Source: Anthoceros angustus
Taxonomy: Eukaryota > Plantae > Anthocerotophyta
Reading direction: 5' to 3'
Assembly: GCA_010909165.1 (NCBI GenBank)
Contig: MU008169.1
Coordinates: forward strand, 1,612,001 to 1,676,000
Length of the DNA: 64,000 nucleotides
Below are positions 1-64,000 of the stretch, in pieces. The position numbers and the translations under genes were made by a program. Below the pieces are notes generated by a model. The model worked only from the letters and a program-made list of their open reading frames with translations. It was not told where the DNA came from and did no database searches. Position 1 is the stretch's first letter; each line of letters begins with the position of its first letter.

Positions 1-1744
1 ACCGCTTTGTTGGCCTGTCCCATTTTTAAGTCGTCGATGACAAAGAAAGGAAGAAGGGCCTGCAGATTTGACCTTCACTCAGTACGTTGAAAGAGTTGAT
101 TCGGAAATGTCTGTTCTGAAAAGACGTAGTGGTGACCCCAGAACTTGTTTAGTTACCCTCAATTCATGGGTTCCGATTCTCACCTGTGAAACATTTGTTG
201 CAAGGCGTGCAAGCATATAGACTACAGCTACTTGGTAGTAGAGAGGCTTGCGGAACCAAAATAAGGGAGAGACTTTCAACTTGGCGGTTGAAACATCAGA
301 ATGGTGTGTCAACCTGCGGACAAGACAGGAGGCCTGCACACATGACTGACAAGAGATAGACTCTTTCGTCGTCTGCCGGTGTATACGGTCTTGCTAAGTG
401 TGCTGCGTAACAAACATGATACAAAAGGATCTCACCTAGGCTCTGACACCAAGCTGAAAAATGAGAACAAACACGCAACCTGTAGCAATAGCCAGCCCTG
501 CAATCCATCGGTACTGATACCCAAGCCCAATGGTAACAAGGCATGTCAGCTGCACTTCAATCCAGCCAAAGCAAGTTGTTAGCACAAAGATGAAAACCAC
601 ACATACCTGCCGTTGCACCTGAGTTACTGTGTCAGAAGGCATGGTTTGGAAGACAGTAAAAGCAATCGCGTACAAGAAGAGGTTTGCGAGCTGCACATCA
701 CATTGCAGTAGATCATTAGGTCCTGGCCTACATCGCAGCCCACAAGTTGCTGCTTGTTCAGCGAGAAGGATAATACTCTTCTGACCATAGTGAATGCATT
801 GCGACAGCTGTTCAGCGCCACTCTGCTCGTCGCATTTGATGTAATGCAGTTGACCAACGACCTGCAGGATCAACCCCAAAGAGCTTCACATCTCATGTGT
901 ACGAAGATGGTAGGTGTAATGTGCTGGCAAGATGAGGACGTGAATAATTCGAAGAAAGAAGAGCTGTACATGTGCGAGACTTGGGTTCCAGCCCACCCCA
1001 CGTTGAAAATGGCTGCATACAAACTAGAACCGTACACATGTGCTGCGGTAGAGGTTGCCCCAAGGAGGGTACATGTCCAGCACCCTCCGAACACAGAGGA
1101 GAAGGAGATTGCCACAAGCAGGGAACCCCCCGCATGCCATAGCTTAAATCTCCCAAACTTATCTATCTGAATGCAAGGAGCTGATAAGGCTTGCAGACGT
1201 TATCAAAAACGAAAGGAGCACAATCCACCATGACCATGTGAGATATGAACAAACTCTTAACGATAACAGCACTAAGCCCACTCACCAATTGCCCGACAGA
1301 TAGTGTGCCAATCCCATCCGCCACCTGTCCAGCAAGCATGACAACTCCAGCTTGCCTGAATGCATGACCATCAAATGGTGGCTGTAAGACGAAGGTGCCA
1401 TCAATGGACCAGAAACAGCACAGGCCTGGGACTGTCTTCAACCTGAGCTCACAAGCTAAACCAGAAGCTTACTTTGGTGACAAGCCGACATGAGTGAGGA
1501 AAATCAAAAGGTACGTGAACCAGCAAGCAGCCGTGAGATCGTTCAGCATATGCCCCGTTCCATATGCCAGTATCTGTGGCCTTGTAAGCGGGACCTCCGA
1601 GGGACCGGTGACATCCCCATGCTCCTCTCGGATGCTTAATTCTTGCTGCCCAAGCCTCTCAGCTTTGTGAGGGGCACCGTGGGGCAAATTCGGTCCATCC
1701 AAGAACCGAGAATCTGATGCACCCACGACATGAGGCGAATCCAT
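1..1744 (-). CDS. MFSD12: MFS transporter, MFSD12-like; multi-exon, 3' end runs off the window start
   Basis: Exon peptides LAYGTGHMLNDLTAACWFTYLL, VMLAGQVADG, YAAIFNVGWAGTQVSHM, WFRKPLYYQVAVVYMLARLATNVSQ and ALLPFFVVIDDLKMGQANKA; first ATG at 1744; GT-AG introns. Confidence 0.85.
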
Positions 1745-3082
1745 GCTCACTCAACGGGAATGGAGATACGATTTAGTACACATATATTCTAATTACTGTA
1801 ACAGCAGCTTCCAATATATCCAACAAGCTCGGATCCGTCCTGGCGTTCATCATGTGCTCGACTCCAGGAATCCGGCCGCTGCAAAGATGCAAATCAAAAT
1901 AAGACAGATGAATGACAAAGGAGGGCCATATCTGCTATCACCTCTGCGCTTAATTGTCCCTCTTGCCATCCTCTCCCTGAGCTCCAGAACGCACCTCAAA
2001 CTGGTACCCACAAATCTAGAATTGAAGACAGGACACTGAGGACAGCACCCTGAAGGGCAGATCTGGCCGACCTTCCGAAATTCGGGGAGACGAATTCTCC
2101 GTCCCAATCCCTGCTGCGTATTGCCTGGAGAATTGTGCAAGTGTGCAATTGCGGCGACCGAGAAGCTGAATCAGCCCACTCCCAAAATTCCCAAACTGGT
2201 CGTCGCTAGAGCTGGGAGTCTGAACGAGTTTGGCCTATCAGGATTCCCGAAGAAGAACGTCAGCCGAATCAAGTGCTGCCGATCAACAAACCTGTCCAGC
2301 AGTGCTGCTACTCGTAGTAATATTCCCCCGCCTCCAGGCTCAACTTTTTGGAATTCCTCAAAATTTGTGGCAAGGGCAAGGCGAAGAACCCCCGAGCTGG
2401 GTTTGGGTCTGGGTCGTGAAGACCGTCGAAATTCGGGCCGTGGGATGCACAGGCAGCTACGTAGAGTACATGGCGAGCTCCAGACGTGAGGACACGAGTC
2501 TCCGAGTCCGCTCGAACAAGGTGGGTGGTGGGTCCTATGTTGGGTTCGTCCAGGACAGAATATTCATAAGGAACACTCTCCCTACTTGTCCAATGAGGCA
2601 TAGTACCTCATCAGCATGCAGCGTTGCAGTGCCGGGTGGCTCGCCGGAAGCAGCCGGATCGGAGATTCGGAACCCGCATTGGACAGATCTGTCGTGTACA
2701 ATCAAAATTGAGTCCACAAGGTTTCCTTGCTCAGTCTTTCCTAGTGGCAGGTGGTGAGAGCAGCGGGTCGGCAGAAGCAGGGTGACGTCTTGTGTTACCA
2801 AATGTGGGATCCCGCGGGGAAGGTTGTGGTGGTGCTGGTACCGGGAGGAAGAGCTAGTTCGAGCTGGCGGGTGCGGGACAAGGCGGAGCAGGGGCCCGGA
2901 GATGAGGACGGGAAGGGAAAGGAACGGAACGGCAGGGTTTGGTTGGCGGCGCCATTGGCATTTTTCGCGGCAGGAAGATGCACTTCGACATTGATCCGGG
3001 TGACCTAACCTATTGAGGACACGAGTACGAGACGAGACGGTGATTGTCGTCCGTCATCGGGTTGGGGCCAGGTTGCGTGGCG

Positions 3083-3538
3083 ATGGAAAGCAAGGAAGGG
3101 AATCCAGGTTTAGGGTTAGGAGGTGGAGCAGGAGCAGGAGGGGAGATTTCGTTCGCGCCGGTGCCTCAGAGGGTGTTGGAGGAGGCGGCAGGGTTTGCCC
3201 TGCCCGTGAATTTCCATGGCAACCTCGTCACTGCAACCACGGACGAGCAGCTCACCGAGATCCTGTCCAATGCCAAGGCTTGCAAGCGGCCTGCCGTGGT
3301 GAACTACGGAGCGTCCTGGTGCCACGTTTGTAAACAAATGCTTCCCACTTTCTGCAACCTGAGTAACGAGCATCCGTCCTCCCTCTTTGTGTATGCGGAT
3401 ATCGACAAGTGCGAGGCCACGACACATGATGTGCGGTACACTCCAACGTTCCGTTTCTACAGGGACGGAGCCAAGGTGGATGAGTTCTATGGCGGGGGCG
3501 CTCAGAGGCTTCGGGACCGTGTATGGCTCCAGTCCTAG
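3083..3538 (+). CDS. Thioredoxin-like protein (Trx-like 3-3 type), atypical WCHVC active site, intronless, 151 aa
   Basis: VVNYGASWCHVCKQMLPTF...ADIDKC...YTPTFRFYRDGAKVDEFYGGGAQRLRDRVWLQS; ATG at 3083. Confidence 0.85.
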   Translation: MESKEGNPGLGLGGGAGAGGEISFAPVPQRVLEEAAGFALPVNFHGNLVTATTDEQLTEILSNAKACKRPAVVNYGASWCHVCKQMLPTFCNLSNEHPSSLFVYADIDKCEATTHDVRYTPTFRFYRDGAKVDEFYGGGAQRLRDRVWLQS

Positions 3539-4377
3539 AGCAGGAATCTCGATCCTTCTCCTGGGGCGCACCCTTGGAAATGGGAAAGTGTCGTTGCTTT
3601 CCCTCTAGCATTTTGTTGTGACTTATGCACAAATCCGTTTCTTCCCGTGGAATGCCATGTGCAGGCCTGTGGATCCCACAATTAGCCAGCCGTCGAGGTG
3701 AGCATCAGCAATGTATTCGTACCACTGCACATTCATTTGTATTTCAAGTGTGCAGACAATGTGGGCTTCCAAACCAACTCTCTGTTTACCCACACGTCAA
3801 GCTATGTCTGTCATCGGGTTCAATGGTATTCTCGAGACAAGTTTACAAGAGATGGCTGTTTGATGCACACACGGTGCCATGCCGACAGTGGGAAACGAAC
3901 GTGGATTTCAAGGTCATAGAGACGATGCTTGGTATGTGACTACGCAACGGGAATGACGAGAATCGTTTAACGTTACGCTGTAGTACGATTCTTGCCTGGA
4001 ACTGCGCGTCACGATGGGCAGTAAATCCTCAGCTGACCATAAATGTATCGCGTCCCGCACCTCTTCTAGTTGAGGTAAAATCTCAGCTACAAAAAAAAAG
4101 TACCTACAGCTGTGGCAGGTACCCTGCTGCCACTCAGACCAGTCACATATAGACCTTGCTTCCTCTCCAGCATTGCCTACGCACATACGAGAGGGAACAT
4201 GCTTTCGCATCCTCAGATCGAGAGCGCTCAGTGCCTCTCCAGTCAGTCTCCATGAGCCGAAACAGGAGCGGAAGAGTCCGGTTAGTGGGGACCCCAGCAA
4301 AAAGAGGCACACATCCTAAAAGTCGGCCAGGTGAAACAGCAGTCGTTGAAGAAGCATGGACAAGTCACTTCGCCCGT

Positions 4378-7300
4378 CTAGTCATCAAAGGTTGTCTTCT
4401 TGCCTGGGAATAGGAACAAGCTTCTATTAGAACCGCTAAAACGGAACAGACAACTGATCAAATCGCAACAATGAGAGGCAGAAATGCAAGCCACAACTGA
4501 CCTGTGCCTGCTGCAGCAAGATTTACTTTAGTCCTGGGGGCTCCACCCCGGCCCCCACCTCTACCACCACCTCCACGGCCACCTCCACGACCGCCTCGTC
4601 CTGCAAGTCCAGATAACACGCTAAGCAACACCTCTTAGGTGACTAGAATAGAATACTGCACCATAGGGCGTTTTCAGACAACATGCATACCGCGATCACC
4701 ACTGCCAAAACCCCCTCTTCCACCTCTACCACCACCTCTTCCTCCGCCGCCAAAACCACCTCTTCCTCCACCGCGACCACCTCGGTCCCCACCACCCCCT
4801 CCAGCAGGTGCTTGTCCAGCCTCATTTACCACTAAAGATCTACCATTAAGATCAGATCCATCATACTCCAGGGCCTTGGAAAGTCCATCCTTGCTGTCAA
4901 ACTCAATATAGGCAAACCTGTGACATGTACAGGAACACAAACCGGTTTTGGTGAACCTATCAAATTAATACTTACCACTTTGAGGACAGCAAACTGGAAT
5001 TAAACTTAAGTTTAGTGCTCACCCCTTTATATTTCCAGATTCCCGATCTGTTGGGATACGGACCGTCACAACATCTCCACATTCACTGAAATGCTCTGTT
5101 AATGCATTTCGTATCTGCAATACATTGGGCAGTGTAGCAACCAAGCAATCAGAAAAACTTAAACTTGATTGTGGCCGCCATAAGTTTTAAGTGAAAGAAA
5201 GAGGCACTCACTGAGTCTTCATCTTGAAACTTGTCAAAACCTCTAACAAAGGCAGTTTTGTCAGACCCTGGTCTGGGAGTCCCTGGCGTTCCACTGCGTG
5301 TAGAATAGAAAACTTCCATCAAGCTCCAGTGCAAAGCACATGACCTACATGCTATCTGATTGTAGTCACATCAGGAAAAAAACAGAGGGACTCACCCGAA
5401 GCCCCCAGCTCTTGGGGCACTACCTGGGGTAGTCCGCTCACGCTCCCTTGCTAAATCTACCGCAATATTCCTACCGGACAAATTATCACCATTTTTCTTG
5501 AGGGCCTGCACCAGGATAATTCAAGCACACCATCAGTTCGGTCGATTCAAAATATATAGCCGTCTACACCAAGTACAGAGGAGCCATTACCAAAACCTTC
5601 TAACATACTAGTCAAAACAATAATGAAAAACCAGGCACGGAGGAGCAACCTTCTCTGCCCCAGCTTTGGTCTCAAACTCAATATGACCAAATCCTCTGGA
5701 TTGCCCATTCTCATTCTGGGCAAGTCTTACATCCAAGATCTCTCCACAGTCCTTGAAGTATTCATAACTGGTATGAACAAAACAACAATCACATTAGCAT
5801 TCACACTACGCCTGGAAAGTAAGCTGAAAATGTTATCCTTGGAAACTTCACCATCCTGTAAAACTACAGTGAGAAGACATACAGGCTGTCTGAATCCACG
5901 GCCCAAGCCAAATTCTTCACAAAGATAGTCTTGCTCCCATCGCTGTCATCAGCCCCTTTGACCGGGGTCTTGGGCTGTGGAATAACATACCACATTTACT
6001 GCAACTTCAAACAGTTCACACAGGTCTTCGCGAAAATTTACACTGTCCAAGGCTCTCACCTCAACTTTTTGCTTTTTGCTCTTGGGTTTGTCTTCCTCTT
6101 CTCTTTCCTCCTCACTTTCTTCATCCTCACTTTCTTCATCCTCACTTTCTTCATCTTCACTTTCACCCTTTGCTGCAGATTTTCCATTTTGCACTTTTGA
6201 TGTTGCAGGCTTTGCTGCAGATTTGCCTGCAGGTTTTGGAGCTTCCTCTTCATCACTATCTTCCTCATCACTCTCCTCGTCATCGCTGGAGTCAGCTTCA
6301 GCAGTCTTTGCAGCTGGTGTCACAGGCTTTTTGACTGCAGCTGGTGTCGATGGCCTTTTAGCTGCAGAAGGCTGGCAGAGTACAGAACAATCAGTTATAT
6401 ACTTTGATTGGATTGCACAAGTATCAACCACGGGGGAATCTCGGAGAGAGAAAGTTACCTCTTCTTCGCTGTCATCATCACTATCATCCTCATCACTTTC
6501 AGCAGCAGGGGCTGCCTTTGCTGCTGGTACAGGAGTTTCCTCATCATCACTATCGTCACTGTCATCCTCATCATCGCTCACTGCTGCTGCTGGTTTGGCG
6601 ACTGCTGGTTTGGTGGTGGCAGCCTCCTTCCCTACAGGCTTCTTAGGCTGCACAGAAATATACAACCACCATTGAGGAAGCAGGCAAAAACTTGAGAAAT
6701 TATAAACTGAAAACAAACATCAGGAGAAGACAAGCCACCTCCTCATCACTGTCATCCTCATCACTGTCGTCACTGTCATCCTCATCACTGTCATCGACTG
6801 CTGCTTTCGGTTTACCAGCTGCATGAGTTGCTACTGATTTGGGTTTTGCAGCTACCTTTCCAGCAGGCTTCTTCGGCTGGAAAAGACAACACTGCTCCGT
6901 CATATCCATTTTGTCAAAAGTAAGACAGGGAAGGCCAGCAGTAAAATGTGTTCACGTACAGCTTCATCCTCAGAGTCATCCTCATCAGATTCATCGTCAG
7001 ATTCCTCCATGGGAACAGGCTTGGTAGCAGGCTGCAACCATCCCAGGCAACAAACTCAGCAAAATGCTCTGCTCAAAACGTCTGCAACAAGACGCTGAGA
7101 CTATATCCACACCTCTTCATCAGAATCACTTTCATCATCACTGTCTTCCTTGGCCGCAGGCTTCCCATTGTCTGCTGGCGTCATTTCCTGCATCCCAAGC
7201 CAAGCCCTAATCAGCCGCCCAACCAACAATCAACAAGTTCACAGACCGGCGGCACAACATCATGCTCAGCCTCCAACCTCATCAGAAGACTCATCACTGC

Positions 7301-8118
7301 TATCCTCTTCTACCACAGGTTTCTTCACAACGGGCACCTTCTTGGCCTCTACCGGCGCACCCTTGCCGTTCTTCACTGGTTTAACAACTGGAGTCTCCTG
7401 AATTTCAAAAACCAGCAAGGCATCCTCGAGTTATTACCACAAACCGGTGCACAGCCACTTTGAAACAAAAACCCAGGAACAGCCACTACCTCATCAGAAG
7501 AGTCGTCGTCACTAGATTCTTCCACAACAGGTTTCTTGGGAGGAGGCGCCTTTTTAATAGACTTGGATTCCTGTCGAAGGAAAACAACATTCACTCAGAC
7601 CAGTTCCGGCTATCACGCGTGAAACAGCACTCCTGTTGGTGACACAGCCGAACCCTACAAACAAGACAATCACCTTCTCAGCCTTCGCTGGCACCGCCTT
7701 TGCAGGGGCCGCCTTCACCTTCTCCACCTTCCCGCCAGCACCTGAAGCGCCGACCATGTCAATAAGTCGTCTTTCACCATAAGGACAATAGAACCACAAA
7801 CAGCCGCAGTTCCAGAAAGCCAGCTGCCACGAATGGACCAAAAACAGGCGACTCCAGTATCAGCTGCGCCGCAGTCCCTCCACTTCAGCTCAGATACTCT
7901 ACAGGCCCGTCCCACACCACCAAACCTACAGAAATGCACCTGTGCTCGCTACTAGAAACCGGAAGCGTCGACATCCGCTTAAACCCCAGCCTAAACCCCA
8001 GCATGAACCCCAAACACAAACTTTGGCCGCTGCGAGCAGAATTGGGCGGTTGCAACATACTCTTCACTGGAGTGGCCTTGGCGACAGCCTCCGTGTCATT
8101 GCGTCCGCGCTTGGCCAT
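4378..8118 (-). CDS. NUC1: Nucleolin: acidic/Lys-rich N-terminal repeats, RRMs, RGG tail; many exons
   Basis: Exon 1 MAKRGRNDTEAVAKATPVK splices in frame (GTATGT donor, TTCAG acceptor); SDDEE blocks; KTAFVRGFDK; FAYIEFD...LNGRSLVVNEA; RGG repeats; C-terminus GKKTTFDD* (stop 4378-4380). Confidence 0.9.
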
Positions 8119-8221
8119 GGTGGATGCGCGGATGAATTGGGGCGGGCAGGTGTGAGAGCAGCGTATTCCACAGACTCATGAATATCCGTCGTCTACCAGT
8201 TCAACATATATAGGGCGCTGC

Positions 8222-8250
8222 TGGGCTTACAAAACCCTAAGCTCTTAGGG
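8222..8250. promoter_or_regulatory. Telo-box (AAACCCTAA) with adjacent site II-like TGGGCT upstream of nucleolin
   Basis: AAACCCTAA at 8232-8240, palindrome CCCTAAG-CT-CTTAGGG, TGGGCT at 8222; about 110 bp upstream of the ATG. This motif pair is typical of plant ribosome-biogenesis genes. Confidence 0.55.
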
Positions 8251-8743
8251 CTGCTCGCTCCTCGACGGCGTTACTGTTATAGAATTTTCTTCTTCTACTG
8301 AATCTTCAAAAAGAAAGATCACGAGCCAATACACTGAAGGCGGAAAATATCAAGTGTACCGGCTAAACTTGGTACCTACTGCTGAAGGTACATTCTGCGT
8401 TTTGGTGGGCAGTCCACTTGACCAGTGCAGGCCAACTCGGGCTGCCAAATTCGAATGCCATCCGTGTGGGAGGAGACGCGATTTCTGCGTCTCCTGGCCA
8501 AAGCCTCTCACCATATGGTGTCTGCAAGTGCCGGTGCCCTGCCCCTCACGTGCTTCAATCAAAATGACCCAGGGAAGTCCAGATGCTTCTGCGTCGATTA
8601 GATGACACAGCATCACCGTCGGAGTTCGAGCCTCGGAGGCCCAAGTTTCGCCAGGATTCCGAGCAACAAGTGTGAGCAGTCCGTTGCAGAGGCGTAGCTC
8701 GGAGGGGATGTGATCTACAAGTTGTCCTGGCCGCCAAGGTCAT

Positions 8744-11131
8744 TCAAGCAGCGTCTCCACATGAGCACAGACCATCCCTGAAATGGTGGACGCGGTGGGC
8801 ATCCCGGACGATAAGCTCCCTCTTCTCAGCCTGCGAGAGAACCTTGGCGACGCTGTGGCAGCTGCTGCACATACGTAGAGATTTGGTGACCAGCAGAGTG
8901 GAGCCTGCAGGAGTGTTTAGTAGGCCGAAAGATATGGCCAGTCTTTCCGCATGCCCACACATGGTGTCGTCGTTTTCCTTTCCGGCTGGGACGGTAGGGA
9001 ATCCCTGGATCTGGGTGGTAGGGGGAGACATTTCCTCGTCTCCTACTGTAAACTGATGCACCTTGTGGTTCACTTCGATGAAGGCCTTTGCAGGCTTTTT
9101 ACGTACGCCTGACGCTATCCGCAACCTGTCGATGTCCCGCGCGTCCTCCAACCTGCCGGCAGTTGCGTATAGACCTGACATGAGGATATAGGCCGAGCCA
9201 TGTTGAGGTTCCAGCTGCAGAAGACGGTCGAAGCACATGCGTCCTCGCCCGACATCACCGTGGAGATTGCAGGCAGTTAGCAAGGACCTCCATCCCACGT
9301 AGTCGTTATCGAAGGGAAGGGATTGCAACATCTGTTCAGCCTCGTCCATGTGACCCGACCGCCCGAGCAGATCAACCATGCAGTTGTAGTGCTCCACAGT
9401 TGGTGCGATACCATGCCCTTCGACCATCATCTTGAAGTACTCTTGCCCTTTGCTTACCAGCCCCATGTGACTGCATGCCGTGAGCAGAGACAAGAATGTG
9501 CAATCATCGGGCTGTACTCCCTGTACCTTCATTTCCTCGAAGCAGTCCATGGCCAGTTCACAGTTATTGTGCTGGCCATATCCGTTAATCAGCGAATTCC
9601 ATGTGACTACGTTTCTCAGAATTAACCCATCAAAAACGCGCTGAGCGTCTTCCAGGCTCCCGCATTTGGCATACATGTCCACTAAAGCGCTCCCAACATG
9701 TGCATCTTGTGCGAGCCCCCTGTCTAGAATTTCAGAGTGTATCTGCCTGCCTGCTTGTAGGGCACCGATGCTCCCACAGACTTTCAGAGTATTGATGAAG
9801 GTCACCATATCAGGCTTTGTACCCTCTCGTTGCATACTTTCGTACAAATCAAAAGCTTCGGGGCCAGACCCATACAGGGCATAACCACCTATCATGGCAC
9901 TCCAGGTCACAATGTCTCTTGCGGGCAACCCATCAAAGACCCTGCGAGCATCATGTAAGCACCCACACTTGAGGTACATGTTCACCACAGCATTCCAAAC
10001 AAATAAATCTGATCCTCCGACAGTTTCCCGAATCTGAGCGTGGATTTGGTTTCCCTTGTCCACAGCCCCCGTCATTCCACATGCTTGCAAAACAGCCACA
10101 AGAGTGAACTTGTCAGGCGTCACACCATCTTCCTGCATACTTTCATAGAGGTCAAGGGCGTCCTGACCAAGCTCATGGTGAGTATATGCTTGGATCATCA
10201 CATTCCACGAGACTACGTCTTTGTGTGACAATGTGTCAAACACTGTACGCGCATCCACCAGGCTTCCACACTTGGCATACATATCGACTAGGGTATTGCC
10301 AACACTTACCACACCTTGAAGCCCTCGTTTCTGAATGTCGGCATGAATTTGCCTGCCCTTCTGGATGGCTCCTCTCATAGCACATGCTTTCAAAATAGTC
10401 TTAAAAGTAGCATAATCAGCAGAAACCCTGTCATCCTGTTGCATCAACCCGTACAGATCCAGGGCTTCTTGTGCGAGCCCATTTTGGACATACCCCGAGA
10501 TCATGGCATTCCAAGTCACCACATTTCGGGTTATCAAGCTGTCAAACACTGCCCGAGCATCCCTCACGCTCTTGCACTTGCTGTACATGTCCACAAGGGA
10601 GCCCCCAACACAAAGGTTGGACTCAAGTGCACTGTATACAATATCAGCATGCACAAGCCTGCCAGATCTTATATCTCCAAGACTGGCGCAGGCTTTCAGG
10701 ACTGCCACAAGTATATAGCTATTCGGTTTCACCCTTGACATTCGGAGCTGCTGGTACAATTCGATAGCCTCCAGAGCCTGTCCCTGCTCTCCATGTGCGG
10801 AGATGATTGAAGCCCACACGTGTTCATCTGGAGCAGGCAGTTTGCCAAAGACTTGCTTTGCTTCCAGCAAGCTTCCATGCGAAGCATACATGCGGATAAT
10901 GTGGTTGGCCAGAAATGCATTGGACTCAAACTTCCGTTTAGCCACAAGAGCATGAATTCGCCTGCCAACTACCAGATCTTTATTCGCAATGCATCCCTTG
11001 AGGACACGATACAACATGTCTCTTGAAACAAAACGCCCTTGCCGGTCCATGCTGTCCAGCTCCCTCGAGGCCTCATCGAACAGTCCATCATCACATAATT
11101 GACTCCAGCTCTCCTGGCTACATTCCAACAC
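8744..11131 (-). CDS. PLS-class PPR protein with E1/E2 and DYW:KP deaminase domain (candidate U-to-C organellar RNA editing factor)
   Basis: Uninterrupted 795-codon frame of P-L-S triplets, then KKPAKAFIEV, CGHAERLA, KSLRMCSSCH and HHFRDGLCSCGDAA*. The ORF opens at GTG after an in-frame stop, so the true start is a later ATG or an upstream exon. Confidence 0.92.
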   Translation of the reverse strand: MLECSQESWSQLCDDGLFDEASRELDSMDRQGRFVSRDMLYRVLKGCIANKDLVVGRRIHALVAKRKFESNAFLANHIIRMYASHGSLLEAKQVFGKLPAPDEHVWASIISAHGEQGQALEAIELYQQLRMSRVKPNSYILVAVLKACASLGDIRSGRLVHADIVYSALESNLCVGGSLVDMYSKCKSVRDARAVFDSLITRNVVTWNAMISGYVQNGLAQEALDLYGLMQQDDRVSADYATFKTILKACAMRGAIQKGRQIHADIQKRGLQGVVSVGNTLVDMYAKCGSLVDARTVFDTLSHKDVVSWNVMIQAYTHHELGQDALDLYESMQEDGVTPDKFTLVAVLQACGMTGAVDKGNQIHAQIRETVGGSDLFVWNAVVNMYLKCGCLHDARRVFDGLPARDIVTWSAMIGGYALYGSGPEAFDLYESMQREGTKPDMVTFINTLKVCGSIGALQAGRQIHSEILDRGLAQDAHVGSALVDMYAKCGSLEDAQRVFDGLILRNVVTWNSLINGYGQHNNCELAMDCFEEMKVQGVQPDDCTFLSLLTACSHMGLVSKGQEYFKMMVEGHGIAPTVEHYNCMVDLLGRSGHMDEAEQMLQSLPFDNDYVGWRSLLTACNLHGDVGRGRMCFDRLLQLEPQHGSAYILMSGLYATAGRLEDARDIDRLRIASGVRKKPAKAFIEVNHKVHQFTVGDEEMSPPTTQIQGFPTVPAGKENDDTMCGHAERLAISFGLLNTPAGSTLLVTKSLRMCSSCHSVAKVLSQAEKRELIVRDAHRVHHFRDGLCSCGDAA

Positions 11132-12112
11132 CGGATTCGATCAAAAACAACACTCCTCTCCACTGCTAAAAAACCTAATACAACTACCATGACTGCTGCA
11201 CAGGAATTAATTTTCACCTGTCAAGCTTCTGACACCCAGCTCTGTCCCTGCCACCAGGCACACCTCCTTCCGCCAATGCCTCACTCCTTCCTCTCTTCAA
11301 CACCACGTCCTCACTATCCGGGCCTGACTGCCATGACCATTCAACTATCAGTTCCAATCTTCCAAGCACGCATCTCCAAAACACACACTCTCGTAACCCA
11401 GCCTTTACCTGCTTCATCCTGGATTCGGCCAGAAACTGCCTCCACAATCCCTCGGCTGCACTCTGCTCATCTGCGGCACACCTGGAAACATAAAACCTTC
11501 AAAGCCATATAACAGGCGAGTCACAAAGAGGCAACAAAACCGGACTCCAGGCCTCACCCTGACTGCCGTGCTCCGCCGTGCCCTCCAGGCTGGACAGCCG
11601 CCTGGACCACTCCAACGCGGGGATGTGTGCCCCAGCCTTGCTCCAAACCAGCCCGCCGACAGCCCCGGACCTCCTCATCGCATCTTCAGCTCCCTCCAAG
11701 CATTGCTGCAACCAGCACTCACCTCACAGCCTCCCGGAGACCTAGCAACACCAGGATTCCTGCACCACCGGCCTTGCAGGGCTTCCATCCATGGCAACAC
11801 TCCACCCTGTCCCTGCCTTCCTTCAAATTGCACCAACTTTCCCTTGGCTGCCGCACTCCAATGTCCCCGGTGCCTTCACTTCACATGCTTCGTCTTCCTC
11901 TTTCGGAATTTGGGAAATTGTTTTATTTGTGTATACTCCTTAGCAAGGAAACGTTACTCAATATAAGAGCTAGAGGCGAAGTGATGAAAGCGTGAAACGT
12001 CTCAGTTTTTCTGTGCGAGACTCGCAGACCAGGAGAGCGTCATCCGAAACGAGATCGTCTTCAGTCATCAGGCTTGCGGGCTGCGCGTGGTGTGGTGAGC
12101 AAAACTTCGCAA

Positions 12113-12325
12113 ATGACCCGAGGCAATCAGAGAGACCGCGATCGGGAGCGGGCGGCCGCTAGGACGGGCGGCGGGAAGGGAGCTAAGGTCAAGGATGACG
12201 GGCTCACGCCGGAGCAGCGCAGGGAGCGGGACGCAAAGGCATTGCAAGAAAAGCAGGCCAAGAAGGCGGCGAGCGGGCCTCCTGCCGGAGCGCCATCGGG
12301 GACTAAGCCTGCTGCCAAGAAATGA
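12113..12325 (+). CDS. SERF: SERF/4F5-family small protein, 70 aa
   Basis: MTRGNQRDRDRERA...GLTPEQRRERDAKALQEK; ATG at 12113. Confidence 0.88.
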   Translation: MTRGNQRDRDRERAAARTGGGKGAKVKDDGLTPEQRRERDAKALQEKQAKKAASGPPAGAPSGTKPAAKK

Positions 12326-13162
12326 GAGCAACAGCTAGCCGGCTGCCCCAATCTCTTGGTGCGGCGCACTTCTCATTTGCTTCCTGCGTGCCGGCACGGG
12401 AGGCTGCCGGCTAGCGCGATTTCTGTGCATATCCTCCTTCTCAAGCTATCCAAAAAGCCTGCTTCACCATGTGTGCGAGTGATTTCTGATCTGCTGCTGC
12501 CATTGGATCCGGCTCTTTGGCTTCAAGCTTCTGTCACGTTGTTGGTAATTGAGTCAGACAGAGCGGCTTTTGCGTGGATTATACCGGATCCACATCTATT
12601 TCATGTTTGCAAGTTCTCTCCTTTTCTCGTGTTGTCTTTCGCACTGCCTGTGAACCGGGCCGCTTGGGTTTCTCGAACGATGTCTGCTAGGGATTCCAGC
12701 ACTCGAGGTACCTAGCCAGGTAGGTGACGCGGTTTCTGTGTGAATCCTGCTTCTCGCTTCTCCAGCGTCAGATTGCGTGCGACTGATTTCTGATGTCGAG
12801 ACAGAGCAAGCTGCAACTTCTCGATTTCCCTGGATCCGCTCAAGGACCGTGTTCCTTCAGTTCAGTTGACCTGCTCTGCCCGACAGGAAAACTGGGTCCT
12901 TGGGTTTTGCCAACCATATACATCACGTCCAATAGGCGCGAAATTATTCTCAGAGTTCATTCAACATCCATAATCACAATCGTCATCTCATCTTGGGGCC
13001 GTCGCTAATGACACACTCACGACATGAGTTGTTGTCCAAGCACGGTGGTACTCGCAATAGATAGTTGGGCCGCTACAATTACGCAGACAATAGATCTGCG
13101 TAAGGGAACATAATCACAGTTTCTAAGAAATGGCAGTGAGGTGATCTAGCACCCACAAGTTA

Positions 13163-15891
<2,729 letters not shown>

Positions 15892-16776
15892 GCGTCCTCC
15901 TCTGCTGCTGCTGTGGCCGCACTGCATCACTGCCAGTCCACAGCCAGCCGCTCAGAGCTTCAAGGATCCACATCCAGCACCATCACTCTTCCCGCTCCTC
16001 ACCACACCACACTTCCTCTCCTCCCCGAACCGAAGAACGGAAGAATGGCGAATCCCTCCACTCCCCCCGGTAAAACAAGGCTTCCCCACACCACAACCCC
16101 AGTAAAAAGTCAAAATTTCTTCACCCCGCGGTGAAGCGGGGTAAAAACCCTCCGTCACGCAACACCCGCCCCTCCTTCAAATAATTTTAAACCCGTTGCC
16201 GCAACATGCGGGACGAAACCGGGCCGGGGCGGCGGCAGGGCCCGCCCCATCCGACCAGGATCTGCGGCGGGCCCGGGCCAGGGAAGCTCGAAGCCGGGAC
16301 GGGAAGGGAAGGGAAAAGGGAAGGGAAGGAGGCGGCGGAGGCTGGAGAGGCGGCCACCAACAAATTCGCGCCGTCTGCGCATCCATCTCGAGTCCTCCTC
16401 GTGGACATGGATCCTTGTCTCCGCAAATTTGTAGCGGTCTCCACGTGAATCCTCCGTCCCCTCCCTCCATGGTGCCGCCGGGCCTGCATTCGGCTCAGCA
16501 ACACACGCCCACCAGGAGCACCAGCAGCGGCATCAGCAGCATCGGCGAAAGCAGACGCAGAAGCAGAAGAATCAGCAGGCTCGGATTGCTCGACACCAGC
16601 CTTCTCGTCTCCTCCTTCCTGCTGGAAGGAGCGGCCCGTCTTCCCTCGCCGCAGGGACAGACCACGGCAGATCGTTTCCCGGTTCTTGGACGAGACCGCG
16701 GACTCCGGACGCTCCAGAGGTCGGCGCGGGGCGAGAGCGAGCGGGGGGTAGGGATCGGGAGTCCGGACCACCAGAC

Positions 16777-18638
16777 ATGAGCGTGGCGACGATGGTGCCC
16801 GGGGCGGGGGCGGGGAAGTGCGGGAACGGGAATGGGAAGTTTCTGGCGATGGCGGAGCTGCGGAACCGGGTGCTGGCGGCGCTGAACAAGCTGTGCGACC
16901 GGGACACGCAGCAGATCGGGGTGGAGGATCTGGAGAGCATCGCGCAGGGCGTGACGGCGGAGGGGATCGCGGTCTTCCTGGCCTGCCTCTACGACACGGA
17001 CGGGCAGCAGAAGGCGGTGATGCGGCGGGAGTGCGTGCGGCTGCTGGGGAGCCTGGCGGAGCTGCATCCGGAGCTCCTGTCCCCGCACCTCCCTCGCATG
17101 GTGGGAAGCATCGTGCGGCGGCTCAAGGACCCCGACTCCGGGGTGCGCGACGCCTGCGCGGACGCCATGGCCAGCCTCGCGGCCCGGGTCCCGTACCCCG
17201 CCGGGGCGCCGGGGCCGGGAAGCTTCCAGGACATCGCGGGCGTGGCGGCGTCCTCGGCCGCGGTGGGGGTGTACGTGAAGCCGCTGCTGGACGCGCTGGG
17301 GGAGCAGGGCCGGAGCGTGCAGGCCGGGGCTGCGATGTGCCTGGCGCGGGTGGTCCAGGAGAAGGAGAAGCAGGTCCCGACCGGGGTGCTGCAGCGCCTG
17401 GTGCCGCGGGTGGTGAAGCTGATGGGGAGCCCGGTGTTCCAGGCCAGGCCCGCGCTGGTGGGAGTGATGGCGAGCCTGGCGCCGGCGCTCGGGGCCGCCG
17501 GGGTGGCCGGGGTCCCGCTGCTGGCCTCCCTGCCGCTGCTGCCGGAGGGCTGGAGGCGCGGACTGGGCCCTGCGGAAGGCCGCGGCCGACGCTCTGCTGC
17601 GCTTCGCGTGTGCTGGATCCCGCGCTGGTGAGCCCGTTCCGGGCCGCGGTGGCCCCGGCGCTGCAGGCCGCCAGGTTTGATAAGGTGAAGCCGGTGCGGG
17701 ACAGCGTTGCCGAGGCCCTGCGGGTGTGGAACGCGCTGGCCTGTGCCGGAGACGCAGACGCAGACGCAGACGAGGGCCCGGAGGTGTCGTCGCCGGCGCC
17801 GGCGCCGGAGAAGGTCGAGGCCGGTGGCGGAGCTGCGGGAGACGCCGGGGTGAGGAGGCGCAGCCCGGTGTTGAGTGACAGGAAGACGAACCTGGATTTC
17901 TTCAGGAAGCTCGGGGGCGGGAGGAGCGACGGGCAGGAGATCCAGATCGATGTGCGCGCGCCTCCTCCGGGTGCGGGTGCGGGTGCGGGTTCGGAGGTGA
18001 GCCCGGTGGTGCCCGAGATACCGTTGTTTGAGGCAGCCAGGAGGGAGGAGAGCAGGGAGGCGGAACGTACCTTTTATCGGCCGTATGGGGAGGAGAGGGG
18101 GCGGCAGAGCCGGGAGGCTACTGCGGCCTTGCTCTTGTCTTCCGCCTTCTCGCCGGTTGGACACTCCCGGGAGGTGGGGGATGCGGGGCTGTGGAGTCCC
18201 GTGTGTCGGCATCTGCAGGAGATTGAGCGGCAGCAGGCGCAGCTGACGGAGCAGTTTCGGGTGTTCGCTGCGAGCTCGCAGGATCAGATGAGCAGGTTGG
18301 AGGCTGCGCTGTGTCTGCTGGAGAGGGCTGTGCAGCATGTGAGGCGCGATGTTGCGACGGGCCGGTTTGGGGAAGGGCCTAAGGCACGGAGGGAGAGTGG
18401 GAATGGGTTCGGGAGTGAGGGACGGTTCTCGTCTGCGGAAGGGTTGCGGGTGAAGGCGGACGGTGACGAGGAGGAGAGGGAGGTTGATATCAGCGCTTCT
18501 CTGCGCTTCGATGGGCCTGGGAGAGGGATGTGGCAGAGTGCGAATGCGCAAGCTAAGGCTACGGTTGCTGCCATCCGGGGAGCTGGTGTGCAGGGAGACG
18601 GTCTGGAGAGGGAGGTGGGGAAGCTGGATTTGAATTGA
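16777..18638 (+). CDS. TOR1: TORTIFOLIA1/SPIRAL2-like HEAT-repeat microtubule-associated protein; frameshifted near 17545-17615 as given
   Basis: LNKLCDRDTQQIG...LACLYD...RRECVRLL...VRRLKDPDSGVRDAC in frame 1; DWALRKAAADAL in an intermediate frame; RFDKVKPVRDSVAEALRVW and coiled coil LQEIERQQAQL in the final frame. Confidence 0.8.
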
Positions 18639-18981
18639 GTTTAGGGTCAGGATGACAGTCCTGGGTAGACGAACTTTTTCCAAACAACTTGTATAGAAAA
18701 CTCTTGTGTGAGAGAGTGTGCCTGTTTGTGTGTGAGGGCTTTTGACATGCATAGGTATGTGAAAACTTGCATTGCGATCATCAGAGTTCGGATTAGAGGA
18801 ATAAGGACAGTTGAATTGATAACGGCCATATCACCAGTACAAAGTTCGTCCAACAAGACTTCGACCTACAGAGAAGGAAAACTCAAGTGTGGCTGGCGCT
18901 CACCCCGATGCCTAAACATGGATGCCTTTGCGGGGAGGTTGCTTGGCAGCAAAATTTACATGATTCACACCTTGCATCAAA

Positions 18982-20565
18982 GGGGTGCTGCAGCGCCTGG
19001 TGCCGCGGGTGGTGAAGCTGATGGGGAGCCTGGTGTTCCAGGCCAGGCCCGCGCTGGTGGGAGTGATGGCGAGCCTGGCGCCGGCGCTCAGGGCCGCCGG
19101 GTGGCCGGGGTCCCGCTGCTGGCCTCCCTGCCGCTGCTGCCGGAGGGCTGGAGAGCGCGGACTGGGCCCTGCGGAAGGCCGCGGCCGACGCTCTGCTGCG
19201 CTTCGCGTGTGTGCTGGATCCCGCGCTGGTGAGCCCGTTCCGGGCCGCGGTGGCCCCGGCGCTGCAGGCCGCCAGGTTTGATAAGGTGAAGCCGGTGCGG
19301 GACAGCGTTGCCGAGGCCCTGCGGGTGTGGAACGCGCTGGCCTGTGCCGGAGACGCAGACGCAGACGCAGACGAGGGCCCGGAGTGTCGTCGCCGGCGCC
19401 GGAGAAGGTCGAGGCCGGTGGCGGAGCTGCGGGAGACGCCGGGGTGAGGAGGCGCAGCCCGGTGTTGAGTGACAGGAAGACGAACCTGGATTTCTTCAGG
19501 AAGCTCGGGGGCGGGAGCGACGGGCAGGAGATCCAGATCGATGTGCGCGCCTCCTCCGGGTGCGGGTGCGGGTGCGGGTTCGGAGGTGAGCCCGGTGGTG
19601 CCGAGATACCGTTGTTTGAGGCAGCCAGGAGGAGAGAGCAGGGAGGCGGAACGTACCTTTTATCGGCCGTATGGGGAGGAGAGGGGCGGCAGAGCCGGAG
19701 GCTACTGCGGCCTTGCTCTTGTCTTCCGCCTTCTCGCCGGTTGGACACTCCCGGGAGGTGGGGATGCAGGGCTGTGGAGTCCCGTGTGTCGGCATCTGCA
19801 GGAGATTGAGCGGCAGCAGCAGCAGCTGACGGAGCAGTTTCGGGTGTTCGCTGCGAGCTCGCAGGATCAGATGAGCAGGTTGGAGGCTGCGCTGTGTCTG
19901 CTGGAGAGGGCTGTGCAGCATGTGAGGCGCGATGTTGCGACGGGCCGGTTTGGGGAAGGGCCTAAGGCACGGAGGAGAGTGGGAATGGGTTCGGGAGTGA
20001 GGGACGGTTCTCGTCTGCGGAAGGGTTGCGGGTGAAGGCGGACGGTGACGAGGAGGAGAGGGAGGTTGATATCAGCGCTTCTCTGCGCTTCGATGGGCCT
20101 GGGAGAGGGATGTGGCAGAGTGCGCAAGCTAAGGCTACAGTTGCTGCCATCCGGGGAGCTGGTGTGCAGGAGACGGTCTGGAGGGAGGTGGGAAGCTGGA
20201 TTTGAATTGAGTTTAGGGTCAGGATGACAGTCCTGGGTAGACGAACTTTTCCAAACAACTTGTATAGAAAACTCTTGTGTGAGAGAGTGTGCCTGTTTGT
20301 GTGTGAGGGCTTTTGACATGCATAGGTATGTGAAAACTTGCATTGCGATCATCAGAGTTCGGATTAGAGGAATAAGGACAGTTGAATTGATAACGGCCAT
20401 ATCACCAGTACAAAGTTCGTCCAACAAGACTTCGACCTACAGAGAAGGGAAAACTCAAGTGTGGCTGGCGCTCACCCCCGATGCCTAAACATGGATGCCT
20501 TTGCGGGGAGGTTGCTTGGCAGCAAAATTTACATGATTCACACCCTTGCATCAAAGGGGTGCTGC
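18982..20565 (+). repeat. Tandem duplicate (about 1.58 kb) of 17383-18981: 3' part of TOR1-like plus 3' flank; indel-rich, no start codon
   Basis: Near-identical sequence offset by 1599 bp; GGGGTGCTGC at 17383, 18982 and 20556. Confidence 0.92.
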
Positions 20566-20715
20566 GTGCAAAACCATCCCAGACTTCAGTAGTTGGCGGT
20601 GGGAGGGGACGGCGGGTGGTGCCTTACCGCGGGCTCGGGAAAGCTTTGATTGCACCGGGGCAAGGAGGCAAGCGGTTGGTTGTGTTAGGAGCCAGATTGT
20701 GCAATCTGGAGGCTG

Positions 20716-21489
20716 TCAAGATTTGGTACCGCCGAACAAGCCACCAATACTGAAAGTCTCACCAGGTTTCACGATGTTGCCAGGACCAAACGAACCATCT
20801 TTACGGGGATATCCAGCGTACACCGGACGCTTTGGTCTGGAACCAGGGGGAGCAGCATAATCCACGACTATAATTCTCCCGAGCAAGTTCTGCAACCGAT
20901 TAAGCGTTAGACAACTCTGATTGCAAGTGCTCCGGAACCTCTTCAAACGAAAAAAACCCTAATTCAGCAACAGTGTTGAGGGCAAGCCGGCCAAAAATAC
21001 TAACCTGGCCATCCATGGCTTTCTTTGCAGCCTCTGCCTCTGCTTCGGTGCTGTAAGAAACAAAACCGAATCCCTTCCCCCGCCCAGTTTCATGATCGAT
21101 GACAATCCTCGCTGGAGAAGGCACATTCAATTCCGTCAGGGGAGCAGCCACGACACCAGAAACCATGACAAAACTGTGACACGGTCAGTGACATCACCGT
21201 CAGAAATCTCGCCGTAGGGCGAGAAGGCTTTTATCAAATGCTCGTCATTGGTGCCGCTCTTGAGGCCTGCCAAACTCCGGAGCGTCATCAGATGGAGCCC
21301 TCGTCAGGCAAGATCAGCGCCAGCCGCCAGAGCACACCAAGCTTCCTCACCTCCGACATAGAGCTTCTTCCCCGTGGCCATGCCCCTGAGCCCCAGGTGA
21401 CGCGCAGGCACCGAAGCCATCCCGTCGTGCAGCGGCCATCGAGCTACCGACTGCCTGACTGTAGCTCCCACCCTCCCGAACAAAGCCAT
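20716..21489 (-). CDS. Single-RRM RNA-binding protein with mitochondrial-type presequence (GR-RBP/ORRM-like); 4 exons
   Basis: MALFGRVGATVRQSVAR... presequence; RNP2 KKLYVGGL; RNP1 RGKGFGFVSY; NLLGRIIVVDYA. Confidence 0.8.
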
Positions 21490-21891
21490 TGCTTTTCACC
21501 CGCAAGCTCTTGCAACAATCAATATTGCTGCTCCTGGTGCTGCTGTTGTTCCTGCAGTATCAGTAACTGTGAAACATCAACAGCCCCAGCCAGCCCCGTT
21601 CTCCGTCCAGAACTACTGATCCAGAACCCAGACTCAAATTAGGGATCCAAGGTTTAACAATAATATATACATCATGGCCCGATGGATATCCATGCATGCC
21701 CAAATCGCATGCATCCTCCTTGAAGTTTGTTAGGGTGGCACCGTGGCATCCAAAGAGACGGCAGTGCGAATGAGAAGTTCCAGCTGCATCTTTGAAAAGA
21801 GCGATGCAAATGAATAGGTGCAGTTTTCCTCTGCACATGGAGAGGAGGATGTAAACTACATAGGTGGCCTAGAGTGGGTAACGGAGGATCA

Positions 21892-24351
21892 TCAACATAA
21901 TCCGTCAAGATACGCCTGTAGCTCAGAAAGAGTACGAAGACCAATCATGTCTGCATCCTCCTGCGTGTACTCGGAATGAACCAGTAGCAGAATCTGACCG
22001 TGAGCCTCTACGATGTTGGTCTTGATTGGTTTGAACAAGATTGCACGCGTGGAGGAGTTGGGGAGGTAGAGCTTCATCTTGGCCACCGCGAGGGGCAGTT
22101 CATCCTTAAGAGCAGCATCAACTTTCGTTACCAGTTCTGCAACTTTATCTGGAGTTGCAAATGCTTGCTGCTTGAGGACTCTCGCTTCTCCTACTCCCCC
22201 CTTCGCATTTGAAGAGGGAGCCACCTTGATGGCTGTCACTTTTGTGATGAAAGACAGCATGGGCTCCACTGACAACTTTGTCACAAACATGATGAACTGC
22301 TCACAAGTGGCCTTCAATGTCTTCTCCAGCTCATGTTTGGCATCTACCTGGTTCTCCAGCACTCGAGGAGAGAATACCCGCGCAAATGCTAATGCTGACC
22401 TGCTCGTAAAATCAAACATGGAGGCCTGGCCTCGCAAAATCTTCCGGAGATGTTCCAGCAGGTGCGTAAAATCCAGCTCTTTGTGGGTTGCAGAAAATTC
22501 AATCTCAAAAGGGATGATCTGTTCTCGCAGTATCAGCAAGTGCTTGATAAGGAAAAGCTGTCCATCCATTGACGATGCACGCCTTGTGACCAACTTGCTT
22601 GCACGCTGTATCGAGGAAGAGCATATATTCACAGCATCCTGAGCCAGACCGGTAAATATGCCTTGCTCAAGACATCGGTACAGCTTGGAGAGGCATGATA
22701 AGGTCTTCTCCAGTGGTGGATACCAAGCAGCATAAGCTTCCCTGCCATCTTCATCCTCGTGCCCGGCTGCAGCAGCCAAAGCCATAGCTTGCTCCAGTTT
22801 AGCGGGATAGTCAAGATCCTCTGACAGCGGCAGATAGTTTGCAATCTCATCGCGCATGTACGTCTGCGCCCTGAAAGTCAGTCGTTCTTGCACATCTGCC
22901 AGTGTGCGCAAGATTGTTGGTTTCAAGCCTGCAACAGATTCTCCCCGTCGGCTTAACTGCTCTTCTAGCATCTCGCCTTTTAGAATGTCCACCAGTTCAC
23001 ACAGATGATCCAGATCTGCTTCATGAATGAACTTGGGCCTCAAGGTGTCATACAGAGCTGTGCACAACGGCTCAACTAGAGGTATAAGGTTTGAAACCTC
23101 AGAAGAGGACGAAGGGAAAAAGTGATCAAATAGCTGGTGCTCAAGCTGACAAACCTGAATCAGGTACGCACATCCCGATCTGGTCAAGGACGTCAAAGGC
23201 TCGTTCTTGGCATATTCTCCCAACCGTTGAAGCACCACCCCTTGCACCAAAGCCAGACGCTGTTCGCAATAAAGTGTATGACAATCCGCAAGCACTTGAG
23301 CGTACTCTTTCCGAGAGCCTCTGCTTTCAATCTCCTCCATCAAAGGCTTCAAGTCATGAGCTGCAGCTTTAAACCGCACATACAGTACTGACGTCTCCGA
23401 TCCTTCTGCTATGAATGCTTTCCCACTGGCACCCATACTTTCCCTGATAGCCGCTTGCACCTGAGCTGCTCCTGCTCTCAGCACTGACAGAACATGTGAT
23501 CTCACCATTCCCAAGGCCCTGGACTGTAGCTGCCTGAACTTCACAAGGTATGTGCTGGAATCGGCATACTGAGGATTGTTGCTCACGTACGAGATGCATT
23601 CATCCAGTCGCTTCAGAAGCGGCAGGAAGTGCCCACTTGCCACGCTCATGGTAGGTGCATAAAACTGTGTAGCAATTGACTCCAACTCATCGAAGTAGTT
23701 CAGCTTAGTTTTCAGGGCCTCAGCAAACTCCACAAGCCTGTCTTTCTCCATAACCAGCCGCTCACAGGCATCATGCAAAGTCTTCGTCTTAGTAGCCACA
23801 GCTTGATGCTGTGCTTGCAGGTCATCGAATAACCCTAGAGTACTGTCCACATGACCAAGCAACTCATCACATGTCTGCAGATGCCCTGTCAAAGTGTTCA
23901 CATACTGTCTGTATTTCTCCTCAGTCTCCGACTTCATGGCAGCCTCCAGATCCGCGTGCCATTTGTAAAATTGGTGACTATTCACCAAAGCAAGCTCGCT
24001 CAAATCAAAGGTCTGCTGGGAAACGTCCACCAAAGCCGAAGCTTCAAGGGGCCCCGATCCCGGGCCCGGCTTGCTGCTCACACTTCCAGCCAATTGCAAA
24101 TGAGGTGGCACTGGTCTCTCCGCACAAACCTGTCCCAGTAGCGCGATCGCTGCCAACTGCCTTTCCGTCAAAGGCGCAGTCTGCCACACAATACACCACA
24201 ATGAACACTCCGGCTTCCACCTCTGACAACACCAACCTGCAGCCAAGCAAGGATCCAACCATACCTGTTCCCAGGCGGACGCGAAAATGTAACCCTTGGA
24301 AACTGCAGCGGATCGGGGAGCTGCCGGAAGCTGCCCGGGGCTCGCCATCAT
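21892..24351 (-). CDS. COG3: Conserved oligomeric Golgi complex subunit 3 (Sec34); one 84-bp in-frame intron at 24181-24264
   Basis: [12 protein letters not shown]|TAPLTERQ; [12 protein letters not shown]; KLNYFDELE; [10 protein letters not shown]; [19 protein letters not shown]; [17 protein letters not shown]. The intron has a GTATGG donor and TGGCAG acceptor. Confidence 0.95.
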
Positions 24352-25124
24352 CCTCCTCGTTTGGCGTATACTGTAGATCCAACACAGTTGCCTCCAAGTT
24401 GCTCCAACCCTGTGTTTCCGCTCTCGAGGTGGTTTATCGCCAATCTAAGATGTGGCCACGGGCATGGCTTGCTGCGTTTGATGGATCATGGCCTTGCCGA
24501 TAGGGAGATGGAAGCTTTTCCGAGTACAAAGAACTTGTCCTTCAAAAATCCCGAGCTCCAGAACTGGCATCCCATCCGAGTCCTGTTTCAGGGGAGGGCC
24601 TGTCACTTTGATTTCCTGCCCGTCTGTTGTTACATTCAGCTCCCGAGCGGTCTCTGAACTATGGCCCCAGTATGGCAACCGGACTCGTTGTGGACCCAAT
24701 TCGTGTGTGTGCAGAGATTCTACGAGGAGCTCCCGCTCACCGCATCTTAGGGAGACAACCCTGGCAAACAAAGCATGCAGGTGCAGCAGTGTAAGGAGCC
24801 CACCACTTCCACTTCTCAGAAAGTGGGTGGGTAGGGACGGGTTTTCCAGCTATGGTTGTTGCCAGGAGCAGGAGCACTTGTGGCAGCAATTTTGTTCTGG
24901 ACCCTACCATTTGGTGGGACAACAGACGAGATATGAGGAGCTCCCGTGCGCCTGACTTCCGGCGTAGGGGGTCCGGCGAGGTGCTGTGGTTGAAGGGCCT
25001 GTTTGAGCTAGCTTGGGTTGATGAGCAGCTCGTTTCCTTGGATCTGCAAATGGGTCTTGGTGCCGCTCCTTCCAAGGCGAGCTGTCCGAATAGTCCTGAA
25101 CTTGGCGGGAGTGAAGGATCGGGA

Positions 25125-26612
25125 ATGGGCGTGGTAACGGCTGTAACCGTGAGCGCGCTATGTCAGCAGGGGAAGCTCTCTGAGGCCATTGGGGCCCTGG
25201 AATCTCTGGCGCAGACAAACTCTGGTTTTTTTCAGTCTCTGTTCTACACAGGCTAAAACTGTGTGCAGCTAAGAAGGATTGGTTCATGACCTCACTGTCA
25301 AACTTGGGAACGAGTCGGATGCATACTTGGGGAATCATATCTTGCGCATGTATGCATATGGGGGTAGGCTGTAGGAGGCCATGGATGTGTTCACCAGGGT
25401 TGGCAAACCAAATGTCTTCATGTGGTTCTTCATAATCTCTGCGCATGCTAAGCACGGGAAATCTGAGGAGGCCATACAACTGTACCATGAGACGCGCAGG
25501 TCAGGAGTGAAGGCGGATGCTCACGTCTTTGTAGCTGCCCTTCGAGCTTGTGCATTAGCCGCCGACTTGGAATCTGGCAGAAAAGTGCACTGTGATGTGG
25601 TGCAGAGTGACGTTTGTTTTAACTTGTTTGTTGGCAGCTGCCTGGTGGACATGTATGCAAAATGTGGCGAACTGAAACATCCACGCCAGGTTTCTGACAG
25701 CATGGCCACAAAGGATGTGGTGACATGGACGGTGCTGATGGCTGGGTATTCCCAGCAAGGACTTGGACATGAGGCGCCTGTTGTGTATGGACAAATGGAG
25801 GAGGTGGGCCTCATTTTGGCTGACCATGTTACTTTTTCTTGCCTTCTGAAGGCCTGTGCAAGCACTGGCACCTTGCAGAAGGGCAGGCAGCTGCACTCAC
25901 AGATTGTTGAAAGAGGACTGCTGGATGACATACAGGTGGGCACCTGCCTGGCGGACATGTATGCAACATGTGGTGAACTGGAAGATGCACGCCAGGTTTT
26001 TGAAAGCATGAACACAAAGAATGTGGTGACATGGAATACCCTGATCGCCGGGTATGCACAGCAAGGGCTCGGACATGAAGCGCTTGTAGGTATGGACAAA
26101 TGGAGCAGGAGGGGCTGATTCTAGCTAACCATGTTACTTTTGCTTGCCTTCTGAAGACCTGTGGAAGCACTGGCGCCTGACAAAAGGCCAGGACGCTGCA
26201 CTCACAGATTGTTGAAGAGGATTGGTGGATGACGTAGTGGTGTGCACCTGCCTGGTGGACATGTATGCAACAGAAGGTACATCGATTTCTGGTCGGAGAA
26301 AGGAGACAGGGATATTGCTATTATGGTAGAACGCACGAATGCACGTCTGAAGCAGGAAGCAGGCCATTTGCCTCACACAAAGTTGGTGTTGAAGCCTCTG
26401 TGTGAGAAGGAAAAACAAGATTTGCTTTGTAGACACGCTGAGAAACTAGCTCTGGCGTTAGTCTCTTGAACTCTCCGACTGGAACACCTCTGATGGTGCC
26501 GAAGAATCTACGCATGTGCCGTGATTGCCACAGGTCCACGGAGGTCATGCCAAGGCTTGAACAAACAGACTTTGTTGTAAGGGATTGTTGCAGTTGTCAG
26601 GGTCGGCCGTGA
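25125..26612 (+). pseudogene. Degenerate PLS-PPR gene ending in a GRP-type (DYW:KP class) deaminase remnant
   Basis: PPR motifs broken by stops and frameshifts; KVHRFLVGE...LLCRHAEKLALA, a frameshift, then KNLRMCRDCH...VVRDCCSCQGRP* (TGA 26610-26612). Confidence 0.85.
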
Positions 26613-26894
26613 GAAACATTAAAGAGGTCGCCAGTGCTCAACACGGCCATTGATGGCTGACATTGACCACGTCTCATCACAATATAGATAACCAGAATTG
26701 GACAAATCTTCCTCTTTCTGGACAGCCTTGTAGTTGAATAACGTGTTTAACCTCAAAATGTGATTCTGATAGAAGGTCCTGTTCAGAATCAGCTGGCGTT
26801 TCTTCCTCGGCCACTCGGCGGGCCCAGTTTGAAAGGGTTTCTTTATTTAGGCATGGCTGAGGTGGAATAGTGGGAGATGTATCGAAATTTAATG

Positions 26895-27088
26895 AAAATT
26901 TTGTATAATAACTTGTATATAATATTACTTTTATATGTGATCCCTCTTAACACATGCACATCTCTTCATTAAAAAGGATATCTGGGGAATTATAAATATC
27001 TCAATAGTTCTAAATTTTAGGTAAATTTCTCAATGATCAAGACTTTACATTCTTCATTGTTACACATTCATCAAGCAATGTCATTTTA
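26895..27088 (+). repeat. AT-rich dispersed repeat with a diverged direct copy at about 30150-30357
   Basis: Shared TATTACTTTTATATGTG...CTCTTAACACATGCACATCTCTTCA...ATTATAAATAT...AATAGTTCTAAA...CATTCATC(A/G)AGCAATGTCAT. Confidence 0.75.
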
Positions 27089-27281
27089 ATTAAATTTTTA
27101 TTTTCTTGAGGGAAAACAGGATGGGGAAAAACCCATCCAGCACAGGACAATGCAAGTGGACCTCGGGGGTCAGGGTGAAAAAGAGCGACTAAGCCCTCAC
27201 CTAAAGTTACCTACTACTCCTAGAACATTATATGCAGGAACCCCAACGAGGATTCTTGGATAGCTGTACAGGAGACCATTT

Positions 27282-27423
27282 AATATTCTTGAACACACAA
27301 ACACATCAGTTAGTGGACAAGTCACAAACCCAACCCAACATGGATATCGCCGAATATTCTTGAACACACAAACACATCAGTTAGTGGACAAGTCACAAAC
27401 CCAACCCAACATGGATATCGCCG
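27282..27423 (+). repeat. 71-bp perfect tandem duplication
   Basis: AATATTCTTGAACACACAAAC...GGATATCGCCG twice, starting at 27282 and 27353. Confidence 0.9.
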
Positions 27424-27499
27424 CCCGGATTCCTTCTCTCCGGGAGATTAGGTCCTCCTCTCTACCCGATATCTTCCCCCATCCTTGGCTCCGACAGTG

Positions 27500-28020
27500 G
27501 TGCTCTCGCCGATCGTTGGATCGGCCCCTTCCCTGTCCTCGTAGCAATTGGCCTAGCCTTGTTGCCTATCGCCTAGCCCTCCCCCCTGATTATCGACGTT
27601 ATAATGTCTTCCATATTTCCCTACTCAAATGCTACCATGGACCCCCGCCGCCTCGCCCACCTGCTGTCCTCACTTTCCCTCACCTTGTTGCCTATCGCCT
27701 AGCCCTCCCCCCTGATTATCGACGTTATAATGTCTTCCATATTTCCCTACTCAAATGCTATCATGGACCCCGCCGCCCGCCCGCCGTCTCCTCACTTTCC
27801 CTCACCTTGTTGCCTATCGCCTAGCCCTCCCCCCTGATTATCGACGTTATAATGTCTTCCATATTTCCCTACTCAAATGCTATCATGGACCCCCGCCGCC
27901 TCGCCCACCTACTGTCCTCACTTTCCCTCACCTGGAATATGAAGTTGAACACATCCTCCATCACCGTATCCGCCGACACCGCACCAAATATCTTGTCCTT
28001 TAGCGTGGCTTCTGAACATG
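27500..28020 (+). mobile_element. Ty3/gypsy chromovirus integrase C-terminal remnant (GPY/F motif and chromodomain) with a triplicated segment of about 124 bp
   Basis: RWIGPFPV; LVAYRLALPPDYRRYNVFHISLLKCYHG three times (27557, 27683, 27805); EYEVEHILHHRIRRHRTKYLVL*RGF, with a stop at the conserved Trp. Confidence 0.85.
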
Positions 28021-28692
28021 AGTTTCGTGGCCGAAACTCCTCACCCCTCGGTGATTTGATAGAGGCAATTCCCGATAATGTGCCCAAATATACACATGAT
28101 AGTCCAGTCTATTTCCGGTAAATTAGGCATCGATAGGGGCTATTCTTTCTGTTAATTATGCCGTAAATTGAGGGCTTAATTGGTTAAATACCTCGACCTA
28201 ACCTAGATGAGGCAAGCACGTTAGGGTTTCATCTGGTGACCAATTTGGCCTCAACAATTCTCACTAATTAATATATGTCCTTTCTAGGACCCCAGACTCG
28301 TCCGGAGTTACACCGATAAATGTCCGCTATATTTGAAGAAAGATATTTGGTTATAAAAAACTACATTCTACCATTAGAATTCTGATCATGAGAGCATTAA
28401 CTAGTTGCCTCTTAATCTTACTAAGGGTAAATTATTTTTAGGAGGTGAAAATCTAGATTCGGATCGCTATCACTCATTCGTATGAGATGAGAGCAATGGT
28501 GATACACTATTTATTCACCTTTTCAATAGAGAATTCTTGAAAATGACCTCTTTAGTTTAGATGAAAGTAAGAGTGATACACTACCTGTTCAACTCTTATA
28601 TAGAGAATTCTCCAAAATGGCCTCTTTGGCTCTTGAACAGACAATTCTCCAAAATGGATACATGGGGACTTACTTATGAACTCATGTAGACC

Positions 28693-30048
28693 TTAGTTAC
28701 ACTCCGCTCTTCGCTGATCTACAAGATCTAGTTGGAGCTTTTCCACAGCCTTTTCCAACTTGGCTGCCTTCTCATCGGACTCCATGGCTTCCAGTTGCCA
28801 CTTGGTCCCTGCCCTCCTTTCAGTCATCTCTTGGGCCTTGACTTCCTCCCGACATGCCCACAAGGAGGCTGCTAGCTTCCTAGCCCCCTTCGAGTCTACA
28901 TGGCTGAGTGCCTCACAAGCACTCAGCAAATCGCCTAGGGGCCCAAACTCTGCCCCCACTAGCCCCTTGCTGGACATTTCCAGCTCCCTCGCGCTCCTCG
29001 GGCCATCGCGCGGCGGTGGGGGTCCCCTCACTCATCGCCCATCCGCTCCCACCCGGCGGAAGATGGCGGCTGGCGCCATGGCTCTCGTGCCGCTTCTCCT
29101 TCCCTTCCCTACCGGCCAGGGCTGCCCTACGGCGGTGCCACGTGGGGTGCCTACCATGTAGGCCGCTCTCCCGCTGGTGCACGCCTGTGGTGGGGACCGT
29201 ACCACGATAGTCGCCTACCCACTGGTGGCTGCCTCCCCAGGTGAGGCTGAGGTGCCTCTTCCTTAGGCACCCACGAAATGGTGGGGACTCCCACCCTTGG
29301 GGTTGTCACCCCTCCGTGGTAGTCCTCCTCTCATAGACTACCATCCGGCCCTCCTCGGCCGGACCTTGCTCCTCCTCCTCTCCACGCTCTTGGGAAGGAA
29401 AGACTTCCCATTAAACCTTGTTGCCTCTACTTCCGCCCTTGGTCTGGCGTGCTTGTGGAGGTCGACCCCCATGGTTTTGTCAAGGCAAAAGGCAAGGCCT
29501 TTCCAAGCTTGGCCGAGGTGCCTCTTCCTTAGGCACCCACGAAATGGTGGGGACTCCCACCCTTGGGGTTGTCACCCCTCCTGTGGTAGTCCTCCTCTCA
29601 TAGACTACCATCCGGCCCTCCTCGGCCGGACCTTGCTCCTCCTCCTCTCCACGCTCTTGGGAAGGAAAGACTTCCCATTCCGGCAACCTTGTTGCCTCTA
29701 CTTCCTCCGCCCTTGGTCCTGGCGTGCTTGTGGAGGTCTGACCCCCCATGGTTTTTGTCAAGGCAAAAGGCAAGGCCTTTCCAAGCTTGGCTGGAGGTGG
29801 ATTATTTCCGAAGGATGCCAAGCATCCTCCAGCTCCTTGCTGGTGAGGAGCCCCTCGGTCTCCCACAAGTGCACCAAATAGGTGCTGAGATAACAGGGCC
29901 TTGGCTCTTCCTCATCCACCGAATTTGGCCTAAGGAGCTTCTCCCTGTGGTGGATATAAGCCTCATACATTATGGTGCCCCAATCCGGCTTAATGCGCAA
30001 ATAAAAAGCATGGTATCCCGTAAATATACATAGAACGTTGAACAACAT
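28693..30048 (-). mobile_element. Degenerate TE-associated ORF with an internal tandem duplication of about 266 bp (29249-29792)
   Basis: Frameshifted low-complexity frames; DWGTIMYEAY...PRPCYLSTYLVHLWETEGLL resembles the 34797 ORF; coiled-coil tail AAKLEKAVEKLQLDL. Confidence 0.55.
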
Positions 30049-30472
30049 ACACTATGTGGTGGAGGGATGCGATGAGAATGCGTGCCCCTTTAACAATGGA
30101 GCGGTCGACATGAGTTCAAACCTCGTAGACATTTATCTCAATTTTTACAATAGTTTTGCACAAAAAGTTGTACATAGTATTACTTTTATATGTGGTCGCC
30201 TCTTAACACATGCACATCTCTTCAGTAATTTTATTTCTAAGGATTTATCTCAAGGATTATAAATATTTGAATAGTTCTAAAATTTGGGCAACTTTCTTTA
30301 TCATCGAGAGTTTACAATGTTCATTGTCATACATTCATCGAGCAATGTCATCTTTTAGGCTATATATGTGTGTGTGTAGCTCTCACATAAACAATCTTTT
30401 GTTGCTTTGCATAATTCTAAGCTTGCAAGCGTGTTGACGTTGCTAATAGCGATGGTAGGATGGAACTTGTCC

Positions 30473-31045
30473 ATGGCTTCTTGTGCGATTGTCACCTTGG
30501 TGCTTTGTTTGTGCAACATTATAGATGGCGCAAGAGCTCTTTCCACAGCCAATGAGACCAGTCCTATTGATGATCTTTCAGCTCTTATAACACATGAGTT
30601 TTGGTCCACGTTTAATGGGGACACGAATTATAACATATCTTTTCGTAAGCCTTCCTACTTTTGTGATATTATCTCTTGTTCCTTGCGTAGGATGTCTTTA
30701 CTAATTCTGTGGGCATCTTGATCTACAGCACCTCACAATCCTTGCAAGAATCTAGACTATTCAAAGATTGACTTAGCCAATGGCAAGTGGTTTGTCGTTG
30801 ATGATGCGAGCTACCGTTACTTTACATGCGGGAGTCTGTATTATCTTTGCCAAGCTGTATCAAATGTAGCGCCTCCTTACAAATGCAGTGCTCATCGAAG
30901 CATGGCACAGTTTGTGGGTGGTCTCAGCTGTGACGGAAAGCCAAACTGTCGTGTCAATATGGTGTCATCTTTCCTTACATGGGTAGAGATGCATGCAGAT
31001 CAAAATTCGCCCCCATTTATCAAGGAGTATGAATTTGTTGAGTAA
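30473..31045 (+). CDS. Predicted orphan secreted Cys-rich protein, 162 aa, two exons (30473-30644, 30729-31045)
   Basis: Signal-peptide-like MASCAIVTLVLCLCNIIDGARA; an 84-bp intron with GTAAGC donor, CTAAT branch point and TACAG acceptor removes the in-frame TGA; exon 2 is open for 104 codons with 6 Cys; TATATA at about 30361. Confidence 0.6.
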
Positions 31046-31351
31046 GATTTTCAACTTTCATGTTTTATATTATGCTGTTAAAAAATGATCACCAATAGAA
31101 TATCCTGACATGTATGTTGGAATCATGCTTGGTGTAGGGGACCTTTGTAAAGAGGACATACCCGGGCGGGTTCGGCACCTATCCAATGATGTGATACATA
31201 TTGTGATATGCATTTTTTATTATAAAAATTGAATATATTTGTCTTTGAATAAATATAGTTTTTATGTTTGTATCCCATTATTGAAAAAATAAATGGCCTT
31301 TTTTTGTTTAGTCCACTCTGAACACATGCACAAGCACACATGCACTCTTCT

Positions 31352-31528
31352 GTCTGCCCTCTAAACGTCAGTCATTCTTGCACATCTGCCAGTGTGCGCA
31401 AGATTATTGGTGTCAAACCTACACAACAAATTCTCCCCGTTGGCTTAACGGCTCCTCTAGCATTTCACCTTTCAGGATGTCCACCAGCTTACACAAATGA
31501 TCCTGATCTACTTCATGGATGAACATGG
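31352..31528 (-). pseudogene. Isolated diverged fragment of the COG3 coding sequence (copy of about 22862-23037)
   Basis: GTCAGTC(A/G)TTCTTGCACATCTGCCAGTGTGCGCAAGATT...ATTCTCCCCGT...ATGTCCACCAG...ATGAA aligns colinearly with COG3. Confidence 0.85.
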
Positions 31529-31685
31529 GAGCAATGTATGTGCAAAAAGGGCTTATTCCGCTCTTTTCGGCTTTGCTGTTAAAATGATCGATATCCTGGC
31601 ATAGGAATGTAAAAACTAGCCTTCATAACATCCCTATGTTTATGGATTTTAGGCTATAACAAATGAAATTAACAATATTTGGCAT

Positions 31686-32201
31686 CTATGAGGTGGGAAT
31701 TGGCCACCCTACCGCAAGCATCCATGGAAAGTACCAGCGTAGAATGACATTTGCAGGGACAGACAACGGGTTTTGTTGTTGGCAAGTATCCATACTAGTG
31801 TTAGTTATAGTCATAGTCTCTGAAGATGGTAGGGACTCAGTAGCCGGGAATATGGGGTTGCGACGGTATATACCAGCGCACTCAAATTTACAACTACCTT
31901 TTTTCTCATTCCTCGGCCAGAAACAGGTAGGGATATGTGTTCCGTTTTCATATACACCGCATAAACAACCAGCACTACGGCCTAGTGCGACTGGCAATTG
32001 CAGGCCTTGGTGACTACGGCGGGGAATGGGCAAATTGTTTTTCCGACAGTATTCCGGGGTATGCACAAATGAACACCTTAAAACAACGATTGCTTTTATT
32101 ATGAGCGTGAGGGGAATGGGCAAACTGTAGGCCACTTCATCAGCAAAGTCTAGGCTAATTGAAACGAACAAGTATGAGTTGTCGAAAAATGCCCTTTCCA
32201 T
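31686..32201 (-). CDS. Hypothetical 171-aa ORF, unrecognised
   Basis: ATG start, TATAAATA about 15 nt upstream, Cys cluster, AT-rich context; no family motif recognised. Confidence 0.25.
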   Translation of the reverse strand: MERAFFDNSYLFVSISLDFADEVAYSLPIPLTLIIKAIVVLRCSFVHTPEYCRKNNLPIPRRSHQGLQLPVALGRSAGCLCGVYENGTHIPTCFWPRNEKKGSCKFECAGIYRRNPIFPATESLPSSETMTITNTSMDTCQQQNPLSVPANVILRWYFPWMLAVGWPIPTS

Positions 32202-32529
32202 TCGGAAGGCTGGTATTTATAATGGATAGTTATCGTTTTCTCTTCTTTAAACTCCCAGTTAACTAACACGGCATCTCTACTTGTCTAGTCATCCACTTAA
32301 CATGCTTACGCATGCTTGACAAGGCATAACGCGCCTGACGCGTTCGTGCTCCTTCCTATCCATAATATTTATCTATTATATTTTTATTTACTTAAATACC
32401 CATAATTACATAATTCATATATTTGCTGCACTAATGATAGGCTAGCGCGAACATTATTTCAAAATAGAAGGTTCCACAAAAACATGTATGCAGCTACAAT
32501 CTGCAACTGAATTCCCTACTAGAAATGGG

Positions 32530-33300
32530 CACCCTATGTTACAGTCGATGTTGCAATTTTTTGTTACACTTCCACATTGCAACATGTTTTGGAGGCTTGG
32601 TATTAAGTTTGTCAGTTCTGTCCCCGTTTGGTGCAGCCATCTTAACACGAACCTGGCGCTCTCTCTTCCCACCTCACCCTTATGGATACACCCTCTCTCT
32701 CACAAGCATTATTAATAATTTCCCACTTGCCCGTTACAGTCGTTGTTGCAATTTTATGTAACACTTCCAACTTGCAACACGTTTTGATGACCTGGTGTTC
32801 ACTTGGTCAATTTTTTCTCTTCCTTCTCCCACCATCCTAACACAATGCTTGGTCTCTCACTTCATGTACCACTTCAAAATTGCAACACTCTTTGGTGGCT
32901 TGGTGTTCAAGGTGTCAATTTCTTATCCACCTTCTCACACCATCTTAACACAATGCTTGGTCTCTCTCCTCTCACCTCACCCTGCTAGTTATTGCTCCCC
33001 TTATCACACCCTTTTTATACTCTTTCACTTCTTCTCCACCATCATGATTGTGAGGAGGAGCTCCCCTATCACAACCATTTTATTCTCTTCCCATCTTCCT
33101 CTTGTAACATGATTGTAACAAGGACCTCTCTCTCCCACGGGGGGTATCCTTCTCTTCCTATTTTACCTCCTTTGCATATCCTTTGTATATGTAAGTATGT
33201 GTACATATATATGTACACATCCTTCTGTTATACTTATATTATATTAGTGTACTTATATGTACCTCCTTTGTATACGTATATACGTATATAGGCTTCAAGA
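32530..33300. repeat. Diverged AT-rich tandem repeats and (TATATGTA)-like low complexity; probable TE remnant
   Basis: GTTACAGTCG(A/T)TGTTGCAATTTT...CACTTCCA...TTGCAACA recurs at about 32539, 32732 and partially at 32865. Confidence 0.55.
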
Positions 33301-34136
33301 CTTGTTTATGTACTAATATGTATGTGCTAACCCTTACGTCACTCTCATACCTTGCATATATAAATGTTTGATTTTATTGACAAATTAATTGGAATTTTTG
33401 GACACTTCAAGCGTCCTCTATCCTTTTCAGCTTTGTTGTCACTGATGCCATTGGCTTTAACTACGAACATGTGCGTCTTTCAAGTGATATGAACATATGC
33501 GTCTTGCGTGCAATACAAACATGTGCCTCTAAACTGAAGCGACGCGACGTCACTTGGTGACTCTTGAGACCAACACCATTGTTTTGAGGTTCCTCCACAA
33601 CTTCCTAGACCTATCCAGACCTCAATTACCACTTTAACGGCAGAGGACCCCTGTAAATGCTAGGCTACAAAGGTGGGAAGACCAATTTCCTTTGTTTGTT
33701 GCTGATTGACTGTGGGCTACGGACTTCCCTTGGGGTTAGGAAATAAGTTGGGTTTTGTTTTTTTCGTAGGTCCGAAGTGTAAAATAAGGCGGAAAAGGAG
33801 GAATAAGCACGGACGGCACTCTGGACTGTGCTCCGGAGTGCACTCCGGACTCCGGAGTAGGTAACGGACCCCGGTACCACTAGAAGGACCTCGGACCGCG
33901 CACCGGAGTATCGGGATAAGTCCGGACCCCACTCCGGGTCAAAACAGGATAAGTACGCCAGGGAAAGTAACTTAGAAGTTGGGGCGTGAGTTAGACAGAT
34001 CGGCGCCACGTGGACGGCCCTGAATGGAAGACGGGCATCTGAGCCGGGGCCGTAGCCTTGCAGTTATAGCGGTATTCACGCTCCAGCGTCTTCGCGGCGT
34101 AAGGCCGAGTAGGCGGGCGTAAGGCGAGAGTAAGCC

Positions 34137-35651
34137 ATGCGGGCCCCGATAGTTACGGACAAGAGCCACCCTCCGCGCCATGTGGAGGTGGAGGCCACAA
34201 GGAGGCGGAAGCGTAAGGCGAGGTCATTCTCCCAAGTAACCCGCGATCTTCGCCGCTCGCTCGAACACCCGGCCCTATGGCATTATGCTTTGATCGCCAG
34301 CACCCTTGGCGCGGCTCGACTTGAAGGAAGCAATTGACGCCGCCGCCAAGGAGGCGGAAGGGCCGCCCCTAGCGGACTTCTTGGGGGCCTCACACTCAGC
34401 AGGACAAAAGGAGCGGGAAGATGGGACCCAAGAAAGCGGCGGAGGTATGGGCGCCATGGAACTTGGTGGAGCGCAACATTGTCACCCGGCGCTATCTCGG
34501 ACTTGAGCCATGGTGGAGGAGGCGGGGAGTTGGTCGAGGAGTGGCACTGGGCGTTTTCAGTTGTCTGGACATTGTGATGTCACCCTAGTCAGAAATGCGG
34601 AAGATGTTGGCGGCCAACAAGGAGGTTCGTCTAAGAGCCTTGAGAGGACCCGGAGGTGGACCTTGGAGGTCCGAGGCGGTGTACAACCGCCCAGCGGAGG
34701 AAATTGGGGGCGTAGTCCCAGAACCTCTCAAGGCCAGAGGGAAGATAGGCGGCAAAGGCGCCCCTCGGCCGAGGCATAGCAGACAACCAGCGGTGGTTGA
34801 TGGCGGAGTTGCTAGACCGGAGGGTGCGAGCAGTGGCCAGGATAATTGTCCACTGGAACATGCTCACCAAGGTAGATCACCTTGGTGACAATCTGCTGGT
34901 GTTCCTGCATGCGCTGCAGAGAGGAAGGAGGGCAGACTGGGGAAGGATCATCTTCGCCAGTATCAATCAGGAAGCTCTTCAGCTGAGGTGTGAGAAGCCT
35001 CGTCCGTCGGCGTTATCGCCGTTCTTAATTCATGTGTGGGGGCACGCGAACCTCCTGAAGGAGGGAGAAGAGGAGCGCGCACTCCGGAAGGGACTGGCCG
35101 CCCTACCGGAGGCAGAAGGAAGAACCCAGGAGGTGGAAGCCCGGCCCGTCCGGAGCAAGAGAGCGCGGGAGGAAGACGACTGGGAGGGAATCCCAGACTC
35201 CATACGTTTGGAGCGGACTCCCTCGCCACCAAGGGAAGTGTGGGAGGACATCCCCGCTTCCCTCCTCCTGGTGCCCCATCGGGCGGCCGGTCAGGCGGCC
35301 CAGGCGGGGAGGCGGCCCAGGCGGAAGGCAGTGCCACCCGCCAACGGAGTGGCAAGAAGGCGGCGGCAGCGGCCCGGCCGGACTCGTCGGGGACCGAAAA
35401 GCGGAAGGCAGTGCCACCCATACGCACCGGGAGGCGGCCCGGCGCCCATGCCCTTGCCCCGCCAACGGAGTGGCAAGAAGTCAAGAGGCGGTGAGAAGGC
35501 GGAAAGGGCCGCCAAGGAGGCGGGGAGGCCAGCGGCCCCGGGCGGTCACATCTCCGGCGGGAGAGGCAAGAGGTCGGCTCGAACCCCTCACCCCTCAAGG
35601 CCCCGAGAAAGAGGCGAACAAGGTGGCGGCCAAGAGGGCCAAAGAAGGTGA
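34137..35651 (+). mobile_element. GC-rich TE-associated ORF (frameshifted 5' part plus a 284-codon frame), probably an extra ORF of an LTR retrotransposon
   Basis: RADWGRIIFASINQEAL...PRPSALSPFLIHVWGHANLL followed by a low-complexity tail; no RT/IN motif seen. Confidence 0.55.
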
Positions 35652-37803
35652 GGCTCGGACCTCGGTACTCGGGACCTAAGGGTCCCGATTAGGTCCGAGA
35701 GAGCCCGGACTCGCTCGGGGCTGCAGTATGGAGGTCCTTGGCGAGAGAGATGCCCGCCCCTAGCGGACTTCTTGGGGGCCTCACTGGCGCCGTGGAAGAG
35801 ACACGGGTCACAGCTACCGTCATGGACGGTATGCTCTCAGGTCTCTGGGCCGAGAAGACCCGAGGTGGAGGCCACAAGGAGGCGCATGGTGCTCCTCCGG
35901 GGAGCACATGGAGGCGGCCAGGAGGCGGAGGAAGGCGGAAGCTCTCGGCCGCATCGAGGAGGAGGCCGAGGGAAGTCCGTCCATTCAGCGGGACGGACTA
36001 AGTTTCTTCAGTGGGTGGCGGTGAAGCGAACATAGGAGGCCCAAGCACGAGCCGAGGATCTCTCGACGAAGGAGGAGGCGCAGCAGAGGCGGAGAGGGCT
36101 CGCGACCCGAGGTGGAGGAGGCGGCCCCTGGCCCAACATCGGACCAGTGAGGCTCGGTGAAGGCGGCGGAGGAAGCCGGAGGAGGAGGTCGGCCGGGATC
36201 ACTATCGGCGTGATCGGGCGGGTGGAGGAGGCAATTTGGGAGTGGCCGCAGCCAACTGAAGGCCGAGGCGGTGAGCGCAGTCGAGCCGTGAGGAGGCGCT
36301 GGAGGTCGGCCACGGGAGATAGGGGACCTCGAGTGCAGTGCAGGAGGTAGAAGGCGGCGGGAGGCTGGAGGGCCAAGAAGGTGAGGCTCCGGACCTACTC
36401 GGGACCTAAGGGTCCCGATTAGGTCCGAGAGCCCGACGGACTCGCTCGGGGCTGCAGTATGGAGGTCCTTGGCGGACCGAGAGATGCCCCCGCGGACTTC
36501 TTGGGGGCCTCACTGGCGCCGTGGAAGAGACACGGGTCACAGCTACCGTCATGGACGGTATGCTCTGGGTCTCTGGGCCGAGAAGACCCGAGGTGGAGGC
36601 CACAAGGCGCATGGTGCTCCTCCGGGGAGCACATGGGCGGCCCGGGAGGCGAGGAAGGCGGAAGCTCTCGGCCGCATCGAGGAGGAAGCGGGAGGCGAAA
36701 ATCTGGTCCATTCAGCGGGGCCGGACTAAGTTTCTTCAGTGGGTGGCGGTGAGCGAACATAGGAGGCCCAAGCACGAGCCGAGGATCTCTGCCGAAGGAG
36801 GAGGCCGCAGAGGCGGAGAGGGCTCGCGACCTAGTGAGGCGGCCCACCGCCCAACATCGGACCAGTGAGGCTCGGTGAAGGCGGCGGGAGGTGGAGGAAG
36901 CCGTGAGGAGGCGGGAGGTCGGCCGGGATCACTATCGGCGTGATCGGGCGGGTGGAGGGAGGCAATTTGGGAGTGGCCGCAGCCAACTCAAGGCCGAGCG
37001 GTGAGCGCAGTCGAGCCGTGAGGAGGCGCTGGAGGTCGGCCACGGGAGATAGGGGACCTCGAGTGCAGTGCAGGAGGTAGAAGGCGGCGGGAGGCTGGAG
37101 GGCCAAAGAAGGTGAGGCTCCGGACCTACTCGGGACCTAAGGGTCCCGATTAGGTCCGAGAGCCCGACTCGCTCCGATCGTATGGAGGTCCTTGGCGGAG
37201 AGATGCCCCGCCCCCACAGGACTTCTTGGGGGCCTCACTGGCGCCGTGGAAGAGACACGGGTCACAGCTACCGTCATGGACGGTATGCTCTGGGTCTCGG
37301 ACTACCGAGAAGACCCGGAGGTGGAGGCCACAAGGAGGCGCATGGTGCTCCTCCGTGAGCACATGGAGGCGGCCCAGAGGCGAGGAGGAAGGCGGAAGCT
37401 CGGCCGCATCGAGGAGGAAGCCGGAGGCCGAAGAAGTCCGTCCATTCAGCGGGACGGACTAAGTTTCTTCACCGGGTGAGCAAAGGTGCATAGGAGGCCC
37501 AAGCACGAGCCGAGGATCTCTGCCGACGAAGGAGGGAGGCGCAGCAGGAGGCGGAGAGGGCTCGCGACCCGAGGCGGCCCACCGCCCAACATCGACCCGA
37601 GGTGGAGGCCACAAGGAGGGAGGCGGAAGCCGGAAGGTCGGCCGGGATCACTATCGACGTGATCGGAACCGGTGGAGGAGGAGGCGGGAGGTGGAGGCCA
37701 CAAGGAGGCGGAGGAGGAGGCCCAAGCACGAGCCGTGAGGAGGCGCTGGAGGTCGACCGGGAGATAGGGGACCTCGAGTGCAGTGCAGGAGGTAGAAGGC
37801 GGA
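35636..37803 (+). repeat. Tandem array of about 732 bp, 3 indel-rich copies
   Basis: GGCCAA(A)GAAGGTGAGGCTC...GGACCTAAGGGTCCCGATTAGGTCCGAGA starts at 35636, 36370 and 37100. Confidence 0.9.
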
Positions 37804-38160
37804 AGCCGGAGGACAAGGATACCTTGGGCTGCAACTCCAAGGCGCATTAAAGCGTGAGGGGTTCTCAACGAGAGAATCCAAGACTTGACGGGAGATAGAG
37901 CGCCCAGCCCGCTTGAAGACGGAGGAGAATGCGACGGTGCAAGGAGTTCGGCGTCGCGAGGCGGCGGAGGAAGCCGAGTCGGACGGGGATCTACCGCTGG
38001 AGAAGGAAGTGGCGGACCTCGGGAAAGGATAAGCGGAGGAAGAAAGCCTTGGAGGAGGCGGAAGCTCGGCCGCATCGAGGAGGAAGCGAGGGCTCGGCTC
38101 CATGGCCCATAAGCGGAGGAGGCTGGAGCAGCAGCAGGAGGAGGAGGTACATATGGGTTG

Positions 38161-38501
38161 AGAAGATGTCGACAAAGTTCTCGCGGAGAAGCGAGGAGAA
38201 GCAAAGCTTTGTGCATGCAGGTGATGGCTCGGTCGAGAAAGGTGAATTGCGGTCCTCGGCGAGGCGCGACATCTGGCGGAAAGCATCCTCTTCTGAAATG
38301 CGAATCTGGAGAAAGAGTGAGTGGTATGAGGCGGGCATGGCCTTGGCGGTATGGAGGAGGATGCCCTTACTTGTGGTCACTGGCCGCCAGCTGGTTGTCT
38401 TCGCCTGCTAGTAGGGAGCAATCGGCGAGTTCCCCTCACATTCGGCGCAAACGTGGAGGATACTCTGCGTGCTGCTCTCACCGGTGGGCATCGGAAGGGA
38501 G
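38161..38501 (+). pseudogene. Diverged partial copy of the 5' UTR and first exon of the GT31 gene (39997-40368)
   Basis: AGAAGATGTC...GAGGAGAAGCAAAG...GGATGCCCTTACTTGTGG...GCGCAAACGTGGAGGATACTCTGCGTGCTGCTCTC...GGAAGGGAG is present in both. Confidence 0.9.
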
Positions 38502-38505
38502 TGAG

Positions 38506-38665
38506 TGTTGGGCGTTGGCCGCCATTGTTAGGCGTTGATTGGGCGCCATAGTTGGACGTTGGGCGCCATTGTTGGGCGTTAATTGGACACCATATTTGGG
38601 TGTTGGACACCATTGTTAGGTGTTGGGCGGCATTGTTGGGCGTTAATTGGGCGCCATAGTTGGGC
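38506..38665 (+). repeat. Short degenerate tandem repeat (TTGGGCG(C/T)CATTG / GGCGTTAATTGG motifs)
   Basis: Motif reiterated more than 6 times. Confidence 0.75.
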
Positions 38666-39091
38666 TCGCAAAAACAAAATTTGATTGAAAGCAAAAGATG
38701 AAAAGTATTGAAAACTCATCGATGAAAAGATGACATACAAAAAGTTTTTGATAATGCAGAGACTACTGGAGAGATTGGGTCTGATGATGGAAATGAGAGA
38801 CTGGTTTTCTTACTCGATTTCAGATGAATTTTGAAGTGTGAAAGAGGTTGAAGTCCTAGCTTTGATATTCAAGGAGACATTTAATGTTGAACCTTCCAAG
38901 GTGGTGACTATACTCATTTTGTGTGATTCATTTACAACCATTGCATAACAATTATGTGAAACTTTTAGGGATCAATTAAAGAACAAAATTTATCCACCTT
39001 CTTAGAAAGTTACATTCTTTCTTTACAAGAAAAAACAAGAGCTGTTTAAAAGGCCATAAATTTAAAAAGAGGAAAAGAATAACCTTACCAG

Positions 39092-39533
39092 TAATGCCCC
39101 TCACTGCGCAGCAAGTAAGGAAGCGACAAGTGTTGGCTTCCCAGTGGTCTAGGACCTCGCCAATTCACTCCACAAAAGACTTGCACAATTCTTAGCGCTC
39201 TCAACCTCACAACACAGCACTAGGCTTTAAGTAGCCCGCTATCCACTGACGACTCGTAGGCCACCTCCTTGAGGTGCTGCTCTTTATTACAAGAATACAA
39301 CGATGGAATCTGGCTATCTACGCCTATCTACGCCCAATTGGCTACTGCCCTTGATTCAAGGACAAGCTCACTAGCTAGCTCTTCACAGCTCTCTCAACAC
39401 AAGGCTTGCAGCGCACACTTGCCTGCTATCTCTCAAAGAGTGAGTCTTATCTTCTCAAAGTCCTTGCTCTAGCCCTTATATACCCCGCAGCTTGACCTTA
39501 ACTAGGCAGCTACTAAATCTAGGGATTCTTACA
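39092..39533. mobile_element. Probable solo LTR, about 440 bp
   Basis: (T)GTAATGCCCC...GGGATTCTTACA imperfect inverted termini; flanks TACCA / GACCA (4 of 5 TSD match). Confidence 0.5.
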
Positions 39534-39896
39534 GACCACTGATCATTACGAGTCCTCTCTAGGCAGCTCTTTATTTGTGGTTATAGCAATTCCTCTTTAA
39601 GAGGAGATTGCATTAACTGCATAAAGCATACAACACATGCATCTTCTCAACAGGGCAACTACTGACTTAATTTTTTACCTCTTTCAACTTTTCATCTTTC
39701 TACCTTATTTCACTAGTACCATTACTCTATTGTCAATACATGTAATAGGAAACTAGGAGTGATAGTTAATTTATTTATAATTTGAAGCTCTTTTGCCATT
39801 CCTTTTTTAACACTACTTCAAACCACCGTAAAGACTGCACCGAGCGAGGAGTTGCACCACCGTAAATAACGTACATAATTAACATCTTTCCTAGCT

Positions 39897-39960
39897 GGAA
39901 GACTGACTTTTTGTGGAAGACTGACTTTTTGTGGAAGACTACTCTTTCTGGAAGAGCAAT
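39897..39960 (+). repeat. About 20-bp tandem repeat, 3 copies, upstream of the GT31 gene
   Basis: GGAAGACTGACTTTTTGT twice plus one diverged copy. Confidence 0.75.
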
Positions 39961-40142
39961 TTTGTACCATACTGAGAGTGGGTGTACGCGTACATAAGAA
40001 GATGTCTGACGAAGATCTCGCGGAAGAAACGAGGAGAAGCAAAGTTTTGTGTATGCAGGCAGTAAGCTCGGTGAGGGAAAGGTGAACTGCAGTCCTCGGC
40101 AGAGGCGCGCTGACATCTGGCGGGGGGAAAGCATCCTCTTCT

Positions 40143-41772
40143 ATGAAATGCCGAATCTGTGGAGGAAGAGTGTGGTATGAGAGCAGGCATGGCCTTCGGC
40201 AGGTATGGAGGCGGATGCCCTTACTTGTGGCCGCTGGGCTGGCTGCGCTGGTTGTCTTCGCCCTGTTGGCTGTAGTAGGGAGCAATCGGCAGAGTTCCCC
40301 TCCTGTTCAGTGCGCAAACGTGGAGGATACTCTGCGTGCTGCTCTCGCCGGTGGGCACTGGAAGGGAGGTGCGCCGAAATTTGGACGTTTATGGGGAACC
40401 CAGAGGCGGAAGGTGTTGGGTATAGTCGGGATTCAAACCGGCTTCGATTCCGCAGAGCGTCGGAAGGCCTTGCGGGCGACGTGGATGCCCTCCACTCCTG
40501 AAGGTATTTCCAGGTATCTTAGTGAGGGTTCGGCAAGCTGTCTGGGAGCTTTGCAGTGTCGGGATGTGGCGGTGTTGTGATCTTTTGTGGTGGCTGCAGT
40601 CTGGAGGAGGAAACCGGTCTGGCTTTCAGATTCGTGATCGGGCATTCGAAGGATACGAAGAAACAGGCAGCTCTGGAGGAGGAAATTGCGCAGTACAACG
40701 ACTTCATCCGGATCGACATCGAGGAAGATTATCATCGACTGAAGTATAAGACGTGCGTAAAGCTGGATTAGCGCATAGTTCCTGAGCAGTGTGACGGTCT
40801 GCTTCACTGTGAAGGTGATGATGCGGTCTGACGCTCCAGGCGCGGTGTCTCCTGGTTGCCTGCAGGTTGGCATACTTCAAGGCTGCCTTCTCGGCCTACG
40901 ATGCTAACTTCTACGTGAAGGCTGATGATGATATCTACCTTCGTCCAGGTACTGAGCCCTAGCAGCAGATTGCAATTGTTCTGTCCAGATTGCCCGTGAG
41001 GGTTTTCTGTCTCGCTACAGGATGCTAAGTGCTACAGGTTTGGTTTGGCTGTGTTTGCTGGTGCAGATCGGTTGGCAGCGTTGCTTGCCAAGGCCAGGCC
41101 TTCCGAGCGTACTTACTTGGGGTGTATGAAGAAGGGTCCCGTGATCACCGATGAAAAGCAGAAATGGTATGACTGAAATATGACTTCAGCTTTCTTGCAA
41201 GTGTGTCACAAGAGTGTGCGGTCTAACAGCTCATATTTGCAAAATGGCAGGCATGAACCCGCAGGGTACTTGCTGGGAAACGAATATTTCTTGCACGCAT
41301 ATGGACCAATTTATGCTCTTTCTAACAGAGTGGTAGAAGACATCGCTACCAGCAGCGACAGCAGGTAAGCTCTCTGCTCTTTGGCAGCTCATCTCTGTTC
41401 ACTACCAGTACCTACCTTTATTGGACTGAGGAAAACCCTCGTCCTGTGTTTGACAGCTTTCGCTACTTCGCAAACGAGGACGTTACTGTTGGTGTGTGGA
41501 TGCTCTCGATGAACGTCGACCACGAGGACAACCACGCCCTTTGTCATCGAGAGTGCAAGCCAGATTCTGTTGCTGTTTGGGACATTCCCAGATGCTCAGG
41601 TATGATATCACTCTCGTGGTTCTCTTTGCACCTTCGACGTTGGCTCTTGGCAGGCTGATGGTGAGTTGCTTTGCTTGATCCCTTGCCAGGACTCTGCCAT
41701 CCGGCACAGCAATTGCCTGTGCTTCATCAAATGGAGGCGTGTCGGAGACGGCCCCCAGTGCCCGCCGGCTGA
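40143..41772 (+). CDS. GT31 beta-1,3-galactosyltransferase (B3GALT12/13/14-like); multi-exon
   Basis: N-terminal TM segment; [22 protein letters not shown]; LAFRFVIG; [13 protein letters not shown]; [10 protein letters not shown]; [10 protein letters not shown]; [11 protein letters not shown]; [14 protein letters not shown]. Confidence 0.88.
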
Positions 41773-41968
41773 TGTAAATATGTTTTTGACCCCGTGTAGA
41801 TCATTGGCATCCCTAACTGTTCCGCAGTATTTTTGGCAGCAGTGCTCCCGCCGAGCACTCAATTTTGAGCGGAGCTTGATCCATTCTTTTCATCCACAAC
41901 CCTTTCTTCAAGCCCAGTAAAATTCTTGTGCTCTTTCAAGTTTCCTGAGTAGTGAGCGTACTCTCACC

Positions 41969-43346
41969 TCACCAGTGGGGTCGCCCTCGCCTGTTCCAGA
42001 GTTTGGGAGCAAAGGTGCGTCCAGCCCACCAGGACATGAGCCAGCTAGAGAGTCGGTTGACGGTGGCCAAGCTGTTGAGAAAGCTCCGGGTCTGCGCCAC
42101 GGTCCGTCTCATGTTTCTGGCTGCGTAGCCCAGCGCCGGCAGAACCACCACCGCCTCTGTTCTGGATCCTCGGGGCTGCCACAACGCTGGTTCAGTGAAG
42201 CCGAGTCGAGGGTGAAGTTACTTATCCACTCTCCCAGCTGCAACGAAGGTGTTTGTTTTCCATGACAAAAAAAAATAGAGCACACGGCATCGCTCACCTT
42301 TCGATGCTGCAGAGCCCATTCTCCGCAGACCGTCTTCTGCAGCGCGCACGGCTCGGGCCGAGCTGCGCACTCCCTCCGAAATCTCTTGCCTGCGGGACGC
42401 GCAGGCTCAGTTCTTCATCCCATATCCAACATCTTCCTTACGTCCCTCGTTCCGCTTCAGCATTTTCGATAAAAACGACTCGGCAAGCGGAACACATAGA
42501 GCAGCAGGAATAAGCGGAAGGCTTAACGATGATACCCCAGATCGCTCAGCTCCATTGTGAGGTCACTGATCTCCATTCCAGACAATCTGACAGCAGCCAT
42601 GGTCCCGGGAAGCTCTTCCCTCGCAGCATCCGCCAGCTTCTCCAGCGACTCTGCCGCCTTCTTGAAGGCCTGGCACCACACGCAAGCTCAGGTCAGGCCG
42701 GCGCGGCGGGATGACGGCAGAGTCGAGTCGAGTGGTGTCGTGCGTACCAGCAGCGTCGGAATTGCAGCCAGGAAGAGGCAGGAGAGGGTGCCGACGGCCT
42801 GATGGCACCAAACCGGAGTGGGAATGGTCAGCACGGTGGCACAGCCGCAGCAACAAAGCGCATCAAAGATGCCATGCGGCTCAGGCTCACCACACACGCA
42901 ATGAAGCCGAGGAGAACGACATGCTGGTCCGAGAGCCCGATGAACGTTGCAGTTCCAGGGGCAGTCACAGCTGTGCCCGTGCTCGCAACCAGCACGGTGT
43001 TGCCGCTGCTCTCTCCCGCGCCGGGAGCCTGCTCGGAAGAAGACTGCGCAGCCCGCACACGCCACCTCCGGCTCCCCGCCCGCTGCTGCAGCGGGGAAGG
43101 GCCAGGCGAAGAAGAAGGAGCTCTCCATCCTGCTCTCCCGGCTGCTGTCAGACGGCCAGGGGGCCGGGGATTCCTCAACCAAGCTGGCCAGGCCGCAAGG
43201 CTATCGGACCTGCTAAGCGGAGCAAACCGGACGCACCATTTCCTATCTCCGCCTCCCGCTATCTGCACGTTGGCGGATGCGATGGCTCGACCTGCCACCA
43301 TGGCTGCGCTCCAACGCAAGGCAAAGCCTTGGCCAGCAGAAATCAT
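41969..43346 (-). CDS. Conserved plastid-type membrane/coiled-coil protein of unknown function (At1g08530/At5g09995-like)
   Basis: Transit-like N-terminus; spliced LSDQHVVLLGFIAC / LFLAAIPTLL / AFKKAAESLEKLADAAREELPGTMAAVRLSGMEISDLTMELSDLG / QEISEGVRSSARAV. Confidence 0.75.
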
Positions 43347-43698
43347 GCAAAATCTGGAGAGTGAAGGTGAAATTCCATCGCTTTGTCTCTCGGCGACACA
43401 GCTGACTGCCCGTCCAGACTAGGTTTTGGAATAGGAAGAAGAAGAAGAATTTTAATTGAAGTCCACTAAGGACGGGAACTTCCACCAAATCTGCTTCCTG
43501 CCATGTGGCTGTCCTTTTGCTTCTCCACATGGACTACAAATGCTGATTGTCTGATTCGCAATGGCATCTCGTGGAGAGCATGGTGATTAGTCATGTCAGT
43601 CTATGTTACAACGTCGGCCAAAATTTCAACATCCTAGGCGTGGACGGAAGCCCTAGTGAGAATCCGGTTCTCATGTTTGTTTTTGCTGATAACTGCAG

Positions 43699-45305
43699 CT
43701 ATCTGTCGGTATTGTTCAGACGCCTTAGTTCTTCCCCTTCGCTCTCCCCATCATCTTCATCCTCGTCCTCCAGGGCTTCATCTTCATCTTCCTCGTCCTC
43801 CTCCTCTTCTTCTTCGAGATCACCGTCCAGGGTTAAGGAATCCATGTCCTCTCTTAGCCCTGCCCGAGGGGCAGATAGGATTACTTTTTGGCCTTGCGAT
43901 TCCTGCATGTCTTGCTGCAGGCGGCCCAGGCTCGCTACTCTACGCTCCTCCTCCTTCTTCTCCCTCTCTTTCTGCTTCTGTTGTAGCTCAACCCTGCCAG
44001 CACTCGTTAGCATTAGTACAACATGGACATGACCATGACGACTGAGCCCAGTCCTGACCCATCAGATTGCACTGGACTGAGCCTTTGTCACCCACTTGTA
44101 AGTTTCCATGTACTCGGTAGCGCTTGCATCAATGGCTTCGAAGAACTGCCGCATGCCCTCCCCTGTGATAGCTGACACTCCAACATTGCGCAAATTACGA
44201 TAAAACTCATCGAGCACTAAACACAGGCTTCTGCTCAGACTGGAAGTGTAGGACGTGTCACTGTCAATGGCTGTTTGAAACGCCTCAAAGTCCTCCATCC
44301 ACTGCAAGTTGAGTAAAAACCACATCAGCTCTACAGGCAGGTCTGGCATCAGACACCAAACTACCATTCACAAGGGAGCAACAACAAGAAGCACCTCACC
44401 TCCACCGCAAACTGATGCTTAGCAACATCGACCTTGTTGAAGGCCAGGAGAAGTGGCAGCCGAGTCTTGTACAAAATGCTACAAGCATACAACATGTTGC
44501 TCATGAAAGTACTTGGGTTTGTTGCCCGAGGAGTATCCACAACATATACAACAACAGTCGGAAAAGTGGAAGCGAACGATTCCGTGATGATCGCCCCCGA
44601 TGCCGACCAGGTGAAAATCTCAATTTGCCCTGGGGTATCAATAAGAACGTAGTCCAGTGAATCTGCTCTCTTCTCCACAAGAGTCACCACCTGAGAAACA
44701 GTCGGTACGTAACAAAACTCTCATCAAACTCACAGCATGCTCACCCACGAGCGGACCCATACACCACCAAAAACCACCAAAAAACAGTGAAACCCTGACA
44801 CAATTCAAGTCACCTACCTCATCGAACTTGCTTGCAAACAGATTCAAGGAAGTGAGAATCCCCCCGTTCGGCCCCAGACGGTACTCCTTCATCACGTTCT
44901 TGTACTTAACGGTGTCCCGGATGTCGATATTGCAAGGATACGGCACCGAGGAGACGGCCGGATCCAGGTTCATTACGTAACCCCGCTTCCCCGACTGCTG
45001 CACATGGTGTACCAGGCGCTGCAGCATCGTCGTCTTCCCACTACCTGTGCAAGAAACGATGCTACTCTCGTCACACCCACAAATTCCCATACCCCAGCAC
45101 AAACCAATTCCAGTCCCAGCTCGAGACAATTCACAGACTGCAAACTCCCCACGTCCCAAAGCTGAAACGTTTCGAAGCACAAGCTGCCTGATCGCCCACC
45201 AGCCATGCCGACCACGATGATAACAATGGGCTGTTTTTTGCCGCCATCAGGCTGCCCCTGGGCCTGGGCCTGGCCCTGGCCGCTCACGGACGCCGACGCC
45301 TCCAT
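43699..45305 (-). CDS. GPN1: GPN-loop GTPase 1 (XAB1/QQT2-like)
   Basis: IIVVGMAG|SGKTT; NLDPAV; [14 protein letters not shown]; [15 protein letters not shown]; FNKVD; WMEDFEAF; GVSAITGEG; acidic tail. Confidence 0.93.
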
Positions 45306-45461
45306 CTCAAGAAGCTCGGAAGCTCGCTCGCGCGTATATTAATACACGTACGTAGGTGCTGTACGTATAGTAAGTAGACTTAGAGCTCGCTAGGGTTCGG
45401 GAGACCATCGCCTGAGAGTGCAGAGCTTTAGCTTGGTTGCAGAATTTCGATCCGATCTGCG
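45306..45461. promoter_or_regulatory. 156-bp divergent intergenic region shared by GPN1 and the DEAD-box helicase
   Basis: ATGs at 45305 (-) and 45462 (+); palindromic TATTAATA, CACGTACGTA, TAGGGTT (telo-box-like). Confidence 0.55.
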
Positions 45462-48338
45462 ATGTCGAAGCGCAAGTTCGGGTTCGAGGGATTCGGGATC
45501 AGCAAGCGGTCGAGCTACGAATTCGAGGCTGATCATGCTCCGCGGCGGATGTATGTTCCGTCGCCTTCCAGGAAGGCTGCACGGAACGAGGACGGGGATT
45601 TGGAGAACATGCAGTTCGAGCAGGAGGAGGAGGAGGAGGAAAGGGCCGGGACTGGAGAGGGTGAAGATGATGTCAAGGGGGAGCAGGGGCAGGAGGAGGA
45701 GATAGATCCTCTGGATGCCTACATGCTCGGGATTCAGGAGGAGGTTAAGAAGGCACCCACGAATCCGAGGCCGAAGCGGGAGGCTTTGGAGGACGAGGAG
45801 GATGATCCCATGGAGAGCTTTCTGAAGGCCCGGCGTGATGCGGGATTGTCTCTGGCAGCGGAGGCTCTGCACGCTGGGTATGATTCGGACGAGGAGGTTT
45901 ACGCTGCTGCCAAGGCTGTGGATGCTGGCATGGTGGAGTACGACTCTGATGATAATCCTGTCATCACGGTGGATCGGAAGAAGGTGGAACCTTTGGCGCC
46001 GCTGGATCACAGTGATATGGACTACGAGCCTTTCAACAAGGATTTCTATGAAGAGCCTCGGGCCATTTCAGGTTGGAGCTGTCAGATTGAGGGATGGGAC
46101 GAGTTGGAAATTGTGGCTTTTGGTGGGTAGATGGTGGTGAATTGTGCTTGACTCTTGTGCTGTTGCAGGTATGGCTGAAGAGGAGGTGAGTGCGTACAGG
46201 CAGTCCCTGGCAATTAAAGTGTCGGGGTTTGATGTTTCTCGGCCCATCAAGACGTTTGACCAGCTTGGTTTCGACTCCGCTCTGAGAGGCGCGATTAACA
46301 AGCAGGGTTATGAGAAGCCTACTCCTGTGCAGTGTCAGTCGTTGCCCGTGGCCCTTTCAGGTAGAGACATGATTGGCATAGCGAAGACCGGGTCGGGGAA
46401 GACTGCGGCGTTTGTGCTCCCTATGATTGTGCACATAATGGATCAGGAGGAGGTGGGGAAGGGCGAGGGGCCTATAGGGGTCATATGTGCCCCCACGCGT
46501 GAGCTGGCTCAACAGATTTATTTGGAGACGAAAAAGTTCGCCAAAGTTCATGGTATAAAGGTGTCAGGGGTTTATGGAGGGATGTCAAAATTTGAGCAGT
46601 TCAAGGAGTTGAAAGCTGGGTGCGAGGTTGTGGTGGCCACCCCCGGTCGCTTGATTGATATGTTGAAAATGAAAGCCCTGACCATGTCAAGGGCTACGTT
46701 TCTTGTACTGGATGAGGCAGATAGAATGTTTGATCTGGGATTTGAGCCTCAGATCCGGTCAATTGTGGGCCAGATAAGGCCAGACCGTCAGACTCTGCTC
46801 TTTTCAGCAACAATGCCTCGCCGGGTTGAAAGGCTTGCTCGAGAAGTTTTATCAGATCCCATACGTGTGACTGTTGGGGAAGTTGGGATGGCAAATGAGG
46901 ATATTACTCAGGTGGCAACTGTGCTTCCGGCAGATGCTGACAAGATGCCTTGGTTGCTCAACAAGCTTCCTGAGATGGTGGACGATGGAGACGTCTTGGT
47001 GTTTGCTTCTACTAAGCTTCGAGTTGAGGAAATTGAAGGAAAGCTCAAGGAAGGAGGGTTCAAGGTGGCTGCATTGCATGGAGATAAAGATCAAGCCTCT
47101 AGAATGGAAGTCCTCAGTTCTTTCAAGTCCGGAGTGTACCATGTTCTCGTGGCTACAGATGTTGCTGCTCGTGGTCTGGACATCAAGTCAATAAAGACCG
47201 TTGTGAATTTTGATATTGCCAAGGACATGGATAGTCATGTACACCGGATAGGGAGAACAGGTCGTGCTGGTGACAAAGAAGGTGTAGCTCACACACTTGT
47301 TACGCAGAAGGAAGCACGCTTTGCCGGGGAACTGGTCAACAGCATGATTGCTTCAGGACAGAATGTTTCCATGGAGCTCATGGACCTAGCAATGAAGGTA
47401 TTTGTTGATCTGGTCTTGGATTACTGTGGTGGCAATTGGCTTTCTGTGTGGCATGTCTGTTGACATGTGGACCCTTTGTCTTTTGCAGGATGGCCGCTTT
47501 CGGGCTCAAAGAGAAGGGCGGAAAGGGACTGGAGGTAAACCTCAGTCAGTCTGTTCAATTTCTGTGTACCGAGCCACGTTTACTCAAAACTGAAAGTCTT
47601 TTGTGATTGCATATGCAGGACGGGGAAAGGGGGGTGGTAAAGGTCGTGGCCGAGGCCGAGGCAACGGGGGTAGTTCAGGTGGAAATAACGCAGGTAGTGG
47701 TCGCAATGTCCGCGGTGTTGACTTTGGTATGGGCATAGGTTACAACCCTGAATCAACAAATAGAGGTAGTCCAGCTGTGTCAGCAGCTCCTCGGGAGGTT
47801 CCAAATAGAGGCACTGCAGTGGATGCGCTGAAGATGGGAATGATGGCACGTTTTAAGAACAGCTTTGTGGCAGCCTCTGCTGGTGTTGTCAGTGGTTCCA
47901 CAGGTTCTGGATCATATGCTGCAAGTGGGTCCACACCTCAGGGTCGTGTTCATGGGGCTGGAAGCAACACTGGCAGGGGTGGTCCTCCTGAAAATGGCAA
48001 GAGCCTGTCTTTTGGAGGCAGTGGGCCAACAGGAATTGGTCGAGGAACTAGGATAACTGGGTTTGCCCCTAGCACCAGTGTGAAAGGAGCAACATTGACG
48101 GGCTTCACATCAGCAAGTTCAGAAGGAACCAGCACCCAAAGCATGTCAATTTCGCAACCCATACAGGCCTCCAGCGACCCAACAGAGGGTGGAGGAGGCT
48201 CAAGGTATGTACAGGGCATTCATCTGTGGTACCTGTTTCTAGTTAACTGCATCAGAGATGTGACAAGGCGGTTTATGCTGAACATTTCTGGTGTCCTGCA
48301 GGCGAGAAAGAAAGCGTCCATCTGGCTGGGATCGGTAA
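45462..48338 (+). CDS. DDX42: DEAD-box RNA helicase DDX42/RH24
   Basis: MSKRKFGFEGFGI; AKTGSGKT; PTRELA; DEAD; SAT; HRIGRTGRAG; C-terminal RKRPSGWDR* (stop 48336-48338). Confidence 0.93.
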
Positions 48339-49335
48339 TTCTGCTTAGAAGAAGGGTGCCTCCTAGATGCCGACCTTGTGCTGCACCCACAAAGCATGCT
48401 CTTCTTGGGCATTGGTAAATTCCCTGATAATGGAGACCTCATGCATGTGCATTCACACAAACTCCAATGCTAATCAGAGCTTATCGGCCCTCTGTTTTGT
48501 GTTGCAGAGTTTTGGGACTATGGTACGGTGGGCACACTACAGTACCACCTGAACTTCCAGCTTCGAGTGTATTTTTGGGTGTATCCACCTGTGTACATTT
48601 GCAGATTATTCTTTAATAGGACAGGGAACGCGGTAGCTTTGAGACTGGGAATGAATCTGTGGTGAACAAGAAGGGCTGGCAGCAGAGCAACCGAGCAGTC
48701 TGTGAGATTGCATACATCAGTTACTACAACTAGATACCGTGGGAATGGCATACCGGCTCTACCGAGGACGCGCGTGTCTGGTTCAGGATAGTAGTCATTT
48801 CAGCTTCTTGTTCAGGGCCCTGAAAAGCATCATCTGGGTTTCTGTGCACATGATTTAGGCAACCCGTAGGCCGGTGTTGATTTCCAATGCACTCTAATAA
48901 CCAATCCAGAACTTGGGTGACACTTGGTAAGATGCATAGTTTCACGCTTTTGGCGAATGGAGGGCAGGCCTGAAGCAGCTTTGTAGCTGGTTAGCTAGAG
49001 ATCTCTGGCCCTGCAATCATGACTTAAATCAGTCCCGCAGCAAAGCTGTAGGTGACTTCGGAACCAGCTCGATGGCGAGCAGACTATGGCCACTCCGGAA
49101 ATCTTCTCCTCAACTTCTCAGAGGGCGATCGTTTCTTCCCGGACGCCCTCCTGCCTCTACACAAGCTTGCTGGAAGCATTTTCCCGGAGTACTCCATCAG
49201 AAAGGACAGACCTTGTCCGCGATCAGGACCTCGCCATGTCGAACGCCATCAATATGTACGAGAAGAGCCCCAGTCCCCCGCGCAGAGAAATGATCCTTCG
49301 GGAATTGTTGTTCATCGTGCGTTATGTAGCGAAAG

Positions 49336-51948
49336 ATGGATGCTTGGAGCGTGAAACTTCATTTTCGGAGAAGGCGACGGTGGCAGCTGCTTTTCTGCAC
49401 ACCACAAAGACAAATTGGCGGGATAACAGGTCTCATGGGAAGAGCTTCCTTAAGGGACGTAACGCCCGGCACGGTGAGCATACTATCTCAGAAGGGGCAG
49501 GTCACTGAGGCTGTTGAGGCTCTGGGAGTTCTGGTGCAGACACACGGTCGTTTTTCACCATCTCTGTTGTATGCTGTTCTCAAAAGCTGTGTGGTGAAGA
49601 AGGATTTGGTACTGGGTCGCCTTCTCCATGCCCTTACCGTAAGAAAGGGATACGAGTCGGACACGTTCTTGTGCAATCACATCGTCCGAATGTATGCGTC
49701 TCATGGCAGGTTACAGGAAGCGATGGATGTGTTCACCATGGTTGCTGAACCAAATGCCTTCATGTGGTGTTCCATGATTTGTGCGCATGTCAAGCACGGT
49801 AAAGCGAAGCAGGCTGTAGAGCTTTATCATCGGATGGGCAGGTCAAGTGTAAAGCCGGATGGGCATGTGTTTGTAGCAGCGCTACAGGCTTGTGCAAGGG
49901 GGGGAGATATAAGAAGTGGAGAGCAGGTACACGCTGATGTTCTGGCTAGTGGGCTTGAGCCTGATATGTTTGTCTATAATGCCTTGGTTGACATGTATGC
50001 AAAGTGTGGCCGCTTGGAGGAAGCTCGAGGAGTGTTTGACGGGCTTCCTCATAAGGATGTGGTGACCTGGACTGCTCTGATAGCAGGATATTCCCAGCAG
50101 GGCAGGGGTCAGGAAGCCCTTCACCTCTACACTGCTATGCAAGAAAAAAGCATTGGCGCACCTGATTCTGTGACATTTGTCTGCCTCCTGCAGGCCTGTG
50201 CAAGTGTTGGTGCCCCTGCCTTGGAGACGGGAAAGCAGCTTCATGCCCAGGTTGGAGAACGAGGGCTTGATTTGGTTGTCGGGAACAGTTTGGTAAACAT
50301 GTATGCTAAATGTGGCAGCCTCGTGGATGCACATGGTGTGTTTGACAGGCTCTGTCATAAGGATGTGGTGACATGGAATACAATGTTAGCAGGATATTCC
50401 CAACGGGGAATGGGTCAGGAAGCCCTCTATCTTTACAGCAACATGCAAGGAGAAGGCAGGACTGCACCAGATTCTGTGACATTTGTGTGCCTACTGCAGG
50501 CTTGTTCAAGTGTGGGTGTCCCAGCTTTGGAGGCAGGCAAGCAGCTTCATGCAGCGATTGGAGAGCGAGGACTTCAGGTCGATGTTGTTGTAGCTAACAG
50601 TTTAGTGAACATGTATGCAAAGTGTGGCAGTTTACAGGATGCTCAGGGAGTTTTTGATGGACTTGAGCAAAAGGATGTGGTGACGTGGAATGCTATGATT
50701 GCAGCATATTCCCAGCGGGGCATGGGTCAGCAAGCTCTTAGTCTTTACACTGCTATGCAAGAGCGACGTACTCTGGCACCTAATACAGTGACATTTGTGT
50801 GCCTTCTTCAGGCATGCGCCAGTGTGGGCACCCCAGCTTTGGAGAAGGGGAAGGAGCTTCATGCTCAGATCGTTGAAGGAGGGCTCCAGGCTGATACTGT
50901 TGTAGGTTGCAGTCTTGTGAACATGTACGCGAAGTGTGGCAGCCTCCATGATGCTCACAGCGTGTTTAATGGACTCTCTGAAAAAAATGTGGTGTCGTGG
51001 ACTGCTTTGATATCAGGATACTCTCAGCAGGGCATGGGTCAAGAAGCCCTTCATCTCTATACTGCTATGCAAGCAGAGGGACTTTCTGATCCTGATTCTG
51101 TGACATTCGTGTGCCTCCTGCAGGCATGTGCAAACGTGGCAGCTTTGCATACGGGAAAGCAGCTTCATGTGGAAATCGAAGAACATGGGCTTCATACTGA
51201 TGTGTTTGTAGCGATTAGTTTGATCGACATGTATGCCAAGTCTGGGAGCATGGTTGACGCCCAGCTGGTGTTTGATGCATTGCCTGACAGAGACATTGTC
51301 GTCTGGAATGCACTTATTGCCGGATTTTCCCGTCAAGGGGACTGTGGGATGGTTTTTGACTTGGTTGACAGAATGAGAGAGCATGGCATTCAGCCAGACG
51401 GCGTCACACTTGTCAGTGTTTTAACAGTATGCAGTCATGCAGGTCTGGTGAACACGGGACAAGAGTATTTTGAATCCATGACCAGACACAACGGCCTCAA
51501 ACCCACCGTTGAGCACTACACCTGCTTGGTGGACCTCTTAGGTCGTGCAGGCCACCTTGAAGAGGCACTAGCCGTAGTAAGGACAATACCTGTACCACCC
51601 GACGCTGCAATTTGGCACACTCTGTTGGGTGCTTGCAGAAAGTGGAGCAACGTGAAGATAGGATGCCATGCTTTCGATGAGGCAGTGAAGTTACACGAAA
51701 AAGATGCCGCAGCATATGTGTTTATGTCCAACATATATGCTAGTGCCCAAATGTGGGAGGAGGCACAGGAGATGCAGCGGAGGAGAATAGGGATCAGGGC
51801 ATGGAAGCAAGCAGGCCAGAGCTGGTGGACAGATACAGAGGGACTGGTGCACACTTTTGTGGTTGGGGACATGAAGCACGTAGATCGTGAAGATATATAC
51901 GAAAGCTTAAAACAGCTCAGTTCCCAAATAGAGAAAGGAAGGCACTGA
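49336..51948 (+). CDS. PLS-class PPR protein with E1/E2 and WW-type box, truncated before the deaminase core (E+ type), 870 aa
   Basis: Intact ORF with near-identical P-L-S triplets; ends WKQAGQSWWTDTEGLVHTFVVGD...QIEKGRH* with no HxE/CxxC. Confidence 0.9.
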   Translation: MDAWSVKLHFRRRRRWQLLFCTPQRQIGGITGLMGRASLRDVTPGTVSILSQKGQVTEAVEALGVLVQTHGRFSPSLLYAVLKSCVVKKDLVLGRLLHALTVRKGYESDTFLCNHIVRMYASHGRLQEAMDVFTMVAEPNAFMWCSMICAHVKHGKAKQAVELYHRMGRSSVKPDGHVFVAALQACARGGDIRSGEQVHADVLASGLEPDMFVYNALVDMYAKCGRLEEARGVFDGLPHKDVVTWTALIAGYSQQGRGQEALHLYTAMQEKSIGAPDSVTFVCLLQACASVGAPALETGKQLHAQVGERGLDLVVGNSLVNMYAKCGSLVDAHGVFDRLCHKDVVTWNTMLAGYSQRGMGQEALYLYSNMQGEGRTAPDSVTFVCLLQACSSVGVPALEAGKQLHAAIGERGLQVDVVVANSLVNMYAKCGSLQDAQGVFDGLEQKDVVTWNAMIAAYSQRGMGQQALSLYTAMQERRTLAPNTVTFVCLLQACASVGTPALEKGKELHAQIVEGGLQADTVVGCSLVNMYAKCGSLHDAHSVFNGLSEKNVVSWTALISGYSQQGMGQEALHLYTAMQAEGLSDPDSVTFVCLLQACANVAALHTGKQLHVEIEEHGLHTDVFVAISLIDMYAKSGSMVDAQLVFDALPDRDIVVWNALIAGFSRQGDCGMVFDLVDRMREHGIQPDGVTLVSVLTVCSHAGLVNTGQEYFESMTRHNGLKPTVEHYTCLVDLLGRAGHLEEALAVVRTIPVPPDAAIWHTLLGACRKWSNVKIGCHAFDEAVKLHEKDAAAYVFMSNIYASAQMWEEAQEMQRRRIGIRAWKQAGQSWWTDTEGLVHTFVVGDMKHVDREDIYESLKQLSSQIEKGRH

Positions 51949-52400
51949 TTTTGTCTGGCTCCCATACATGACAGCTCCCTTGGCCCAAAATGCCGTCCAG
52001 CGGGAAAGGAGCTCGGTGGCTGTCCCCTTGGCTAGAAAACGCAGCTCCATGATGTCCCCGAGTACAGTTCAACCTTCTGCAATGAACTCGACCACTGAAC
52101 AACGCTGGATGGAAACCAACTAACGCAGGACATTCTGTCCCCTCGTAAACCGACCCGCGTCAATCATGCTTGTTCGCTCTACAGTTCTCTGGTTTTGAAT
52201 ACCACGAGCGTGTTCCTGTTTCGGTGACGACAAAGTGGGTTCTGATATTCAATTTGGAGCGTTTAGGGCAGCGGTGCGCAGGGAGCATGGATGCAGCGTT
52301 GCTGCTGAGGCGGAGGATCCTTCCCTCCTTTCCATCAGCAAGCGTAGGAGTTCCCAGGAAGATCCATGGCTGGGGAGCTACACCTTCCTGCCCTTGCACC

Positions 52401-53269
52401 ATGGCTGCATCCTTGGCACGAATTCCTTACCGGGCTCCCTACCGATTGCTCCCAGCTCAAAGCTCGTCACGGGTCAGCTCTGGATCAGCTGGTGAGATTT
52501 GATTGATTGATGTTGCTCTAGTGGCACGAAGAGCAAATTGCGTCCTCTCCGACCTCAGATTTGCCGTGTTGTGTTCTCGTGTTCTTGACTACCAGATCTC
52601 CAGGCGGCTCTTGGCATCGTTCTTCCAGCGTCAAATTCTCATATCAGCGACGCCGTGGTTGCTCTTCAGGCCGGGCAGGTTATCGCCTTGCCGACAGACA
52701 CTCTGTACGGGCTTGCCTGCGATGCCTGTTCTGCCGCAGCCATAGCCAGGGTGTACGAAATCAAGCGCCGGAACAAGAGCAAGTCCTTGGCAGTCTGCGT
52801 TGCTGATGTCGGAGATGTGAGCCAGTACGCCGCCACGGCTCACCTTCCGGAGGGCCTTCTAGACGAGCTTCTCCCCGGGCCGGTGACTCTGGTTTTACCT
52901 CGCGGTGAGGTCAGTCTGTTACACCCGTCGTTGAACCCCGGGTTGCCAAGCATTGGAATCAGGATTCCGCAGAACGACTTCATCCGAGCCGTCGCTCGTT
53001 CCTTCAGCAGAGCACTGGCCCTGACCAGTGCCAACACCAGCGGGGAGATGAGCACCGTCAGTGTGGCTGAGTTCCAGGACCTGTGGCCGGATTGCGGGTA
53101 TGTGTTCGATGCGGGAACCTTGCCAGCTGGTAGGCTGGGTTCTACAATTATCGACCTCACAGTCCCCGGCAGGTATAAGATCACGCGCCCGGGAAGCGCC
53201 TTGGGACCAACCGAGACAGTTCTGCGACAGTGTGGTCTGGTCGGGGCCTCCGCCGTTGGTGACAGATGA
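52401..53269 (+). CDS. YRDC: YrdC/Sua5 threonylcarbamoyl-AMP synthase with N-terminal presequence; exons 52401-52491 and 52596-53269
   Basis: IALPTDTLYGLACD, EIKRR, LLPGPVTLVL, GIRIP, LALTSANTSG, GSTIIDL; a 104-bp GT-AG intron joins MAASLARIP... in frame. Confidence 0.9.
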
Positions 53270-54444
53270 TGCAGCGGGATTCGCACAAACCAGGAGATGA
53301 TGCAGCTGAGCCTTGAGGCACAAGGGGGGAACGAGTCGTGGGTTGTATGACATGCAGATTGGTGGGAGCTGCAGCCGGGGAATTGTTGTATACATCCCCA
53401 GGATGGCTGTTGTTCTGGAACCAGCGTCCATTGAAGGAAGGATGCACGGGCCTGCCTGGCTCGGCCCTGCATTGACGGATGAGACAGAAGGATGTGGATA
53501 TTGTTTCTATTGTGTGCCGAGACACAAGGATGTGGATATATACCTTATCACACAACATGAAGTGCCCTCCCGGTGACGCAGGATATGCCCAAACAAGGAG
53601 CTTCATCTTTCCCCACGTATGTCGCCGCACTGCGGCTGTAGCAGGGCCAAACAAACAATCCTCTGTCCGGTCCTGTTCCTATTATGTACAAACAAAACAT
53701 AAATATTGAAAATCACACAAGTAAAAAGTGAAGTTTCTGTACGCGGTCCAGGGGTCTGAGATCTGTCAACAGCCAAGACTAGGGACGTTTTGGTGCCAAG
53801 CGCTCTGATAGTTCAACGTTTGTTTTGTCTTGCCCATCTTGCATTCTAAAATGTGGTCGGAACCCGGCTTCTATGGGTCATAGAAGGGGCCAAGGGCCGG
53901 GTGCATACATAGTTACATGCATAGTGGGCGCCGGAGATGGAAGAATCAGGTATCAAGTGTACGAGTGCCACCGGTCTACTGGCGGCATGTGCCCGGGTGT
54001 TAAAGGGGCCAAGCTCTTGTTGCAACCCAGAAAAAGAAAACGAGAAACGGAATGCTAACGAAGGCAAATGCTTTCGGCTGCACGGTTGAACTTCTGTCAG
54101 GCTGAGACGATGCTTCCAGAATGTCTCCATCCATTCACACATTTGGTGAACAGTGGCTTGTGGAAAAATCTACGGAGTCTTACAACATGCAGCTGCGGAA
54201 ATTACATGTTTGCACCCTGTGTCTCCCTCGCCCTGCAGTCATGAAACAGTGAATTAGAACTTCAGAAAACAGAGCATCCTAAGTTGTAACCTCAAGCAAG
54301 TGGAGGGACACGAGGACTGAGCGTTTGGGAACTTTGGAATTCCATAGTGCACTCCATTATAGTGCCCAGGCATCTGCAGTCATATGCATATGTGGGTGGG
54401 CTCAGTCTGATTTGGCTGCCAGAAGCCAGCGCTGCTCAACCTTG

Positions 54445-56397
54445 TCAACGGCCATCTCCACAAGAACATCGTCCATCCTTGAAGTGATGCACGCAGTGTG
54501 CATCTCTCACAACAATCTCCCGAATTTCAATCCTGGAAATGATCTTAATTCCCCTATGGCAGTTGTCACACATCCGCAGGCTCTTTGTGACCAGCAGTGT
54601 TGTACCCTCAGGAGTGTTGAGAAGACCGAAAGCGTCTGCCAATTTCTCAGCATGTCCACATAGAGAATCTCCGTTGTCCTTATCAGATCATGGAACCGGG
54701 TGTGGCAATCCGATTTCCTCCTCCGCATGTCGTTTCAGACTTTTTAGTTTCAGTGCGACATCATCGGTCATCCTTCCCACTGTGAACTCATGCACCTTGC
54801 CATTCACTTCAATCAGGGCCTTTGCACGCTTCTTCTCGGCACCAGCAGCTTTAATGAGACTATCTATGTTCTCATCTGCCCACCTGCCAGCAATTGCGTA
54901 GAGGTCTGACATGAGTGAATAGCTAGCAGACTGCTGAGGTTCTAGTTGTATGAGGCGGTCGAAACAGCGCTTGCCTATCTCCACATTCTGCTGAGTCCTG
55001 CAAGCACTCATCAAAGCCATCCAACCCACGATATCTTGGTTGGATGGCATGGCCTGTAGCATAGCCTCTGCGTCCGCTACCCGCCCTGACCTGCCAAGCA
55101 TATCAACTATGCAGGTTATGTGAGCTACTGTGGGCATGATGTCATACTCTTCCGTCATCACCCTGAAGTACTGCAAACCCTCATCCACCAGGCCCACATG
55201 ACTGCATGCCACAAAAAGAATGGCAAAGGTTGAGTGATCAGGATCGACTCCATGTGGTCGCATCTCTTGAAAGCACTGCATTGCCATCTTACAGCCATTG
55301 TGCTGGCCATACCCGTTGATTAATGCATTCCAAGTGACCACGTTTTTGCAAGAGAGCCCATCAAACACATTCTGAGCTGTGTCCATTCTCCCAAATTTGG
55401 CCTACATGTCAACCAGGGCACTTCCAACAAAAGCATCTGCCTCCAATGTGCTGTCCTCGATCTGAGCATGAACCTGGTGGCCTTCCCGTATGGTCCTGTG
55501 CTGCCACAAGCTTGGAGAACACTGACATTTTTGAACTTGTCGGGAGTGATGCCCTCTTGCTGTTTTCTTGCAAATAGTTCAAGCGATTCCTGACCATGAC
55601 CCTCCTGTGCGTATACAGTAATCATGGCACTCCATGTAACCACATCTTTGACGAGCACCTCATCAAAAACTTTGCGAGCACCCTCCAGGCTCCCACACTT
55701 GGCATACATGTCGATCAGACTGTTTCCAATCACTAAATCTGCTTCGAGCCCTCTCTCCAAAATATCTGCATGGAACTTCTTGCCCATCTGAAGGTCTCCT
55801 CTGCTGATACATGCTCTCAGCAACCTTGCTAGTGTGAAATTGTCTCCACACACTCAAGGGCCCCCTGAGCACGGCCATGCTGGACATACCCTGTAATCAT
55901 GGCACTACAGGTCTCTACACTCTTGCTTGGTTGTCTGCCAAACACTTTGCGAGCATCTTCCAGGCTGCCGCACTTGGCATACAGGTCAACTAGGGTGCTC
56001 CCCACGTACTCATTGTCTCCAGCCCACTGTCCACTACATCACCATGTACATGCTTCCCTGATGCCAAATCTGCTGCTCTAGCACATGCTTTCAGGGCCGC
56101 CACGAATACATATCTATCCGGCTCCATAGCAGATTGACGCATCCTCCTGTACAATTCCTTAGCGTGTTCAGGCCTGAAATGATCAGATATGATGGCGCTC
56201 CAAGCAAACACATTCGGAGCAGGCAGTTGCCTAAACACCTCTGTTGCTTCCGACAAACTGCCCTGAGAGGCATACATCCGGATGATGTGATTAGTCGAAA
56301 ATGCATTGCCCTCGTACCCACTTCTCACAATCAGATCATGAACCTGCTCAGAATAGGATCCTTCTTTGCAATGCAGCCATTCAGAACGCTGTACCAA
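54445..56397 (-). pseudogene. Disrupted PLS-PPR gene with DYW:KP-type deaminase
   Basis: PPR motifs split over several frames; KKRAKALIEVNGKVHEFTVG; in-frame TGA at 54688-54690; then [32 protein letters not shown]. Confidence 0.85.
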
Positions 56398-56776
56398 ATG
56401 TCTCTAGAAACAAAGGATCGTTGAAAAACCATGAGTTGCGAAGCTTAGCTAACAGCCTCATCAAGTTGTCCTTGTCCTTCCACACAGAGTTTCTGCCAAA
56501 CTTGATCACACATGGGTCCATCTTTCCTTGCCACCCTGCGTGACGACAACACGATTTGTCAATGGCCACAACAAGGGCAAAACCAACATACGTATCGGGA
56601 ATGCCGAGAACAGACACTTATACCTTCTAACATGGTAGGATGGCCTACCAGGATGTCCCGTCCACGATTCTGCCGCTTGTGCCCATGAAGAGCTGGCCCG
56701 AGTGTGACGGACATAAGGATTACTGCCTTGGTCTGGACTTTTGAGTCCGCTCACTGGTCCGTCTGTCGCGGTGCTC

Positions 56777-57290
56777 ATGGAGTTCTGCCCAACCTGTGCG
56801 AATCTGCTCCAGCTGGAGCATTCTACGGAAACCGGGCATCTGCAATTCTATTGCCCAACTTTTCCCCACATCTACCGCATCGACCGCAAGGTGCCCACAT
56901 CCTACAGCCTTGTTTCCTTACACGGTGTTGCCTGTTGTGGAAGAATCTCTGAAAGAGAGTTGTTATTGGGTGGATGTTGCTTGGACGTGCAGATAAGTAG
57001 GAAGTTGTCTCTGTCTCAAAAGGAGGTGGACGATGTCCTCGGTGGAGACGATGCTTGGAAGAACGTGGACCGAACTGAAGGCAAGCCTGTGTTTGCGCGT
57101 GTGCCTGGAAATCGTGTTCTTCATACTGACTTTTACAAGGAGGCTTGTTTTGTGTGCAGTCACATGTCCAAAGTGTGGCCATGGACATGCCTACTTCATG
57201 CAGATTCAGATTAGGTCGGCCGATGAGCCTATGACCACCTTCTTCAAATGTTGCAACAACAACTGTATGTATCAGTGGAGAGAAGGCTGA
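56777..57290 (+). CDS. RPC11: RNA polymerase III subunit C11 (TFIIS-like zinc ribbons); 3 exons
   Basis: MEFCPTCANLL; KEVDDVLGGDDAWKNVDRTE; CPKCGHGHAYFMQIQIRSADEPMTTFFKCCNNNCMYQWREG*. Confidence 0.92.
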
Positions 57291-57837
57291 AGAAGCCATT
57301 CTGGGAGCTCTTTCCCCTCATAGGCCTAGCAACGGCTTCTAATTCTTTCTGTAGTGGACGAACAAGGCTTTTGATTGCGCGATGGACATGTCAATAAAAA
57401 GAATACTGGTATAGTTGCTTTTAGGATATGACACACCTGTGAACTACTTTAATAGCTCAAATCTTAACAATACAAATATGTGCCTATAACAGGCTTGTTG
57501 CCAAACTTTGACAATGTTTTTGAGCTAGTTTAATCATCGGCTGAGATTTTCCAGCATCAAAGAATCCTTGTCGCCTCTAACCCTAGGACAGCATGACGAG
57601 TAGGGAGTCCATACGTGACAACAGAACCGGAACCTGTGTCAGGAATTGGCGCTAATGCTTGACCAAGGAGGTGATTGGCCCGATTAACCTCCTGACTGCT
57701 CCGTGACTCCCTTGCAGGACGACGGTGAGTCCGAAGTCATGGAGAAACGGATCACAGGCAGCTAGTGTCCATGGCTGCAGAACAAGAACTGACTCACTCA
57801 GATCAGACACTCACGACTCACACAGCTCCAACACTGT

Positions 57838-58554
57838 TCAAATAACACGTTCGAGAGTGCAGCCATCATCCCGGCACTCTATCCAAGAGTAAACATGCTC
57901 CAAGAAAGACTTGTCCTGAGGTCGGTCCTTCCTTCTCACATAGGTTGCTGCCTCCTGCTCCGTGTAAGCGACAATGTGAGGAGCTTGCACCATACCGGGA
58001 GTGTAATGAGGATCAGCAAAATAAGCCTCGGCTTCGAATTCCAGCGACCTGCATACGCTCGGGTCCTGCGCCAGGGCCTCGAGAGGCGGGGCCAGCTGCA
58101 GATCGGTGAGCAGCACCGGGCACCTGACATAGTGTCCTTTCCCCACGCCTTCCAGATCATCCAGCTTCCCCAGCGCAACGCTGTCTACCTCATACACCTC
58201 TCCTCGCACTCGGTGGCCTTCGGACGGTATGTTGAGCAGAAAAGGCACCTGGAACGGTCCACACACCAGAGGGAACCGCGTCCTGGTGGACGCCACTCCG
58301 ACGAACCGCGCGTGTCCGCTCGCAAGCTGCTCCTCCATGAGCCAGTGGTTGCCGAAGCCTCTTTTCAGTGTGCCGTACACAAAGGCCAGCGTGCAGGGAG
58401 GAGCCAGCAGCTTGGCCTCATCCTTGGCCGAAGTGAGCGTCCAGCCGTCTACAAGGGCCCTTTGTGAGTTGTCCGTTGCACCTTCTGCCCCCGGCCCGGC
58501 CTTGGTCAGAAACACCACGGGAGACAGCATTTGGTGCGAAATTGCACTCGCCAT
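57838..58554 (-). CDS. Gamma-glutamylcyclotransferase (AIG2-like), intronless
   Basis: AFVYGTLKRGFGNHWLM; PLVCGPFQVPFLLN; VRGEVYEV; LDDLEG; ATG at 58554. Confidence 0.9.
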   Translation of the reverse strand: MASAISHQMLSPVVFLTKAGPGAEGATDNSQRALVDGWTLTSAKDEAKLLAPPCTLAFVYGTLKRGFGNHWLMEEQLASGHARFVGVASTRTRFPLVCGPFQVPFLLNIPSEGHRVRGEVYEVDSVALGKLDDLEGVGKGHYVRCPVLLTDLQLAPPLEALAQDPSVCRSLEFEAEAYFADPHYTPGMVQAPHIVAYTEQEAATYVRRKDRPQDKSFLEHVYSWIECRDDGCTLERVI

Positions 58555-59237
58555 TGCACGCCTTGCCTTCCAACTTCAGCTCCAGCCAGCCCCGTTACTC
58601 CTGCGATGGCAATGGCGTGCTCCGTGATGAGCAGGAGCTGCTGCAGCACACCCCATATACGGAGGAAGGACGGCACACGCCACAACTGCCTTGTCACGGC
58701 ACCGGCGGCGGCCACCACTCGCCGTGCACGGTGGAGACCGCCTGCGGTCAGCAGCCGCACAGCTCCCAGCCGCCGCGTACCGCTCAAAACTTCTGCCCGC
58801 GACGATTCCGATTTTCTACCGATTTTCTATTTTCTCGTCCCCACAACGATTTGATATGATTTTTACAAGGGGAAGCACATGAATCAAACCTTTTTATAAT
58901 TGTTCGCTAGTTCCTAGTTTATGCGGTTTCCTATTTCTTAGTTTGTTTATTTGTTAGCTGCTAGTTTACATTCGTCCTTTTTTAGCTTCGTTCATTTTCT
59001 AATTACAGTTATGTACACTCATTTTCTATTTGCGAGGTTACTGTTGGTTAGGTTCCTTTGAAGTTATTATGTTATGTCTTTTAGTTACTCAATTATGATA
59101 ATATTTTTAGGTATTATTTTACTCCTTGACGAGTTAACTAAGGCAGCAATTGTATTTTTGTCTCACAGCCGATACTTTTTTTTATAGTATTTTGAGGGAG
59201 ATTGATTAGCTGATTGAGGATGACACCAGCTTTGTCG

Positions 59238-60250
59238 AAGTATATGCATTCTTTTGGTCGAGCTTCATTAACTCATTGAAATTCGCACCATATGCTTTCA
59301 CAATCATTGTTGTCGCTTCTTTGCCATGCTTCTTGCATTCTTTAGGTTGAGCTTAATTAACTTGCATTCTTTTTGTTGAGCTTAATCAACTCGCTGTCCC
59401 ACGAGGTAAGCACCTTTTCATATAAGCATTTCCTCGACAAACAACCAAGCAACAATTCTAATACGCAGATATAGGTGCAACCCAATAACAACAGGAGGGA
59501 GTAGTTCGGACATCGTGGCACAAACACACTCTCCCCCACAAGAACAACACGCAAATTCCTCACACATCGCTCTCGGAGTCATAGCTTTGGCCTCCTCACA
59601 ACGCTCTTGCATTGCATATCTAGAGGACAAGCTATGATCTGAGCTTGTCCTCAAGGTCTATATATACTAGCCCTTGGCATTGGCATATTCCTAAGATATC
59701 CTATTGGCATCAGCATATGCCGGAAATATCCTAAGAATACACTATAATATGCAATGAATATGCGAAAGCATATTACTTGAGCTTATCCACTTAGCTATTG
59801 TATTCTATTGTATCCTAAGAATACACTATAATATGCAAGGAATATGCCAAAGCATATTACTTGAGCTTATTCACTTAGCTATTGCTAACCATATTTAATT
59901 AACAATAAATCAATGCTTATTAACATAAACACCTTAGATTATTAACACTAATCAATGCTTAATTAACATAAGCACATTAGATTAATTAACACTAATTACT
60001 TACTTAAAGATAAGTAATTGGATTATTTAATGCTAATTAAACACTAAACCCAAGTGCAGAGATTAGTATCACACGCATGACCAGCTCTATCAAAGTATAT
60101 GCACTCTTTTTGTTGAGCTTCGTTAACTCATTGAAATTCACACCATATGCTTTCACAATCATTGTTGTCGCTTCTTTGCCGTGCTTCTTGCATTCTTTAG
60201 GTTGAACTTAATTAACTTGCATTCTTTTTGTTGAGCTAAACTAACTCGCC
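59238..60250 (+). repeat. AT-rich repeat region: direct repeat of about 158 bp (59238-59395 and 60093-60250) and an internal duplication of about 75 bp (59731-59885); likely TE remnant
   Basis: AAGTATATGCA...TTAACTCATTGAAATTC...CAATCATTGTTGTCGCTTCTTTGCC twice; CCTAAGAATACACTATAATATGCAA...TTAGCTATTG twice. Confidence 0.8.
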
Positions 60251-60785
60251 AAAGTTGGCACCAGCTGCTTCACAATCATTACTACCGCTTCTTGTCTTCT
60301 TTTTTTTAGCTTAATTAGCTCATTGAGACTCTCACCATTTGCGCCTGAAGGAATTGAAACTTAAAGGAAATTTGGAAAGGTGAATAAACATATACATTTG
60401 CACCCGAGTGTCTAGATCTAAAGTTCTGACTCATCACATCTTACTTTCTTACTGTCCACGCCTTCATCCCCTAGCCCACTTAGGCTCCCTCCACTCTTGC
60501 TCGGGGAAGAGAGCAAGCTCGTGGCTTCTGGCTCAGCTTTGCATCCAGGCTTTCCCAATCACACCGGCATCTTTTTCTACAATGATGATAATCTGTCTGG
60601 GTTTGGCCCAACCTCTTGCCTGCTCTCTCAATTTGCAGCTGTAGGGCCTCTCTTGACGACTTAAGGACCCACCTAGCTCACTGTCCCGCAAATGGGCAAC
60701 GCATTGCTACGCCCGACGCTGTTTGTGACGTCATGTTCTCGATGGCAAAGGAGAGTGAGTTCTTTCCCTATCGAGAGCGCCTACA

Positions 60786-63175
60786 TAAAAGCAATTAGAA
60801 TTGCTGTTGGATCATGAGCGGTGACCAGAGCCAAGTGCACGGGAGAGACAGGAAGAGCACGAGCGAACGTGCGTGTATCAGGAAAGAGTACAGTATTGAC
60901 AAAGCAGAAAGATACTTATACATGTTTGTAGAGAGCGGTTTAATAACCGTCAGTCTAGCTGGAAATACTAAACTACCTAATAGCTGTTCATGAGACGGGC
61001 TAACTGGAGTAGAATGACGTAAACTGAAAGGCTATTCCCAATACTCCCACTTAGTTGCAGTATTTTCAAAGTGGAAATTTAGACTGAAATATCCGTCCCT
61101 CACATGCAAGCTGTGACGAGTGCAGAATGAAAACACATGCCAAACGAGGTCGCGTTCTAGCTCACTTCAGTCCGCTTGCAATTACACTCCAGCACGCTCT
61201 AAGAACGGCATCTATGGCTACCTTCAGTCCCATAGAAATGGTTCTTCTCTTGATCACAGTATTTATTCTCTGCTTCTTCCGGAGCTGACTGTCCTCTACT
61301 CCTCCTCGCAAGTGCGCGCATCCAAGGCTTGAGTGGAGGATGATCACGTCGAGGTTCTCCTCCCTTCTTCTTGCGACAGTCCCGTTCATAGTGCCCAGGA
61401 ATTTTGCACCAATTGCAAACAAACGTCTTGTTGTTGTTGTTGCCAACTGTACGTGGTGGCTGTGTGTGGGAGCCACGTCCTCTGCCCCTACCACGAAAGC
61501 CTCCGCGTCCTCTTGAGGTGAATAGTACTCTGGTATTACTAGAAGTAGAACCCTTTTGCTTGCTGAAGCTCCGAGTACGCTCCCCAGAAATAAGGGCCCC
61601 AATAACATCCTCAAGAGTTACCTTGGGTGTTTGACCAGAAGCTGTCGCTTGCACAGCAGAGTTGATTGTGGCATTCTGGCTGGCCACAAAGTACTGATAG
61701 TTCTCTGGTAATGAGGCCAAGAGACTGATAGCTGCTTGAACTTCTGACAGCACAGTGCCACAAAAAGCAAGATTAGCCCGTGATGTGCGAAACTTGTTGA
61801 TGTAGGCCTCAACAGGCTCATTCTCTCGCATCCTCAGGTTGAAAAAGTCTCTGTGCGCATGCACAAGAGAGGCTGAACTCTTATCCTGATAGATAGACTG
61901 GAAGACTTCCCAAACAGCTGTGGAAGTCTTGGCTCCTATTGTATGAGGCATCATGGTTTTATCTAAAGCAGTAATGAGAATTGAGCGAGCACGACGATCC
62001 TTCCGCTCCCAAGCTAGTATCTCATCTGCACTTCTAGCAGGTACTGTGACCTTGGGGTCTGTGCCGTCCACGACGGACATCAGCTCATGCTCCTCAAATA
62101 TTTGAGTTAGCCTCATGACCCAGATATTGTAATCTGTGCCATTGAACCTATCCTTGTCCTTGAATTCTATCTTCAAAGGAGCAGGATTTGTAGCCATGTT
62201 GACAAGAGCAACAGGCCTCAGGAAACTGTTCAAGACCAACTGAAGTTGACGCTGTCTATCTATATGTCGTAAATTCTCTGGGGAGAAATCCCAAAGAGAA
62301 TATGTGGAAGCATCAGCAAAGAGGAATGAAATATCATCAACAAATTCATCATCTGAGTCTGAGCTTTCCGACATAAACAAAAGATATGCTCACAGCATGG
62401 TGCGTTGCACCTGTGGACGTCTCCGAGAAGAGTTGGCAGACATAGGTGTGGGCTCCAACTTCGAAAGCTCTTCACACAGCTGATTGAGATCGTGAATGCT
62501 GTCTGTAAGCTTCTCGATGAAGATCCACTGTGCTCTGTTGTGCTCCCGTAAGGCTGAAAGTTTGTCCTAGTTGACAGTCTCGCTCTCAAAAATGCGTCTT
62601 GGAGTCGTGGATGTCCGAGGAAAATGGGCGCTCTGAGTTACACGAGTGAGTGCAAGTGTGACCACAGAAAAATGCTGGGGGCGATCGCGATTCCTCCTAG
62701 CCGGCACTACCACCCTCCTTTCCGCAGATCTGCAATCAGGGCAAACCACTTGATGCTCCGAATACACAAAGGTAGGACGCTTCACTGGTTTGCTGGAGAA
62801 TCTCGGAAGAGGAGGTGGATTTCCTCGTCTTGGCATCGTGACTCCGGGGCGCCGAGATCAGGATGCGTCAGATGCATTGACATCCATCGCGCACGCCCAA
62901 ACCTGGCTCTGATACCATAAAAGCAATTAGAATTGCTGTTGGATCATGAGCGGTGACCAGAGCCAAGTGCACGGGAGAGACGGGAAGAGCGCGAGCGAAC
63001 GTGTGTGTACCAAGAAAGAGTACAGTATTGATAAAGCAGAAAGATACTTATACATGTTTGTAGAGAGCGGTTTAATAACCGTCAGTCTAGCTGGAAATAC
63101 TAAACTACCTAATAGCCGTTCATGAGACGGGCTAACTGGAGTAGAATGACGTAAACTGAAAGGCTATTCCCAATA
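60786..63175 (-). mobile_element. Non-autonomous Ty1/copia-type LTR retrotransposon, gag only, 2390 bp
   Basis: 258-bp LTRs at 60786-61043 and 62918-63175; PBS TGGTATCAGAGC (62906-62917); PPT AAGTGGGAG (61044-61052); TSD CTACA/CTACG. Confidence 0.93.
61199..62380 (-). CDS. Copia Gag (UBN2-type with CCHC zinc knuckle)
   Basis: FNGTDYNIWVMRL...WERKDRRARSILITAL...FFNLRMRENEPVEAYINKF...LLASLPENY; CNWCKIPGHYERDC. Confidence 0.88.
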   Translation of the reverse strand: MFMSESSDSDDEFVDDISFLFADASTYSLWDFSPENLRHIDRQRQLQLVLNSFLRPVALVNMATNPAPLKIEFKDKDRFNGTDYNIWVMRLTQIFEEHELMSVVDGTDPKVTVPARSADEILAWERKDRRARSILITALDKTMMPHTIGAKTSTAVWEVFQSIYQDKSSASLVHAHRDFFNLRMRENEPVEAYINKFRTSRANLAFCGTVLSEVQAAISLLASLPENYQYFVASQNATINSAVQATASGQTPKVTLEDVIGALISGERTRSFSKQKGSTSSNTRVLFTSRGRGGFRGRGRGRGSHTQPPRTVGNNNNKTFVCNWCKIPGHYERDCRKKKGGEPRRDHPPLKPWMRALARRSRGQSAPEEAENKYCDQEKNHFYGTEGSHRCRS

Positions 63176-64000
63176 CTACGTACATACTCTACTCAATGGC
63201 GTTTCTCTCAGGGTAATATGTTTTTGACCCGGGGGAACTAGATTTTTGTTGCAGGTGTGCTTGTAATAGACCCAACTCGGGGACACTGTCTGCGAGCATG
63301 TTATCCTCAACCCTCCGGGTTGGGCAGCGGAGGTATGTGCGACAACGTAGGTCCACAAGTACTCTCTCATGCAGGGCCCCTAGCCACGCCTTCATCCCCC
63401 TTACCATTGAGACTCGCGGATTCATGGGTAAGGATTTCTCAAAGTTCATCAAGGCTAAGTAATACCACTGTCGCAAGAATGGGATTGGTCTCGCTCTTTC
63501 TTGTACAATGGCTTTTTCTAGGCAACGAGCGTCCATCGTCCTGCAAAGGGCATTGGCCAACGCAGTGTACAGAACAATAGCAAACGCAGGGGATGTGGCA
63601 TGGTCGGCACCAATGGTAGGTAAGTCCTTCTATATTCTAGACTAATATATTATCGAAGCAATAAGTAATTTCAAGATGGGCGATCGCAGGTGCTAGTCCC
63701 TCTTGGCCCGTGCCCTCTTGTAGAGTGCCAAACCTGATGTTCATACCCCCGGCAGCTTGTTTTAGGCTTGTTTTGTTTTTTTTGGGTTGTTACTTTTTAA
63801 TACGGATAGGTGGAGTTAGCTAATAAGGCCGTTTCGGCCAAATTGCACTTAGAGTGCAATCCCTAGACCTTAGGTCCATTGGGGCCGAACTGGCCCAACG
63901 AGTGCTAGACTGGTCCATCGAGACAAGGTGATCTGGCGAAGGGAGAGATATAGCCCGTTAAGAGAGGAGGTTGCCGGAGTAAGTCCGTTGAAGTGTGCCT

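Follow-up and report, generated by a model that had tools for sequence, protein, structure and literature searches.

The window, that is the 64,000-nucleotide stretch of DNA from the hornwort Anthoceros angustus that was analysed as a whole, contains a genuine hornwort gene that is both transcribed and conserved and encodes an organelle RNA-editing protein belonging to the KP class, the class linked to U-to-C editing. The catalytic core of its deaminase domain is intact despite the loss of most of the regulatory gating insert. Positions 8744-11131 of the minus strand form an open reading frame of 795 codons with no internal stop that reads as a PLS-class PPR protein with a C-terminal DYW:KP domain. 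The first-pass annotation had described an intact DYW:KP factor here, and this description was borne out: every motif it quoted is present, in an open frame with Pfam matches.

A transcribed gene with a conserved reading frame

An RNA contig of organism A, the source of the DNA, covers positions 8253-11117, the complete coding exon included, without a single mismatch or gap. In total, 3368 nt of the spliced RNA contig agree exactly with the window, and a DNA contig from the same sample is unspliced. The mRNA comprises four exons separated by three GT-AG introns, all of which lie in the 5' leader; exons 1-3 are leader sequence and the 768-aa protein is encoded wholly by the last exon. Transcripts of organisms B and C contain the same three splice joints, and the contigs of all three taxa stop at 11888-11892, the outer end of exon 1.

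8253..8743 (-): 3' UTR, to the limit of the RNA contig
8744..11050 (-): CDS in the spliced transcript, from Met28 (mechanical ORF numbering) to stop, 768 aa, with PLS PPR tract, E1/E2 and DYW:KP domain
11051..11117 (-): 5' end of the last exon, before the start codon; frame open, without ATG
11118..11217 (-): intron 3, 100 nt, GT..AG; joint present in RNA contigs of A, B and C, DNA contig colinear
11218..11323 (-): exon 3, 5' UTR (transcript contigs)
11324..11408 (-): intron 2, 85 nt, GT..AG (transcript contigs)
11409..11470 (-): exon 2, 5' UTR, carries an in-frame TGA (transcript contigs)
11471..11557 (-): intron 1, 87 nt, GT..AG (transcript contigs)
11558..11892 (-): exon 1, 5' UTR with short upstream ORFs (transcript contigs)

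When the joined four-exon model was translated, Met28 proved to be the first in-frame ATG of the spliced mRNA, and the spliced frame runs into a stop at the exon 1/exon 2 joint. The protein thus lacks the ~70-residue N-terminal extension of its paralogue and any obvious targeting extension, which leaves its import into organelles uncertain, and the segment at 11051..11117 still resembles the PPR-like motif that comes first in the paralogue at 49336-51948. An upstream coding exon with a transit peptide was sought and did not turn up; the three 5' exons join in a frame with a TGA and without an ATG.

When transcripts of B and C are compared to the window, substitutions amount to 4.6% over the 2373 nt of CDS and indels are absent, versus 9.4% (B) and 8.7% (C) substitutions with 5 and 2 indel events in 318 and 206 nt of 3' UTR. 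The CDS substitution rate is therefore half of the 3' UTR rate, and at the 3' UTR indel rate ~37 CDS events would be expected where 0 were observed (Fisher p = 2e-05 for B and 6e-03 for C). The three 5' exons contain indels between the taxa, and their substitution density of 5.5% is near the CDS value. A crude estimate of selection comes from the 40 listed of 212 differences: 10 fall in the CDS, half of them (5) synonymous, and the amino-acid changes listed for the DYW domain (L>I, A>V, S>T) are conservative. Both the splicing pattern and the short gate described below, which is kept in frame in each orthologue, are common to the three taxa, indicating that the deletion predates their split and has been kept since. 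An assembly deletion as the cause of the short gate is ruled out by the RNA contig of organism A, whose identity to the window shows that the deletion is real DNA, and by the indel-free CDS in B and C. Protein databases returned no orthologue in word-index and exhaustive representative searches, the best match being 51-58% identical.

An intact catalytic core behind a shortened gate

The PPR tract, of 17 motifs, shows P1-L1-S1 periodicity and strong Pfam matches (PPR_2, 8.8e-77; PPR, 3.3e-75), followed by a full-length E_motif (1.5e-08, residues 624-686). By a heuristic reading, nine of the 11 P/S motifs carry canonical code pairs, with N/S at position 5 and D/N at the last position. Together with E1/E2, the tract appears suited to binding a specific, U-rich RNA site.

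9161..11050 (-): PPR tract and E1/E2; five P1-L1-S1 triplets, then P2-L2-S2 (Pfam and heuristic motif parsing)
8747..9100 (-): DYW:KP domain, KKPAKA box to GDAA, ~118 aa (Pfam, motifs, alignment)
8954..9061 (-): gating region, from the V of VHQF through the Gly preceding HAE, 36 residues (37 counting His)
8966..9031 (-): domain residues 44-65, MSPPTTQIQGFPTVPAGKENDD; pLDDT <50, without predicted secondary structure (AlphaFold2)
8945..8953 (-): HAE, Zn1 His and catalytic Glu, with the KP-type Ala replacing Ser (alignment)
8882..8884 (-): Lys of TKSLRMC, invariant column K93, equal to Lys88 of designer KP and K915 of OTP86
8855..8869 (-): CSSCH in LRMCSSCH, Zn1 cysteines (alignment)
8747..8767 (-): CSCGDAA, Zn2 CxC (CSC at 8767-8759) and DXX-type KP ending (motif reading)

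Within the deaminase domain (PF14432 DYW_deaminase, 2.6e-28, residues 718-793), the 13 columns that are invariant in an alignment of 80 DYW sequences are all conserved, among them H70, E72, C98, C101, H102, H125, C132 and C134 as well as K93. The last of these corresponds to Lys88, which is essential for U-to-C editing and whose removal favours C-to-U (PMC11845758). Both zinc sites (Zn1, H/E/CxxC; Zn2, HxxxH...CxC) have all their ligands, and the active-site Lys is present. Ser stands in place of the near-invariant Asn of KNLRxC and also of Ala77, and a Gly lies directly before HAE at the position equivalent to Glu64 of E64G.

The protein combines the KPAxA box, HAE, the DXX ending and Lys88, all of them traits of DYW:KP domains, a class for which U-to-C activity is proposed. 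Its box, KKPAKAFIEV (first K at 9100-9098), replaces the PG box, HAE takes the place of HSE where KP domains have Ala or Cys behind the zinc His (HAE or HCE), and GDAA with the stop occupies 8758-8744 (-). KP endings have been classed as DRH, GRP or DXX in place of DYW (supplement of PMC7611903). The DAA terminus, which had earlier been singled out, is indeed present but was dropped as a special feature, as the endings of KP relatives vary widely and DAA is already covered by the described DXX group. Hornwort DYW:KP proteins of the DRH/DXX subgroup (Gutmann et al. 2020, to the extent that they are cited in PMC9478123 and PMC7611903) represent the same class. The closest sequences, P0001, P0004, P0006 and P0009, are 53-58% identical over the domain. 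Hornwort KP relatives share the KPAxA box, HAE, LRMCxxCH, Lys88, CSC, a non-DYW ending and the PLS tract with E1/E2. The protein differs from them in the gate (37 versus 52-53 residues), where a proline-containing stretch stands in for helix alpha1 and the beta-finger lacks its first strand, in the Ser for Asn in KNLRMC and in the DAA ending.

A recount from VHQF, which begins at 9061 (-), to the His of HAE again gave 37 residues. The two KP-class remnants with gates of 53 and 48 residues, to which this length had been compared, were located in the window:

~26230-26612 (+): frameshifted remnant with a GRP ending, gate ~53 residues
54451..56504 (-): pseudogenised KP paralogue ending CSCGDGR, with frameshifts and an in-frame stop inside its 48-residue gate

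The second of these shares its short beta-finger and KSLRMC variant with the intact protein, whose gene sits amid PPR pseudogenes. Most of 53 HAE-type relatives have a gate of 52-53 residues (range 44-71, with 9 of the 53 below 52). The present gate is the shortest among 54 HAE-type domains and the sole one without the helix, falling 15-16 residues short of the KP mode and ~20 short of OTP86 or the synthetic PG protein. Canonical KP domains, at 132-133 aa (PMC11845758), include a folded gating insert; neither that length nor the folded insert is present here. A few HSE-type proteins (P0152, P0162, P0128 and P0127) have gates of 38-41 residues, which rules out that a short gate is unique among DYW domains. 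The shortening noted earlier is genuine; given the variable gate length of KP domains and the short HSE-type gates, it represents the extreme of a continuum and not a unique architecture.

The proposed loss of the gating helix was supported by alignment and by AlphaFold2, which modelled the deaminase core confidently and returned the gate as disordered. No secondary structure was predicted for domain residues 40-70, and residues 44-65 are the remnant of helix alpha1 and the first beta-finger strand. The gate contains two prolines. In the canonical KP control P0001 the gate was fully folded, with a helix at 45-60 and pLDDT >90. The model matches the deaminase fold and zinc sites of OTP86 from Arabidopsis (PDB 7O4E/7O4F) and of a synthetic PPR-DYW-RNA complex (9KFX), both PG-class C-to-U deaminases as opposed to KP class, with Foldseek E-values of 3e-13 to 1e-09 and 35-38% identity; the fold also matches 7W86. 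TM-scores to 7O4E/F were 0.59-0.66, versus 0.76-0.85 for the canonical KP control model. The OTP86 gating domain, a gated zinc shutter, spans 55 residues from H837 to G891 (PMC7611903). Its arrangement of helix alpha1 followed by a beta-finger able to cover the active site is missing from the KP protein, in which ~20-21 gating residues (roughly OTP86 849-886 or 9KFX 506-534) have no counterpart.

Editing factor or retained RNA-binding protein

We give about even chances to the explanation that this four-exon nuclear hornwort gene encodes a PLS PPR-DYW:KP (DXX) protein acting as a site-specific pyrimidine editing factor. The deaminase domain would dock on the PPR/E2 part via conserved C-terminal interface residues. 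Where a normal gate forms a 16-residue helix and a beta-finger between the PG/KP box and HxE, this protein is predicted to have an unstructured linker of ~36 residues, leaving an active site that would not be closed by a gate. Editing would most likely proceed from U to C through the conserved lysine, as proposed for KP domains. That KP domains are thought to need no strong autoinhibition (supplementary note 6 of PMC7611903), and that alanine substitutions in the gating region barely change editing by a synthetic PPR-DYW protein (PMC13324415), were both counted in favour of this explanation. Against it were counted that none of the natural KP proteins has so far been assayed or shown to be active (PMC11845758), that removal of the OTP86 beta-finger (delta875-890GGG) markedly lowers editing (PMC7611903), and that the RNA complex shows contacts between the gating region and E2 (PMC13324415). 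The crude selection estimate, the missing ATG before Met28, the two Ser substitutions for Asn and Ala77, the PPR-pseudogene surroundings and the 5' exon density close to that of the CDS were weighed on the same side. The stronger version, a naturally gate-less, fully active U-to-C enzyme kept by selection in the genus, is less likely than not.

Known systems resemble the protein in part. Designer KP2, KP3 and KP6 (PMC9478123, PMC11845758) have the same domain class and essential lysine, but they are consensus, full 132-133-aa domains with measured U-to-C and C-to-U activity, whereas the natural ~118-aa domain is known by sequence. Arabidopsis DYW1 (PDB 7W86) and DYW2 are likewise natural proteins whose N-terminal gating part is off consensus (PMC7611903). 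Unlike the KP protein with its full PLS tract, they serve E+ proteins in trans and have no long PPR tract.

Somewhat doubtful, though the best placed of the alternatives, is an expressed and conserved but catalytically inactive protein, in which the PPR tract was kept for RNA binding and the gate-less domain serves only in structure or docking. Such a protein might stabilise or process RNA, or recognise a site for a deaminase supplied in trans. The strong drop in OTP86 editing without its beta-finger would fit this scenario, as would the predicted disorder of the gate and the Ser beside the active-site Lys, and selection on the PPR tract alone would equally explain the conserved frame. The domain nevertheless retains all zinc ligands, the catalytic Glu and Lys88. 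Moreover, its last 119 nt contain four differences between the taxa, one synonymous and three conservative, where drift would be expected in a purely structural module.

It is unlikely that the gene is a recent paralogue which has lost its function but not its transcription, and in which the gate deletion and N-terminal loss mark the onset of decay within a birth-and-death PPR cluster. The KP copies nearby are pseudogenes, the presequence-like extension is absent, upstream ORFs occupy the leader and the gate is the shortest of its type, all of which could be read as decay. However, two taxa ~5% diverged have an indel-free CDS next to UTRs with many indels, substitutions are halved relative to the 3' UTR, and the splicing and the short gate are older than the split of the three taxa.

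An active C-to-U editor, in which the gate-less KP core with its own substitutions works as an ordinary deaminase, is improbable: synthetic KP6 does perform C-to-U editing in vitro and in cells, and single substitutions such as E64G, with Gly at the equivalent position here, can flip direction (PMC11332814, PMC11845758), but the Lys88 needed for U-to-C is retained, and Gly before HAE is general in hornwort DRH-type KP domains and so does not discriminate editing direction.

A natural deletion variant of a known family

The protein belongs to a known family, of which it is a useful, naturally occurring deletion variant, and it is not a new kind of enzyme. With hundreds of hornwort paralogues and gate lengths that already vary, it would come as a moderate surprise to a specialist. 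Having lost the gating helix and part of the beta-finger, this transcribed and conserved KP protein bears on the mechanism and regulation of U-to-C editing and offers a ready-made natural deletion with which to ask whether the gated zinc shutter of C-to-U enzymes matters in KP enzymes. If the protein is inactive, PPR-DYW genes can be retained for non-catalytic roles. If it is instead an active, gate-less U-to-C enzyme, the gating domain would be dispensable for the reverse reaction, and hornworts would provide a smaller natural KP module (~118 aa) for programmable U-to-C editors.

Reading frame, transcript and upkeep of the gene

The minus-strand frame at 8744-11131 is stop-free over 795 codons and in Pfam matches PPR_2 (8.8e-77), an E motif along its entire length (1.5e-08) and, at residues 718-793, the DYW deaminase family PF14432 (2.6e-28). 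All of the motifs named in the first-pass annotation (KKPAKAFIEV, VHQF, HAE, LRMCSSCH, CSC and GDAA followed by a stop) lie in its last 118 residues, and the gate, counted here from Val of VHQF to His of HAE, spans 37 residues as claimed. Database protein searches place DRH-type KP proteins closest to the domain, in line with a hornwort source. The observation amounts to a new length variant inside the known DYW:KP class, for which the DAA ending, considered as a special trait, is ordinary. Two further KP-class remnants, with gates of 48 and about 53 residues, were confirmed in the window, which contains these other PPR-like loci:

54451-56504, minus strand: KP-class pseudogene with frameshifts and an in-frame stop within its 48-residue gate
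25282-26220, plus strand: PPR repeats with stops, preceding the GRP-ending KP remnant
about 26230-26612, plus strand: frameshifted GRP-ending KP remnant (CSCQGRP, then a stop) with a canonical-length gate of about 53 residues
49336-51948, plus strand: intact 870-residue PLS PPR paralogue with a basic N-terminal extension

The frame of the paralogue breaks off within the gating helix (its last residues read ...VHTFVVGD...QIEKGRH), without HxE and all that lies beyond, and its predicted architecture is that of an E+-like truncated DYW protein. Apart from these, a 255-residue ORF at 5949-6716 on the minus strand, rich in acidic, Ser, Ala and Lys runs (e.g. DDEDDSDDSDDEE and SEDEESEDEESEDEE), looks like an exon of a nucleolin/Nopp140-like acidic protein.

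A search of sequencing runs found the locus in two runs of the source organism (A) and in many of two related taxa (B and C); the B and C runs contain about 1/6 of the 31-mers, fitting roughly 5% divergence. Four runs (X1 and X2 from A, X5 from B and X18 from C) were aligned to 8200-12700. The X1 contig (3368 nt) covers 8253-11117, 11218-11322, 11408-11470 and 11558-11892 with 0 mismatches and 0 gaps, the three pieces it skips are each GT...AG on the minus strand (one cut moved by 1 base, an allowed ambiguity), and an X2 DNA contig from the same sample is colinear with the genome. X1 is thus an RNA run, and transcription and splicing of the gene follow the direction of the ORF; the three splice joints are identical in the X5 and X18 contigs. 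The spliced frame extends back through exon 3 as far as a TGA in exon 2, and between this TGA and the Met at 11050 (residue 28 of the mechanical ORF) the frame as spliced in the RNA contig holds no in-frame ATG. Since the three upstream exons also carry indels between taxa, they form a 5' leader, and the protein has 768 residues, with its coding sequence contained in one exon:

11051-11892, minus strand: three-exon 5' leader, interrupted by three GT-AG introns and carrying short upstream ORFs, from RNA contigs, splice pattern kept in B and C

The PPR family is usually described as intron-poor, and a leader with three introns is unusual. The stretch just upstream of Met28 is still similar to the paralogue's first PPR-like motif; the paralogue (49336-51948) has a basic N-terminus and a start that lies about 70 residues further upstream, so that an ancestral N-terminal coding part seems to have been lost from the gene. 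Just upstream, at 12100-12700, a separate RNA contig is found in all three taxa at a word depth of 189-491 versus 27-58 for the PPR transcript, and probably stems from a highly expressed gene next to it.

From 8426 or 8538 to 11116, every gap letter in the contigs of B and C is explained by indels at 8540-8631, in the 3' UTR. Both taxa therefore have 0 indels in 2373 nt of coding sequence (CDS), and the short gate is common to A, B and C. An assembly deletion as its source is ruled out by the A RNA contig, free of mismatches and gaps, and by the indel-free CDS of B and C.

Substitutions and indel events in the CDS and 3' UTR of taxa B and C
CDS, taxon B: 108 substitutions in 2373 nt (4.6%); 0 indel events
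CDS, taxon C: 110 substitutions in 2373 nt (4.6%); 0 indel events
3' UTR, taxon B: 30 substitutions in 318 nt (9.4%); 5 indel events
3' UTR, taxon C: 18 substitutions in 206 nt (8.7%); 2 indel events

Maintenance of the reading frame is well supported by this contrast (Fisher p for substitutions 6e-04 in B and 0.017 in C; for indels 2e-05 and 6e-03), with about 37 CDS indel events expected at the 3' UTR rate and 0 observed. For substitutions the contrast is by itself not strong because the 5' exons diverge by 5.5% between taxa, near the CDS level. Among the CDS differences listed, 5/10 are synonymous, which would correspond to a crude omega of roughly 0.3, and the final 119 nt of the DYW domain contain three replacements (L>I, A>V, S>T). 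Overall this is a real gene, both expressed and maintained.

The shortened gate

In OTP86, the Arabidopsis PG-class C-to-U reference, the gating domain is an insertion (H837-G891) of helix alpha1 and a beta-finger, and replacing 875-890 with GGG markedly reduces editing (PMC7611903). HMMER alignments of the query domain to the synthetic PPR-DYW-RNA complex 9KFX (1-51/456-505 and 61-136/535-610) and to OTP86 (26-47/6-26 and 65-137/65-137) break such that about 20-21 gate residues are without counterpart in the query. While KP relatives have about 23 residues from VG to the GH(V)P turn and 24 from the turn to HAE, the query has 14, in a stretch with two prolines, and 17. The pseudogene at 54451 has the second shortening in common with the query but retains the helix, so the beta-finger was lost earlier and helix loss is specific to the lineage of the query gene, where it predates the split of A, B and C.

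AlphaFold2, run with an alignment, modelled the query domain at a mean pLDDT of 84 (core >90, residues 44-65 <50), with no secondary structure predicted at residues 40-70. The same alignment led by P0001, a canonical DRH-type KP relative, gave a pLDDT of 93, a 16-residue helix at 45-60 and an otherwise confident gate. Both models match 9KFX, 7O4E/7O4F (OTP86 DYW domain) and 7W86 (DYW1) in Foldseek. Against OTP86 the query model reaches a TM-score of 0.59-0.66 and the P0001 control 0.76-0.85. An unstructured linker is predicted to replace the gate.

Gate length was measured in all proteins returned by similarity searches with the query or P0001, a small and similarity-biased sample.

Gate lengths (residues) in the sample
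HAE-type relatives (n=53): 52-53 in 38, 44-51 in 9, 54-71 in 6
HSE-type proteins with an unambiguous PG box (n=48): 55-57 in 47
Outlying HSE-type proteins (a few): 38, 38, 40, 41

The 52-53 mode is explained by a published deletion of 3-4 residues including the HP motif in over half of KP gates, the only one mentioned for them in the relevant passage of the supplement of PMC7611903. At 37 residues the query gate is shorter than any other HAE-type gate sampled and the sole one of them without the helix; a short gate is not unique to it, as some PG-type proteins also have one (38-41). It is the extreme of a continuum and not a new architecture, and gate length is a variable character in KP domains. 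Among P0001-P0359, the proteins from these searches, HAE-type gates below the mode are mostly shortened by loss of beta-finger residues. The KP-class range of 44-71, as opposed to the near-fixed PG-box gate, fits a relaxed gate constraint.

Catalytic core and possible activity

All 13 invariant columns of an 80-sequence DYW alignment (including 43 HAE/HCE-type and 36 HSE-type) are retained, among them all zinc-binding residues, the catalytic Glu and the TKSLRMC Lys, which corresponds to K915 of OTP86 (PMC7611903) and to Lys88 of designer KP domains, where it is needed for U-to-C editing (PMC11845758). The catalytic and structural zinc sites are intact, as is the PPR tract, with canonical code pairs in 9/11 P/S motifs; as these are mostly N/D, the predicted RNA site is U-rich. 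Where KP domains are at least 80% conserved, the query departs through K73R, A77S, N94S, I116L, L67M and one change within the gate, and N94S also occurs in the pseudogene copy at 54451-56504.

With this Lys, the zinc sites and the RNA-binding tract all in place, the protein may be an active editor, mostly U-to-C, a reading of the sequence to which we give an even chance. It would still edit, free of gate-based autoinhibition, and would be held on PPR/E2 via conserved C-terminal interface residues, which are described for 9KFX (PMC13324415). Gate-less editing fits the suggestion, in a passage of the supplement of PMC7611903, that strong autoinhibition may be unnecessary for KP enzymes, and a result for a synthetic editor, which is hardly affected when gating-region residues are changed to alanine (PMC13324415). 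Activity is nevertheless put in doubt by the lowered editing of OTP86 upon beta-finger deletion, the gating region's contacts with E2, the apparent lack of a presequence and the N94S change. Alternatively, these features could belong to a conserved RNA-binding protein that is catalytically impaired, which is rather unlikely given the complete zinc sites. The gene could also be a transcribed paralogue in decay; with the frame maintained in three taxa, this is more doubtful still. Reaction direction is not readable from sequence: designer KP proteins catalyse either reaction, and the balance between the two moves with single substitutions (PMC11332814, PMC11845758). A C-to-U editor seems the least probable case.

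No natural KP protein has been assayed so far (PMC11845758). The U-to-C editor proposed in the first-pass annotation is plausible, and the gene offers a convenient test case from nature for the gating model in KP enzymes.
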